Origin: Microbotryum violaceum
Taxonomy: Eukaryota
Assembly: GCA_001244265.2 (NCBI GenBank)
Contig: CDLV01000010.1
Span: forward strand, 1,364,001 to 1,428,000
DNA length: 64,000 bases
Direction of reading: 5' to 3'
Of this stretch, positions 1 through 64,000 are shown one piece after another (position 1 is the first letter of the stretch; each line of letters begins with the position of its first letter). The notes under the pieces are model-generated. The model saw nothing but the letters and a program-made list of their open reading frames with translations, was not told the DNA's origin and did no database searches. The position numbers and the translations under genes were made by a program.

Positions 1-1937
1 TTTCTCTTTTCGCTTCCTAGATGCCTCAGCCACGAGCTTCTCCAGTTCTCTCCTCTCATCGTCGCCTTCCTCGGGTTTGACCGTCTTGAGAATCGCTCCC
101 GTGAACATGATGGCCTGAGCCCGGCGGGTCAAGATCGCGTCCGTCACCTCGGGTGAATCCTTGACGAGCACTACAGGGTGGGAAGTGGATCAATCAGAGT
201 ACATCCCAACAATCTTCGATAATAATAAAAGAGTGTACTCACCAGCATCAACGACTTGTCGCAACACGGTCGACAACTCGAACTTGGACCCCTTCCAAGC
301 GACGAGCAACAGCTTCCCACTCATGTCGGCCTCAATCTTCTTAGCCTCAGCTTCATCCAATTCGCCCTTCTCTTGTCGTTTCTCCATCTCGGCCATCGAG
401 CGTTGCACCTCCATCCCGACGCTAAGGAACGACCACCCCTCTTTGACCATCTGCCCCTTCTCCTTGACCCTGGACCACCACCCCGGCACACCGAGCGCGT
501 TGGAGAAGAATGACTTTTTGTGCAGTTTGAGGTACGATGATGCCTTTTGCATATAAATCTGGCCAATCAAGTGGCACAACTCGACGCCAAAGCTCTCCAA
601 GGCCAAGTCCATTGTCTCCTCTTTGATCCTCGCGAGGTAACGCTGCGTCTCCGGATCGTCGTTCGCCCCGGGGTTCTTGGCTTCAACAAAAGGACGGATA
701 CGATCCTTGAGCTTGGATGAGAGCATCTTGATGCGTTGCTTCTTCTCCTCGGCCCTTTCCCGCTCGAACTGCTCCAACTTTTCGCGCTTCTCGGCTTCGA
801 GCTTGCGCTTCTTCTCCTTCTCTTCGGCCGCGTCGGCAGCTGACAACGAGGCGTGAGCACCCGCAGCAGCAGTCGAGGCACCTGGGATGGGCGAGGTAGC
901 CGTGGCGGTACCTAAAGAAGTCGATGTCGTCGGCGCGGACTTGCCTTCCATCGAAGCCGGTCCTGTCGTCGTTACGCCAGGACCCGCGGGAGTATCATCG
1001 ATGGTCGCGTGACTGATGTAACTTTGGGGAGGCGGCACGGTCGTGTTGTTTGAGGTTCCCAACGTGCTTGTTGTATCTGCTGAAGTAGATGCGGCGCCGA
1101 GGGTCGCGGTTGGGTCGGCGGCCTTTTGGGAAGGATCTGTACCCATCGTCTCGGCCTTGAGCTGTTCACGCTCCTCTTCTGTCGTGCTCAGTTCCTGCTG
1201 ACCACCAATTAAGCATCAGTCATTCCATTTGAATGATAGTAGCTTTAACTTCGTGCTTGACTTACGAATGCCTTGGACACATCTTTACCGAGCGAGATCT
1301 CGCCGATCCAATCCTCGAAGGCCTTGCCGCCAAAGATCTGACCAAACATCTCTCCCGGGTCGGGCATCGCCGCTTCGCCACCGGCTTCATTGACGGCTGA
1401 CTTTTTGCCCTGTTGAATTGTATCGGATGAGGTGTGGGGGCATGGTCAGCGAATCCGAGTGATGTATTCGTGAGCGACGGCACGGGTTCAGTGATGAGAT
1501 GACGAGGTAAAGACGTACCTGCTTATTGTACACCGCTCGTGCGTTTGAATCGGACAAGATGGCTGGTACGATGAAGGAAGTAGACGAATATGAGTATGGG
1601 AGATGTGCTTCGCGTGCCTTTGTTACGATGGGCCACGAACCATAAGCTTCGCCGATCTCTTGGAACCTCGCAGCGGCGGACTCGTCTCCAATATTCCGAT
1701 CGGGGTGGTTCCTTTGGTGTGGTTCCACGTGAGGAACGAGAGGTCAGAAGCGAAGCAAGACATTGCACATGCGTTTTATACTCACTTGAGGGCCAACTTC
1801 CTGTACTGCTTCCTGAGGATCTCTTGATCGACGTCGCCCTTGACGCCGAGGATGAGGTAGTAGCTCGGATCGACAATCTTCTCCCCGTCCGGACCGAGAC
1901 CGATGTTGTCCGCAGTGATGGGGTCGACGCTCGCCAT
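1..1937 (-). CDS. DnaJ-domain protein with C-terminal DnaJ-X domain (Djp1/Caj1-like), multi-exon, 3' end runs off the window
   Basis: ATG at 1937. Spliced J-domain reads YYLILGV...RKQYRKLALK|NHPDRN...AARFQEIGEAY with the HPD motif. X-domain segment LALESFGVELCHLIGQIY lies in the 190-1146 ORF. GT-AG introns. Confidence 0.85.
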
Positions 1938-2476
1938 GTTTGAGTATGAGTAGTTGGACTATGTAAGAGTGTGCGGGTGTGTACAAGTGGGATGGGGGCG
2001 TACGGGGTAACGAAGGAAGGTCGGGAACGGGGAGAGGAGGCCGAGAGGAGAGGGCCAAGACACGCCACGAGGCGGTGCTTCCGTGTCAGTCAGCGTCAGT
2101 CAGCGCCTTTCTCCGCACGCGCGCGCCCGAGGTGAGGCTGCCATGACGTTCTGCGACGGCCGTGTTCCCCTTTTTGCACGTGTTTGTGGGTAAACGGTCG
2201 TTCGTCAGGAGACATACTGGGGGGGAAAAAAGAATCAGATGATGTATGTACCTGACTTGATCATGAATATCTCGGGGATTTGGAAGAGTCGACATTAGCA
2301 CTTGTAGCAACTTGTTTGAAGATCTGGCCAGTGATTACATACATACTCCGCCGCGATCCCATCTGTAATCGATCGTGCCCACGGCTGCCAGCTGCGCGCG
2401 GGCTCGACTTCGCAGTCGGCTTCGCCTCCGCATTCTCTCCGAAAGACACGACTCCGCACTTGATCCGGCCCAAGTC

Positions 2477-3901
2477 ATGGCGCTCAAAGAGGCACGCAAA
2501 GCCGCTCCACCACCAAGATCACCTTCACCCTTCCACCCCGATGATTCTGACCCAGAAATGCAAGACATCACCGATGATGAACCGGATGAATGGCAAGAAG
2601 ATCGTCAGCGGGTCGGAACTTCGTCGTTCCCGGGCCAATATCAACAGGATGAGGACGGCGACGAGGACGACGAAGAGGATGGGGTAGCACAGTTTGAAGA
2701 GGATGAGGGGGAGGTGTTTGAGAGTGAGGACGAAGAGGTGCGTTGTGTTTGAGGTGATGTGCAGGGCATTTGCTGGTGAATCGACTGACCCCACCGTGTC
2801 CTCACCGCTCCTTCAGACCAACTTGGGCAAGCGTAAGTTGTACAACACATCCTGCATCAGCTCGGTCTATATTTTTGAGACATGCTGTCTTGGCTCTTTG
2901 CCACAGAACTGGCCTCCATCCCTTTCGGCACGCTCGTCAAAGCCCAACGCAAGCTCAACAAGCAGCAAGCTCAAGCTCGATTCAGGCGGAAAGCATCGGG
3001 GAATGACGACGACGAATCGGACTTGGAAGGGGATTCAGAAGAAGATGGTACAGAACAAGGAGGTCGGCCCAAGGTTTCTTTGCTGAAGGATAGGAAGGGC
3101 AAAGGCAAAACCAAAGTGAATGCTAATCAACGGTCGAGCAAGCATGCGTACGTCCGCCCTTGGGAATCGAGTTGGACTGGACTTAACACAGATGCGCTGA
3201 CGATTTATATTCCCGATGTTCATAAAGACCCATGGAGTTAAGCTCGAAGAAGCCTGTCACACGCAATCGCCAAGTCATCGAGGTACAGGCCAACGTGCGT
3301 GAAAGCCCTCCCACGTTCACACTCCCCACATTCGGGCAGCTGATCCTACTCCCTTCGTTTATAACTCTACAGAAAGCTCGTGACCCCCGCTTCGACCCCC
3401 TTTCAGGAAACATCAAGTCCGACCTCTTCTCTCGATCCTACGGATTCCTAGTCGATCAACAAACCGCCGAAGTCGAAGCCTTACGTAAGACCGTCGCCTT
3501 GGCGCGCAAGAAGGGAGGTTCTGAAGAAGAGAAGGAGAGGATGGAGGATGCTTTGCAGAGGATGGAAAGTAGGGAGATTAGTAGGAAGAACAAGGCGAGG
3601 GACCAAGAGGCGCTTAGGGCTTGGAAAAAGGAGGAGTTGGAGAAGAGGCAGCAGGGCAAGCAGGCGTTCCATCTGAAGAGTGGTACGTTGGTACTGAGCG
3701 GAATTGGTATCGCGTCAGGACGATGGGGACTGACCATCATATCTTGTTTTCCTCCGCTATCCAGCCGAACGCAAGGCATTGCTGCTCAAGGCCAAGTTTG
3801 ACGTATTGGCACAGGACAAGAAGCAGCTGCGCAAGACGATCGAAAAGAAGCGCAAAAAGACGGCCCAAAAGGACAAAAAGCTGTTGCCGCAGAGACGTTA
3901 G
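2477..3901 (+). CDS. RRP36: rRNA biogenesis protein RRP36 (DUF947), multi-exon
   Basis: Acidic N-terminus, then SKHA|PMELSSKKPVTR, ARDPRFDPLSG, SYGFL, and a basic C-terminus KRKKTAQKDKKLLPQRR*. Confidence 0.85.
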
Positions 3902-4014
3902 TGGTGCTTCCACTGTTTGAAGTACACCTTTTCGGGTCCTTCATTTGTATGCAATGCAGATTCACGATGAATTGAGAAGACGCAGGGACCATTGCGAGAA
4001 GAAACGAAACGCCC

Positions 4015-4317
4015 AGTATGGAAATAGAATGGGCGAGGCAAGAAGTGCTACCAGGGTGAATTTTGGAGAATGCATATTGAGTTCGTGAACGGCCTACCTG
4101 ACGGCTTGAACGATAGTGGAACAGCAGGGTGCGGATAGGGCTTCTAGTAAGGATGATCGAACCCATTAGGTGCATAACTTCGGACCCTAGAAGCCCTATC
4201 CCACCCTGCTGTTCCACTATCGTTCAAGCCGTTTGGTAGGCCGTTCACGGTCTCACTTTGCATTCTCCAAATCTATACTGGTAGCACTTCTTGTCTTCCC
4301 CATTCTATTTCCATACT
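4015..4317. repeat. Imperfect inverted repeat: arms 4015-4147 and 4187-4317, 39-nt loop
   Basis: Direct complementarity, e.g. ggcttgaacgatagtggaacagcagggtg with caccctgctgttccactatcgttcaagcc. Confidence 0.95.
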
Positions 4318-4320
4318 ACT

Positions 4321-4452
4321 GGTGCGGCGGCGGGTATGCTCCAGAAACGTTGGGACGCAAGTGGACAGCTTTGCCCCCACGTTTCTGGGGCTAACCCACT
4401 GCCGCCCTAGTAAGGATGATCGAACCTATTAAGTGCATAACTTCTTGGGACC
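4321..4452. repeat. Second hairpin (4321-4407) followed by a direct copy (4407-4444) of the first hairpin's loop (4144-4181)
   Basis: ccagaaacgt/acgtttctgg stem; ctagtaaggatgatcgaaccYattaRgtgcataacttc present twice (36/38 identical). Confidence 0.9.
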
Positions 4453-4625
4453 ATGGGAAGCTTACTGCATCGACGCACGTGAAAGATAGGTGTTGGAGAA
4501 GGCGAGGACACGACTCCAAAAGCCCGGGCCGTCAGTCAGGGCAAGCGGGTTGTCGTTGAAACGTAGAAAGATATACGGCGAGAACGGGTGAGAGTGAGAT
4601 CCACAAAGGGATCTTAATTAAGGAA

Positions 4626-5045
4626 GTCTACGAAGATGTAATGAAAATTATCAGCAGGACAGCGAGGCAAAACTGCTTAATCGCCGATCGGGCCCTTTCA
4701 GGCTGTAACCCCTACAGGCACCCATCGAGCACTGGCAGCCAGGTAGAGCAATTTGATGGACCCCTCAGCCGGCCGGCAGGCCGAGCGGTCGATCGAACGC
4801 CTGCCACTGCAGGCCCTGCACTTCCGGCACCGAGATACGCGGGCATAGTTAGAGGTGCAAGTGCTCACAAGTTTGGTCAAACCTAGTCGTAAGGATGGTA
4901 TAGATTCGATGCTGGTCGAGCAAGTGAAGCAGCAGGAGTGATCGTGGGGAGCGAATTTGACAGATTCGTGAGCACCGCCGGAGCTCGTCGACGGAGACGC
5001 GTCAGGAGTCAGGACGCGTCAGCTGGCTGCAAGCCGTGCCGGCCA
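4626..5045 (-). repeat. Copy 1 of a diverged dispersed repeat or gene-fragment family (others at ~9990-10262 and ~25110-25520)
   Basis: Reverse complement aligns by eye to 25110-25520 (gcccgcgtatctcggtgccggaag; cttcacttgctcgaccagcat; ggcccgatcggcgat). Confidence 0.8.
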
Positions 5046-5113
5046 GCGGCCAGTGCATAATCTAAGGCTTGGCTCAAAAATCAGCTGCTCGACGCGCGGA
5101 TCGACCAGCTTCC

Positions 5114-5356
5114 TGTTGAGGTAGATTACTCTTGCCTTAAATCTGCCTAGCGCGCGTCTCTATTTGTATTAGCCGCGCGGTCCAATCGCGTCTTTCCTTC
5201 TTCTTCTCCACTTGATTACGAACTCATTGGCTTGCCACTGCCGCCAACTCGTTCAGGTGTGTGAAGAACTCCTTTATTGCAATCTCACTTGATTACGAAC
5301 TCATTGGCTTGCCACTGCCGCCAACTCGTTCAGCACATCGCTGTTCGATTTCTACA
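5114..5356 (+). repeat. 5' LTR of copia element, with internal 48-bp duplication (5209-5256 and 5286-5333)
   Basis: Near-identical to 9430-9672; TG...CA ends. Confidence 0.97.
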
Positions 5357-5406
5357 GGTTACGAGCCCAACGTAGCGGCCCAGCCAACTCGAGTCATCAA
5401 GTCATC

Positions 5407-8400
5407 ATGCCCGGTGATACGGACACTGTGGTATCAGGGGGAACAACCTCTATCGTCTATGTCAAACCCCGCGATATCGACCCGTCATGCCACCTGCGCA
5501 ACGCGGGAGGCTGGTCGCAATGGATCAACGACGTCCGTGGAGCTCTCGGGGGCGACTATTGGAACTGCACGCTTGCGACGCCCATTCAGAAACCCAACGC
5601 GCGCACCGACCTGGAGCACGCCAACTTCCAAGCGATCGCGCTCTTGAGGCGCTCGGTCTCCCTCAACATCAAGAAGCAGATCAAAGATGGATTCGATCAC
5701 ACTCCCACCGACGTCTTGAAGATGATCAAGAAAGCGGTCGCAGCAGGCACAGTCACCGACATCTTCATCAAGCTCTAAGCCCTGCTCGATGCGGGTCCGC
5801 CTCCCTCCGGTGTCGACGCGTTCGAGAAGTACCAAGCCAACACCATTGAGCTGTTTAACACTCTTTCGGGATACAACCTTACCTTTGACCAGGTCATCTC
5901 GATACGCTTGATCCACTTTGGCAAGGACCTCTACAAGGAGTACTATACTCAAGCGCTCCGTCAAGACCTCGACAAGCTCCCTGATCCGATTGAAGCGCTT
6001 TAAACGCTTCAGACTCAAGCTGAATCCACGCCGGCACACAAGCCCATGGCGATGGTAGCTAGCTTGACCGCGACGGACAGATCTTCATCGACTCCGTCAG
6101 CTCCGTGCCGACACTGTGGAGGTCCTCACTGGAATCGAAAATGCCCCGTCAAGGACAAGAAGTCCAAGGCCTCCTCCGCGCCGTCCGCATCACTCGCCGC
6201 TGCTCCCGACATCTCGACGTTGGTAGACGGCCCGGTCCGCGGATACCTCACCGCAGCGATGTCCACATTGGCCAAACCTTCCCTCATCCTCGACAGCGGC
6301 GCGACGCATCACATCGTCAACGATCGCGCTTGTTTCACCAACTTCCGCAAGTGCAAGCCTGCTCCGCTCGAGGGCATCACGGGCGAGGCGGTCAATTCGA
6401 TCGAAGGCGTCGGTTCCGCTGTCGTTCGCTCCTTCGACGGCAGCATCGGTCAACTCCACCACGCGTTGTTCGTCCCCAGCGCGCCGGTCAGCCTCTTCTC
6501 CGCCAGTCGCGCCAACGCCGCGGGCTACGACATCAACCTTTCCCGAGGCAAAGCAACGGTCTCAGTCGACGGGTCGATTTGCCACACCGGGGAGATCACG
6601 AACGGCTTGTACCACATGCATGCTTCCCTAGTCGACGTCACTACTCTCATCGAGCAACCGGCTGATCTCAACTGAGGCTGTGCTGGGAGTCAACATGGAG
6701 GTAGCATTGAACGCAGACTTGAAATGTGATACATGCCAGGCTGGGAAGATCACACATCACCCTTTCCCCACCGTCGCGTCGAATCGTTCAGCCCAGCCTC
6801 TTGATCGAGTCCACATGGACCTTCTTGCGTTCGACGGCGCCGTGTCGTTAGGCGGCGCAAAATACGCCCTCGTCATTGTCGATGATTACACCCGATATCT
6901 CTGGGCAATTCCGATGTCGCACAAGTCCGATACCTTTGCGGCCTTCAAGTCGTGGCTTGCAAAGGTCGAGCGCTCCTCGTCGAGAAAACTCCTGGCAGTC
7001 CGCTCCGACAACGGTGGTGAATTCTTGTCGAACGAGTTCTCGAGCTTCCTGGAAGAACAAGGCATCACTCGTCAGCTTTCGATTCCCGATGCCCCTCAGC
7101 AAAACGGGGTTGCCGAACGCGCAAATCGCTCGATCACCGAGGGTGTCCGATCAATGCTCCACCAGTCGGGTCTATCTCACGCTTTGTGGGCCGAGGCATT
7201 GGCGACATATGTCTACGTCAAAAATCGCTCACCACACTCGGCAAATTCAGGCGTCACACCACACACGCGTTGGCACGGATCGAAGCCGTCAGCCGGCCAT
7301 CTCCGCGTATTCGGCTGCAGAGCGTGGAAGGCAGCTACCACCGAAGCGCGCAGCAAACTCGATCCGCGGGCATTCCACTTGTATTCGTCGGCTACGATCT
7401 CGAATCCAAGGGATACCGACTGTTTGACCCCGCTACCAGACAAGTTTTCAAATCGCGCAGCGTCACATTCTTCGAGGACGAGTTCCCAGCCAGGCGGGAG
7501 GGCATCACAGCAGCTCACGCGCCCGTCGCAGGCGACGACGACGACGACGACGATGACGAAGTCGTTGTACTCCCTGACCAGCATGCCAATCAGGCACCCC
7601 CCGACCAAGCGGAGCTTCCGGCTGCTTTACGTTTCGACGCACCGGGGCCCGCGTGGCAGCCACCCGTGGGTTCGCGCCCGCGCAACCCCCCAGCTCGTTA
7701 CGGCGCCCTAGCATCTTTGCGCTCGACCCCTTCTGCCTTCGCATTCTCTCTAGGCAAGGAGGTAACCAAACTTGTTGCTGATCTCGAAGCGGCGGGCATT
7801 GACACCTCGACGGCGAATCGACCACTCTCGGAACCAGAGGACCCGTTCTCGCTCCCGAGCAGTGATCCCACCATGTGGAATGAGGCCATGCGCCATCCTC
7901 ACGCCGCGGCATGGAAAGCGGGAGCCATTGAGGAACTCCGCTCGATGAAAGACGATCTCAAGGTGTTCAGCGTCGTCGGACTATCCTCCGTGCCCAAAGG
8001 AGCTACGATCTTACCAAGTCGTCACGTCTTTCAAACCAAACGCGACAAAGCCGGGAAGATGGTTTCACTGAAGAACCGCATTGTTGCACAGGGCTGCGCA
8101 CAAGGCCCAAACAGCTTCAACAACACCTTCTCACCCACGGCTAAGTACACCTCCATCCGCACGCTCATCGCGCACTCGGCCTCGAAGGGCCACCACATCA
8201 TTCAAGCCGACGTTGACAAGGCCTATCTTCACGGTGTGCTGGAGGAGGAGATCTACATGCGGGTTCCAACTGGCATCGAAGGCTACGAAGGCAAATGCCT
8301 CCGCCTTCATCGATCGATCTACGGTCTCAAGCAGGCAGGTCGAGTGTGGAACGACACGATCAACGCCACACTCGCAAGTCTCGGCTATCGTCGCCTCGCC

Positions 8401-9435
8401 TGCGACGAATGCATCTATCGTCATGAGGACGCTGGGGTGATCACTACATTGCACTCTACGTCGACGATCTACTCTTCTTTGGGCCGGATCTCGGGGAAAT
8501 CGATCGAGTCCTTGACCAACTCGACACCCTCTACGGAGTCAAATGCCTCGGCCCGGCCGAATGGGTACTCGGGTTCAGGTCGTACGACACGACGATGGCG
8601 GGATCTCCCTTCTCCAGCGTCAATACCTCCTTGACGTCTTGGATCGCTTCAACATGTCCGACTGCAACCCCTGCAAGTCACCCATGGAAGCCAACCTACA
8701 GCTTTTGCCGGAACCCAATACAGACTCCGCCGACAATGCCATCTACCGTTCCATGATTGGCTCACTCATGTACGCTGTTGTTGCCACTCGCCCTGATCTA
8801 GCCCACTCCGTCGGATATCTGTCACGTTTCGTCGGCAAGGCTGGCGACACTCACCTCGAGGCGGCCAAGCGCGTCCTTCGTTACATCAAAGGATCGCTCG
8901 ATCTTGGCATACACTACACGCGCACCAGTGCGCCTCTGCTGGGGTACGAGGGGTACTCTGACTCGGACTGGGGATCGGACATACAGACGTCGAGGTCCAC
9001 TATGGGTTACTTGTTCAAACTGGCGGGTGGGGCCATCTCATGGTCATCTTGTCTCCAACCTCGCGTAGCTTGTTCATCCACGGAAGCGGAGTACCTGGGC
9101 CTCTCGCATGCAGCCAAGGAGGCTGTCTTCCTTCGCTCGCTCCTCACCGAACTCGGTCTCGATACGTCGTCCCCTTTACGTCTTCTCGGGATAACCAGGG
9201 AGCTATAGCGCTCACCCAGAATCCGGTCTTCCACGCTCGCACCAAACATTTGCGCATGTTGGAGCATTTCGTTCGGGAACATGTTCGGAATGGAGAGATC
9301 TCGGTCACCTACATCCCAACCCACAATATGGTTGCCGACATTTTCACCAAGCCGCTGCCGCGAGTAGTCTTCCAGCGTCATTGTGACGCCATCGGTCTGC
9401 GCCGCATTTCAGGCCAAGAGCAAGGGGGGTGTTGA
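5407..9435 (+). pseudogene. Copia gag-pol polyprotein with stops and frameshifts
   Basis: Zn knuckle CRHCGGPHWNRKC; protease LILDSGATHH; integrase VHMDL / VRSDNGGEF / PQQNGVAER; RT QADVDKAYLHG / RSIYGLKQAGRVW; RNase H YSDSDW, SSTEAEY, ADIFTKPL. Split over at least 6 ORFs; the HH half of the integrase HHCC finger is not visible. Confidence 0.95.
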
Positions 9436-9672
9436 GGTAGATTACTCTTGCCTTAAATCTGCCTAGCGCGCGTCTCTATTTGTATTAGCCGCGCGGTCCA
9501 ATCGCATCTTTCCTTCTTCTTCTCCACTTGATTATGAACTCATTGGCTTGCCACTGCCGCCAACTCGTTCAGGTGTGTGAAGAACTCCTTTATTGCAATC
9601 TCACTTGATTACGAACTCATTGGCTTGCCACTGCCGCCAACTCGTTCAGCACATCGCTGTTCGATTTCTACA
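9430..9672 (+). repeat. 3' LTR of copia element
   Basis: Near-identical to 5114-5356. Confidence 0.97.
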
Positions 9673-9989
9673 CTTCCTTCCTCTCTATTCTCCTGCCGCT
9701 TGCTTCGGGATCAGACCGTCACTGCTCAAAGTCTTGGTTGTGAGTGGGTACAGTCTCTCTGCACTCAGCGCTTGCGATTGCTGCACTCGAGCAGTCGCTG
9801 TATGAGCTGGCTTTGTCAAACTTCGAACTCGCTGTCCCTCCCAGCCTCGATGATTTAACTTTCGCGCCCACCCGCTGGCTTCAAGTTGGCTTGGGACTCG
9901 CGTGGTTCTTGCGCTGCGTCAGGGATTCATTCTATCCTCCTTCGCTCGACACTGAGTAGTATCGACTGACCTGCCCCTGCTACATTCAG

Positions 9990-10262
9990 TCGCTCGACCA
10001 GATCGAAGTTTTGTTGCTACCCCTTCTTTCAATGTCGTGAGTCTTGGTACCTCCATCACTATCCGTTTGACTTCGCGTCGAAAGTGCAGTCGTTCGAATC
10101 GACCGCTCTACCTGCTATCGACGTCCATCACGCCCGCCTCACGTGGCTGGCCCCGCTGTTCGATGAGCGCCTGCAGAACGTGCAGCCTCGCCAAAGCCCG
10201 TTTGACGATCGAGCGCTCTTGCGTTGCAGTCTGCTGATGCTCTTGCTTGTACCGTTGTAGTT
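9990..10262 (+). repeat. Copy 2 of the dispersed repeat or gene-fragment family
   Basis: cgttcgaatcgaccgctctacctgct and gatcgagcgctcttgcgttgc match gcgttcgaatcgaccactcgacctgct and gatcgagcactcttgccttgc at 25.3-25.5 kb. Confidence 0.7.
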
Positions 10263-10384
10263 ATCTACTTGGACCCATTCGTCAGCTCGCTTGTGGTTGG
10301 CGTGCCACGCCGTGGCTGCCACTGGCTTTCGGAGCCGTGCGTTCGCTTCGCTCACAATTTTTCCCGTACTTCGGTGCGGATAGA

Positions 10385-10670
10385 TTGGCCGCTGCCCGAA
10401 AGTTCATTAGGGACATGGTGGTGACGTTGGGAATGGGGGCAACGTTTGTGCAGATCGTTGAGTCGACAGCCTTGGCCCCACATACCGTCGCTGCAACATG
10501 GCATATTGATGCAACTTCGCATCAGGCCTCCAAACTCCAGGCCGTCCAGGACGGAACGGCAAGCGGGGTGGATGACCTGGATAAACGTGTTGGCAAGGTC
10601 GAGGTCCGTGTGGACAGCTTTAGGAGAAGCTTGCTCGCCACCCGGCGGAAGAAGCGGGAAAGGAGGCGAG
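10385..10670 (+). pseudogene. Disabled copy of the 78-aa microprotein gene at 10735-11042
   Basis: ATG replaced by TTG, splice-donor region deleted, and a 1-nt deletion with TAG in exon 2 relative to the intact copy. Confidence 0.65.
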
Positions 10671-10734
10671 GAGGGCATGACCCGATCGTTATACCTCTCT
10701 TTCCCCCCTGTCCCCCTTGTTCCTCCCCACCCTC

Positions 10735-11042
10735 CTACGCCTTCTTCCCCGCTTCTTCGGCCGCTTGCCGAGCAAGCTTCTCCTCAAGCTTGTTCATACG
10801 GACCTCGACCTCGCCAACTCGTTTATTGAGGCCGTCCACCCGGCTTGCGGTTCGATCCGCCGCGGTCTTGAGTTCGGAGGCCTGATCGATGCAAAGCTGC
10901 GTTAACATTCTATGCTGCAGGACGGTAAGTGGGGGCAAGGCTGTCGGCTTACCTCGCGAGTGCCTCCGACGATTTGAGCGAAGGTCGCGCCCATCGTCAT
11001 CGTCACGACAACGTCTTTGACGAGTTTTCGGGTAGCGGCCAT
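10735..11042 (-). CDS. Predicted 78-aa microprotein, hydrophobic N-terminal segment plus coiled coil; intron 10882-10952
   Basis: MAATRKLVKDVVVTMTMGATFAQIVGGTRE|gtaagc...ttaac...cag|ASELKTAADRTASRVDGLNKRVGEVEVRMNKLEEKLARQAAEEAGKKA*. Confidence 0.65.
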
Positions 11043-11624
11043 CTTATCTGCACCGACGGACGGGAAAAGTTGTGAGCAGCGAAGCGAGCTCACAGCTCCG
11101 AAAGCCAGTGGCAGCCGTGGCGTGGCACGCCAGCGTGCTGAGAGAGTGGTGGATACAAGCGAGCTGACGAACGGGGCCAAGTAATTAACATCGCCAGCCA
11201 GGCCTTTAACAGGGAGGACGTCGATTGCGAAGTCGTTTTGGCCCGTTTCGACGACGGCTCATCGGCCATGGCATTGGACGACATGGGTTGAATCTAGTAG
11301 ACTGTCACGGGAGACGTTATCATAGTTGATGCACTATGAGTGAAGGAGAAGGGCGAGGTAGGGGATCGATGATGGCGGGCCAATCGCCATGACTTGGTCG
11401 ATGGAAAGAACTCTGTAGAATTTTTGCCTTGCTGTGCAAGCCGAGACTTGCTTTGATCGGTAGAGATCCGTTCACTAGGCCATACCACCACCAATGTTGG
11501 CACATTATGAGTTTATCTCATCACGAGCTTACACACAGGCCGGTCTCTTGGGTGTATTGCAGCTCCTGCCTACGTGCAAACGAAAGGTTCCGGTCAGAGT
11601 TCACCATCACGCTAACCTCGTTCC

Positions 11625-11944
11625 CTAGTCCGCCCTCGCCCCGTTCTCCCGCCTGCTTTCAACAAGAGCCTTGGCTTTAGCTAATCGTTCCTGCAGAATC
11701 TCGAACCTCTCCCGGTTCTCTGAAGCCAGGTCCCTTTCCACGCGCGTTTTCTCGTCGGCCAGCCACTGGCGGATGAGGAACCGCGTTAGCACGCTACTAT
11801 ATTGCCGCGACTGCATGGCCGATGAGGCTCATAACCTACCGGCATGTAGTAGTCCCTCACGACATCTGCAGAGTGGACAAGAGCAGACCCAACGACCAGT
11901 ATTTCTGCGGCTTTTCGGACCAAAGTTCGATGGACCAACAACAT
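11625..11944 (-). CDS. Predicted 81-aa microprotein, hydrophobic segment plus coiled coil; intron 11766-11839
   Basis: MLLVHRTLVRKAAEILVVGSALVHSADVVRDYYMP|gtaggt...gctaac...cag|WLADEKTRVERDLASENRERFEILQERLAKAKALVESRRENGARAD*. Confidence 0.65.
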
Positions 11945-12418
11945 GGCAACCCGCACCTGCATCCGAGACGTAGTGAGGAATCGGTGAGCACGAGCGGGCG
12001 CACGGCCCTAACAGCTAGGTAGCAGTGATGCCGCCTCGGCACACCGAAGCCGAGTGGCGGCTAGGGCTTGATACCGCAAGCCCAGTTGAGAGACTCACGG
12101 TAGTTATGACAGTGAGAGGGTCTACAACGATACAATGAAGAGCATCAGCGGACTGTACTGCAAGAGTGCTCGGTCGGTGATCGCCGACTGGCGGATCTTT
12201 ACCCAGGCCGTGACCAGCACCAAGTGCCCGCGTCAGTCCGGCGTCTCGGCACGTAGGACGCGTCATCTCGCGGCAGGTCGCGGCAAGCCATTATGACACT
12301 GCCACGCACGAGCTTTGGAGCAGTCGAGCGACAACAATAGTGCGTGGCAATGTCATAATGGCTTGCCGCGAGATGACCCGATTCCTCACATACGTCTCGG
12401 ATACAGGTGCGGGTTGCC

Positions 12419-12745
12419 ATGTCATCCGTCCTAGAACCCTTGCTCCGCAGAGTTTCCCATAACTTTATTGTGACCGTCGCTCTGGTTCAATGTGCCTACG
12501 TCGCGAGGAGCTTCTACATCCCGGTACGTCATGAGGCTCATCGCCGCATGCGGTCGCGGCAACATAGGAGCATGCTAATGCGGTTCTCCATCGGCCAGAC
12601 ACCCAGCGACAGGCAAATCGAGCTCAAAAAATTGCTCGACAGGGTGGATAGGAAACTTCGTGAAGTGGAGACGCGTTTGGAAAGCAAGGGGGAGAACGGG
12701 ACGAGGGCGGACACGGAACGAGGTTGGCGTGATGGTGAAGTTTAA
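12419..12745 (+). CDS. Predicted 83-aa microprotein, paralogue of 11625-11944; intron 12524-12598
   Basis: MSSVLEPLLRRVSHNFIVTVALVQCAYVARSFYIP|gtacgt...gctaat...cag|TPSDRQIELKKLLDRVDRKLREVETRLESKGENGTRADTERGWRDGEV*. Confidence 0.65.
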   Translation: MSSVLEPLLRRVSHNFIVTVALVQCAYVARSFYIPVRHEAHRRMRSRQHRSMLMRFSIGQTPSDRQIELKKLLDRVDRKLREVETRLESKGENGTRADTERGWRDGEV

Positions 12746-13078
12746 GCGGGATTTTTCGTATGCACTTTGGCAGAAGCTGAAATACACCCAAGAGACGGAA
12801 CTGTGTCTGGGCTTGTGATCAGATAGACTCATAATGTGCCAACATTTGGTGGTGGTCTGGCCCCAGTGAACGGATCTCTCACGATCAAATCAAGTCTCGG
12901 CTTGTGTGCACAGCAAGGCAAAAATTCTACAGAGAGTTCTTTGCTTCGAGCAAGCCACGGCGATCGGCCCACATTGGCTCTCCTTTGCCCTCATCGATCG
13001 CCTACCTCGCCCTTCTCCTTCACTCATAGTGCATCAACTGTGCCAACCTCTCCCGTGATAGTTTACTAAACTCAATCC

Positions 13079-15635
<2,557 letters not shown>

Positions 15636-15813
15636 ATGGATGTAGGGCCTTTGTAAAACTAGAGCCTCTCAGTGCGTTTGGACATTGTGAAGAAATCGAC
15701 CGGAACTTCGCTCGATCTTGTCGAAGTGAAGGATGCTAAAAAGTCATTTGTGTTTCTACTGTCCTGTCTACATTGTCTGTGATGCGTTTGAGGGTTTCGA
15801 GATCATCGAACGG

Positions 15814-17955
15814 TCACTTGAACAACGCCGGCTTGGGCCCTTTACCATACTGATCAAAGACGAGCGAAGCGATCGCTTGTGCGAGATCTGTCACCAATAC
15901 GTGCAACTAGTCAGCATCATACTCAACAAACAAAAAACCCAATACGACTTACCGTCGGCGTCCTTCCTCGTCTTGGCCTCAGCATAAACTCTCACGCAAT
16001 CCTCGGTCCCACTAGGTCTGACGAAACTCCTCCCCTTCTCGACCTTCCCTACGACCTCATCAACCTTAGCCTGTAACCCCTCCGGTTTGACAACTTTCCT
16101 CTCCGCATCCGTCGTCTCAAAGATGGTCCTATCCTGAACGAGAACTTTGACAAGTCTGTTCGGAAGATCGGTATACGACGCATCCCAATCGTAGGGACTC
16201 CATTGAAGATGAAGCAAAACGGTCTCGACGAGCAAAAGGTCCGATAATGCATCACCAACAGTTTGGTTGATCAGTTGGGTCAAGGCGAATAGGTTCTTGG
16301 ATGCTTCGGAGGCGGTGGGGGGGATTGCGCTCGCTTCGATGAGGGATAGGCATCGAGGGGAGAAAAGTACGGTGCCGTGCCCGTTGGCTTCAAAGTAGAC
16401 ACCGATGTCGTAGGATTCAGCGGCGTGGTGAAGGTACTTGACTCCTGTTGGGGTGCAAGTTACGGGTACTTTCTGTAGGCTTAGGAGAATAAATTGAGAC
16501 TCTGGTGCCACTAAAAGATCACAACCACGTCGATCGGACTGACCAATTTCTCGGCCAAATACTCCGTCGAAGCCCCGTTCGCATATGCGGTCTGCACGAC
16601 CCCGACCTTGACCCCGCCTTGCAATCCCGCCCTGTGCACCAGATCGATCAGGAACTTGGCCGCCAGAGTAGCAATCTTATCCCCATCCAACAAGTGGAAC
16701 GTCCCTTCCCCATCGGCAAAGTAGTAAACGATCCGATCGGCATCCCCATCAAAGGAGCAATACCGTTGACCAGGGATCATTTGAATCCCCGGTGGAGAAG
16801 TTTGACGGGTCTTGACGTAGTCGGCTCCGCAGTCGTGGTTGAGAGCCCCTCGGGTCGTGGTGGCTGTTTTGACGAGGATCAAGGGGAGGATCGAGGGGGT
16901 GACGATAGGAAGAAAGGAGGAGACGGCTTGGGATCCGACGCCATTGGCGCAGTCGACTGTCAGAGCAGGGAGAAGCGGTCGGCCCGTCTATTGAAGGTAT
17001 TGGATGCATCAGCAACACTGACGAGAGAATGAGATGATCCGGACAGAGTACCAACCCACAGCAAGTGTTGCGTAGGCCTTGGCCAACTTGTGGTAGTACC
17101 CGTCGAGGGTCGGTTCGCCGTATGCCTCCTTGGTCCCTTCGGTGTTGTAGCACCTCACGAGGTAATGCAACTGCGGCGTCGTGACCAATCCCGCATTCGT
17201 CTCCTTGACGACCATACTATCCAACCCATCATGTAACGCCTTGACCAAAGCAGGACAAGACGGCCTCGTATCGTACCCAAAGACGACGTAGCCGGAGCTG
17301 TTGAAGTCGATCTTTTCAGACGAGATGAGATCGAGCAAGGCCTTGTAGAGTTGTTCTTCGTTGCGTGCGTTAGCGAGCTTCGTTGCGTGGGCTTCCCATG
17401 ATGAAGTCAACATCTCGCCTTGTGGGTCGACGACTTTGACGCCATTGTCCTGTCGTGTGGTTTTCGGGGAAAAAAGATTTGCACACGATTCGCAAAGGGG
17501 TCAGTGCGGTTCGGAATAGAGGTGGTCAAAGCGACTGACCGTTTCCACGTTATGACTAGCCGTAATCATGACTCCGACTGTCTTGCCCAGTTTCTTTGAC
17601 CTCAGAGCGGCGAGGAGGCCGACTCGGAAGACGACCGATTCGAGCAAGTCGGCACTAGCGGTCAGGCAGCCCAGTCCGTCCCACAAGTGGGGGGAATTCG
17701 AAACACATCCCGGCGAGTGCACGTGCCCGCGGACGATTTGACCGTGATGGGTAGGACACACATGGAAGCATAGAGACTCGAGAGTCAGCCTGAAATGCTC
17801 ATAGCTACTTGTCACGCGTTGATACGCGACTCGCGGGCGACTTACGCGCATCGAAATCCGGCGGTGCCATACGCGAAGACGTGTGTCGGCGACGGGCGTG
17901 GATGCGACAGCGAGCGATGGCGGATCAATGTCTCGTGCGGTGCAGACAGGGACAT
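15814..17955 (-). CDS. PCM1: Phosphoacetylglucosamine mutase, multi-exon
   Basis: YGTAGFR, MITASHN, SFDGDADR, GVYFEANGHGT, RSFVRPSGTED. Confidence 0.95.
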
Positions 17956-18268
17956 GGTTGGAGTGCGTGGTATGGAAGTGGAACGGAGAAGACTCGACGT
18001 TTCGAAAGTGAGCCCGTGCACGTAGCGTGAAAGCAGCAGAAAGTGAAAGTAGCGTGAGCCCATTTTATGCGTTAAACTCCGCATCGTGCTCGGCCGATGT
18101 CCCGCGCGCAAGTACTGCGCAAGTTGGCTCTCGATCGTCCACTCCATCGCTCCGAAGCTCCGCCGTCGCCCTTCTTCCACCCTCGCTCTTGGGACTAGCT
18201 CCTAAAAGCTCTCCACGTTTGCGTTTGGTTCTCCTCCTCACATCGCCACCAATACCACCACTCCCACT

Positions 18269-18734
18269 ATGTCGGCACCACCCTCCGGTATCCCCTCCAA
18301 CTACGCGGGTCCGTCGACCGGCTCGTTGACTGCTTGCATCCTATGCCTACCCAATACTAGTCCTATACTGACACGGTCAACACGTCCTGTGCACCATTCT
18401 AGACATCATCGCTTCGCGCGAGGAAAAGATCCGGCAATCGTGGATCAACGTTATGGAGGCGCGCTTGGTGCGAGAGGAGCTGCAAAAATGCTGGCGCACC
18501 GAGGGCGTGAACCACTACGAGCAATGCTACGACCTGGCGCAAAAGTACCTCACCTTACTGAGGACGAGCAAGGTTCGTTTGTCTGAGGTTGGCGTCGGAC
18601 TCGCTTGCGTCGCAAAGGACCGCGCGTGCTTCGTTGGGTTTGACGTTCCGTTTGAGCGGGTGCGATGCTGACGAGATCCTTTGATGACACTTTGATAGAT
18701 CGAGGGCTTCAGGAAACTCGATTTCGAGTCATGA
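18269..18734 (+). CDS. NDUFB10: Complex I accessory subunit, NDUFB10/NIDM (12-kDa) type
   Basis: REEKIRQSWINVMEARLVREELQKCWRTEGVNHYEQCYDLAQKY; two introns; divergent from PCM1. Confidence 0.8.
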
Positions 18735-20193
18735 GCGCGACGAATTATCTTATTTGAACGCGTTGTTGGGCGGAGGCGTAATGGACGAGTGCGACATCGC
18801 AGGTGTGGAGGATCTTCGGGATGTGTGTACGACTAGAGGGAGTGCATCAGAAGCACTATGTTTGAAATTGCGAACATGGTGGTTCCAACAACCCAGGGAG
18901 GCAACGCTTAGATGCATGACGGATCCCAACCACGAGGAGCGGCCGTGGATGGCGGGAGGCGACATTTGGGGAAGTATGTCAGGGGATAAGGATGAAAGCT
19001 GATATTGCATCCAGTGAGTATTCTTCGGCGCGGTTATAGTCTGAACAATTCCTTTTCCGACTCCCGACCCACACTCCTGCGCCGAATATGGATCCTGTAA
19101 CTCAACCGGCGGTCAATCAAGGCGGGAGGGCCTTGGATACGAACGATCATTGCGGATGAAGAGGACTGGATGGAACACACTCTGCACGGACTTGGTGGGG
19201 AATTACACAGGCCCAATCTACGTCAAGTCCACGGTCTTGGGTGTGCCGACACAGATCCAGTAGGAGACGCAGGGTTGAGCTCTAACCGGTCGCCGTCGTC
19301 GGTGGATACTTATTGTCCAAGCTTTGGAGAGTTGACGCGTTTCCCTTCAAGCGGAATGGAAGAATAATGTATATCGCGACTGGTGGCCCGATGGGAACCC
19401 TTAGCGGTTTCGAGGGGCGAGGTTGGGGAAGACCTGAAGGGCTGTCGTGTCTGGGTTGAAGTACCACCGAAGGTATTAACAGAGCGAAATTTCGAGCGCA
19501 CGCAGCTTCTCGTATACCTCGGCCTCGCGGCGTCTCTTTTAACGGGATGAAGAGTTGAATTTCCTTCTCGTTGAGACCGGTGGTCCAAAAGTTTCATCTT
19601 GGTGCGTTGAGATATTGCTGACGATGGTTGCCACGATCGAGGGAGAAAAAGCGGGAGCCACCGTGTGCTCACTGTCCCAGAGTCGAGAGCGCTCCACACG
19701 CAACGGCCCGCTCGGACCACTTTTACTAATAGGCCTTTCCGAGCTTTGAGCTGCTGCAGCTTGACTTCAGCTTCATCACAAGGCTACCCACTTGACACAT
19801 GATGTTCTGAAGCTATAAGAGCTTAGTACATCACTGGTGCGAAAGTGATAGAATACTTGCCATGATATAGCAAACCACCCTTTTTTGGATCAGAGAATTC
19901 GGTGGGCAAGCGGGCCAGACGCGCCGCTAAGGCGCTAATTGAATGTGTCAGCCCCGCCCAGGGGGGATCGGAGCGAATTTGTTGAGCTTAGTCTGAGCCT
20001 CTTCGGATGTAAGGTATGCGCTCTGATTACCGTTTACCCTAACTAGTTACCCTAACTAGTAAAAAAGACAAGCCTCGATTATACAACATGCCCGCAACCG
20101 CCCCAGTGATGACGATGGAGCTCATAGTCTTTGGCCCATTGGACGGATGCTTCGTGCGTCGACGCACGGGAAACCATTGGTGAACAAGGCGAG

Positions 20194-23100
20194 CCAAAGG
20201 ACCGCATTAAATCAGATCAGATCAGATCTGATGGGGGTCAGATCAAGTTCAGATCAATCAAGCCTCGAGAGGAAAAATCCAAAAGTAGGCGGTACCTAGA
20301 TGGTGCCATTGTGATTTGAAATGCCAACTGCGGCGCACCTGATCACTGCATGAGAAAGAAAGGAGCGCGCCATCTGCCACTGCATCTGGCATCGCCGCCG
20401 CATTGGGTGTCGGCCCGGCGCCACAGGAATACTGCAGGGTGTGGTCCTCCTCTGATGGGCCTTCGTTGCAGTGTCAGGTGCTGACTCATTGCAAACACTT
20501 TCTCATAGGGAGCATGCGACCCAATCCAGACATAGAAGCGGGGAGCTCCTCCAAAAAGCGGCGGCTTAGCAAGGTGATCACTTTGGAGGATGATGACTCG
20601 GAGGATGAGGATGAGGATAGGTGGTTGGTGATGAGAGGGGTATTAGGAGTTGACTGAGGAATTGATCAGACAATATGGTTAAACGGCAGTAGGCAGTATT
20701 GTGTCTGATCATCAGTTGGCATTGCCAACTTGCCCTGACTGCAAGGCATACGTCAGCCACTTGTACGGAGGCTGCAGTGCTACTAGCAGGCCACTTGTTA
20801 GTTAGCTTGCGCCTGAGTGACAACACTTCCTCTTTTCTCCGTCTTCATTCGCTCTCGTACGAAGATTGACTGGCGTGTCGCTCAGGTCATTTATATGCGA
20901 GTTTCATAGCGTCTCACCCACCTACCACAATAGCTCCAGTTGACCTCCCTCTCTTGCGGGACTTCAGTGAAGAGGATGGCGACGCATTGAAGCCTCAACC
21001 TTTGTTGACGTATGACAGCACTTCCTAACGGTGTGGGAGGAAGGAATGGTTGTAATGAACATTGTTGGAATATGGGATTATCTCGCGGGAAGAGCCTACG
21101 AGAAGCAGAGCAACTCTCGATGGACTCAGTCGGTGGGCAGCCAATTTCAGTGCCATGGCCCGGGGTAGGGTAGAAGAGCACGGCTCAGCTGTGTGATGCT
21201 GCAAATGAGGTGGGCGCCGCAGCCTTTGCCCGAGGTCCCATGGAAGGCGATGAAAATTGTGTTTAGTTCACTGCAGATAGCTCGCGCGCGCCTGGAACCT
21301 CTCTTGGCTGCCGTTAGGTCACTGACCCGAGGTTCTAGACGTGGGTTACTACCACTTGATCCTGTCTATCGTTTTTTTCTGGAGCACGGCTGCACGCGAT
21401 GCTTCCACAGAAGAGGAAATTGCAGCAAAGAGGGCCCCGTAATCTGGTGGTGTGAGAATGACGACCGATATAAAAAGGATGCGGGGAAGGAGAGCGCAAT
21501 GATGGAGCGGCAGAAAGAAGCAATTACAGAACGGAGGCAAGGACCTCTTATTGAAGCAGCAAGGGGTCAATTTTGGCCTTGGCGACGCCAATAGCCGGGC
21601 CCATCTTGCCGTACGCGAATGAATGCGCGACGTAAAAGGTCTGAAAAGAGGGTCGCCACGACGACGATACGTCGCACGAGAGGTCAGTGACGTGCTTTTG
21701 GTATCGCGGGTCGGACACTAGATCAAAGCGCTTGTACTGACCCTCATTGCCAGAGATCCAAGTATGATTTCAGCAAATGAGTACTCCGCTGGTATGATTG
21801 CTAAAATACACTTCCTCGGTTCGCTTGGGTAGTCTGATAAAAGAACGTAGCATGTTCATGACGGGTCAGCTGGCCGGATTTGCGCAAGCAAGTTCAGACC
21901 AAAAGGTGGCCTGGGACGTGGACCGAAGCTTACATGCGATGTTGAACAACGACAGGGGCATTTCCATGGTCTGACCGCCAATATTGAAGCCGAATGTTAT
22001 CTTCTCCATCTCTTTGCACCCGATCTGGTAAAAGGGAGTTTCTGTACTATTGACGAAGGCGCCGATTGCAGCGCCGAGCCAGCGTGGGACGACCGTGAGG
22101 CTGCGCGAGTTATGCGTTCGCATTGTCAGCTCTAGCACAAATCACCGCATCGAGAGAGACTTACGGTGACCAGGTTTGGAAATAAACGATCTTGTTGTCC
22201 TCGTGCGCGACAGGCTGCCCATTTATTGTGAAGGCTGTGGTCTTGATCATCCACGAGGTCGAATTCACGCCCTCCAGGAGGGGAGCCCACGCTATTTGGC
22301 CCTTGTAAGCGCTATGATCGATCGCACCGATATCGACCGTGCCGCCAGTATCGGTGAGAGAAACGGCAAACAAGGGCTGGGCAATCGCGTTGGAGCTGAT
22401 AAGGGTTTGCACCAAGGTCGGAGGGTTCGAGTTAATTCCCAGACCCAAAAAGCCACAAGCCCCAATCTGCAAGTCCATGTGATCTTCCAGGTTCTCTCCA
22501 TTGGTTGTGGTCGTGAAAGATACGAAGGATTGGTTCGCGATCTCCAAGCCACCAAAAGTGACCGAGTCTTGATAGTAGTCGCCCTTCGCTATGCCTGTCA
22601 GGAGGGCAAAAAATTAGTATTAGCGAATGCCAGGGACCTATGTTGCCAGAGTGTAGGGGTGTCCTTACCATCTCCAGATGTGTAAGAGGCCCCTTTGATA
22701 GCGTGAGGCGATTTGGTCGGATCGTAGGTACTATTGCACTTTGTGGGTGACCCCTTGGCGTAAATACTCAGTCTTTGGTGCGTAGATTCAATGCAGAAAC
22801 GCAAGTCAGCTTTCAGTGGTTCATTAGCCGAATCTGACAAGCATAATCGGGGAACGTACTTGGGGCCATCCGTGTCGAGCACGAGATTGCTGATCTTTTG
22901 CGACCCGCCGGGACCAAGCCCAACCGATACGTTCCAGGCGCCGTCTTCCTGAGGGAAGACAGGCGCTGATCCCGACTTTAAGGCCCTTCCCACGACCCTC
23001 GCTTTCTTGGCGTGGAACATGTCCTCCATCTCTTGAGCTCGCTTCAAGAGATTCAAGTGAGCAGTTTGGTCTCTAGTGGCGGCCACGGCTTGAGCTTGGC

Positions 23101-24623
23101 GACGTTGATGATGTTGCTTGATGGCGCGCTTGACGAGTCTACGGAGATGGACAACAAATTGAAGAGGTGATATTGTGAGGCTTCAGTAAGTTGCATCTTT
23201 ATATTCTAGACTAGATCAACTTGGAGGGGAACGGGAAAGCAGAGGGTGCGGCGTGATCGGAGATCGAGCGCTCGAGCCTCGAACTAGCGCTACGCACGCG
23301 GGGAGACCAATTTTAGGGCACCCCGTGATTCTCATTCGTCGAGTTTTGAGGCGTTTCGCAAAATATGAGGATGGGAGAAGCTCGGATCTCAAATGACTGA
23401 GACATGGTAGCTCGATGCGGTACTCACTTCGCGTTCACGTGTCCATCAACGCTGAAAAATTCACGGAGCTGCGGAGTCCTGACGTCGAGCTTGAACGAGC
23501 GCGGCTGGTGGTTGCGGAGGCCTGCATCGTGGTGGGCTTGAGTAAGGTGGCCCAACAGGGGGAGGAGCGCGAACAAGGCCGAGGGGACTCGCATCTTTGC
23601 GAGGGAACGGCGGGGCGAAGGTACACCGGGTGAAGAATGAGGGTTCAGATGGAAGGAAAGGAGACGTCGGAGGCAAGTGGACCGCACGTGAAAGTTGCTA
23701 GATGTGAAGCCGGAAAGAGGGAAGAGTGGTATGTGGGACCGAACGGCTCGTTCAGTTCTAGGGTTGGAGATGAGAGAGAGAAAGAGAGAGAGAGAGGAAG
23801 AGGAAGAACCCCCGAGTCGCACACTTTCTCGGGGATCATTTTTTCGGCCCTTCCGAGTTTGGGATCCAAAATGGACAGGTCGACGGGGGCCCCTCCGTTA
23901 GTCGATTCGCAGCTTCGAATCGCGCTACGAAACTCGACTAGCGGCCGGGTGCTTAGGTCGTCGATTGCGCCATGTGGGTTCTCCGTTACTCCGAATTCAG
24001 ACTCATTGAGATGGATTGAGATGTGCTGTGATAATGTGTACTCCGGTAACCGCATGTCTCAATTCCTCGCGGTCTGATGTGGTTCAACTGCCACCGTTCA
24101 AAGCAGCTGAGCGGGCAGCTCCAGCTTCCACAGCCGACGTTACATTGGTAAGCGCGTACGCAGGAAAGACATGGGAGCTAGAGTATTCTTTCAAGATCGA
24201 CCCTAGCCGAACTTGAAAGCGTCGATTTCCGAAAAAAAAACCCCGGCTTGAAGTCGAGATGAAACGCGCTACGCAACGCGAGACTCGGTGCGGCTAGCAG
24301 CGATCGGGATAGGGGCGCCAGATGCGGCCCTTCGGCTTTTACTGACGGCCATAGTATGATTCTCGGTCGCGAGTCGGCAACTGGCAGTTCGAGGGACAAG
24401 TGAATGATGAGGATGAGGATGAGGATGAGTGGAGGAAGGAGATGAGGATTTCAACATGTAGACATGTAGAAGTCTTTATGTGCCAAATTAGGCAATTACA
24501 TGTCTCAGATCAATTTGATCTGCTCAGATCAGATCAAGATCAGATCAATCAAGGCAGAATCAGAAAAATCCAGATCTGATTTGATCTGATCTGACGGTGA
24601 TCTGATCTAATGCGGATCCTTGG
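20194..24623. mobile_element. Degenerate hAT-like DNA transposon ends; pairing of the two ends uncertain
   Basis: Imperfect TIR ccaaaggaccgcattaaatcagatc / gatctgatctaatgcggatccttgg. ATCAG subterminal arrays at ~20210-20260 and ~24505-24608. APASTADV (~24118-24141) resembles the hAT dimerisation motif PASSxxVER. No TSD found. Confidence 0.5.
21548..23594 (-). CDS. Secreted pepsin-family (A1) aspartic protease homologue, probably catalytically inactive
   Basis: Signal peptide MRVPSALFALLPLLGHLTQA and a KR-containing propeptide. WNVSVGLG...LVLDTDG, GFLGLG, PLFAVSL...GGTVDIGAIDHSAYKGQIAWAP, IILGSLAMR|TFYVAH...IGVA. Confidence 0.85.
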
Positions 24624-24626
24624 TCA

Positions 24627-26309
24627 ATTGTAACGAGGTGACATTCTGGACGATATTCGGGTTGCAGAAAGAAAAGAGAGACGCGAGCTACAAAATTGGG
24701 CAACTATGTCAGAGGAGACGATGCAAGCCAGAAGATGTGTTGGAGAGGCAAAGCTGGTGTAGGCCGTGCTTGGTCTGTCAAAAGTAGTCATCGCAGATGG
24801 TCGAGCTTGAGAGCTTGAGAGCCGAGAGCGAGTCACTTTCCCCAGCGCACGCGCGCCCCCCCCTCCCCCCCAATTTTCGTTGAATAAACCTTCAGCTCTA
24901 AAGAGCTTCGGGCACTTTAAAATAAAATTTGGAAACATCAGACCTTTCGATTACTGGGTATAGCTTGATTAACGAAGTCGTGTCAGTCCTTGTCATGCAT
25001 CTTGCGCTGTTGACCGCCCCGGGATATGGGACCCGTGGGGTCCTGGCTACCACGCGCACGCCCTGTCCGCACGAGCCTGAAGTGCGCGACAAGCGGTGCC
25101 ACCTTATCGTGCACGGGCCGGCACGACTTGCCGCGAGCTGACGCGTCCTCAGAGGCTGTCGCGTCTTCGTTGGCGAGCTCCGCCGGCCGTGCTCACGAAT
25201 TTTGTCTTCGCTCCCCAAACTTGCTCCTGCTGCTTCACTTGCTCGACCAGCATAGATTCTATACCACACCTACCATTAGGTTTGATCAAACATGTGAGCT
25301 CTTGTATCTCTATCTCTGCCCGCGTATCTCGGTGCCGGAAGAGCAGGCGTTCGAATCGACCACTCGACCTGCTGTTGAGGCCCATCTAGCTCTACCTGGC
25401 CGCCGGTGCTCGGTGTTTTCCTGGAGGAGTTACAGCCTAGTAAAGGCCAAAGGCCCGATCGGCGATCGAGCACTCTTGCCTTGCTGTCCCGCTGATTTCT
25501 TCGTTGTATCTTTGTAGACATCTGAAGCCAACGTGTAAGTCTGGCCTACCTTTGCTGTCTCACTGCACCGTATGCCGACTAGTACTACCACGCCTCGGCG
25601 TCCTATGGCTACTTGACTGGCTCTCGGAGGCAGCCGTGTGCAAGATTTGCTCACAGTGTTCTTCGCGTGCATCTCGGATGCAGTTGACATTTCAAACACC
25701 GTGCTTAGACAAGGCTACCCTGCCGGAGTTTTTTCGTTGGCCTCCACTGTCCAGATCATGTCTATGGTCAGCAACGCCGTGCATGTAAGATGACCTTGTC
25801 TCCATTTGCAGTCGCCATAGCACGCTAACGCAAGCTCATCGGCCAGTCCGGGAAGAACGACTTGAGGGAGGACACAGCAAGAGTCTTGGAGATACACGAA
25901 TTGAAGAATGAAATGAATAATTTTTTTGCTCTCATGTCGGAAAGGAGCGAGGAAGATTACGACGAAAAGAAGAGGTAAAGAGAGAGGATGGTCTGAGTTG
26001 GACACGGGACACCTCGTTGTTGACTCGTACAGGGGCAAACGGGTTGAATCGGAGCCAGTAGACAGGTCTTTCCCTTCTCATGTCCAACGCTATGCTCTCG
26101 ACTACTCGATTCTCCCTCTCGGCTCTCAACCTCGGCCACCTGCGCTTACTACTTTCGGCAGATCAAGCACGGCCTACTCCATCATCGCCGCTCCAGGCCA
26201 TCTCCTGGCTTCCACCGTCTCCTCTAGCATAGCTGCGCAATTTTGTAGCTCGCTTCTCTCTTTCCTTTCTGCGACCCAGAGCTCGTCAAAAAGGCATATC
26301 GTTACAGTT
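24627..26309. repeat. Diverged ~200-bp inverted repeats (24627-24832 and 26110-26309) enclosing copy 3 of the dispersed family (25110-25520)
   Basis: gcagaaagaaaagagagacgcgagctacaaaattg pairs with caattttgtagctcgcttctctctttcctttctgc. Confidence 0.85.
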
Positions 26310-27193
26310 AACCCTCGTCCTCGTTTCGAGAGACAACAATAATCAGAGACGGTATAGATCCTCTGAGTGCATCATAGAAAGTTGGGCGGAAGTCAGTCGA
26401 TTGGGGCAACGAGGCCCGAGTTGCGTACTGCCGCTGGAGCTCGAATACACCGTTGGCCGCCCCAGGGAAAGCCCTTACCCTCATCTCTATAGCTCCCATG
26501 ACGACCAAATACTGCTTCCAATAGCGAGCATCAACAAGAACCAGAACATAAGCGTCTTGGTCTCCCTTGTGGACTGCGCTCACGGAAAAGCACAAGACGG
26601 TCGTCAGCATAGCAACAAAAAAAAACCTGAAATGGGAGATTTAAGCAAAACCATTCAACATTCGACGTGGGATTGATCATGGAACTCTATATGATATTGA
26701 ACTCGGGTACAACTTCGAGTCAGACCCGAACCGACTCGGGAGACCGAATCGATTCCGAGAATCACTGGAAACCCTCTTGGAAGGATGGTTTGCGCAGCAG
26801 GCCGCCAGCAGCGGTGGGAGTCTTTATCGATCTCTGCAAAGCGTGCTGCTTCCACCACTGGCGAAAAATATCACTCGGGACTACTCGTGGTACATTGGAG
26901 TCAGTCGAGGTCAGTAGTACAGCTAAAACTCTGAGATGGGTACAGTTTTGTCACATGAGCCAGCGCGTGCAACCCGGTTTGAAACTTATTCCCAACTTTA
27001 GAACGCCGTTTCGGTTGTCCTTCTTGAATGCAATTACAAAGAGAGAGAAATGTATCAACCCAAACCAACGCGCACGCACACACACGCATATCTCCCCATC
27101 CGTTCCACAGCGCCTTGATCGTCGTGTTGCCGTCTCGTATCCGGCGGACGTCTGCCCCTCCTCTGGTCACCAACCCATCTCTTGCGCCTTGCT

Positions 27194-27862
27194 CTACGAC
27201 TTGGTGTATGAAGGCTGTCAATATAGAGCAACCTTCAAAATCAGATCATTCCTTCGACTGCTTTGCCCATTCTCGAGAGATCAAGACGACTGACCGTCTC
27301 GCCGGCCGCGGCCATCTTGGCCTTCGCTTCCTTGCGTGCCCATTCTTCCAGACTGTCATCACCCAAATATTCGATCAAGAATCAGGCCATGGACGCGTCA
27401 AAAAGCGTCATGCGCAGCGTATTTGGTGCTTACCTCGTATCAGGTTGGTAGAACTTGAGCACGGCCGCGAGGGCGATTCCACCTCCGAAACCCCAGTAAA
27501 AGATCAACTCCCAATCCTCTCGTACACGTTTTTGACCTGTGGATATAGGAAGCCAAGCAATGTTGGGAGTTAGTACGGGGGGTTTATCGCTGTCCTTTCC
27601 GGGCTCCTCTCCGCGGTTGCTCAGTTGGCGTTGACCTGCCTTTGGCGGGTGGCTGAGGAGGTACGAAATTCAGTGCAAAGTCAGCATCCTCTCGTGAGTA
27701 GCACCAAGGGTAAGGAGGCATCATTCGCACCTTCTCGCCAAAGAGATACCCGGTCGGCGGGTTGTACTGTTGCCCCCCCGAAGCGGATCGGGTGCCCATC
27801 ATGGCCTTTGGTGTAGAGCGCAACATGGGTGTCAGAGCCCGGGTCATCAACAGGCGTGACAT
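27194..27862 (-). CDS. NDUFB11: Complex I accessory subunit NDUFB11/ESSS, multi-exon
   Basis: Mitochondrial presequence; YNPPTGYLFGEK|PPAK|GQKRVREDWELIFYWGF...YQPDTS LEEWARKEAKAKM. Confidence 0.85.
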
Positions 27863-28132
27863 GGTTGAGGTGCTGTGGGGTGCTGTGTGATGTGGTGGGT
27901 GTAAGGAGGTGAGGTGCCGAGGCGCGACCGTGCGGATAGGCGGGGTGCGAGAGCGGAGGGCATTACCGGGCATTACATTACAACTCGGCAAAGCAGCCAA
28001 AGTGATCGCGCATTTGTAATGCTCAATTCGAACGGGCGTTCGCAAGCGCTCAGGCTGTCGGACAAGTCCCCGAGCACTGCAGTCGGCTCTTGCACCTCCT
28101 CCTACCCACAACACTCCACCCTTACTGCGAAC

Positions 28133-30035
28133 ATGACCTCGCTCCAACCCGAGGACGTACCCGTCGAACAATGGCGACCGATTGGTGAAGCCGTCGGTGC
28201 AGGGGATCTACCTGGTCAGTCGGCTGACTCTGGCTGCCTTCGCCACACCCGAGACGACCTGCAGGAGCTGATCATCCCAGTGTATGTGCCCTGTCATGCC
28301 AGTCGATGTGATTGAATCGTTGTGCTACGAATGCCACGAGCAGGTCAGTCATACCTCATCCAGTCTAGCCGTCTAGCCTTCGGTCGGCTTCGTTCTCCCC
28401 CGTTCGCTGACCTCATCCTCTTCATTTCGTCATGGCTCGCTTTCGCACGGGACAGGGTATCACTCGCATGCTCTTGACCGTGATCCCCTACTTCAAGGAA
28501 GTGATTGTCTGTTCATTCCGATGCGAGCACTGCGGTCAGTCTACAGTAAACACACACCCTGGCTCTGCTACACTTTCTTAAAATTCTGCGCCTCCTTCAT
28601 CCCCTGTAGGCTACACGAACAACGATATTCAATCCGCCGGCGAGATCCAACCCCTAGGCTCAGTCTACACCGTCAAGATCACGACCCGCGCCGACCTCGA
28701 TCGCCAACTCGTCAAATCGCCTTCATGCGTCATCACCATCCCGGAATACCAACTGCAAATTCCTGCGGGCAGGGGACAGTTCACCACCGTCGAAGGCGTG
28801 ATTGCGGATACGATTCGTGATTTGGGTCACGATCAACCGGTTCGCAAGATTCAACACCCCGAGGTGTACGAAAAGATTCAGACCTGGTTGACGAGGTTGA
28901 AGATGATCGTGGATCCTGAAGAGGAAGAGGAAGAGGTGCAGGGGACGGGCCAAGTCAAGGTCAAGGCCAAGAAGATCGATCGACCCATGCCCGTCTTTAC
29001 GATCAAACTCGACGACCCGGCAGGCAACTCTTTCATCGAGACGCAAGGAGGGTTGACCGACCCCAAGTGGTCCAAGAGGGAGTATCAACGAGATGCAGCG
29101 CAGAACGAATCGCTCGGACTCGCACCCGACGATCCGGACTCCATTTCCAAGACCCACGATGGAAAGGCGACGAGTCATTATCCCGAAGAGGTGTTGAGCT
29201 TCCCCGGGACGTGCACTTTGTGTGGGAGTGAGATGGAGACCTTGATGAAGACGGTCAACATCCCTCATTTCAAGGTGGGTCCTAGGCCCGTATAGCGTGC
29301 AGGTCGAACGAAAACCGCAAACTGACGCCCGACTTGCTTTCCCTCAGGACATCATTATCATGTCGAGCAATTGCCACGACTGTGGCTACCGGGACAACGA
29401 GGTCAAGTCCGGTGGTGCGACGGCCGACAAGGGACGCAAGATCACGCTCAAGGTCGACGATGCCGATGATCTAAGTCGGGATATCCTAAAGGTCAGTTAA
29501 GCGGACGCCCTTTCACCCCTTCATCGGCTCTTGTCCGATCTTGACACCCTCCGTTCTTCACTCCCAGTCCGATACGGCCGGTTTAGAAATCCCCGAGATC
29601 GATCTCGAATTGAACCCGGGGACATTAGGAGGGCGATTCACGTCGTTGGAAGGTCTCTTACGACAAGTGTACGAGGAGCTGGACGAGAAGGTTTTCGCAA
29701 GGGGGGACGCGGCGGTCGTAGGGGAGACGGATCAGATGAAGAATTTTTTGGGGCAGTTGAAGTTGGTACGTGCGATTTGATTATCGAGTGTTCGGCATAC
29801 TGACGTTGACAGCTGTTGAGGATCTTGTCGCGAACAGGTGATGGAAGCGCGCATGCAATTCACCGTCATACTCGACGACCCCTTGTCCAACTCGTACATT
29901 CAAAATCTTTACGCACCAGACGACGATCCGAATATGACAGTGGAGATCTACGAACGCACGTACGAACAAAATGAAGAGTTGGGTTTGAACGATATGAAGA
30001 CGGAGGATTATGGGCATGTTGAGGTGGAGGAATGA
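28133..30035 (+). CDS. ZPR1: Zinc finger protein ZPR1, multi-exon
   Basis: [10 protein letters not shown]...[18 protein letters not shown]; second finger CTLC...[49 protein letters not shown]. Confidence 0.95.
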
Positions 30036-30127
30036 GGGGAGGGCGTGCCAGCGTGGAGGGATGTAGAATTGGGGGTAGAAGATGGTGGATGTACTTTTTA
30101 GCGCTTTACCTTCCTTTATCTCTGTGA

Positions 30128-30322
30128 ACGCGAGGAGGGATGGTCGTGAACGATGAAGCGCGATTTTGAAAGTTCCCTTTGACATCCCCCTGTTTCAGAT
30201 CGATTGTTTGGGGGGGACCAAAAAAAGGATCGACGCCTCACCCCGTCCCGTCCGCGCGGGTTTTTTTTTTTTTTTTTTTTTTTCTCGATCGCTAATGGAT
30301 CCTTCCGCGCGAGAGGCCGCGC
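30128..30322. promoter_or_regulatory. Cluster of CGCG (MCB-like) cores upstream of RNR2
   Basis: acgcga, gcgcga, ccgcgcgg, ccgcgcga and ccgcgc lie within ~200 bp of the ATG. RNR genes are classic MBF targets in yeasts. Confidence 0.3.
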
Positions 30323-30397
30323 TGCTCGTCATTTACTCCTTTCGGGTCCGCCTTCCCTTTCACTTCAACTTTGCAGCGCCCCTCGCCCCCTAGTACG

Positions 30398-32319
30398 ATG
30401 ATTATAGCCTCGACGTATACGTACGATACGCCACCTCATACACCACCACGGAAGGGGACATGGCAGCACTCGACATCGTCATCGTCACCAGCGCCGTTCG
30501 AAGGCGAACCCGATCAGGAAGGGACGCCACTCGAGGAGGCGCACCTCGCTGCGACCTCCGCGGGTGGTCAGAGGTACCCTTTGACCCCTTCGCCTACACC
30601 ACCTAGAAAGAGAAAAGCGAAGGGGAAGGGGAAGGAAATCAGAGCGAGTGCGGAGCGCTTGGCAGAGTTGCAGAGGTTAAGTTTGGAGGATCAAGAGCGG
30701 GAAGGGGCAGATCGGGATCAGGCGGAGGAAGGTGAGCGAGACCAGGAGCGCAAGTTGACCAAAAAAGATGACGAGGACGAACCCTTGTTGGCGTGAGTTG
30801 ATTGCAGAGCGGTGCTTGGGTTTGGGAGTGGGGTGACTGATGGCAGGCGTGTTCCGATCGGATCGACAGTGCTTCGTCGTCGCGCTTCGTACTCTTCCCC
30901 ATACAGTACCATGAGGTCAGTCTAGGACGACATGCTCTCTATGAACAACAAGACGTACTTACTCATATACACACTCGTCACCCCAGATTTGGGCCATGTA
31001 CAAACAAGCCCAAGCGTCCTTTTGGTCCGCCGAAGAGATCGACCTCGGCAGCGACCTCCACGACTGGCACCACAAGCTCAACAACGACGAACGCTACTTT
31101 ATCGCCCACGTGCTCGCCTTCTTCGCCGCTTCGGATGGGGTCGTGAATGAGAACTTGGTTGAGAGGTTCTCAAGTGAGGTGCAGTTCGCCGAGGCGAGGT
31201 GCTTTTATGGCTTTCAGATCATGATGTCAGTTCAAAGCAAAGATAAACGTTTTTCGGAGAGAGTAGCATCGCTGATCTGGATGCTGATTTGTTCAAATAG
31301 GGAGAATGTCCACTCGGAAGTGTACTCGTTGTTGATCGACACATACATCCGGGACCCTGTCGAGAGGCAACATTTGTTCCATGCGATCGAAACCGGTCAG
31401 TCTTCTCACCTCCCTCGGACAGCGTTCTCGGAGTGCATGAGAGCGATTGGGCTGACTTGACCCTCATAATTGCGAATCAACAGTGCCTTGCATCAAGAAA
31501 AAGGCAGATTGGGCATTACGATGGATCGAGGACCAGGAATCAACCTTTGCTGAACGCTTGATCGCGTTCGCTTGCGTCGAGGGCATCTTCTTTTCGGGTG
31601 GGTCCAAGCAAGACAAAGTCAATCTTCCCTCTACCAATCAGAGAGTTGACCGACCCTTCCTTCCATTCAACTCAGGCTCCTTCGCCTCCATCTTTTGGCT
31701 CAAAAAACGAGGCCTCATGCCTGGCCTCTCTTTCTCCAACGAGCTCATATCCCGCGACGAAGGTCTTCATACCGAATTCGCCGTCCTCTTGTTCAGTCAT
31801 TTGAACAAGAGACCAGGTCAAGGATTGGTGCATCGGATCGTGAAGGAGGCGGTCGATATCGAGAAGGAGTTCTTGACCGAGGCTCTGCCTGTGGCGTTGA
31901 TTGGTATGAATTCGGGGTTGGCTTGCAAGTGAGTGTTCCGGCGGCGAGCAGAATGAGAGTTCGTTGGGTCAGCTACTGAATTTTTTGGAATGTAGGTACA
32001 TTGAATTCGTCGCCGACCGCTTGGTCGTCTCACTCGGATTCGATAAAATCTACGGCACGCCAAACTCACTCGACGTAAGTTCTCTCCTTCACGAAATCTT
32101 CTGCTCCCGGGTCAATAGACTGATCCTCCCCACGCCCACCCACGCCCCTCCACGATACAGTTTATGGAATCCATTTCGCTCGAACGCAAAGCCAATTTCT
32201 TCGAGAACCGCGTCTCGTCGTACCAATTGAGCGGGTTCGGCGGAAACCGAGAAGGGGCGGATGGGAGTTGGTCTTCGAGGAGGAAGGAACATGACTTTAG
32301 CACGGAGGCTGAGTTTTGA
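30398..32319 (+). CDS. RNR2: Ribonucleotide reductase small subunit (R2), multi-exon
   Basis: [59 protein letters not shown]-terminus FSTEAEF*. Confidence 0.97.
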
Positions 32320-32725
32320 TCAAGAGTTTAATTCGACTTGGTGTGGTCGCCTCGCAGCATTGTCAGCATCGTATCACCACTCGTTCGCTCGCAACCTCAT
32401 CTCCTCAGCTCGAGGCATCTGTTCCATTCTTCACGGTTTGTATCAACTTTCTATCAATCCCTACTCTCAACATGTCTGTCTGCACCACTCATTTCTCTCT
32501 CTCGACAATCCAAAGATGTATTATCTTCTATCTTTAGAGCATTTCTGCATTCCCTCCCACCTCACCATCTCCAATTCCTCACTCGCATCCCGTATCACCT
32601 AATAGCACAACTGTTGGCAATTCCAGAATCCCACTTCACTCATCTCTACCCGACGAAATCCAATCTAACCCAATTTCAATCCAACCCAATCTAATTGAAA
32701 AACATCGCTCCCTTTTACCGAAACT

Positions 32726-34762
32726 CTACATTCTCTTTTGCCGACTACTAGTCCCTTGCGCTTGACCCAACCTATACTCCCTCCTCGAAGCACTGACGTC
32801 GACCCCACCCATCTTGCCCCAACCCAAAAGTGGTACCACCAAACAAGTCAAATTATCCTCTGCGCCGACTTGCTCCGCAAAATCTACGATCCTCTTCGCC
32901 GCTTCGTGTGGATCTTTGACTCCACGTACGAGATCAACAATCTCTTGATCGGACATGACGTCCGTCACACCATCCGAAACGAGTACGAGGAAACTCCATT
33001 CGGCGGCTTTTAAAACGATCGAATGAACTTCCGGTTCACCTATCACTCCCAAAGTTTTAAATTCACCATCACCTAAACCTCGCGTATTCGCCAACGTTCC
33101 TCCCCAACGTGATTCACCGAATGAATCGGTGACGAGACCCGTTCCCGATTGACGCAACCGTTCGGATTCGATACGTGAGTCAGCGTGGTGGGTTTCTGTA
33201 AGAGCTTTGGCTCTACCTGAGGAAGAGGAAGCGAGGATCGCGCGCGTATCGCCTAAATGGGCGATGGTGAGACTGAGTTGTTGAGAGGCGTAAAAAGGTA
33301 GAGCGTGGGGGAGGTCGAGCGAATGTAATAAGGCTAGTGTAGCCACGGATCCAACTTTGGCTTTGGTCTTGTCCGCCAAGATCTCGTTATCGGTCATGAG
33401 GAACGTTAAAACGCACATATCGTCCAAACCCAATTTGAGTTCGTTCGATTCCACCGACGCAACAGCAGCCGCACTGACTGCAGTTGTCAATTCGACGGAA
33501 GGTGTTTTCGCTTTCGGATCGATCTCGATGATGTTGGATCCAGCGTTGGGTCGGAATCGATCTAGAATACCACCGCGGTATCGACGGAGATAACCTCCTA
33601 GTGCACGGTATTTGGATATGGTCGGCGTGATGTCGGATACGGAACAGTCTTCTAAACGTTTGGCGAGGTGGGCTTCGAGGTACTTGGCGACTTGGTTGCC
33701 GCCGTGGCTAAGGGAGGTGAAGGGGATGGGGGGTTTAGGTTTCGGGGAGGTTTTTGGGTCAGGGGTTGCGCAGCCTGTTAGCTTACCCATCGAATACTCC
33801 GAAGCAGGCGACTTGTCGTAACCGTTCTTGCCCTTCCTCGTTTTCCTTGGCGAATCCTTCCAACGTATCGTTATTCCAGCCCGCACCTGGGAAACAGTCA
33901 AAAATGAGCTGGATTAGGACTGCTCTCCACTCGATTTACTACGGTACCGAACTCGGTGACGGACCTTGTTTGACATTGATCAAATTCCTCTTGAGTGCGT
34001 GCTGCGGTAGACTCAACGAAGCGACCGAGTAGGCATCTTCTTGGTAGCTGATTCGTGAAAAAATAACAGATATGATATGACGTGAGTACCGGGGCTTGAG
34101 GTGGTCGACGTCCTGACGGGGCTTCTCGGTGGGTCAGAGTGAGATTGAGGACGTACGGCCTTTCTCCTCGGGATTGGGCGATGCCGATCGTGTGCTTGTT
34201 TTTCTGATGACGGTGAAGGAGGAGGGGAGGCGAAGAGAAGTTGATCAGCTCATGAGAGATGAAGGACAGGGTTTGCTGCTCCAATGAGAGCATGCGCATG
34301 GTCGAGGTTAGTAGAAGCCGGGACGTGGGAGGCGAGCTCTGGTCTCGCGAAGGGGGCTCGTCGAGTGCCGCCACCGTGTACGTTCGACCGGGACCGGATT
34401 GTTCTGGATGTACGATTTGTACCGACCTTGCACCCCGCGAAGCCCACGCCACCTTTCACGCCTCGGGATGTCCGTTTCATCTCATGTGTCCCGTCGCGCA
34501 AGACTTTTCTCCGACTCACAAGGTCGACCTTGATATTCCCATTCGCGGTCCTAAACTGTTGGACCGTACTCAAACGCCTACTCGAAACGGGGCTGGGTGT
34601 ACTCCCGAACGCGGTCGCTGTTACGGTGGGTGGGCCGCTCGTCCATAGTGGGGAAGCGAGCGCGGTCGTGACAGAGTGGGGAGAAACGACAGATCGTCGT
34701 GCTCGTGTTCGTGTTCGAGGGGGGACGAGTACGAGTTGGGTAGGCTCACATCTGCATCGCAT
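32726..34762 (-). CDS. PP2C-family protein phosphatase (Ptc6-like); start codon uncertain
   Basis: IGIAQSRGERP, FGVFDG|HGG, AHLGDTRAIL, LANTRGLGD, LVSDGVTD, AEDNLT. Confidence 0.85.
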
Positions 34763-35111
34763 CGTTCTTGGAATGAGGGCGTCAATCACGGGACCATGTG
34801 AACACCTGCAATGTGTGCGTGTTGGGGCATGAATCTTCGGGGAAGCTGGGCAAACCACGAAAAGGAAGGATGGCGCCCGGTCCGGGTCGGTCCGGAGTTT
34901 GTAATGAGCAAATTGGATCATAGACCAGTGACGCGCTGTTTTCGACACCAAACACCTTGCCCTTGCCGTATCTCCTACGTACACTCGCACGTCTTGCCAC
35001 ACATCCCGATCACGTAAGAGACCCTTTCAAAGTAGTCTGCATTTTACTGCAAGCTGACACCCTGATTCGAGTACAGTACAGCCTCTCTCTTCTGTAGACC
35101 GAACGTTGACG

Positions 35112-35613
35112 ATGAGCTCGACGACGTTGCCGTTGGAACTGATCGACAAGGCGATCGGGTCCAAGATCTGGGTCATCATGAAGACAGGTTAGAGATCTCT
35201 TTCGACGTATCGAGTGTCGGAGCTGATCGGTTGACTCTGCTCGGGTGGGGACGATGATAGAACGAGAGTTTACGGGCACTTTATTGGGCTTTGATGATTA
35301 CGTTAGTGAGTGCACCGGCACCACTTGAGGGAGAAGGCCACTCAAGACTGATCATCGTGGTAACAGACATGGTTCTGGACGATGTTACCGAATAGTACGC
35401 TCCCCCAGGAATCGCTTCACCTCACCCACCCTCTGGCACCCACCCAATTCCGTGCTAATTAATTGCTCTGTCTTTGATCACAACAGTGAAACCACACCAA
35501 CAGGCGAACGCATCGCGACCAAATTGACCGGATCGACCTTGTTGAACGGCAACAACGTGTGCATGCTCGTGCCGGGGTCGGGTCCAGAGGATGCGACAGA
35601 ATCCTCCGCTTGA
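35112..35613 (+). CDS. LSM5: Sm-like protein LSm5, four exons
   Basis: LPLELIDKAIGSKIWVIMKT|EREFTGTLLGFDDYV|NMVLDDVTEY|...LLNGNNVCMLVPG. Confidence 0.95.
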
Positions 35614-36018
35614 ATACGAACGGTAGGGGACGGGGAGGATGGGGTGTAAAGTGTATGAAGAAAAACAAAAACATGTAACAATTCAATAAAAAAAACCCTG
35701 TGAACTCGTGATCGAGTTTGATACCTCGCGCTATGAAAAAAGCGGCACAAATTCACCGAGATGGCCCCGACGCCTAATAATAATTAGCGCGTGATCGGGA
35801 CAGTCCAAGGCGCGGTTGCGAAGCCACGCTCAGCTCCACTCTCCCTCGCTTTCATCGTCAGCAACTCGGCACAAAACCAAGTCCAACCTCAGATCACACA
35901 AAACCCGCCTCCAGTCCCACCCACCCAGCCCAAGCCTCTGCAACATCAGCAGATCCCGATCCCCGATCCAAGCCCCGCTGCAAAGTCGCGCCCGCTCCCG
36001 CTCTCGCTCTGCTCCACG

Positions 36019-38194
<2,176 letters not shown>

Positions 38195-38315
38195 ATGCGT
38201 GTTTCTGGATGTGTTCGTTTCGGAAGGCTTCTGTTGTAATTCTTCCATGTTCTGCCAAGCCTTGCTTCATCTGGATCTACATCAGCGTGGGTGAACTACT
38301 GGCTCCTACAGAAGA

Positions 38316-40382
<2,067 letters not shown>

Positions 40383-40900
40383 GGCCGCACGTCGCAGTGA
40401 TAAAGTCAGGAAACAAATGTCCCCCCGGGCACGGCGGCCGCCTGACTTGTCGAGAGTTGGCGAGACTCTGCGAGACTTGGCGTGTCGCGCTCTGCAGTCT
40501 TGGGGGCCTTTGTGGGAGCGCCTGTACTAAAGATAAAGGGCGATTTGAAGTCGCGCCGCGAGTGTCGAGGACTGTCGAGGTGGAGCCGCTCGACTGGGGG
40601 GTACTAAGCGCGCCCTGGTAATGGGCCGGACTAAATGGTCCGCTACAGCTTAGCCCAGCTTATATCGAGCTCAGCAGTAGGTTCTTCTTCCCCAACCAGC
40701 TTTCATGTAATTGAGGCTAGCACTAGTGGCCTCCACTTGTGACAGCCAGAATAACTCTCTTTGCGGGCTAGAAGAAAATCGCGAAAATCACCTCCTATCG
40801 GGGCAGGGCCGCTCCCGCTCGATCGGTATAACCTCATACTGCCGGTTGCTTTACATAATGTTTTTCTTACAGGAAGAGATTGCACGGGTAGGTACCCTCG

Positions 40901-42465
40901 CTAGATACCGTTACCGGCGGTGACCTGGAACAGCAGCCATCAAACAGCCACATCATTAGTTCCGCGCACGGGTGGAACGAACTGGAACGAGAGTGGTCGG
41001 CGACTCAAGACACTCACTTCAAGTGTGTGACCCGTGACGTACGAAGCCAAGGGGGAGATGAGGAAAAGGACACCGTTCGCTGCCTCTTGGGCCGTTCCGG
41101 GTCGACCAAGAGGAATCCTGCGAAAGGAGTTGGGAGGGAGGTCGTCAGGGGCCGAATTCTCTTTAGGAGATCGATTTCACTCAGACGCACCCCGGAACCG
41201 GCCCTTCTTGCTTCTTGCCGCCAGTCGGGATACCGAGGGCAATCTTTTGTCCGGCGACTTCAATCGTCTCGCCGAGTTCCTTAGCCTCTGCAGCAAAGAA
41301 GCGGCGGAACGAGCCCTGTTCAGCACTCCATGTCCTGTCTTGAGATCGAGTCTTTAGACTCACGGGTCAAGCGCGAGAGAATGTAGCCAAAGGCAACGGC
41401 GTTGCAGCGGACGTTAAACGCACCTGTGGGTTATGCAACATGGGCGATGTCAGCAGACGAGTGAGCTCTTCGAGGAGGCTAGAGGAATCACATACCCCAC
41501 TCCTTGGCAACGGTCTTGGTGAAGCCAAGAATACCGGACTTGGCCGTAGCGTAGTTGGTCTGGCCGACGTTGCCGTGGAGACCGGCGATCGATGAAATGT
41601 TGACGATGGATCGGTTGGTCGCAATGACCTTGGGGTCCTTGGCGCGCAGGTACGGGGCGGCCTCTCGGACGATGCGGAAGGGGGCCGAGAGGTGCACCTT
41701 GAGGATCAGCTCAAAAGCGTCGTTGGTCATGGTGTGGAGCATTTTGTCGAACGTGAAGCCAGCGTTGTTGACGATGTGGTTGATCTTGCCGTAAGCACTG
41801 AGGAGGCAAGGGGTTATCGTCCAAGAGGTCAGGTACCTCGTACTCGGTCTCGTGTCCTATCTCCCGAGTGGAACAGGACTCTGCACTCACTCGATCGTGG
41901 CCGTGATGAGCCTTTTGGGAAAGTCATCGGCAGTGACATCACCCCCAACGGCGATCGCATCCCCACCAGACGCCTTGATTTCGTCAACAACGATCTGCGC
42001 CTTCTCTGTAGAGGGTGTGATGGGATGATGACCAGTCACTTTTTTCAGCGGAGCGGTCGTTGCCGCGGAGATGTGGGCTGTGGACTGACTCTCGTCAAGA
42101 TCTGAAACGACAACCTTGGCACCCTCACGAGCAAAAGTCAAGGCGCATGCTTTACCGATACCTTGGGCGGCCTGGAGGGAGAAAACGCAAGCTGTCAGCG
42201 ATGGTGCCTCGAGGGAAGGGCTCGCTTGTGGGGTGTGTGCCAAGTGGAGCCGCGGCACTTCAGTTGTAGACGAGCGGTGATCACTCTGCCGCGCCGCGGA
42301 GAGACAACGAATATCGTAGACTACAATAGCGTCATCCAGATCTTGTAGTGCACGCGGGCTACTTACACCGGTGATGATGACCACCTCATCCTTCAAGAGA
42401 CCCTGAGGGTACGATCCCGAGATGGCTCCCGAGACTTGGGCGAGCCGTTGCTGAGGCGAAGACAT
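40901..42465 (-). CDS. Short-chain dehydrogenase/reductase (FabG-like), multi-exon
   Basis: [39 protein letters not shown] (YxxxK), [20 protein letters not shown]. Confidence 0.9.
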
Positions 42466-44242
42466 GATTTCGAGAGTTGGGACGTGGGAGTTCAAGTCGA
42501 GCTAGCAGTTAGGTGTGCAGTCGAGGCAAGATGGGAAAGAGCAAGCAAAAGAGACGTCCAGGTGGTGATGGAAGGATGGCAAGAGCGCCAAGACGGAAGC
42601 CGCTGGTTAACTTCTAGGCAATGCTTGAACCCGAGTGCCGGCGAGGCAGAAGAACCGTCGCGAGCCGATCCCAAGGCCGCGCTTCCGGACTGCGCCACGA
42701 TCGGCTAATCTTTCCACCCGACTTGCGGATCGCGCTCCCATACATGCACGCAGGGGAAAATTGGCAGGAGCCCTTTATGCCGATTTTCGCCCGCGCCAAA
42801 ATCGCTTTCAGGATGAAGTGGCCGCTTTGGTGAGTAAAAGGTATGCTCTTCCCAGACTCATACCGCCGGGCCCGGCACTGGCCCGCACCAGGCCATCGGG
42901 TAGTTAGTTGTATTCGAGTCATCGACCCACGGGAATATGGATCAAAGCGATCACCGAGGTCCAATATCTGCGCCATTGCATCCTCGATCCTATGAACCCA
43001 TTCAGTGGAAGATTCGACCGGCTCCTTGCTTCGTTCAGCAAGAACGTCGATGTTTCACTCTGGACTTTTGAAGTCCCCACCCCCACTACTCCCCCACTCG
43101 GTGCGAAACCGGGACGAAATCGCTGTCGCTGGCAGCCTTCCTACCTCTGTCGCCCCCGCATACACGTGTACATCAGTGGATAGTCATGCCTACTCGTTCC
43201 TTTCTCGTTCAAACGTATCTGCAGGTCATTGCACAGCTATGCACCCTCGCGCAGCTCGAATCGAATCAACTTCCCGCGACCTGCTTCCGTGCGAAACCTG
43301 CTTCCTGCTCCCGCCACCGAGTGCACTGCGTCGATCTGGATGCGGAGAAGTGGCAGGGTAAGGACTGTAATCCACGAGAGACATCAGGCAGTATAGGACG
43401 AGACGGAATGAGAATACCTGTGGGAGAGCTGGCAGGAACGTGCCAGGGGCCAGTAAGGACTCGGTCGATTCTCTTCGAAGCAGGCTGAGATAAAGTAGGA
43501 ATCACTCCTTACTGGAGTAGGATCTTAATCGAAACTCTGTAATACCGATACACGCGTGGGCAAACTGACGCAAATCGATGCATCCGTATGCACCGGCAAG
43601 CAGTTTCGGCCCCTCGTCTGCAGTGCGAACCCAGTAGTACGCATATGCGAAGATCCTGATTAGCACGCAGACATCTGCTTCGAGTCTCTTTGTGCTCTTC
43701 ACCACCTTTTCTAGGCTTCAAGAAACTGTCGCGCAACCCCTTGCGTTTTCAGATGGTTTCGACGGGGAAGCCCCACGGCTATGCGCATCATCATGATGCT
43801 GGCGCTGCGGGCCCGATTCTTCCCCCACGCATGCTTACCTCCGGAAGTCATCTGGATAACCATCCGATATATACAACCCGGCCAACGCTCTAGCTGGAAA
43901 TCTGGAATGGTGAGGAAAGGGGTCCCTCGTGTTGACTTGTGAGAACTCCTTCTCGAGCGCGTCCGACTTGCGAATCGACCACTGCTGGTTTTCGAAATAG
44001 GGGCTCCCGAGTCCCCAGGGTGCCTTCGCCGCTATAGCATCAGTTAGTTCTTTTGAATAACTCAGAAGTATGGCGAGCTGTAAGTGGTGCCACTAAAGTT
44101 TGGGCCTGGGCCTGGGTGGGACATCGACGGCCGAGGTGTCGCGCTCTGTCACGCTCTGTTGGCTCTGTTAGACTCTGTTACGCTCCATCCGGGATTCGAC
44201 CTCTTCCGTTTCACATCAGCCCACGCTTGGGGTCGAAACGGG

Positions 44243-45570
44243 ATGAACACAATACAGGCGAGTGAACGCTGTACCTCAACGTATTCGACAAGCCAATGCC
44301 AACTCTGTATGCTCTCCTCCCTTCTTCCGCACAGGAGATCAAGCGCATCAATGCCAAGCAGCTCGACTTGGGCGAGGGCGGTTCATGGCATGATCAAGTA
44401 TGTCAGCGAAGCATTCGAAAGTCGTGAAATTGGAACTGATTCTCTGCACCCTTCACAGTACAAAGACTCGGCCTACATCTACGTCGGCGGTCTCCCCTTC
44501 CAATTGACTGAAGGCGACGTCATCACCATATTCTCACAGCAAGTCACCAACATATACAATCTACCTTTCCTCTCAGACTGACGTGCTCCCTTCCCCGTTC
44601 GCACAGATACGGTGAAATAGTCGACATATCCATGCCCCGTGACCCGACGACCCAAAAACCGCGCGGGTTCGCCTTCCTCATGTACGCCGACCAACGTTCG
44701 ACCGTACTCGCCGTTGATAACTTGGGAGGAGCAAAAGTGTTGGAAAGAACTTTGAGGGTCGATCACGTGTTGAATTACAAGCAATTGGAGAGGGACGAGG
44801 AGACGGGAAAGATGAAGGAACGCGAACAACAGAGGTCAGTTTACGAAACGGATGCGTTCTATGCTTTCTGCTCTGCTTCGTTCGGGGGGTGGGGTGCTGA
44901 TGAGCTTCGTTCGATGCGTTTGTACAGCCTGGCTGCTCATCCAGATCGACACTGGGCCCCACCGAAAGCAGATCCGGACGACGAAGCCCCATCCGATTCG
45001 GATTCATCTCACCCTTCCATCGACCCCGACGACCCTATGAGGGATTATCTCATCCAACAAGCCCGAGCCAAGGGGAAGAAATCCAGCAAATCTTTGAAAT
45101 CGAAACATGGGGGAGAGAGTAAGGAAGAGAGGAGGAAGAGGAGGGAGGAGAAGAGGAGGATCAAGGACGAACGGGCTAGAAGAAAGGAGGGGAAGAGAAG
45201 GGGGGAGGACACGTCGACGGGGAGGAGTGAGACGGAAAAGAGGGAGAGGAGAGATGATGGTGGGAGGAGAGAGGGGAGGATCGAGGAGGGGCATAGAAGC
45301 AGTCGAGAGGAGGACGAGAGGCGGAGGGCAGAACCTTACTCGGATCGGGATCGGGACCGCGAGCGTCGCGCAGGCAGGGCCAGGGATGTTCATGACGAGA
45401 GATCCAGGAGGAGAACGGACGATGATCGCGAGCGTGAACGTGGTGCATATGATGACAGGAGAAGGAGACGGGAAAGTGATGACGAGGATGATGCCTACAG
45501 GCGCCGTCGGGATGGTCCGTCGCGGTCGTCGGCTTTTGCCGATCTCGAAAAAGCTGTTGGGATGCGATAG
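44243..45570 (+). CDS. IST3: RES complex RRM protein Ist3/Snu17/RBMX2
   Basis: SWHDQ|YKDSAYIYVGGL...TEGDVITIFSQ|YGEIVD...RGFAFLMYADQRSTVLAVDNL...LRVDHV; Arg/Asp-rich tail. Confidence 0.93.
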
Positions 45571-45856
45571 CGATGTCGTCAATACCAGTAACATATCGCT
45601 ATGTGTTTTGAGAGAGTTTGCTTGAAGTCTTCTCACGCCTTGGCCCCTGTTGAAGGCTCTACACGGATAGTCGATTTTCCGCTACTACTCGGAGTGGTAG
45701 GGTCAGAGTGGGCACCGAACTGATTTGCCCGTTGCCCGGGCAGTTTGCCGGCATGTTCAGTTTGAACTTTGCTCTCTTGGCTCTTGCCCACGTCCATTCA
45801 AGTCCAAGTCCGCCTTACTCCCCACATCACCAGTGTACTTGACACACTCCTCCAAG

Positions 45857-46731
45857 ATGGATCGTCCGTCACCTATCATCCCATCCATCACCTTGAACGG
45901 TGCCCATTCACCCTGCTCATCCTCTTCACTCCAACCGAACCTCCCCCCCACGCTCCCGCCTCAAGAACTGATCGTCCTCTGCGGCCTCATAGGATCCGGC
46001 AAATCGACCCTTTCCGCCTCCCTCGTCCAACTTCTTCCCCCAACCACCACACGGCATCAATGGGTACGAGTGAACCAAGATGAATCAGGCGATCGAAGGA
46101 CGTGCGAAGCGATTGCTCGTTCGGCGTTGGCGAGGGGACATAATGTTTTGATCGATCGGCAGAACTTTGATCGGGCCCAGAGGAAGGTTTGGGTGCAATT
46201 GGCGAGAGAGTTTAAAGGGGTTAGAGTCGGGGCTTGGGTTATGGGAACCAGTTTGGAGGTCAGTCGGCTCAAATGGGATCTCAGGTGGCGGTCGCTTCTG
46301 CTGATGTGGGGGGGTTTCATGTCGTCAACTAGGATTGCAAATCACGTTTCATGTACCGCCAAAATCATCCCACAATCAAAGATGCCCAACTCGGTATCCG
46401 ACTCTTGAACCAATTTCTCAAACAATGGCAAGAACCCCACCCCAACGAAGGCTTTGACAGCCTCATGATCCTCCCTCCTTTACCTCCCTCGAACGCCATC
46501 ACACCCGAATTACTCGAATCCCTCCTTTTCCAACTTTGGGCTCCAGCTCCTACCAACGCAAAACGGCAAGTCGAGAATAATGGTACGTTCGGCCCTGCCC
46601 CGATCGTCTCCCCTTGGAATACCACGACTTCGTCGCCTTACAGGCCTGGTCCGAGGAAAGGTCAGAGGAGCTTGGATTCGTTTGGGTTCGCGAGACAGAC
46701 ACCACCGCCCCCGCCTCCTTTTCGTGGATAG
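45857..46731 (+). CDS. P-loop kinase (AAA_33 / polynucleotide-kinase-like), one intron
   Basis: LIVLCGLIGSGKST, WVRVNQD, VLIDRQNFDRAQRKVW, R..HPTI. Confidence 0.8.
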
Positions 46732-47799
46732 GATGGGATTGCTGAGGGTCTCGTAGTATATACTCGGCTGGTTGGGTCTGTAACGTTGGACTTTGGAAGC
46801 CACCTTTGCGCTGTATCCGACAAATTCACGTCAAAAGCTCCGAGAATGGCTTCCGAGGGATTGAGGCCCTGTTCAAGGTGCATGACTCATGCAGCCCAAG
46901 GCCACTAAGCCGCTCGAGCGCGCTTCAGTAAGAAGAGTAAGTATTTCTCTCCCTTTTGAATCCTCGTGCTGTGGAGCTCACGAGATCCCCAAGCACTTCT
47001 TTCCTTCGTTTGCTGGCGAGCAGAGGTTTCCGCCAAACTTGGCAAGACCGGGATGCAAGTGCGTCGGGACTCGAGATTCTTTCGGTGCTATAGCAATGCG
47101 GGTCGCTGGAAGCTTTTTTTGTTTCAATCGGGCGTGAAATATACCCCCACCAACAAGGACATGTTGCCATATCTTGCTCAATTTATCCACCAGCTCCTTA
47201 TTTGAAGAACGAGAGCCTTCGATCAACTTCGCCTGCTGGAAAAGCTCGCTGGAGCGACTGGATGACGGATGACAAAATTTAAGGGTCTTCCCAAGTTTTC
47301 GTCTGTGGACGTACCTGCCGAGGCCAAGCAACTTGCGTAATCTATTCGGTCGGAGAGTAAACCGCGTCTGCCGGTGGCCGGTGTCTTCGGTGCAATCTTT
47401 GCCCAGTATTCGGAGGACTTAGACAAGGATTTGAAGAGACTCCAACTTCACAGGCTTGCGAAATGACTACTAAGCGCCTTCAAGAGTACGGTGGGGTGGC
47501 CCAAACTTACAATAGGCTTTCAAAGTTTATCCGTGCCAGGATGAATGTCGGTTCTTCAATCTTCAATTCTCCATGCTGCGTGGTCTCCGCGGGCGGTGCT
47601 GCCTGCCGTGTGCCAAGCCAATCAATCCAACGGCCAAACTCGCCCGTCGTCTTCGGCCGTGGTACCTGGCACCGCCGGTCAATTGTCAAGGGTCGGGCAG
47701 AAGGATGTCAGCATCCTTTTCCTCTTTTTTTTACACCACTCCTGACTTCCTTCCTGTCCAAAGTGCCCAGGCCCCGTACAAGCCTCTCGCTAAACGACA

Positions 47800-49134
47800 A
47801 TGCTGCCCCAAACACTCCAACCTCACACGCAGATCCCAGCGGCGTCCAATTCAAGCGCCGGCGCCTCGTCGGACTCCGCCAAAGATGTTGCCGCTGCGGA
47901 ACGGGCGTTGATCGAGAGAAAGAAAATGCTGGCTGGTGAAGCGTGAGTTGTGTATTGCTGTGTCGTACCGGCTCACAACCTGCGTCTCACAACCCCCTCG
48001 TAAGGCTCTGTGCTTCGCCCGGGGGGGGGGCGAACCCACGTCAACTTGGTCGAGTTCAGCCGGACTTAGCTTACCCAAGTCTCTCTCCAATCCGACAGTT
48101 ACGACTCGATGCAAGACCAAGGTCTACTCGAAGGACGTCTGAAGGCTCGTCATCTCTTGCATGTGAGTGATGACTATGGTACCGGGCCGACATGTGGCTT
48201 CATGAATTTTAAAGCCGGCGCCGCCTGGTCGAGAGCATCGTGGCCGGATGTTGATGGGGCCCCACCTCGGGCATTGGACTTCACCTCTCGCGCAGGCTTA
48301 CAACCACCATCCACCTGCTACTTACGTCAAAGGGATGAACGGCGCAGAATATTTCGGTGAGGATTGTGGCACTACCCTTCTTTCGTTTCCTTTTCTTTGC
48401 AGGGGTTCGATAACCTTTCTGAGCTCTGGATTGTAGACTGACTCTCGATGATTGCTCTCGTGCCTCATTCCGCAGGACCCGACTCGCGGTGGTCCATTTT
48501 GGCCGAACTGTTCCAAATCCCACTCGAAAAGATGAAGAAAATTGCTATCGAGCCTCCTTTCTACTGCGACTACGGATGCAACATCAAGTTCAAGGGCGAG
48601 GTGAGCGAACGGTTACCAAGATTTCTTCCATACTTTTCCCGCCGCTGTGCCGTTCTCATAATATCCTTCTCCCCCAAATTCCAATTGACACCAAATCCCC
48701 AGTTCTACTCTAACTTCGGACTTACCATCCTCGACTGCGCCGAAGTGACGTGGGGCGAACGGGTCATCGTCGCTCCGAATGTTCAAGTTTACGCCGCGAC
48801 TCACTCGGTCGACGTCGCCGAGCGCCAAGCGGGTCTCGAGCGGGCTTACCCCGTAACGGTGGGGGACGATTGCTGGATAGGTGGGAGTGCAGTATTAATT
48901 GGGCCCTGCACTATCGGTAGTGGATGTACGGTCGCTGCTGGTGCCGTGGTAAGTTGAACTTCGGGAGGAATTTGAGCTTCAAGTTTCTGGATATGTCGGC
49001 TAAGCTGCACTTGTCCATGCTGAACCAAATTATATCGTCTTTTCTAGGTTCGGGGAACGTTTCCGGACAACTGCGTGATCGGTGGAACGCCCGCTCGCAT
49101 CCTCAAAAAGCTGGACCCGCCGGCGGCATCATAG
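47800..49134 (+). CDS. Maltose/galactoside O-acetyltransferase family (hexapeptide repeat)
   Basis: EREKMLAGE, IEPPFYCDYGCNI, YSNFGLTILDCA, ATH, PVTVGDDCWIGG, GTPARILK. Confidence 0.92.
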
Positions 49135-49310
49135 GGGTCAAACCGTGGGTAGCCCCGGCGACCGTGGCGCCGACTGAGGTGCTAAGAACGCGTTACCAAT
49201 TGGAGCCTTTTAGTAGTGCGTTATACATTGGAATGATGCGAGAAGTAGATGAGCCTTATGCAACTACTTGATGTGGAAAAAAGAGAGACATTCGTCGCGT
49301 GTTTCGGCAT

Positions 49311-49389
49311 CCGCGGCCGGCACAAAGCTGAGGCGGGCCAGCGGTTCGAAACCCTCCAAAATATCAATGTTGTGCACTAAGGTGACTCA
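49311..49389. promoter_or_regulatory. Leu3-type CCG-N4-CGG (49311-49320) and Gcn4/CPC-1 TGACTCA (49383-49389) upstream of LEU1
   Basis: Exact consensus matches ~260-340 bp upstream of the LEU1 ATG. Confidence 0.45.
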
Positions 49390-49652
49390 AGCCAGTGTGA
49401 CCGGGCGATTCAAACGAATGTTAAACCTCCCAAAAATGTTTCTTGCGGGGAACGCGTGTACGCCGTTTGAACCGTCCGAAAAGCCCGAACGCGTCGACCG
49501 AGCGCTAAGTCCGATCGAGACCGGACTCTATGAACGGCCGGGGATTGGCTCAGATGAGCTCCGAGCCGACCGCGTGTGTGCGACCTCGACGCGGCCCGTG
49601 TGGCTTTCCCTGCTCTTCTTTACCTCCACACCTAGCAACACCTGTCATCACG

Positions 49653-52530
49653 ATGGCTTCTCAAGTACGTCCAAACCAATCTGAGCCATGCTCGCACCTG
49701 TACTGACCACCCATATACACCTCTCGCAGTCTGGCCCTCGCACGCTTTACGACAAGGTGAGAGCCTCGACTAGGAATGACGCTGCAGCTCATCGTGGGGA
49801 GAGCGGACTGGCCTCCTCACTTTGCTTTCCTCAGGCACCAGAGCTGATCTGTAGTATCTACAACTACGCCCCCCAGGTCTTTGATGAACATGTCGTCCGT
49901 ATGGGAGACGACGGAACAGCCACCCTCTACATTGATCGGTGAGTGCCTCAACCACGCGGACAAAAAAGTCCACTCCCCAAAGTTCGGCATCTACGCCGGC
50001 GCCGGGTTCGATACCTGGAAGGAGCTATGTGTTTTGTGACATGTCATCGCGATGGCTCAAGATGCCCTTGAACCCGAACAGGACCAGTTTTGCTTGATCT
50101 GCACTGCTGACTGACGTCTTTCGCACCATAGCCACATCGTTCACGAGGTGACGTCGCCACAAGCCTTCGAAGGCCTCCGCAACGCCGGCCGAAATGTGCG
50201 CCGCATCGACTGCACCCTCGCCACCGTCGACCACAACATCCCGACCTCGAGTCGAACAAAGTTCACCGACTCGTCTTCGTTCATCAAGGAGTCAGTCCAG
50301 CCACCGCATAGGCCACCCTCGTGAGCAAAGAGCTGACTGCGGCTCATTCGATTTACAGGTCCGATTCTCGGACACAAGTCGTCACCCTCGAGGAAAACGT
50401 CAAGAAGCTGGGATTGAACTTTTTCGGGTGAGCAACTCTCTCACTTGCGTCTTCAGGCCCACTTTGCCGATTCATGGAGCTCACCCCCTGTTCTTCTCCT
50501 CGTGATCCTCAGCATGACCGACAAGCGACAAGGTATTGTTCACGTGAGTGTGCTATCTACGGATTAATCTCAGAACGCTAGTATCGCGGATTATTGACAC
50601 TGCTCATGCTCTTCATCATTGCACTCAGGTCATTGGCCCCGAACAAGGTTTCACTTTGCCCGGAGCGACGATCGTCTGCGGCGACTCGCACACCTCGACC
50701 CACGGAGCTTTCGGTGCCCTTGCGTTCGGTATCGGTACTTCCGAGGTCGAGCACGTCCTTGCGACTCAGACCGTCGGGCAAAAGCGATCCAAGAACATGC
50801 GCATCCAGGTCGATGGCCCTCTTGCCCCCGGCGTGACGGCCAAGGACGTCGCGCTCCACATCATCGGCACGATCGGCACTGCGGGTGGAACGGGTAGCGT
50901 CATGGAGTTTTGCGGTACGACGATTGAGTCGCTATCCATTGAAGGCCGTCTCACGCTGTGCAATATGTCGATCGAAGGTGGTGCTCGTGCGGGTATGGTC
51001 GCGCCTGACGAGAAGACCTTCAAGTATCTCGAGGGTCGACCTCTGGCGCCCAAGGGTGCCGACTGGGACGCTGCCCTTGCTTTCTGGAAAACGCTCAAGT
51101 CCGACGAAGGCGCAAAGTGGGACAAGGTCGTCAAGATCTCGTCCGACGACATCGCCCCGACCGTCTCGTGGGGTACGTCGCCGCAAGACGTCGCTCCTGT
51201 CACCGGCAACGTTCCCGACCCCAAGGACGCGGCCAACCCCGAGAAGCGCGGCCAAGTCGAACGCGCTCTCAAGTACATGGGCCTCGAGGCCGGCATGAAG
51301 ATCGAGGACATCAAAATCACCAACGCCTTCATCGGCTCGTGCACCAACTCCCGTATTGAGGATCTTCGCGCCGCCGCTGCAATCGCCGAGGGTCGCAAGG
51401 TCGCCGAGGGCGTCTACGCCATGGTCGTGCCCGGTTCGGGTCTCGTCAAGTCGCAGGCCCAGGCCGAAGGCTTGGACCGCATCTTCATTGACGCCGGGTT
51501 TGATTGGCGTGAGGCCGGTTGCTCGATGTGCTTAGGTATGAACCCCGACATGCTCGAGCCCGGACAGCGCTGCGCCTCGACTTCGAACCGCAATTTCGAG
51601 GGTCGTCAAGGCCCTGCTAGTCGCACGCATCTCATGTCCCCCGTCATGGCTGCCGCTGCTGCCATTGCTGGGCATCTTGTCGATGCTCGCAAGTACGCCC
51701 CCCACGGCCGATCAACGAGCCCGAAACCGGTCGTCGTCGCCGCACCGACCTCGGACAACAAGCCCGACAATGAGGCGCAGACCGCCGACGCTGCCGATGA
51801 CGGTGTCGCCCAGTCCGATGCTGCCCCCAAGCACTCGGCTCCCGCCGCGGGTACCGCTGCGGGCATCCCCGCTTTCACCGTTTACAAGGGCATCGCCGCT
51901 CCTCTTGAACGTGCCAATATCGACACCGATTTGATCATCCCCGCTCGTTTCCTAAAGACGATCAAGCGCACCGGTCTGGGCACGGCCCTCTTCTCGTCGC
52001 TCCGATACAACGACGACGGTTCCGAGAAACCCGAATTTATCCTCAACCAGGAACGGTACCGCCAGTCCAAGATTCTTGTCGTCTCGGGAGGCAACTTTGG
52101 GTGCGGTTCGTCACGTGAGCACGCGCCGTGGGCTTTACTCGATTTTGGCATCCGCTGCGTCATCGCTTCGAGTTTTGCCGATATCTTCAACAACAACATG
52201 TACAAGAACGGCTCGCTCCCCGTCGTTCTGTCCGAGGAGGACATCGCCAAGCTGCTCGAGGACGCTCGCGCGGGCAAGGAGATCGAGGTCGACCTTCCCA
52301 AGCAGGTCGTTCACCGCCCCAATGGCGAGGAATTTCCCTTCCAGGTCAACGACTTTACCAAGCACTGCCTCGTTAATGGTCTCGATGAGATTTCGTTGAC
52401 GCTCGCTCACGAAGACGCGATCAAGGCCTTTGAGGCCAAGCGATCCGAGCAACGACCTTGGCTGGATGGAATTGGGTACCGAGGAAAGATCCCGATGCAG
52501 TCGGCCAAAAAGTACAAGTTGGACTGGTAG
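49653..52530 (+). CDS. LEU1: 3-isopropylmalate dehydratase (fused large and small subunits), multi-exon
   Basis: [76 protein letters not shown]. Confidence 0.98.
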
Positions 52531-52759
52531 CGAACACTGCTTCAGGGTTGACGCTTGTTTTTTTATGTAGTTATTTCATTCGTAATGCGATTGGAATATA
52601 TCGTTCCTCTTCAAACTCACGAGTACGAACTGCGAGAGGTAAAAATGCTGATTTTGAAGTGCGCGACAAGCATGTTGCTACAGAAAAATGTACAAGGGGA
52701 GAAGTACAAAAGAGATGCGACCAGAAGTGACATCTCCAACCAGAGCAAGCGTTCTACTT

Positions 52760-53719
52760 TTAGACAGGCACGGCCACCACGGTTGTCGTCTTGTTGGCTC
52801 GCCTCTTGCGGCCATCTTGTCCAAGCGTACTCAGTTCGTCCCAATTGACCTCAATCTCGCCATCTTCTTCGACACTGACGGCGTTCCTTACGACTTGCTT
52901 GACCTTGTCACGAACCCTCAGCTCAGCCTGCTCGTTGGGCTGACCGCTCTCCTGTCCTACTCCTGATCGCCCCTGAGTTCGCTTCCCAGCCAAACCTTCT
53001 TTCGCCGCCTCCTTGCGCGCACCTTCGACGATTCGAGAAACAGTATCATTCGAAACGGTCGCAGCGTTGACCCTTCCCGATTGAATCGCAGCACGCAGTG
53101 CCTCGGCGACGTATCGTCGTGACTCGTACGCCTTGGAGATCGCACGCGAGCTGGCCGAAGATCGACGTTTGGCCGTGCTTAGACCAGTGCTGGTACTGGT
53201 GCCGGAGAAGGATGGTCCAAAGGAACTGGATCTGACCGAACGATGGGTGTCGACGGTCGAAGTAGCGGATGAGATGGAGTAGGAGCGAGTTCGGGTGCGC
53301 TTGTGAGGAGGTGGAGGTGGGGATGTGGAACCGTCCAATGAGGAATGTTTGACATCGCGTGCGTCCGCGCCGGAAGCGGGCCCTTGTTCAATGACGGACG
53401 ACACTGAGCGCGATGACGCAGCGACGTGAGGTGGGGCGCCGAACACTGACGTCGAGCCTGGTGCCAGCAACGGCGGAAGATCACTGGTGATGGACTCGGG
53501 TGAAGGGTAGTGTTGCCAAGGGTGACAAGGGTCACTGATCGAGGACGAGCCATCGTGGTCCTTTTGCTGGAGCCAGGTCTGATTGATGATGTCGGCTTGA
53601 AGAGGAATGCGGTTTGGGTCGCTCAGGGCGCTTCGACGCGTGCACGCGGACGACTGCAGCCGGTTCGCGAACGCAGGGTAAGAAGGAATCTTGACGTGCT
53701 GTTCATGACTGAGATGCAT
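52760..53719 (-). CDS. Hypothetical Ser-rich protein
   Basis: Long open frame with a low-complexity middle and a helical-looking C-terminus; no motif recognised. Confidence 0.55.
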   Translation of the reverse strand: MHLSHEQHVKIPSYPAFANRLQSSACTRRSALSDPNRIPLQADIINQTWLQQKDHDGSSSISDPCHPWQHYPSPESITSDLPPLLAPGSTSVFGAPPHVAASSRSVSSVIEQGPASGADARDVKHSSLDGSTSPPPPPHKRTRTRSYSISSATSTVDTHRSVRSSSFGPSFSGTSTSTGLSTAKRRSSASSRAISKAYESRRYVAEALRAAIQSGRVNAATVSNDTVSRIVEGARKEAAKEGLAGKRTQGRSGVGQESGQPNEQAELRVRDKVKQVVRNAVSVEEDGEIEVNWDELSTLGQDGRKRRANKTTTVVAVPV

Positions 53720-54899
53720 CTTGGTCTTGCTGACTGAAGTCCGAGGTGAGGAGGGGGAGGAGAGAATCCAGAGGCATACATGCAGCGCGCCGGGACGGAC
53801 GGGATTCGGGGTCAACTCTCGAACGCGTGGAAAGGAGGTCCTTGCTTCTTATTCCAAGGAGGCTTCAGGAGCTTCCCGCCGGTCGGGCGGATCTTCAATC
53901 GAAGATGTCTACATCATGCGAAGGGGCGAGTCTCAGTTGAGATAAACGACATATTCACTCTCGTTTGGGAAATAAAATAGTCGCATCTGAGCAGACCGGT
54001 TTGTTTCGACCACGTTTTGGAACGTTTGGTCGCTGATGCGATGGCCCATGGGTCACGTGAGCTCGATCGTTGATCCGAGATCGAAAGATCGAAACTACAC
54101 GCCTAAACTCTTTCCGCGGGATTATCCCGCGATTTGCGCGCGGATCGCGGGGTTTTTTTTTTTTTGTAGAAAACGTTCATCATATTGCCCCCAATTCCTG
54201 TCCCCCCTGTTTTGGCCTACGGAAAAACTAGATGGAAGACTACGATGATAACACAAACCGCCCGCAAAAGTGCGAGAAACGAGCCAAGTCCACCAATCCG
54301 AGATTCGGATTCAAATGCCCTAGCCAAGCGGTTGCTCCCCCCCAGGAGACTAATGAGAGAGAGAAAGAGAGACGAAGAGAAAAAGAAAGAAAATAAATGT
54401 ACTAACGACAGAAGGCCCACCCCACAGCCACTTCCCACTCGGTCGAGACGAAGACAAGAGCACGACTGCGCAACCACCACGACCCTCGACGCTCCAATAT
54501 TCAGGACTTCTACCTCTAATTAGGGTGTCAGGCGGAAGGCTCCCCCGTCTGTAAACCAGGCGGGTGACGACCTGGGAATCCCGTAGAGACCGTTTTGGGA
54601 GTGCGGGTACCAGGCTCTGCTTGCGGACCCGTTCTCGCGTTATCATATAATTACATTCATAGCATCACTTTATTCCTTCGAGAAAGTCCTACAGGATCTA
54701 TCTCGGCAGCAAGTACCCCCTACTAAAAGCACTACAAAAATACTGACTCAAATTGAATAGGCTGACTTTTTGACCCAATGAAAGTGGCCTTCTGGTATCT
54801 AGCGCCTTCTGGTATCTAACTCAATTACCTGAGCAAATGCCTAGAAGCCTAATCAGATTGGAAGGGTGCCAGTTAAGTGGGGAGTTGGCGCCGCGAGAG

Positions 54900-57201
54900 T
54901 GAAAACACGTCAGCCCAGCTGCCTCCCTTGTCACCAATTCGAAAATAACCCGGGCTCACCTCGGCTCCACGATCTCGAATCATGTGCATTCCCACGTTGA
55001 CCAGCTGTGTATGCTGTCGATTGCGACCTCTTGGTAGCCAGTTTCTGACCAACCAAGTAATCGAACACGGCAGGCGCGCAAAGGTCAGATTAGCGTGACG
55101 AAACTGAGAATAGGTGAGCACTGAGGACCAAATGCCAGGGGTTTCGACCGACCCTTGCAACTTGATGAATGTCAAGATTAGTCTTAACAACAAGTAGGAA
55201 CATTTGCGACTGGGCATCGTCTTTCGTTGTCTGTAATCGCGCGAGAGGCTGCTTCCAGTCCATGGAGTTGGCGGTGCCGAACTTCGAGGCAGCGGCCGAG
55301 CGGCGAGTGGGCTCGACGTACTTGGCCCAAAGGTAACTGAAGGAGGGCAGCAAGATGGACGGATGTCAGTATGTTAATGCTCGTCCTAGTTGGATATTTT
55401 GTCGCACTCAGCCAGAAGGCGCAATGGAAAGGTGTCCGAGACAGGTAGTCAATGAAAATAGGTACATACGTCCGAATGCTGAAATTTGGCTCTTTGTCCA
55501 GCTTGGCTCCAAGCCTCTTCCCGAATTTAACAAGGTAGTTTTGCAGACCAATGAAAAATTTAGAGCGGTTGTCCTTATCTTCCTTTTCCCACTCAATAAA
55601 ATATTGTATCTGTGGCGTGCATACTTGTGTTAGCGGGCTTCCCCAGGTCCCCGCGCTCGTCGATATGATCTCCGGCCAGGCACCAATGGATGACATGATC
55701 GTCCGTCAAACATGCTTCGATCGAAGGCCACTCCTTCATCACAAGCAGGGGATCCTTATTGAAGGATATTATATCTTGAATTTGGGGTGGGTAGAAGATG
55801 AATGTAAGCGGGATGCAAAGCATGCAATGGCGAGTTCGGCACAGATACACTCGAAGGTGGCCGAGTGGCAGGTAGTTTCACGTACACGCCCGGCAAATTC
55901 CCTTCGCGCGTCAGCCATAACCTCTGCGATCGCCGCAGAGACCACTTTACGATAACCATCATCGTGTTCGTCTCTGTCACTGTCGATGATTTGATTTGCA
56001 AGCAGGTACTTCTGTAGGTATCGCTTGTCAAACATTCAGACTCGAGGACCAGGGAAACACGAATCTCATGGTTGTGAACTTGAAGCTGACTAACTCTGAG
56101 AGCTCCCGCTGCCCCGCTATAGAAGTCGGTGAGGCGAGGCGTGCTCAGCATGGTCTTGGCATGTGATCTGAACTTTGACTGTGATATAAGGATGAATTTC
56201 ATTGCCAGTTAGCAAACTTTGGCCGATTACAGAGGTAGCGGGGTTTCTACACCCTACAACGAACCTTGAAATCTCTAGCAGTGAGGGCAGCCACAGGTTG
56301 GCGCATTTGATCATGGACCTTGATGAGCATGTTCATCATCATTTCGCCTTGAAGCCGGCGCTCGAGGGGAGCCCTGCTTGTCTTCCAAGCTGTAGTCAAC
56401 AGATCACATGTAAGGCGTTCGCTTGTACGTATAACATAATCGTGCTATACTCACACGAGCATATTCGACCATGTAGTCCGTGCATAGGAGGCCTCGCGAC
56501 TGGAGATCTTGTTTTATGACTGCGCTGGTAAGGGTACCCCCTTCGTCGTCTTCGGACCCGCTGACATCATCACCCTCACGGTTTGATTCAGAGTCGTCGA
56601 GACTCTCGTACGCAGCCGATGTATCTTCAAAGCCATAATCGCTGTCAGAGCCTTTATCGTCGTCATTCTGGGCATAATTTTGCTCACTGTCGTCGAAATG
56701 GTTTGTTCCGCCCGACGAGGGTGACCCATCGCTGCCGAGCTGGTTTTAGGGCAGAAGTAGACACTGATATCAGATCGCATAGTCTCAACACTGGAAGACC
56801 TCCACTCGCTCACAGAAGAAATAGAATCGTTGGTTTCGAATGAAAGGTCGTCATTGTCGGAAGATGATACCCAGCTAAGATCCCCAACACCGATACCTTG
56901 CAGCCGGACTTGTTCTTTGTGCACATTCGTCTTGAAGTGGGCCCGGGCTTGGGCAAGGCTCAGCCGTCGATCCTTATGTCGAGGGCAGACTGCGCAGCAG
57001 TATCCGATGCTCCTGGAAGAATTCGTTATGCTGATGATTGCTTCTGTGGTAGAGAAGGCAGCGAAGGATCGAAGGTTGAGCCACAGTCAGTGCGTCGAAA
57101 ATGCGCGGCGCGTGCGACCACAGGCATCATGACCAACCTGATTTCTCTACAAGATCATCAAAGAAGCGTTGATCCGAATCCAGCCTCTCGGATACTGGCA
57201 T
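54900..57201 (-). pseudogene. Degenerate multi-kb ORF relic, possibly TE-derived, with N-terminal C2H2-like finger
   Basis: YCCAVCPRHKDRRLSLAQARAHFKTNVHKEQV at ~56905-57005, then an acidic tract and fragmented ORFs in several frames; left boundary approximate. Confidence 0.4.
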
Positions 57202-57676
57202 AGTGCGTAAGTAAGTTGTACGCCGCAAGGGTCGATTGGGATGAGTAGCACAAGGCCAAAAGGCGATCGTCTCGCCTGCCAGTACGCGTGTGCGCGGAGG
57301 GCACGCGCTCTAAAAGTAACGCGCTCCTACGCGCAGTCCTGTCACGTCGGCTGACGCGTCGCATGTTCCAATGAGGTACCTGGCCGGCAGATCAACATCT
57401 TCAAATTTTAAAAGCTGGATTGTGTAACGATGAATTTTGCACTGTGGCCATCGGGGAAAACCTCGATGGTCTAGACATCACAAACAAAAACGACGATAAC
57501 TACGCATTGACCGACTACGTCTCACGCTCTCCGACTTCGATATCTTCGATGGCTACGATCACGGGGTTTTGCGCAGACGCAGAGCCAGTCTGCCGGGTGT
57601 CGGAGACCTCGGTGCTCCACTTCTATGACCAGGAACTGAACAGCGTAATGTATCAATTCTAGCTGGAGTGAGTCAC

Positions 57677-59078
57677 TGTCGGTCACGAGCCTTCTGTAAA
57701 GTTCGGCAGCCACTCGGTAGGTCCAAGCTCAAACCTCGGACCGACGGACCGACTTGCCTGACCTCCCTTTCATTTTCCATGCCTTTGACTGACAACCATT
57801 GTGCATCCCTTTGTCATCCTTCCCCATGTATCCTATCTCTCCCTATTGTCTTAGTTCTCCACAAAGAACCCCATTGTCTACCTAGCTCCCTTTCACACCT
57901 CCAGATTCCTTAAATAGCGATTGGTAGCTCTCTTCTCTCTTCTCCTCTCTTCTCATCCTTTTCGGGACCCCCACTCTCTCCTCTTGACAATCGACTGGTT
58001 TTGGGACTGTCCATTCGTCAAGCACTCTGAGAGCACTACCGAGGAACCCGCTTTTGCTTACGCTTACCGCTGAGTAATCTGGGCTCCTTACATCTTTTTT
58101 TGACATCCAAACTGACAAAACCTTTGGATTGCCGAATCTCGTATTCGAAGCAGTACCTTGTGTATTTGCTTTTCCGTGCCAACACTTCGTGTGTCAGCCG
58201 TTCCAGTGCATACGGTCTTGTATTGCCTTCATTAGAAGCTTGTAATCTTCGGATTCAACTTCTGTAACTTTCTCAGGAGAGGGACAGACCCACCCTCCCT
58301 ATCCCTTATTTGTGACAAGACTAGCTAGCTACCTTGCTCACCCGAAAACTTGAAGCGCTGGTCGCCGGAAAGTTTTGAAGATTGCAATCGATATGAGTCC
58401 CATGGACAATGAAGATTTACGCGCAAGAGACGCCCAGACGTCTGATACCGGTGATAAGGGAAAACAGCCTATCATTGAAGTTGTTGACAAGAGTCAGCAA
58501 GGAGAGCAGCCAGACACGATGTCCAAAGCACTCACGATAGACCTTCTCGCACGCATGAGCGAACGCGAAGCCAAGGTCGAAAGCATCATGGCGGACCACA
58601 CCGCCAGGATGGACAAGTGGAGCCAAAAAGTTGGCCCTAGCAAAGAACGCGACGATGATGAACGTGTCAAGCGTCTCGCCGATCAAAAATTGATTGAGCT
58701 GATTCCGTTCCTCAAAGACAATCACCCAGACGCGTACTACGCGTTCCTGAACCGCAACAAAGACGAGAGTGAGGAAGACACCTCCATTCTCGAAACTCCC
58801 ACGAAGGCGGTAAAGCAGATCGTGGAAATGAGCGAGCATCCGGCTGTTCTCGCCGGAATCTCGAATATCGCTGGAGAAATTCCAACGGACTCAGCTTTGC
58901 GACGCCAAGGCTACAACACGCGCGAAACCCGAGGGGAGAAGTCGCACCTAGATACGATCCTCGAGGCGGCCCGAGCTAACAATCCTAGCCCTGAGGATCC
59001 TGACGATGACGGCTCCGATGACGGATCCGAGAAATCGAACGGAAACGCAGGCGCGGACCACCGATGAGGCCTCCCCGG
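57677..59078 (+). mobile_element. Probable 5' part of an LTR retrotransposon (LTR-like ~57677-58317, gag-like ORF 58393-59067), truncated by the next element
   Basis: tgtc...gaca-bounded block with a TATA-like taaata and a CT-rich tract, followed by an intronless ORF. No partner LTR in the window. Confidence 0.45.
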
Positions 59079-60755
59079 TGTAAGGCGCCGCTCCGCTTAC
59101 GCCTCACGACAACCTCAGCGGCCGAAGCCTTACTTGCGCGCGGCGCCACGGGCGCCTCTTGACCTTAGTCCTTTTAGTAGTCTTTCTTCGCCTGCGAATT
59201 ACACCGTTTGATCCTTTCAGTTTGGACTCGGAACCAGTGAGGCTCGAGAACAATCTCGTGCCTTTCATTTTCTTTTTGAAAGAATCAAACGGTGTAATTC
59301 GCATTTTTTGAAACCGACAACTCGGCTGTACGACTCCGTCACCACCCGACGTTAAAGCCCGAACTTCGCAACCGCCCCGGCAACGCATGGTGCAGACCCG
59401 CTCAGCCGCTGCGAAGGAAAAAAACGAACCAGAACTCGAGCCAGCTCGAACCAGAACCCAGAACCAGAACCAGAACCCAGAACCCAGAACCACCAGAACC
59501 AGAACCCGCCCGGCCCCTGCCCCGCCCAGCCCCGCTCCGCCCAGCCCCGCAACACGGCCTCGAGCACCGTGCCCGCCACAGAACCCAGAATCGAACCGGA
59601 ACAGAACAGGAGAATGTTGCTCGACTCCCGCGTTACACCCCTGCACATGGAGACCCCGGCACGAAGAGTCAAGCTCGATATGCCGTTGTTGAAGCGGGTT
59701 CCAAGTCGAAGGAACGTGGCGCGCTGGCTGGCAGGGTGCGAAGATGCGGTCGAATCGGCCGAATGGAACTACGGCAAGATTGCGACCGTACACCTCATTC
59801 GTGAGGCCGGCAGCCGGATGGAGGGGGAAGGAGGGGACTGGTACATTGATTCTCGCGACAAGTTGAAGGCGCTCAAAACGTGGGACGACTTTGCAGCGGA
59901 AGTGAAGGCGCGATTCGTCAGCGAGAAGACCGGCTTGGCGGCGGAGCACGCCTTTTTCAACGCGCAACAGAGCGGGACGTTCAACGAATTCATTGCACTA
60001 TTGGCGCAAGAGCGCAGCCAAGCTGGATTGGCCTCCGACGGCACCCAAGTCATCCCCGATGAACTGTTCAAGCGCCAACTGCTCCACCGATGCGACGAGC
60101 TCCTGTATCTCCGCGCGACCGCCTCCCCCTCGTTTGCGCTTGACAAGTTTTCCGTTAATGCACTTGTGGCATATCTCCAGACGATGTGGGACGCTATCAC
60201 CTTGGAGCGAGCAACAACAGGCATGCGGAGGCTCAACTTACGTCACGAACGCGGTGAACCAACTCAGGCTGTGGGGCCTCGCACACCAAGGTTGGAAGGT
60301 GCAGCAAAGGAGAAGGCAATGTTCGAAGGCCGCTGTTTCGTATGCGACACGGTAGGCCACATCTCCTCAAACTGCCCTTCCAAGCCCAACACTGCATCCC
60401 CTCGTCGCGATCCCCCGGATCTACCCCGGGCCTCGAATGGTAGCCGCAATCCGAGCGTACGAGGACACCGGTGAATCAACCGCCTTTGTAGGCATCTCAA
60501 GCGATTCAGAAGACGACGACGAACGATTGTTTGCGTCAGAACCCGGATAAGGGAATTGATTCAAGGAGGGGTGAGTGTAAGGCGCCGCTCCGCTTACGCC
60601 TCACGACAACCTCAGCGGCCGAAGCCTTACTTGCGCGCGGCGCCACGGGCGCTTCTTGACCTTAGTCCTTTTAGTAGTCTTTCTTCGCCTGCGAATTACA
60701 CCGTTTGATCCTTTCAGTTTGGACTCGGAACCAGTGAGGCTCGAGAGCAATAGTG
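59079..60755 (+). mobile_element. Non-autonomous gag-only LTR retroelement (Ty3/gypsy-like gag), 189-bp LTR
   Basis: 5' LTR 59079-59267 (TG...CA); 3' LTR from 60576 preceded by PPT aaggaggggtgag. Gag has WDDFAAEVKARF and CFVCDTVGHISSNC. No pol. Confidence 0.9.
59387..60474 (+). CDS. Retrotransposon Gag with CCHC knuckle; apparent frameshift in or near the (CCAGAA)n tract
   Basis: ATG 59387 (MVQTRS) is in a different frame from the 59569-60474 gag core; a hexamer repeat at ~59429-59505 lies between them. Confidence 0.75.
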
Positions 60756-60942
60756 AAAGGCACACTATTGCTTTCGAGCCTCACTGGTTCCGAGTCCAAA
60801 CTGAAAGGATCAAACGGTGTAATTCGCAGGCGAAGAAAGACTACTAAAAGGACTAAGGTCAAGAAGCGCCCGTGGCGCCGCGCGCAAGTAAGGCTTCGGC
60901 CGCTGAGGTTGTCGTGAGGCGTAAGCGGAGCGGCGCCTTACA
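60576..60942. repeat. 367-bp palindrome: 180-bp arms (1 mismatch) and 7-nt loop, made of two LTR copies tail-to-tail
   Basis: 60576-60755 is the reverse complement of 60763-60942; 60754-60942 is a complete 189-bp LTR on the minus strand. Confidence 0.98.
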
Positions 60943-63840
60943 GGGCATCGCGCGACAGCCAAACACACCCCTCCATTCAATGTGGTACCAGGTGCGTAGT
61001 GTACCGTCCGAAAGTTTGCGTTTGATTGCTATGCCTTGACGCGCCTGCCAGCGCTTGGACATGATGAGGATTTTGAACGCCGAAGAGACATCGAGCTTCC
61101 AGAGAACCGATGTGTCTGTAAGAAGACCCGATGCAAACCGATGCCAGCGAAGGAGACGGATAAAGTCAATGATGGTATCATAGATTGTCGGGCAATCGGT
61201 TCGTTGGATGCCGTCATTGAGACCGGAGGAGGTGTGGTCTGCCACCACACGCATCCTATGGTTGGTTGACTCGACTACGAAAATCAAGTTGTAGGCGACT
61301 CCCGGGAGAGGAAATGCGCTGCCGGGAGAGACCCATCGTTTCTTGACTTCCTTGTCCACAGTCGTTTGGATGAACTCGTGATGATGCTCGTTCTTAGGAA
61401 ATCTTACAGACGCGGGGTCGTCGCCACGCGCGTTGCTGCCATTGTGCGGTGGTTCAAATCCTTCCGAGCGAAAAGCGGAGAGGAAGGAGTTGACTAAGAT
61501 CGTGTTTGGGTGCTCTGCCAGAAGCTTGCCCAGGTAGAGATTGTTAATCGTCCGAGTGAAGTTGAATTGGGAAGGGTACAATCATTGAGTGTCCTTAATA
61601 ATCGCCAGACGCTCTGGAGTGAAGTAGGCTCGAGGTAGCAGTCCGGGGAGCCTGCCCACGGACGTCGTTGAGGAAAGGAATGGGGTAGTAGGATAATCCT
61701 TCGAGGGTGGATCGAAGTGGAATGACCTTTGGTACTTGGGTGCCAGTCCTAAGCCCGACAGGTGAGATAGAGAAGGGTGGCCGGAGGTCCAGTGTTGTCT
61801 GAGATGACAACCGCAAGCGACGATTCGTCCGGGGCTATTGAATCGTCGCCGTCCTCGAGGTATCTAGCGCCGAGCGGCAGCATCAGCTGCTGCTCCCGTG
61901 GCTGCCACTGCGAGGCGAGCTCCCGATTTGAGCTGTCGATGCGTGCAGAGAGTACTCGAAGCTGCGTGGTTTCCCTTGCAAGCTGAGCAGACATGTCAAT
62001 GATTGCATGCTTCTTCATCATGGAAGTCGCCTCGGTTAAACCTCTTGCAGGGGTTACACTTTTTCTTTCCCGGTAGCGAGCGGGGGTGCGAAGCATTTGA
62101 GGAGCCGTGGTTCGCCGTAGACGACCCCTCGCTTCGAAAGAACCGGTTGCCAGTGAGCCACTTGTTGATCAAGAGCGCGTAGACGCTGTCACCGAGTTTT
62201 GCGTCGAGGAGGGAATGGACCGGCTTTCCTCTATCGGCTAGATCCCGACGGTACTTGTCATCGTACAGGACTACAAAGTCGAATCCGAGATCTGGATCTT
62301 GGGCCAATTCCCTCAAGAAGCGAGTGTAGTGCTGCCAGTCGCGACCTTGATGAGAGTTGAACACGACGCCTTCGAGCTTCTCGAGCTCCATCAAGGCTTC
62401 CGTGTGACCTGCTTGCGTGAGCGTTCTCTTTTTTGACGCTAGCCTTGGATTGAACCATCGCTTCAATTCCGTAGAACTTGTTGTCGGAATGCTGGAACAT
62501 GTAGAACAAGTCGGAAGGTGCTGGGTTATTGGCATCGACCACGCTGACGAATTGACCGGTAAGGACCTTCATGATCTCTATGACGTCCAGTTTCAACCCG
62601 TGGTTCTTCTTGAGTACGGCGGCTTGTCTGTCTAGGCGGTAGACGTGCGCTCGAGGGAGTAGTAAGGCTTCTTTGTACATATCCTCTTTGTCGTGGCAAA
62701 GTGTCACGTAGCCTGGGAGTTCGGAGTAAGCAGTGCTAGGGACTGCTAGAGTCTCCTTGTACATCCTCGCCGCTTTTTCTTGAGCAATGGATGTAGCGGT
62801 CGGAGTCTCCTGGTCCTCATCGTCCTCATCGAGGAGTACACGACCACCTTGCGATAGCGTAGAAGGACGGTACGACACGACAGCGCGCTGGGCTGGAGGG
62901 GGTGCCGGGTTCTTGGACTTCTTCTTAGTCGGTCGCTGAGCAAGGCGATCGGCCGAGCCCTCGAGCTGACGGAGTTGGGTCTCCGCCTCGAGCTGACGGA
63001 GTTGGGTCCCCGCCGGATTCTCAGTCGTTCGTCGCTTTCTTCCTCGTCAGAAGTCACCCACGGATCGGCGTTGCGAGCGGGGCGCTTGCCTTGCATCGAG
63101 ACCGCCGGCGCCGGTGGCGCGTGAGCTGCCCGCGAGGGTGCCGGAGTAGCAGCCACCGTTATGATCCAACCAAGCGGTAAGGAGCACTGCTTGTATAGCA
63201 CATCGTCCCCCTCAGGCAAGGCATCGAGGGGTACTTCACCTTCGATGAAGAGGTTGAAGCGTACGATGGGACGGCCGTCCTGATCCGAATCGAGCTCGGC
63301 GAGCGTAAAGACTGGCAAGTCACCTAGGCCGCGGATTGACGTAACGCGTCGTTCTAGATCACCATCTTGTCCGGGCCGCTCGTCGCGTCCGGTGTCACTT
63401 CGGCCGTCTTGAGCCGCCTGGGAGGATAAGGCGCCTGTCGACGTCTGACGCCGGAGGCGGTAGGATTGAAGACCCTTCGTCCAATAGCGCGCTCCGTATG
63501 CAGCGATGTAGTCGGCAGGGCGAGCGGAACCTAGAGCGTGCGAAATGACCGGATGCATTTGCGCTTCCTCGAGTGTTTCGATACTGATCGGGGTACCTCG
63601 AGGAATTTTCTCGACTTGCGGCTCCCAGAAGTTAAGGGCGGCAGGATCGAGCGCCATGCGTTCTAGCTCGGTTTTGAGGATCAATATATCGGTGTCCGTC
63701 AGGAGTCCGCCATCCGCCTCCGCCCATGCCTCCGCAACCTTAACAGGCGCCTTCTCGGTGAAGTTTCCCGAGGTAGGGATCGGATACGAGGAGTCCCAGG
63801 CGGGAGGCTCGTAAGGATCGGCAAAGGGGTCGACCGTCAT
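60943..63840 (-). mobile_element. Truncated tyrosine-recombinase (DIRS/Ngaro-type) retrotransposon: gag-like ORF1 and N-terminal RT
   Basis: ORF1 fragments with LYDDKYRR and CKRFNRG...CNH*HVCSACKGNH. RT reads RMRVVADHTSSGLNDGI, LWKLDVSSAFKIL, WQARQGI, GVFGCRAMP and is cut at 60943 before YxDD. RH and YR are not in the window, so the class is assigned from RT/gag style. Confidence 0.75.
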
Positions 63841-64000
63841 GATTATGATGGGTCGAGGCGAAGCGCAGCGGAGGTACGACCTAATATAGACTAAGATAGA
63901 ACGACTATGCTTGTAAAGCGCGATTCTATTAGTACTCGGAATACTGAAAAGACTCTGAGGACTATGGCATACCTATGCTTGTAAAGCGTGTCGCTTGGAG

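Follow-up and report, generated by a model that had tools for sequence, protein, structure and literature searches.

Spliced genes for proteins of about 80 residues lie in two inverted pairs in Microbotryum violaceum and appear restricted to the genus

Three intact genes, A, B and C, which encode proteins of 78, 81 and 83 aa, and one dead copy, A', occupy positions 10385-12745 of the window, the 64,000-nucleotide stretch of Microbotryum violaceum DNA analysed here. A, B and C are real, spliced and transcribed genes. The fuller statement, that they are real, transcribed, protein-coding and restricted to the genus, is very probably correct. The family is tentatively viewed as Microbotryum-restricted, fast-turning-over two-helix microproteins of about 80 residues, in which the N-terminal segment may be a membrane anchor and the tail may bind partners. 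An earlier sequence-only reading of the locus had described three intact genes and one pseudogene, and both parts were confirmed by exon and intron coordinates verified via translation and by the alignment of A' to A. The four-gene cluster that it described was correct for A', A, B and C, but the count was too low, because a fifth member, D, lies about 13 kb away. The features of the three intact genes are as follows.

10953-11042 + 10735-10881, minus strand: coding sequence of gene A
10953-11042, minus strand: first coding exon of A, 30 codons; basic start, then 18 residues between flanking charges
10882-10952, minus strand: intron of A, 71 nt, phase 0, GT..AG
10735-10881, minus strand: last coding exon of A, 48 codons plus stop; charged helix
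11840-11944 + 11625-11765, minus strand: coding sequence of gene B
12099-12217, minus strand: non-coding leader exon of B, upstream end not fixed; 7-codon uORF at 12122-12145
11957-12098, minus strand: leader intron of B, 142 nt, GTGAGT..CAG
CTCGGATGCAG, last base 11957, minus strand: acceptor of the second exon of B
11840-11956, minus strand: second exon of B, 12 nt of 5' UTR and 35 codons (coding part 11840-11944)
11766-11839, minus strand: coding intron of B, 74 nt, phase 0; conserved 3' motif common to C and D
11625-11765, minus strand: last coding exon of B, 46 codons plus stop; same splice in the orthologue P0004 (M. silenes-dioicae)
CTCGGATACAG, last base 12406, plus strand: acceptor-like site of gene C
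12407-12523, plus strand: exon of C with the start codon (coding part 12419-12523, 35 codons)
12524-12598, plus strand: intron of C, 75 nt, phase 0
12599-12745, plus strand: last coding exon of C, 48 codons plus stop

The coding introns of A, B and C were all GT..AG and in phase 0 and contained a branch-like motif (CTAAC, CTAAT or TTAAC), in agreement with the phase-0 introns of 71-75 nt with a branch site that had been predicted. The proposed two-exon plan was retained for the coding exons and their introns, but not for gene B as a whole, to which a leader exon and a leader intron were added. Four public runs (X1, X2, X3 and X12), the type of which was guessed or not on record, were compared with the stretch, and the contig depths from these runs were not used for ranking the genes. 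All three predicted junctions (introns 10882-10952, 11766-11839 and 12524-12598) were present in intron-less contigs. The gene A junction was found in one of the four runs, X12, in which a contig joins 10880 to 10952, skips 71 nt and extends to 11249. The coding junction of gene B (11765/11840) was exact in X2 and X12, two of the four runs, and the alignment at this junction was shifted in X3, which is a relative at 93-96% identity. The gene C junction was given by X12, with 29 letters on the shorter side, and by X3, with three letters between the two sides. The leader intron of gene B was spanned in X12 by a joint at 11953/12096 (cut +3, shorter side 29 letters), and a loose end in X3 matched the last 14 letters of the leader; a loose end in the same run placed a spliced leader on gene C at 12407. 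Solely colinear contigs crossed the B and C introns in X1, a low-depth and DNA-like run, and X12 additionally contained one colinear contig spanning the C intron.

The relatives of the family were found within Microbotryum. The spliced product of gene C was identical over 83 residues to MVLG_03969 (P0003), a hypothetical protein of M. lychnidis-dioicae, and its family is the MVLG_03969 / BQ5605_C013g07233-07234 group of unnamed Microbotryum hypothetical proteins. P0002, the annotated C orthologue of M. saponariae, retains the intron and has its end in a different frame, and P0005 is a B-type exon in the same species. The gene B orthologue P0004 differs at four residues, and B is annotated in M. 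silenes-dioicae alone; in the sister species, the B/C pair differs at 4/87 and 4/83 residues. A word-based protein search with the last exon of gene A returned no annotated matching protein. A profile of B and C was built from P0003 and P0004, two of the five Microbotryum proteins at hand, and omits A, A' and D, so that A-type relatives could be missed. It gave four HMMER matches at E <= 0.001 among 1.84 billion representative proteins, three from Microbotryum and one a repetitive 940-aa protein, and it recovered P0003, P0004 and P0005 at E values of 1e-11 to 1e-43. The suggested lineage specificity was thereby supported, with Microbotryum as the only source in the word-based and profile searches of proteins apart from the repetitive match.

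The searches for known families and folds were negative within their scope. The best Pfam matches of five exon or ORF translations reached 11-14 bits (E 0.06-0.3) versus cut-offs of 25-35; the weak matches were XhlA, Lambda_CIII and BRI3BP, all below the gathering cut-off. No PDB chain sequence matched the B and C profile at E <= 1, and no PDB structure matched the AlphaFold2 model in Foldseek at E <= 10. The best feature score in the ESM Atlas was 0.86 against a lead level of 0.9, and the structure rows were generic helices. A metagenome contig scan with the B and C alignment yielded 183 pattern matches, of which none was confirmed. Moreover, the locus was absent among the matches listed in the literature on Microbotryum inverted duplications, palindromes, microproteins or orphan genes. 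The statement that no family could be recognised thus stands with respect to Pfam, PDB and fold matches, but gene C was already annotated as a hypothetical protein.

The proteins share a plan of a basic segment, an 18-residue hydrophobic segment and a second basic segment, followed by a proline hinge and a charged helix. In each of A, B and C, the charged residues on the two sides of the hydrophobic segment enclose exactly 18 residues. The hydropathy profiles of exon 1 were correlated in all six paralog pairs (r 0.40-0.63), and in the control, 16 to 143 of 2000 shuffles matched the observed r. These correlations uphold the shared basic, hydrophobic and charged-helix plan of the sequence-only reading. 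The hydrophobicity was moderate, with Kyte-Doolittle maxima over 19 residues of 1.37 for A, 1.27 for B and 1.63 for C; the usual transmembrane threshold on this scale is 1.6. The hydrophobic stretch of B contains E, H and D, and over the first 18 residues of the proteins the hydrophobic moment was 0.74-1.21. The AlphaFold2 model, of modest confidence (mean pLDDT 70, pTM 0.34), had helices at 5-33 and 38-80, and the ESM Atlas model had a pTM of 0.27. A complex prediction for C (P0003) and the B orthologue P0004, made without controls, gave a score of 0.06 (mark 0.34), from which no reading was drawn. The basic, hydrophobic and basic segment would fit a membrane anchor or a signal sequence.

Two of the five copies in the window, A' and D, were dead or doubtful. 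Their features, together with the leader-exon homologue upstream of A', are given below.

10206-10260, plus strand: leader-exon homologue upstream of A', with a 7-codon uORF (ATG at 10237, TAG ending at 10260)
10385-10690 (about), plus strand: pseudogene A', inverted copy of A, aligned to A
25456-25978, plus strand: fifth member D, from sequence comparison
25456-25534, plus strand: leader exon of D; its leader intron runs to 25683
25684-25784, plus strand: exon of D without an ATG at its start
25785-25846, plus strand: phase-0 intron of D, 62 nt
25847-25978, plus strand: charged exon of D

A' is a dead copy. In the alignment to A, its ATG was changed to TTG, two 1-nt deletions were present and the stop was gone; furthermore, a 17-nt deletion has taken out the 5' splice site, and the branch motif was gone. 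D is probably a pseudogene. The leader homologue upstream of A' was 84% identical to the B leader (12122-12176, minus strand) and 79-82% identical to the D leader (25456-25523). Non-coding pieces, namely the leader, the acceptor and the 3' motif of the intron, are shared among A', B, C and D.

The two inverted pairs that had been described were recovered, with A' and A tail to tail and B and C head to head. The inverted arms were about 0.5-1 kb, and their non-coding parts were 83-97% identical; the A' and A arms were 81% identical. Three further features bear on the arrangement of the locus.

12268-12381: centre of the B/C palindrome, 42-nt arms, 88% complementary, 30-nt loop
11213-11560, minus strand: inverted copy of the helicase upstream region and of its first 72 coding bases (11213-11284)
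13079-15635, plus strand: neighbouring DEAH-box helicase gene, outside the microprotein family (Pfam DEAD, HA2_N, HA2_C, OB_NTP_bind)

The centre of the B/C palindrome carries a motif that is also found upstream of D (25124-25149). At the two palindrome centres, Rfam microRNA precursors (MIR1437, MIR9772 and others) were rejected on both strands, with all scores below the gathering score (72.9 bits versus 168 and 37.2 versus 64); these models match any long hairpin. The helicase copy at 11213-11376 was 91% complementary to 12987-13150, further arms extended to 11624, and the copy opens a 64-codon uORF (11090-11284) ahead of gene A. As judged from the aligned arms, the B arm duplicates, in inverted orientation, both C and the part of the DEAH helicase gene that comprises its promoter and 5' end. 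The history of the locus would have begun with the tail-to-tail palindrome of A' and A. The inverted C with the helicase promoter and 5' end would then have been inserted between the coding exons of A and its leader exon. By this insertion, B would now use a leader homologous to the leader upstream of A', and A would be read from the copied helicase upstream region. The expansion by inverted duplication that had been proposed is retained as inverted growth but not as plain expansion, because the coding cores and the non-coding frames differ in apparent age.

This difference in apparent age was explored by comparing B with C. In exon 1, 44 of 105 sites differed, compared with 48 of 412 in the 3' flank (Fisher test, p 2e-11) and 22 of 114 in the intron and 5' UTR (p 4e-4). 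Sorted by codon position, the differences in exon 1 amounted to 11/35 at the first, 13/35 at the second and 20/35 at the third position, with a dN of 0.50 and a dS of 1.09. The synonymous and third-position divergence was far greater than that of the flanks; hence, the cores and frames have different apparent ages, and the coding cores look older than the non-coding frames. B and C are taken, from these site counts, to be old paralogs under some protein-level constraint. In-frame indels were found between B and C (24 nt), in the C gene of X3 (9 nt) and in P0005 (3 residues). The younger-looking frames would most simply be explained by arm-to-arm gene conversion that spared the coding cores, as the mosaic suggests; within the two arms, the contrast between the flanks (48/412) and the third positions of exon 1 (20/35) would fit such a conversion of the frames. 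A recent duplication of B and C followed by positive selection was rejected, because the synonymous and third positions were also far more diverged than the flanks. RIP-like hypermutation, which in Microbotryum targets the TCG context, was likewise rejected as the source of the arm divergence, because no excess of C-to-T was found in TCG. The B/C flanks contained 25 transitions and 23 transversions, with TCG at 2/25 transitions, and the A'/A arms contained 47 transitions and 30 transversions, with TCG at 6/47. Between orthologues, 20/154 exon residues were changed versus 1/50 residues of the intron translation, and this high amino-acid change could reflect weak constraint.

Two known systems resemble this mosaic in part. 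In cone-snail toxin genes, conserved frames surround hypervariable mature regions, and the cluster is similar in that the UTR and intron are kept and the coding part is strongly diverged. The two are unrelated in sequence and in biology, and unlike in those toxins, the synonymous sites of B and C have diverged as well (dS about 1.1), which points to parts of different age rather than to positive selection alone. In mammalian sex-chromosome palindromes, according to PMC6790999, gene-bearing arms are kept alike by arm-to-arm gene conversion, and the present cluster shares with them inverted arms, a short spacer and transcribed genes. However, those palindromes extend over kilobases to megabases, whereas the arms here are about 0.5-1 kb and conversion is only proposed. 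Moreover, the arms of the cluster differ most in their coding cores, opposite to what a homogenisation of genes would produce.

The functional reading that is tentatively favoured starts from the gene plan. In each member, now or formerly, a non-coding leader exon carrying a small uORF would be followed by a leader intron and then by the exon that encodes the basic, hydrophobic and basic segment; a short phase-0 intron would separate this exon from the one for the charged helix. The N-terminal segment would insert into a membrane and stay on the protein as an uncleaved signal anchor, and the charged amphipathic helix of about 45 residues would project from the membrane and make helix-helix contacts with partners. 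With such an anchor and such a partner-binding helix, the proteins would act as small membrane-tethered adaptors. Single-pass membrane proteins with a coiled-coil tail, for example bacterial DivIC-type proteins and small mitochondrial assembly factors, are built alike, with one hydrophobic helix at the N-terminus and a long charged helix behind it; a DivIC cluster was among the nearest ESM Atlas structure models, at a TM of 0.47 that was under the bar. Those families are conserved and housekeeping, whereas A, B and C are restricted to one genus and have no sequence match or significant fold match.

The 18-residue core could also fit a cleaved signal peptide, and a doubtful but possible alternative is that the proteins are small secreted effectors, whose mature peptides, charged, helical and about 55 residues long, would be delivered to Silene and would change rapidly under pressure from the host. 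The genes are lineage-specific and form a duplicated cluster, the proteins are small (78-83 residues), and their hydrophobic core has a signal-peptide-like length and is followed by small residues. The amino-acid change between orthologues is high, and the differences between X3 and C concentrate in exon 2, where four of the five differences are non-synonymous and one is synonymous, in addition to the in-frame 9-nt insertion. The cluster also adjoins a copia-type retrotransposon fragment (RVT_2 at 7021-8634), and the small secreted protein genes of this species lie nearer transposons, according to PMC4469406. The clustered candidate-effector families of smuts and rusts and the Microbotryum small secreted protein (SSP) sets (PMC5713455, PMC6831777, PMC4469406) resemble A, B and C in being small, lineage-restricted, duplicated in a cluster and fast in amino-acid change, with a retrotransposon fragment nearby and an N-terminal hydrophobic segment. 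However, the charged n-region is long (10-11 residues), charged residues lie inside the B core, and the basic and then aromatic residues straight after the core in B and C resemble a membrane interface and not a cleavage region. Unlike in candidate effectors, the signal peptide is only putative, cysteines are missing from the mature part and the tail forms a charged helix. The genes form inverted pairs instead of tandem arrays, conservation is higher in the leader, intron and UTR than in the coding cores, and there is no sequence relation to described effectors. MVLG_03969 was not named in the main texts of the literature searched, in which the secretome lists sit in supplements, such as Table S1 of PMC5713455.

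It is rather unlikely that the genes have little or no protein function and are young, decaying transcribed ORFs, in which the RNA would matter if anything, through the leader, acceptor and intron pieces or a hairpin of A through A' that feeds RNAi. Conservation of the non-coding pieces exceeds that of the coding cores, two of the five copies are dead or doubtful, and 14% of random 80-codon frames in the window are open, so that an open frame alone is weak evidence. Both A'/A arms were on one X12 contig, with a folding energy of -396.9 kcal/mol (z -25) for this stretch. According to PMC4469406, the species has the core genes of RNAi and expresses them. However, a contig over two arms is not proof of a single transcript, the third codon positions differ most (20/35 versus 11 and 13) with dN below dS in exon 1, open frames and in-frame indels extend across three paralogs and three species, and the hydropathy plan is kept though the sequence has diverged.

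A further idea, which is considered unlikely, joins these elements into a system of diversity. The non-coding frames (leader exon, acceptor, 3' half of the coding intron and UTR) would serve as homology anchors, and palindromic or dispersed paralogs would exchange or retain divergent coding cassettes through gene conversion. This would give built-in diversity, on a small scale, to a host-interface or surface family of a fungus that castrates its host plants, to which the A'/A hairpin would add RNAi dosage control.

An organelle function, which the sequence-only reading had considered possible, is improbable on the sequence features. Here, the basic N-terminus would target the proteins to mitochondria or another organelle, and the hydrophobic helix would sit in the organelle membrane. 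Small inner-membrane proteins commonly combine a basic amphipathic start with a single helix of moderate hydrophobicity and a coiled-coil tail, and the plan of the family and its hydrophobic moment (0.74-1.21) are consistent with this type. Nevertheless, each N-terminus has an acidic residue within its first 14 residues, and no Pfam match was found. Organelle microproteins of the housekeeping type are usually conserved, whereas A, B and C are restricted to one genus and change fast.

The recognition, incompatibility or toxin-antidote role raised by the sequence-only reading, in which B and C (or A and a partner) would act on each other, found no support and is very improbable: the two genes lie head to head on a shared centre, are both transcribed and are strongly diverged as paralogs, but no feature of known drive or incompatibility systems was found with Pfam, the profile, PDB or Foldseek, the B/C pair is little changed in the sister species, and A' is merely a dead copy.

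Host specialisation and the evolution of non-recombining chromosomes are both studied in the anther-smut fungi as a model, and genus-restricted, fast-changing small proteins are the usual suspects in host interaction. The present family has largely been overlooked by standard annotation, in which A is unmatched, B is modelled in one species and the orthologues of C are modelled with the intron retained. The locus would represent a fully resolved promoter and leader swap through nested inverted duplication, and it is an unusual mosaic in which the cores look older than the non-coding frames. If the proteins are secreted or surface-anchored, A, B and C would become candidate host-specificity factors; if they are not, the locus would still be a clean case of how microprotein genes arise, turn over and die.

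The gene models of the microprotein cluster were evaluated against public sequencing runs. The positions and translations that the sequence-only reading had assigned to A, B and C, the three intact genes, were reproduced in full, and each gene has two coding exons around a GT..AG intron in phase 0.

Gene A: 30 + 48 codons, intron of 71 nt
Gene B: 35 + 46 codons, intron of 74 nt
Gene C: 35 + 48 codons, intron of 75 nt

The contigs of all four chosen runs, whose kind (RNA or DNA) was guessed or unrecorded, were compared with 10200-13200. The contigs of run X12 were 99-100% identical to the window. The predicted coding junctions were borne out by intron-less X12 contigs, which skipped 71 nt in A, 74 nt in B and 75 nt in C (29 letters on the shorter side of C); one X12 contig was colinear across the C intron. 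Spliced B was also present in run X2. Run X3, from a relative that was 93-96% alike, had spliced B-like and C-like contigs, in which sequence divergence had shifted the joints by a few letters. The low-depth run X1 gave colinear contigs only, as expected of DNA. Since GT..AG introns had been removed exactly in three studies, the spliced contigs are best interpreted as RNA-derived.

An X12 contig joined 11956 to 12099 across a 142-nt minus-strand intron (GTGAGT..CAG). This joint shows that gene B includes a leader exon without coding sequence, which runs from 12099 to about 12217 and is spliced to an acceptor 12 nt ahead of the B ATG. The in-frame ATG further upstream on which the M. silenes-dioicae annotation relies (P0004, 87 residues) is thereby spliced out. 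The B and C contigs of X3 carried the same 14 leader letters as loose ends before the homologous acceptors 11956 and 12407, and in the window strain an X12 contig was colinear from 12128 to 12523. The spliced-A contig of X12 also skipped 91 nt at 10265-10355 (minus strand, GT..AG ends) and extended more than 600 nt leftward of 10264; this splice belongs either to a long spliced 3' UTR of A or to a neighbouring minus-strand transcript.

The surroundings of the cluster are as follows.

Left of the cluster: RRP36-type and DnaJ-X-type genes
6000-9208, plus strand: copia-type retrotransposon fragment just left of the cluster, with RVT_2 and retroviral SH3-like domains in the ORF 7021-8634
9525-9572 and 9602-9649, plus strand: direct repeat of 48 nt in two copies (98% alike, 77 nt apart), located between the cluster and the retrotransposon fragment
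13079 (start), right of the cluster: DEAH-box helicase gene with DEAD, HA2 and OB_NTP_bind domains
Right of the cluster: phosphoacetylglucosamine mutase gene

A 108-codon open frame over gene C, used as the query, gave three protein matches, all from Microbotryum. The spliced C product was identical, letter for letter, to MVLG_03969 (P0003), a hypothetical protein of 83 residues from M. lychnidis-dioicae p1A1 Lamole, and the window therefore derives from this anther-smut species or from a strain very close to it. A profile search of 1.84 billion representative proteins returned only P0004, P0003, P0005 and one spurious repetitive protein. The earlier view that it belongs to no recognised family held throughout: Pfam gave no match near any cut-off, PDB sequences and Foldseek gave no match in sequence or structure, respectively, the best ESM Atlas results were below lead level, and metagenome contigs contained no member. 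By these searches the family is an orphan. C was already annotated as hypothetical and B in the sister species only, whereas a word-based search of proteins of 26-84 residues found no annotated protein for A. The name MVLG_03969 was absent from searchable main texts; the Microbotryum secretome and expression lists sit in supplements, beyond that search.

The proposal of two inverted pairs was upheld by the arm comparisons. A and the fourth copy, A', form a tail-to-tail palindrome (arms about 10260-10690 and 10738-11189, 81% alike), both arms of which were present in a single X12 contig. A' is a dead copy, in line with the sequence-only reading: TTG stands in place of the start codon, the 5' splice site has gone with a 17-nt deletion, both branch motif and stop are lost, and there are two further 1-nt deletions. 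The A unit running through A' (10385-11042, minus strand) gives a long imperfect hairpin of about 300 bp (-396.9 kcal/mol, z -25). The hairpin bears on regulation, as an expressed RNAi core is described for this fungal species (PMC4469406) and Dicer might process such a substrate. Sub-threshold matches to Rfam microRNA models were rejected as a mere reflection of the palindrome hairpins.

B and C stand head to head around 12268-12381, with arms extending out to 11213 and 13150. The outer B arm duplicates, in inverted orientation, the helicase upstream region plus its first 72 coding bases, at 91% identity. The expected continuation of the A arm past 11189 was found at 12122-12176 instead; therefore, the B arm looks inserted between the A coding exons and the A leader, and B would have taken over that leader. 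The copied helicase 5' end brings a 64-codon ORF (11090-11284, minus strand) into the A transcript, directly ahead of A, and the X12 contig with A extends into this copy as far as 11249. Transcription of A may therefore start from the duplicated upstream region of the helicase.

The B leader segment 12122-12176 shared 84% identity with 10206-10260, which lies upstream of A', and about 80% with 25456-25519, the leader of a fifth member, D (25456-25978, plus strand), 13 kb from the cluster. A 7-codon uORF (ATG to TAG) occurs in the B leader (12122-12145, minus strand) and the A' leader (10237-10260, plus strand), with 3 of the 6 residues after Met differing, and is lost in D; it may act as a translational control element. 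The D leader intron ends in the CTCGGATGCAG acceptor, the same as in B. Downstream of it come a hydrophobic and a charged exon, separated by a phase-0 intron of 62 nt that has the family ending (GCTAAC, then CATCGGCCAG). There is no ATG at the start of the hydrophobic exon, and D is probably a pseudogene. B and D share an upstream motif composed of TGCCGCGAG, a single A or C, and TGACGCGTCC, which may be a promoter element of this gene family. It includes ACGCGT, an MluI-box-like sequence that the C-side copy has lost.

12255-12280, minus strand: upstream motif
12352-12381, plus strand: upstream motif, C side
25124-25149, plus strand: upstream motif

The non-coding frames and coding cores of the B and C arms differed strongly in identity.

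40 nt ahead of the ATG: 97%
Coding intron: 84%
3' flanks: 86-90%
Exon 1: 58% (44/105 sites differ)
Last exon, first two thirds: no DNA alignment possible

Divergence in exon 1 exceeded that in the 3' flank (48/412 sites; Fisher p 2e-11) and in the intron plus 5' UTR (22/114; p 4e-4). Exon 1 differences at codon positions 1, 2 and 3 numbered 11/35, 13/35 and 20/35, and with dS about 1.1 and dN 0.50 the excess included silent sites, which rules out a recent duplication followed by positive selection. RIP-like bias was also ruled out, as transitions roughly equalled transversions and the TCG context was rare. The B and C cores thus compared appear to be old paralogs under some protein-level constraint, and the frames look younger; gene conversion between the arms, or replacement of a core from another paralog, would explain this most simply. 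M. saponariae carries both C-type (P0002) and B-type (P0005) genes, and therefore the B/C split is older than the divergence of that species.

Between species, the C exons differed from the M. silenes-dioicae and M. saponariae models at 20/154 residues but the translated retained intron at only 1/50 (Fisher p 0.03). These models (P0001 and P0002, respectively) retain the 75-nt intron, open in frame, and P0002 continues into the 3' UTR in a different frame; the read-through looks like annotation error rather than biology. B differed from P0004 at 4/87 residues, and in P0005 a stretch of 46 residues held about 8 substitutions as well as an insertion of 3 residues. The substitutions listed for X3 and X1 inside A, B and C comprised 7 non-synonymous and 7 synonymous changes. 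The X3 relative had an in-frame 9-nt insertion in the last exon of C (12612/12613, plus strand), where 4/5 listed substitutions changed the residue (codons 50-58). Judged from these comparisons, the proteins appear to change fast, with counts too few for testing positive selection.

The exon 1 product has a basic start, exactly 18 residues between flanking charges in A, B and C, and then a basic residue, followed in B and C by aromatic residues and proline. Across A, B, C and D, exon 1 hydropathy profiles correlated in all 6 pairs (r 0.40-0.63; the observed value was reached in 16 to 143 of 2000 shuffles), whereas those of the last exon, with 42-50% charged residues, showed no correlation. Hydrophobicity was moderate (19-residue maxima 1.27-1.63). 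AlphaFold2, from a two-sequence alignment, predicted two helices (5-33 and 38-80; mean pLDDT 70). With modest confidence, the products are putative membrane-anchored two-helix microproteins, in which the N-terminal segment would act as an inserted signal anchor and helix-helix contacts would be made by the charged helix. The main rival is that the segment is a cleaved signal peptide and the products are secreted as small helical effectors. That the loci act as RNA only or are decaying ORFs is less likely, given how the differences are spread over codon positions, the indels that stay in frame and the preserved hydropathy plan. Nothing in the evidence supports the toxin-antidote or recognition role once suggested.

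The observation made from sequence alone thus holds and is extended, and its interpretation is supported in part. The locus belongs to a known kind, namely clusters of lineage-specific genes for small proteins in plant pathogens. Its unusual features are the conserved frames with apparently older coding cores and the apparent swapping of promoter and leader via nested inverted duplication.

What the first reader, a model, noticed from the sequence alone, without database searches (positions are those of the whole stretch)
11625..12745. Paralogous exons more diverged than their intron: candidate diversifying selection
Seen (hand alignment): exon 1 of the divergent pair is 61/105 nt identical (58%; 13/35 aa) with no indels or stops. 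The intron is about 80% identical and the ~40 nt before the ATG about 95%. Exon 2 aligns well only near its ENG.RAD end. Inference: accelerated amino-acid change with the frame preserved, as seen in conflict or recognition genes. Gene conversion of the flanks is an alternative, since synonymous sites also differ.
Basis: partly seen in the sequence, partly recalled or inferred. Interest (0 to 1): 0.75.

Follow-up and report, generated by a model that had tools for sequence, protein, structure and literature searches.

The report
Fast-evolving gene pair with conserved introns
Two head-to-head copies of a small anther-smut fungus gene really do differ far more in their coding parts than in their introns and flanks, but the tests I could run point to fast, weakly constrained proteins inside an unusually conserved non-coding frame, not to proven diversifying selection.

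Summary
Exon 1 is 61/105 nt and 13/35 aa identical. The intron is 62/74 identical and the 43 nt before the ATG are 39/42.

The window is Microbotryum; copy B is MVLG_03969. Genes A (-) and B (+) lie head to head in an inverted duplication, 11213-11984 / 12378-13150. That duplication also copied the PRP43 promoter and its first 24 codons. RNA contigs of a relative splice both coding introns and reveal a 5' leader exon.

The family is wider than the pair. A third paralogue (D, 25.4-26.0 kb) repeats the pattern: leader and introns align, exons do not.

dN/dS is not above 1: 0.46 for exon 1 and about 0.94 for exon 2, with synonymous sites saturated. Rough values against relatives are 0.2-0.5.

The non-coding parts are also conserved between orthologues, which arm-to-arm conversion does not explain.

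My best reading is old duplicates with frame-preserving but weakly constrained coding blocks inside a constrained non-coding chassis, plus later copying or conversion of the outer arm. Diversifying selection is not shown and not excluded. Interest is moderate.

The parts
11213..11284 (-). Outer end of arm A: a copy of the first 72 nt (24 codons) of the PRP43 coding sequence
   Evidence: 68/72 identical to 13079-13150. All 4 differences fall on third codon positions and both copies translate alike.
11285..11624 (-). Arm A 3' flank: gene A 3' UTR plus a copy of the PRP43 promoter region. It probably serves as the upstream region of MVLG_03970.
   Evidence: 272 matches, 37 mismatches and 55 gap columns against 12746-13078. 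The link to MVLG_03970 is my inference from gene spans in supplement file 2 of PMC4469406.
11625..11765 (-). Gene A exon 2 (46 codons plus stop)
   Evidence: Orthologues are P0004 (M. silenes-dioicae) and P0005 (M. saponariae). It lies in a spliced X17 RNA contig (record 23).
11766..11839 (-). Gene A coding intron, 74 nt, GTAGGT..CAG
   Evidence: An X17 contig joins across it (table 5: 11758>11840).
11840..11956 (-). Gene A exon 1: 12 nt of 5' UTR plus 35 codons, ATG at 11944-11942
   Evidence: record 23 covers 11840-11956.
11957..12098 (-). Gene A 5'-UTR intron, 142 nt, GTGAGT..CAG
   Evidence: The 14-nt loose end of X17 record 23 equals window 12099-12114 apart from a 2-nt deletion that X17 also shows at 12109 (tables 4 and 7). 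Splice-site letters were checked.
12099..12217 (-). Gene A leader exon (its 5' end is not mapped). It holds the shared element E at about 12120-12183.
   Evidence: record 24. Copies of E were found by blastn and nhmmer at 10189-10292, 25441-25544 and 4621-4697.
12268..12381 (.). Small central palindrome (upstream element U on both strands), 42-nt arms 88% complementary
   Evidence: (I8). U also lies upstream of D.
12376..12418 (+). Conserved 43 nt before the ATG of B: the 3' end of a 5'-UTR intron (branch site, CAG) plus 12 nt of UTR. The leader exon and the donor site are missing on this arm.
   Evidence: 39/42 identical to A. The three-way alignment shows U joined directly to the intron tail in B. 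The leader motif occurs only once in the window.
12419..12523 (+). Gene B exon 1 (35 codons)
   Evidence: P0003 = MVLG_03969; record 25.
12524..12598 (+). Gene B coding intron, 75 nt, GTACGT..CAG. It is in frame and open, so it was annotated as read-through in two other species.
   Evidence: joint 12519>12598; P0001, P0002.
12599..12745 (+). Gene B exon 2 (48 codons plus stop)
12746..13150 (+). Arm B 3' flank: B 3' UTR, the PRP43 promoter and 5' UTR, and the first 72 nt of the real PRP43 gene (ATG at 13079)
   Evidence: PRP43 is named in supplement file 2 of PMC4469406. The PRP43 intron 13301-13385 is spliced in X17.
25441..25978 (+). Third paralogue D: E/leader to 25534, predicted 5'-UTR intron 25535-25683, exon 1 25684-25784 (no ATG at the family position), intron 25785-25846, exon 2 25847-25978
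   Evidence: The M. silenes-dioicae orthologue P0007 is 41/43 identical over exon 2. The gene model rests on homology only.
10189..11189 (.). Neighbouring palindrome with the C gene pair. C-left (+, decayed) has element E upstream. C-right (-) is probably MVLG_03970. The architecture is the same: about 30 codons, a short intron, then a helical exon 2.
   Evidence: The intron profile hits 10953-10881 (E 7.5e-4) and 10468-10525 (E 2e-3).

Best explanation
A and B are two real protein-coding genes. Both are transcribed and spliced. They encode Microbotryum-restricted proteins of 81 and 83 residues, predicted as two helices. They lie head to head in an old inverted duplication. They belong to a local family (A, B, D, the C pair and a relic) that shares a non-coding chassis: an upstream element, a leader exon, a 5'-UTR intron, a short coding intron at one fixed position, and the last codons plus the 3' end.

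The contrast between exons and intron arises in two ways. The two coding blocks (codons 2-27 of exon 1 and most of exon 2) have drifted for a long time under weak purifying selection. That selection keeps the frame and the helical, hydrophobic-then-charged character, but little of the sequence (dN/dS about 0.2-0.9, synonymous sites saturated). The non-coding chassis, by contrast, is held nearly constant, mainly by selection on transcription, splicing and UTR signals. The outer arm (PRP43 promoter and its first 24 codons) is too alike for that explanation. It was copied or converted later.

Shown: the gene structures, splicing in a relative, block-wise identities, dN/dS at or below 1, orthologue conservation of the intron, and the third paralogue. 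Inferred: that constraint rather than conversion keeps the intron and leader alike, and what the conserved non-coding signals do.
For: (1) Real genes. X17 RNA contigs join exactly across both coding introns and across the PRP43 intron (tables 5 and 8). All exon indels are multiples of three, whereas the non-coding indels listed are 1, 2, 4, 9 and 16 nt. table 4 puts the 9-nt one at the same place as the exon insertion.

(2) dN/dS is not above 1: 0.46 and about 0.94 between the paralogues. X14 has 3 synonymous and 2 non-synonymous exon changes. The listed X17 changes are 4 synonymous and 6 non-synonymous. With about a quarter of sites synonymous, that is roughly 0.2 and 0.5.

(3) The divergent blocks are old at silent sites too. 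Of 8 same-amino-acid codons in exon 1 codons 2-27, 5 differ. In the conserved ends, 0 of 4 and 0 of 9 differ.

(4) The non-coding parts are also conserved between orthologues, where conversion between arms cannot help. The translated B intron is 25/25 identical in M. silenes-dioicae and 24/25 in M. saponariae, against 16 changes in 71 exon codons (Fisher p=0.038). The translated 3' UTR is 23/27 identical. In X14, 5 of the 6 differences in the 1698-nt contig 11333-13030 fall in the 498 nt of exons (p=0.0098). The same strain has 8 differences in 1050 nt of the C region, against 1 in 1200 nt of A/B non-coding DNA (p=0.015). In X17 the exons show 27/462 and the 5' intron plus leader 7/277 (p=0.045). 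The listed PRP43 changes are 4 synonymous and 1 non-synonymous.

(5) The third paralogue D shows the same pattern. Identity including gaps is 0.72 for the leader, 0.69 for the 5'-intron end and 0.64/0.62 for the intron, each above the best of 200 shuffles. The exons score 0.52/0.53 and 0.54/0.49, which is shuffle level.

(6) The outer arm needs later copying: the PRP43 fragment is 68/72 identical with all 4 differences silent.
Against: The neutral yardstick is indirect. I had no orthologous DNA, only proteins for M. silenes-dioicae and M. saponariae and a partial difference table for X17 (10 of its 27 exon differences were listed; no X17 contig covered the coding introns). If the true neutral divergence is as low as the 3' UTR suggests, exon dN would be near or above neutral.

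The neighbouring C palindrome is about 80% identical in both coding and non-coding parts. That is close to the non-coding identity of A/B. If both palindromes are equally old, the A/B exons would be accelerated rather than the non-coding parts constrained.

Constraint over some 330 nt of 3' flank is a strong demand. No function of the conserved intron was found: no Rfam family at gathering score and no fold better than shuffles. All counts are small. Eight replacements in 164 codons between two very close species is high.
Confidence: 0.5

Rival explanations
1. Island of divergence under gene conversion. Under this reading the duplication is old and conversion between the arms keeps homogenising them. 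Selection for different A and B functions, or simply too much divergence, blocks conversion in the two coding blocks. Those blocks, with their linked silent sites, therefore keep the original depth.
For: The layout is an inverted repeat. Silent sites are saturated only inside the divergent blocks. The PRP43 fragment is 68/72 identical although it cannot encode PRP43. Identity rises toward the outer arm: 84% in the intron, 87% in the flank, 94% in the fragment. The pattern is the one described for opsin and RNASE1 duplicates (PMC3924837, passages).
Against: The defining test fails for the intron. A and B introns differ at 12 of 74 sites, while orthologous B introns are 25/25 and 24/25 identical in translation. 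No conversion has therefore occurred since M. saponariae split off. Conversion does not lower divergence between species, yet the non-coding parts are conserved there too. The conserved middle island is only about 100 nt, flanked by unalignable DNA, which is short for a conversion tract. D lies 13 kb away outside the palindrome and shows the same pattern.
Confidence: 0.2
2. Diversifying (positive) selection, or venom-like accelerated segment switching, in the coding blocks of a host-interaction or conflict protein.
For: The exons change faster than the adjacent non-coding DNA at three depths. There are 4+4 replacements in 81+83 residues between sister species, against a median identity of 98.7% (PMC6831777, section 8). 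X17 has four neighbouring replacements at B codons 50-58. The frame is kept through five indels. One likely compensated +1/-1 shift rewrites codons 5-7 of exon 1. The genes are lineage-restricted with no known family. Both genes are covered by spliced contigs of an RNA run. Introns conserved while exon segments are replaced is the ASSET picture in three-finger toxin genes (PMC2474615, passages).
Against: No comparison gives dN/dS above 1. Silent sites are as diverged as replacement sites in the blocks. Between M. lychnidis-dioicae and M. saponariae the proteins are 76-77% identical. The median is 86.9% even for the nearer M. v. paradoxa (PMC6831777, section 8; tree order from PMC9004411 passages), so these proteins are fast but not extreme. 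MVLG_03969 is absent from the secretome and expression supplements I could search, though other gene identifiers may be used there. A signal peptide could not be tested.
Confidence: 0.2
3. The 'exons' carry no protein function. On this reading the locus is a non-coding or hairpin-RNA source, or a host for an intron-borne RNA. Only the act of transcription and splicing, or pairing between the arms, would matter.
For: The non-coding parts are the conserved parts. The Broad gene model MVLG_03969 spans 1244 nt, about the length of A plus spacer plus B (my mapping). A transcript through the palindrome would fold back on itself.
Against: The open frames are kept in four lineages despite 42-48% nucleotide divergence, and every exon indel is in frame. 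Codon position 3 is the least conserved in exon 1: 15/35, against 24/35 and 22/35. There is no Rfam family at gathering score. The intron folds are no better than shuffles, with z of -1.2, 0.0 and -0.3. The X17 contigs are separate spliced mRNAs on opposite strands.
Confidence: 0.05

Closest known systems
Duplicates with a 'peak of divergence' under interlocus gene conversion (red/green opsins, RNASE1; Teshima and Innan model; review PMC3924837, passages read)
   Same: Paralogues whose introns and UTRs are much more alike than parts of their exons. Divergence is confined to short coding blocks.
   Different: There, introns group by species, which shows ongoing conversion. Here, orthologous introns are far more alike than paralogous ones. 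A third dispersed paralogue also shows the pattern.
Venom gene families with conserved introns and UTRs and accelerated or switched exon segments (ASSET in three-finger toxins, PMC2474615, passages read; snake PLA2 and cone-snail peptides recalled from memory, not checked here)
   Same: A conserved non-coding scaffold and conserved ends. Short exon segments are changed beyond recognition. Length and fold type are kept. The genes form a family cluster.
   Different: Those families show dN/dS near or above 1 and are proven secreted toxins. Here dN/dS is 0.2-0.9, and secretion and function are unknown.
Fast-evolving, lineage-specific small proteins of Microbotryum (secretome study PMC6831777: section 8 and passages read, 6 supplement files searched)
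   Same: [quoted passage not shown]
   Different: This gene was not found in that paper's supplements under its MVLG number. The palindromic pair and the shared leader and intron chassis are not described in any text I read.
Large palindromes kept alike by arm-to-arm conversion (sex-chromosome palindromes; recalled, not checked here)
   Same: Inverted arms with genes in each arm and a unique spacer.
   Different: The arms here are only 52-94% identical, block by block, not near-identical. The scale is 0.8 kb.

Membership tests
Conversion-maintained duplicates (opsin type) | Non-coding DNA of paralogues within a species is more alike than that of orthologues between species | tested here: not met
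   A and B introns have 12 mismatches and 1 gap in 75 columns. The B intron against M. silenes-dioicae and M. saponariae is 25/25 and 24/25 identical as translated codons. Only protein-level orthologue data were available.
Conversion-maintained duplicates (opsin type) | Divergence peaks confined to short coding stretches, with silent sites raised inside the peak | tested here: met
   Block identities are 52-53% inside and 79-94% outside. Silent differences are 5 of 8 inside the exon 1 block, against 0 of 4 and 0 of 9 in the conserved exon ends.
Genes under diversifying selection / venom-like accelerated evolution | dN/dS above 1 in the variable region | tested here: not met
   0.46 for exon 1 and about 0.94 for the exon 2 block. 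X14 has 3 synonymous and 2 non-synonymous changes. X17 has 4 and 6 among the 10 listed of its 27 exon differences. No likelihood test was possible without orthologous DNA.
Genes under diversifying selection / venom-like accelerated evolution | Introns and UTRs more conserved than coding sequence, with the frame kept | tested here: met
Secreted effector | Cleavable N-terminal signal peptide; expression in the host | not testable with these tools
   There is a 12-15 residue hydrophobic stretch after basic residues, and the model gives helix 5-33. No signal-peptide predictor was available. The gene is not listed in the searched supplements.
RIP-like mutated repeats of Microbotryum (TCG to TTG; target recalled from memory) | Excess of C-to-T changes at TCG between the copies | tested here: not met
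   3 TCG-type differences among 157 differences in the arms.
Introner-like mobile introns | Near-identical introns in unrelated genes at unrelated positions | tested here: not met
   The intron profile hits only family members, each at the same gene position. Only this 64-kb window was searched, because no whole genome is held.
Intron-hosted small RNA (snoRNA, miRNA-like) | A match to a known RNA family, or a conserved stable fold | tested here: not met
   Rfam gives only sub-threshold hairpin matches to the palindromes. Intron fold z-scores are -1.2, 0.0 and -0.3. With 3 sequences, covariation is weak.

The most novel reading that the evidence does not exclude
A clustered, anther-smut-specific family of two-helix mini-proteins is built like venom or conopeptide genes. 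A shared, strongly conserved non-coding chassis (upstream element, leader exon, 5'-UTR intron, coding intron, 3' end) carries coding cassettes that are rewritten under recurrent diversifying selection. The head-to-head A/B pair would be co-expressed from one control region as interacting partners in a host-interaction or intragenomic-conflict role. A further odd point fits this reading: transcripts of B in a relative carry the same leader end as A, yet in this genome B has no leader exon of its own.
Probability: 0.15. Interest if true: 0.7.

Novelty: new member of a known kind. Interest (0 to 1): 0.4.

Why it matters
If the non-coding chassis is truly constrained, this is a compact case where the expression and splicing signals of an orphan gene family are better preserved than its proteins. 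That makes it useful for asking what short fungal introns and leaders do beyond being removed. If the exons instead prove positively selected, the family becomes a candidate host-interaction or conflict locus in a model plant-castrating fungus. It would carry a venom-like 'conserved intron, variable exon' architecture, which I have not seen described for fungi. My paper searches were limited. Either way, it shows that 'exons more diverged than introns' alone does not establish diversifying selection.

Tried and rejected
- **Whole genome:** none is held for this window, so family size beyond the 64 kb is unknown.
- **RNA of the window's own species:** no RNA holder is listed. X16, guessed to be RNA, gave low-depth contigs that run unspliced through the B intron and the A 5' intron (records 19 and 21). 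I treat it as DNA-like and uninformative.
- **X17 gaps:** it gave no contig over either coding intron or over 10200-11486.
- **X12:** its five differences in contig 11333-13030 were not among the listed places, so I could not use them.
- **Protein family searches:** Pfam gave nothing near the cut-offs. The ESM Atlas gave nothing at 0.9 or above, and its structural neighbours are generic one- or two-helix proteins. The profile search of 1.84 billion representatives returned only Microbotryum A and B copies plus one repetitive 940-aa protein, which I regard as spurious.
- **RNA explanations:** Rfam and RNA folds of the intron gave nothing.
- **RIP-like mutation:** rejected.
- **Introner:** rejected within the window.
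- **Intron as an alternative coding exon:** an in-frame ATG to exon 2 reading exists in both A and B. Reading that frame over the intron alignment by eye, all the A/B differences in it change the amino acid. I rejected it as coding conservation.
- **Gene C as a close relative of A/B at the protein level:** only a weak match (E 0.026) and none to A. Kinship rests on the shared element E and the intron profile.
- **Earlier notes of this scan:** nothing relevant.
- **Not run:** a complex prediction for A with B, because I make no binding claim.
- **Not available:** GENECONV and PAML/HyPhy. I used Nei-Gojobori, Fisher and binomial tests written in the script box.
Full report
**What is there.** The window is from an anther-smut fungus. 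The spliced product of the plus-strand copy is letter for letter MVLG_03969 of Microbotryum lychnidis-dioicae p1A1 Lamole (P0003). Self-comparison shows an inverted duplication. Arm A is 11213-11984 (read on the minus strand) and arm B is 12378-13150. Each arm carries a small two-exon gene.
- Gene B: exon 1 12419-12523, intron 12524-12598, exon 2 12599-12745; 83 aa.
- Gene A: exon 1 11944-11840, intron 11839-11766, exon 2 11765-11625; 81 aa.
- The two genes are transcribed away from each other.

The arms run on through the 3' flank into the neighbouring PRP43 helicase gene (ATG at 13079). They end 72 nt into its coding sequence, so arm A holds a copy of the PRP43 promoter and first 24 codons. 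PRP43 is named in supplement file 2 of PMC4469406, which also lists the locus as autosomal.

- Exon 1 is 61/105 nt and 13/35 aa identical without gaps or stops.
- The intron has 62 matches, 12 mismatches and 1 gap. The 43 nt before the ATG have 39 matches, 3 mismatches and 1 gap.
- Exon 2 is 40/87 identical over its first part, with a 24-nt indel, and 24/27 over its last nine shared codons.
- The 3' flank is 269/309 identical plus 24 gap columns. The PRP43 fragment is 68/72.
- Exon 1 against the intron gives p=2.9e-4. Exon 1 against all non-coding blocks gives p=3.4e-12.
- The borders are sharp at the ATG and at the 3' splice site. However, the last 8 codons of exon 1 (19/24 nt) and the last 14 codons of exon 2 in copy B (37/42 nt) belong to the conserved blocks.

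**These are real genes.** No RNA run of the window's own species was listed. Run X17 is a relative whose pieces are 90-99% like the window, and it behaves as RNA.
- One X17 contig joins 11758 to 11840, across the A intron.
- Another joins 12519 to 12598, across the B intron.
- Others join across the PRP43 intron 13301-13385 (tables 5 and 8).
- Both spliced contigs begin with the same 14 letters that do not lie next to them in the genome. Those letters equal the minus strand of 12099-12114, apart from a 2-nt deletion that X17 also shows at 12109 (tables 4 and 7).

Gene A therefore has a leader exon ending at 12099 and a 142-nt 5'-UTR intron, 12098-11957, with GTGAGT..CAG ends. In this genome arm B lacks the leader and the donor site. 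Its upstream element joins straight onto the last roughly 30 nt of the intron, and the leader motif occurs only once in 64 kb. How B gets the same leader in X17 is open.

Every indel inside the coding exons is a multiple of three:
- 24 nt between A and B;
- 9 nt in X17's copy B, and a net 6 nt in X17's copy A;
- -2 and +3 codons in the M. saponariae copy A.

The other indels listed are 1, 2, 4, 9 and 16 nt; table 4 places the 9-nt one at the same spot as the exon insertion. AlphaFold models B as two helices, 5-33 and 38-80, broken at the exon junction, with mean pLDDT 70. Pfam, the Atlas and a profile search of 1.84 billion representatives find no family outside Microbotryum.

**A family, not only a pair.** A 55-65-nt element E in the leader of A recurs upstream of a gene at 10.2 kb and at 25.4 kb, and as a relic at 4.6 kb.

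At 25.4-26.0 kb there is a third paralogue, D. It has the same order: upstream element, leader, 5'-UTR intron, an exon of about 100 nt, a short intron, then a 43-codon helical exon. M. silenes-dioicae has D annotated (P0007, 41/43 identical). Against A and B, identity including gaps is as follows:
- leader 0.72, 5'-intron tail 0.69 and coding intron 0.64/0.62, each above the best of 200 shuffles;
- exons 0.52/0.53 and 0.54/0.49, which is shuffle level.

'Non-coding alignable, coding not' is therefore a property of the family.

The adjacent palindrome at 10.2-11.2 kb holds a further pair, C. Its intron region matches the family intron profile weakly (E 7.5e-4 and 2e-3). Its two copies are about 80% identical in coding and non-coding parts alike. 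The left copy is decayed: the start codon is lost and a 17-nt deletion removes the splice donor.

**Is it positive selection?** Nei-Gojobori counts give the following:
- exon 1: pN 0.366, pS 0.575 (dN 0.50, dS 1.09), so dN/dS is 0.46;
- divergent part of exon 2: pN 0.537, pS 0.554, so dN/dS is about 0.94.

In codons that keep the same amino acid, 5 of 8 in exon 1 codons 2-27 carry a silent difference. In the last 8 codons 0 of 4 do, and in the end of exon 2 0 of 9 do. The blocks are therefore deep at silent sites too, which amino-acid selection alone cannot produce.

Against close relatives:
- X14 differs at 3 silent and 2 replacement exon sites.
- The 10 listed of X17's 27 exon differences are 4 silent and 6 replacement.
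- With about a quarter of sites silent, these give roughly 0.2 and 0.5.

The proteins are still fast. [quoted passage not shown] Versus M. saponariae they are 76-77% identical. The median is 86.9% for the nearer M. v. paradoxa (PMC6831777; tree order from passages of PMC9004411). That is fast but not extreme.

**Conversion or constraint?** The classic reading of 'introns more alike than exons' is conversion with selection keeping a peak of divergence (PMC3924837, passages). Its diagnostic is that introns group by species. Here that diagnostic fails.

M. silenes-dioicae and M. saponariae annotators read B through its in-frame intron, so their proteins report the intron. It is 25/25 and 24/25 codons identical to the window, against 16 changes in 71 exon codons for M. 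saponariae (p=0.038). The A and B introns differ at 12 of 74 sites. The M. saponariae reading also runs into the 3' UTR, where 23 of 27 codons are identical.

Other comparisons agree:
- In strain X14, 5 of the 6 differences in the 1698-nt contig 11333-13030 lie in the 498 exon bases (p=0.0098).
- The same strain has 8 differences in 1050 nt of the C region, against 1 in 1200 nt of A/B non-coding DNA (p=0.015).
- In X17 the exons differ at 27/462 sites and the 5' intron plus leader at 7/277 (p=0.045). PRP43 changes are mostly at third positions.

Conversion between arms does not slow divergence between species. The non-coding chassis therefore looks constrained, and D supports that.

Constraint cannot explain the PRP43 fragment in arm A. 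It is 68/72 identical with all four differences silent. The outer arm must have been copied or converted later.

RIP-like mutation is excluded (3 TCG-type of 157 differences). An intron-borne RNA finds no support.

**Weak points.** I had no orthologous DNA. The neutral rate is inferred from a few PRP43 third positions and from published protein medians. The counts are small. If the C palindrome, which is uniformly about 80% identical, is the same age as the A/B palindrome, the A/B exons would be accelerated rather than the non-coding parts constrained. For these reasons I give the constrained-chassis reading 0.5. Conversion with selection and true diversifying selection each get 0.2.

**Verdict.** The kind of pattern is known from opsins and venom genes (PMC3924837, PMC2474615). 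The fungal family and its shared leader and intron chassis appear undescribed in the texts I could search.

Noticed in passing
window 12330-12418 versus 11945-12320; X17 loose ends at 11956 and 12407: In the relative X17, spliced transcripts of both A and B start with the same 14-nt leader end. In this genome only arm A has that leader exon and donor site. Arm B has a deletion of roughly 330 nt that joins the upstream element to the intron tail, yet it keeps a well-preserved branch site and CAG. Runs X14 and X12 are colinear with the window here. How B is transcribed in this species is unknown.
   Followed up: partly
window 11213-11284 and 10735-11189: The copied PRP43 promoter and first 24 codons sit just upstream of the next small gene (C-right, probably MVLG_03970, 550-nt model). 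A housekeeping promoter copy may therefore now drive an orphan gene. All four differences from the real PRP43 start are silent third-position changes.
   Followed up: partly
window 10298-10675 versus 10730-11132; 10970: A second, convergent palindrome holds a gene pair of the same architecture. The left copy has lost its start codon and splice donor. Runs X14 and X12 carry a 2-nt insertion after 10970, inside exon 1 of my model for the right copy. Either the model or that gene's intactness differs between strains.
   Followed up: partly
window 4100-4700 (minus strand): This is a relic family member. An E-like element (4697-4621) and an intron-tail-like CAG near 4470 are followed by a roughly 300-nt insert. 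The insert is bounded by two copies of a 37-nt direct repeat and holds a long internal inverted repeat, so it looks like a small hairpin-forming mobile element.
   Followed up: no
window 12217 onward; 25397-25410: The unspliced X17 contig leaves the window's sequence after 12217 for 160 nt. The new sequence resembles the longer upstream region of paralogue D. The spacer of the palindrome therefore differs structurally between species.
   Followed up: no
window 12524-12598: The B intron is 75 nt, in frame and free of stops. Public annotations therefore disagree: it is spliced in M. lychnidis-dioicae (83 aa) and read through in M. silenes-dioicae (108 aa) and M. saponariae (130 aa, with a shifted C-terminus). 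RNA contigs support splicing.
   Followed up: yes
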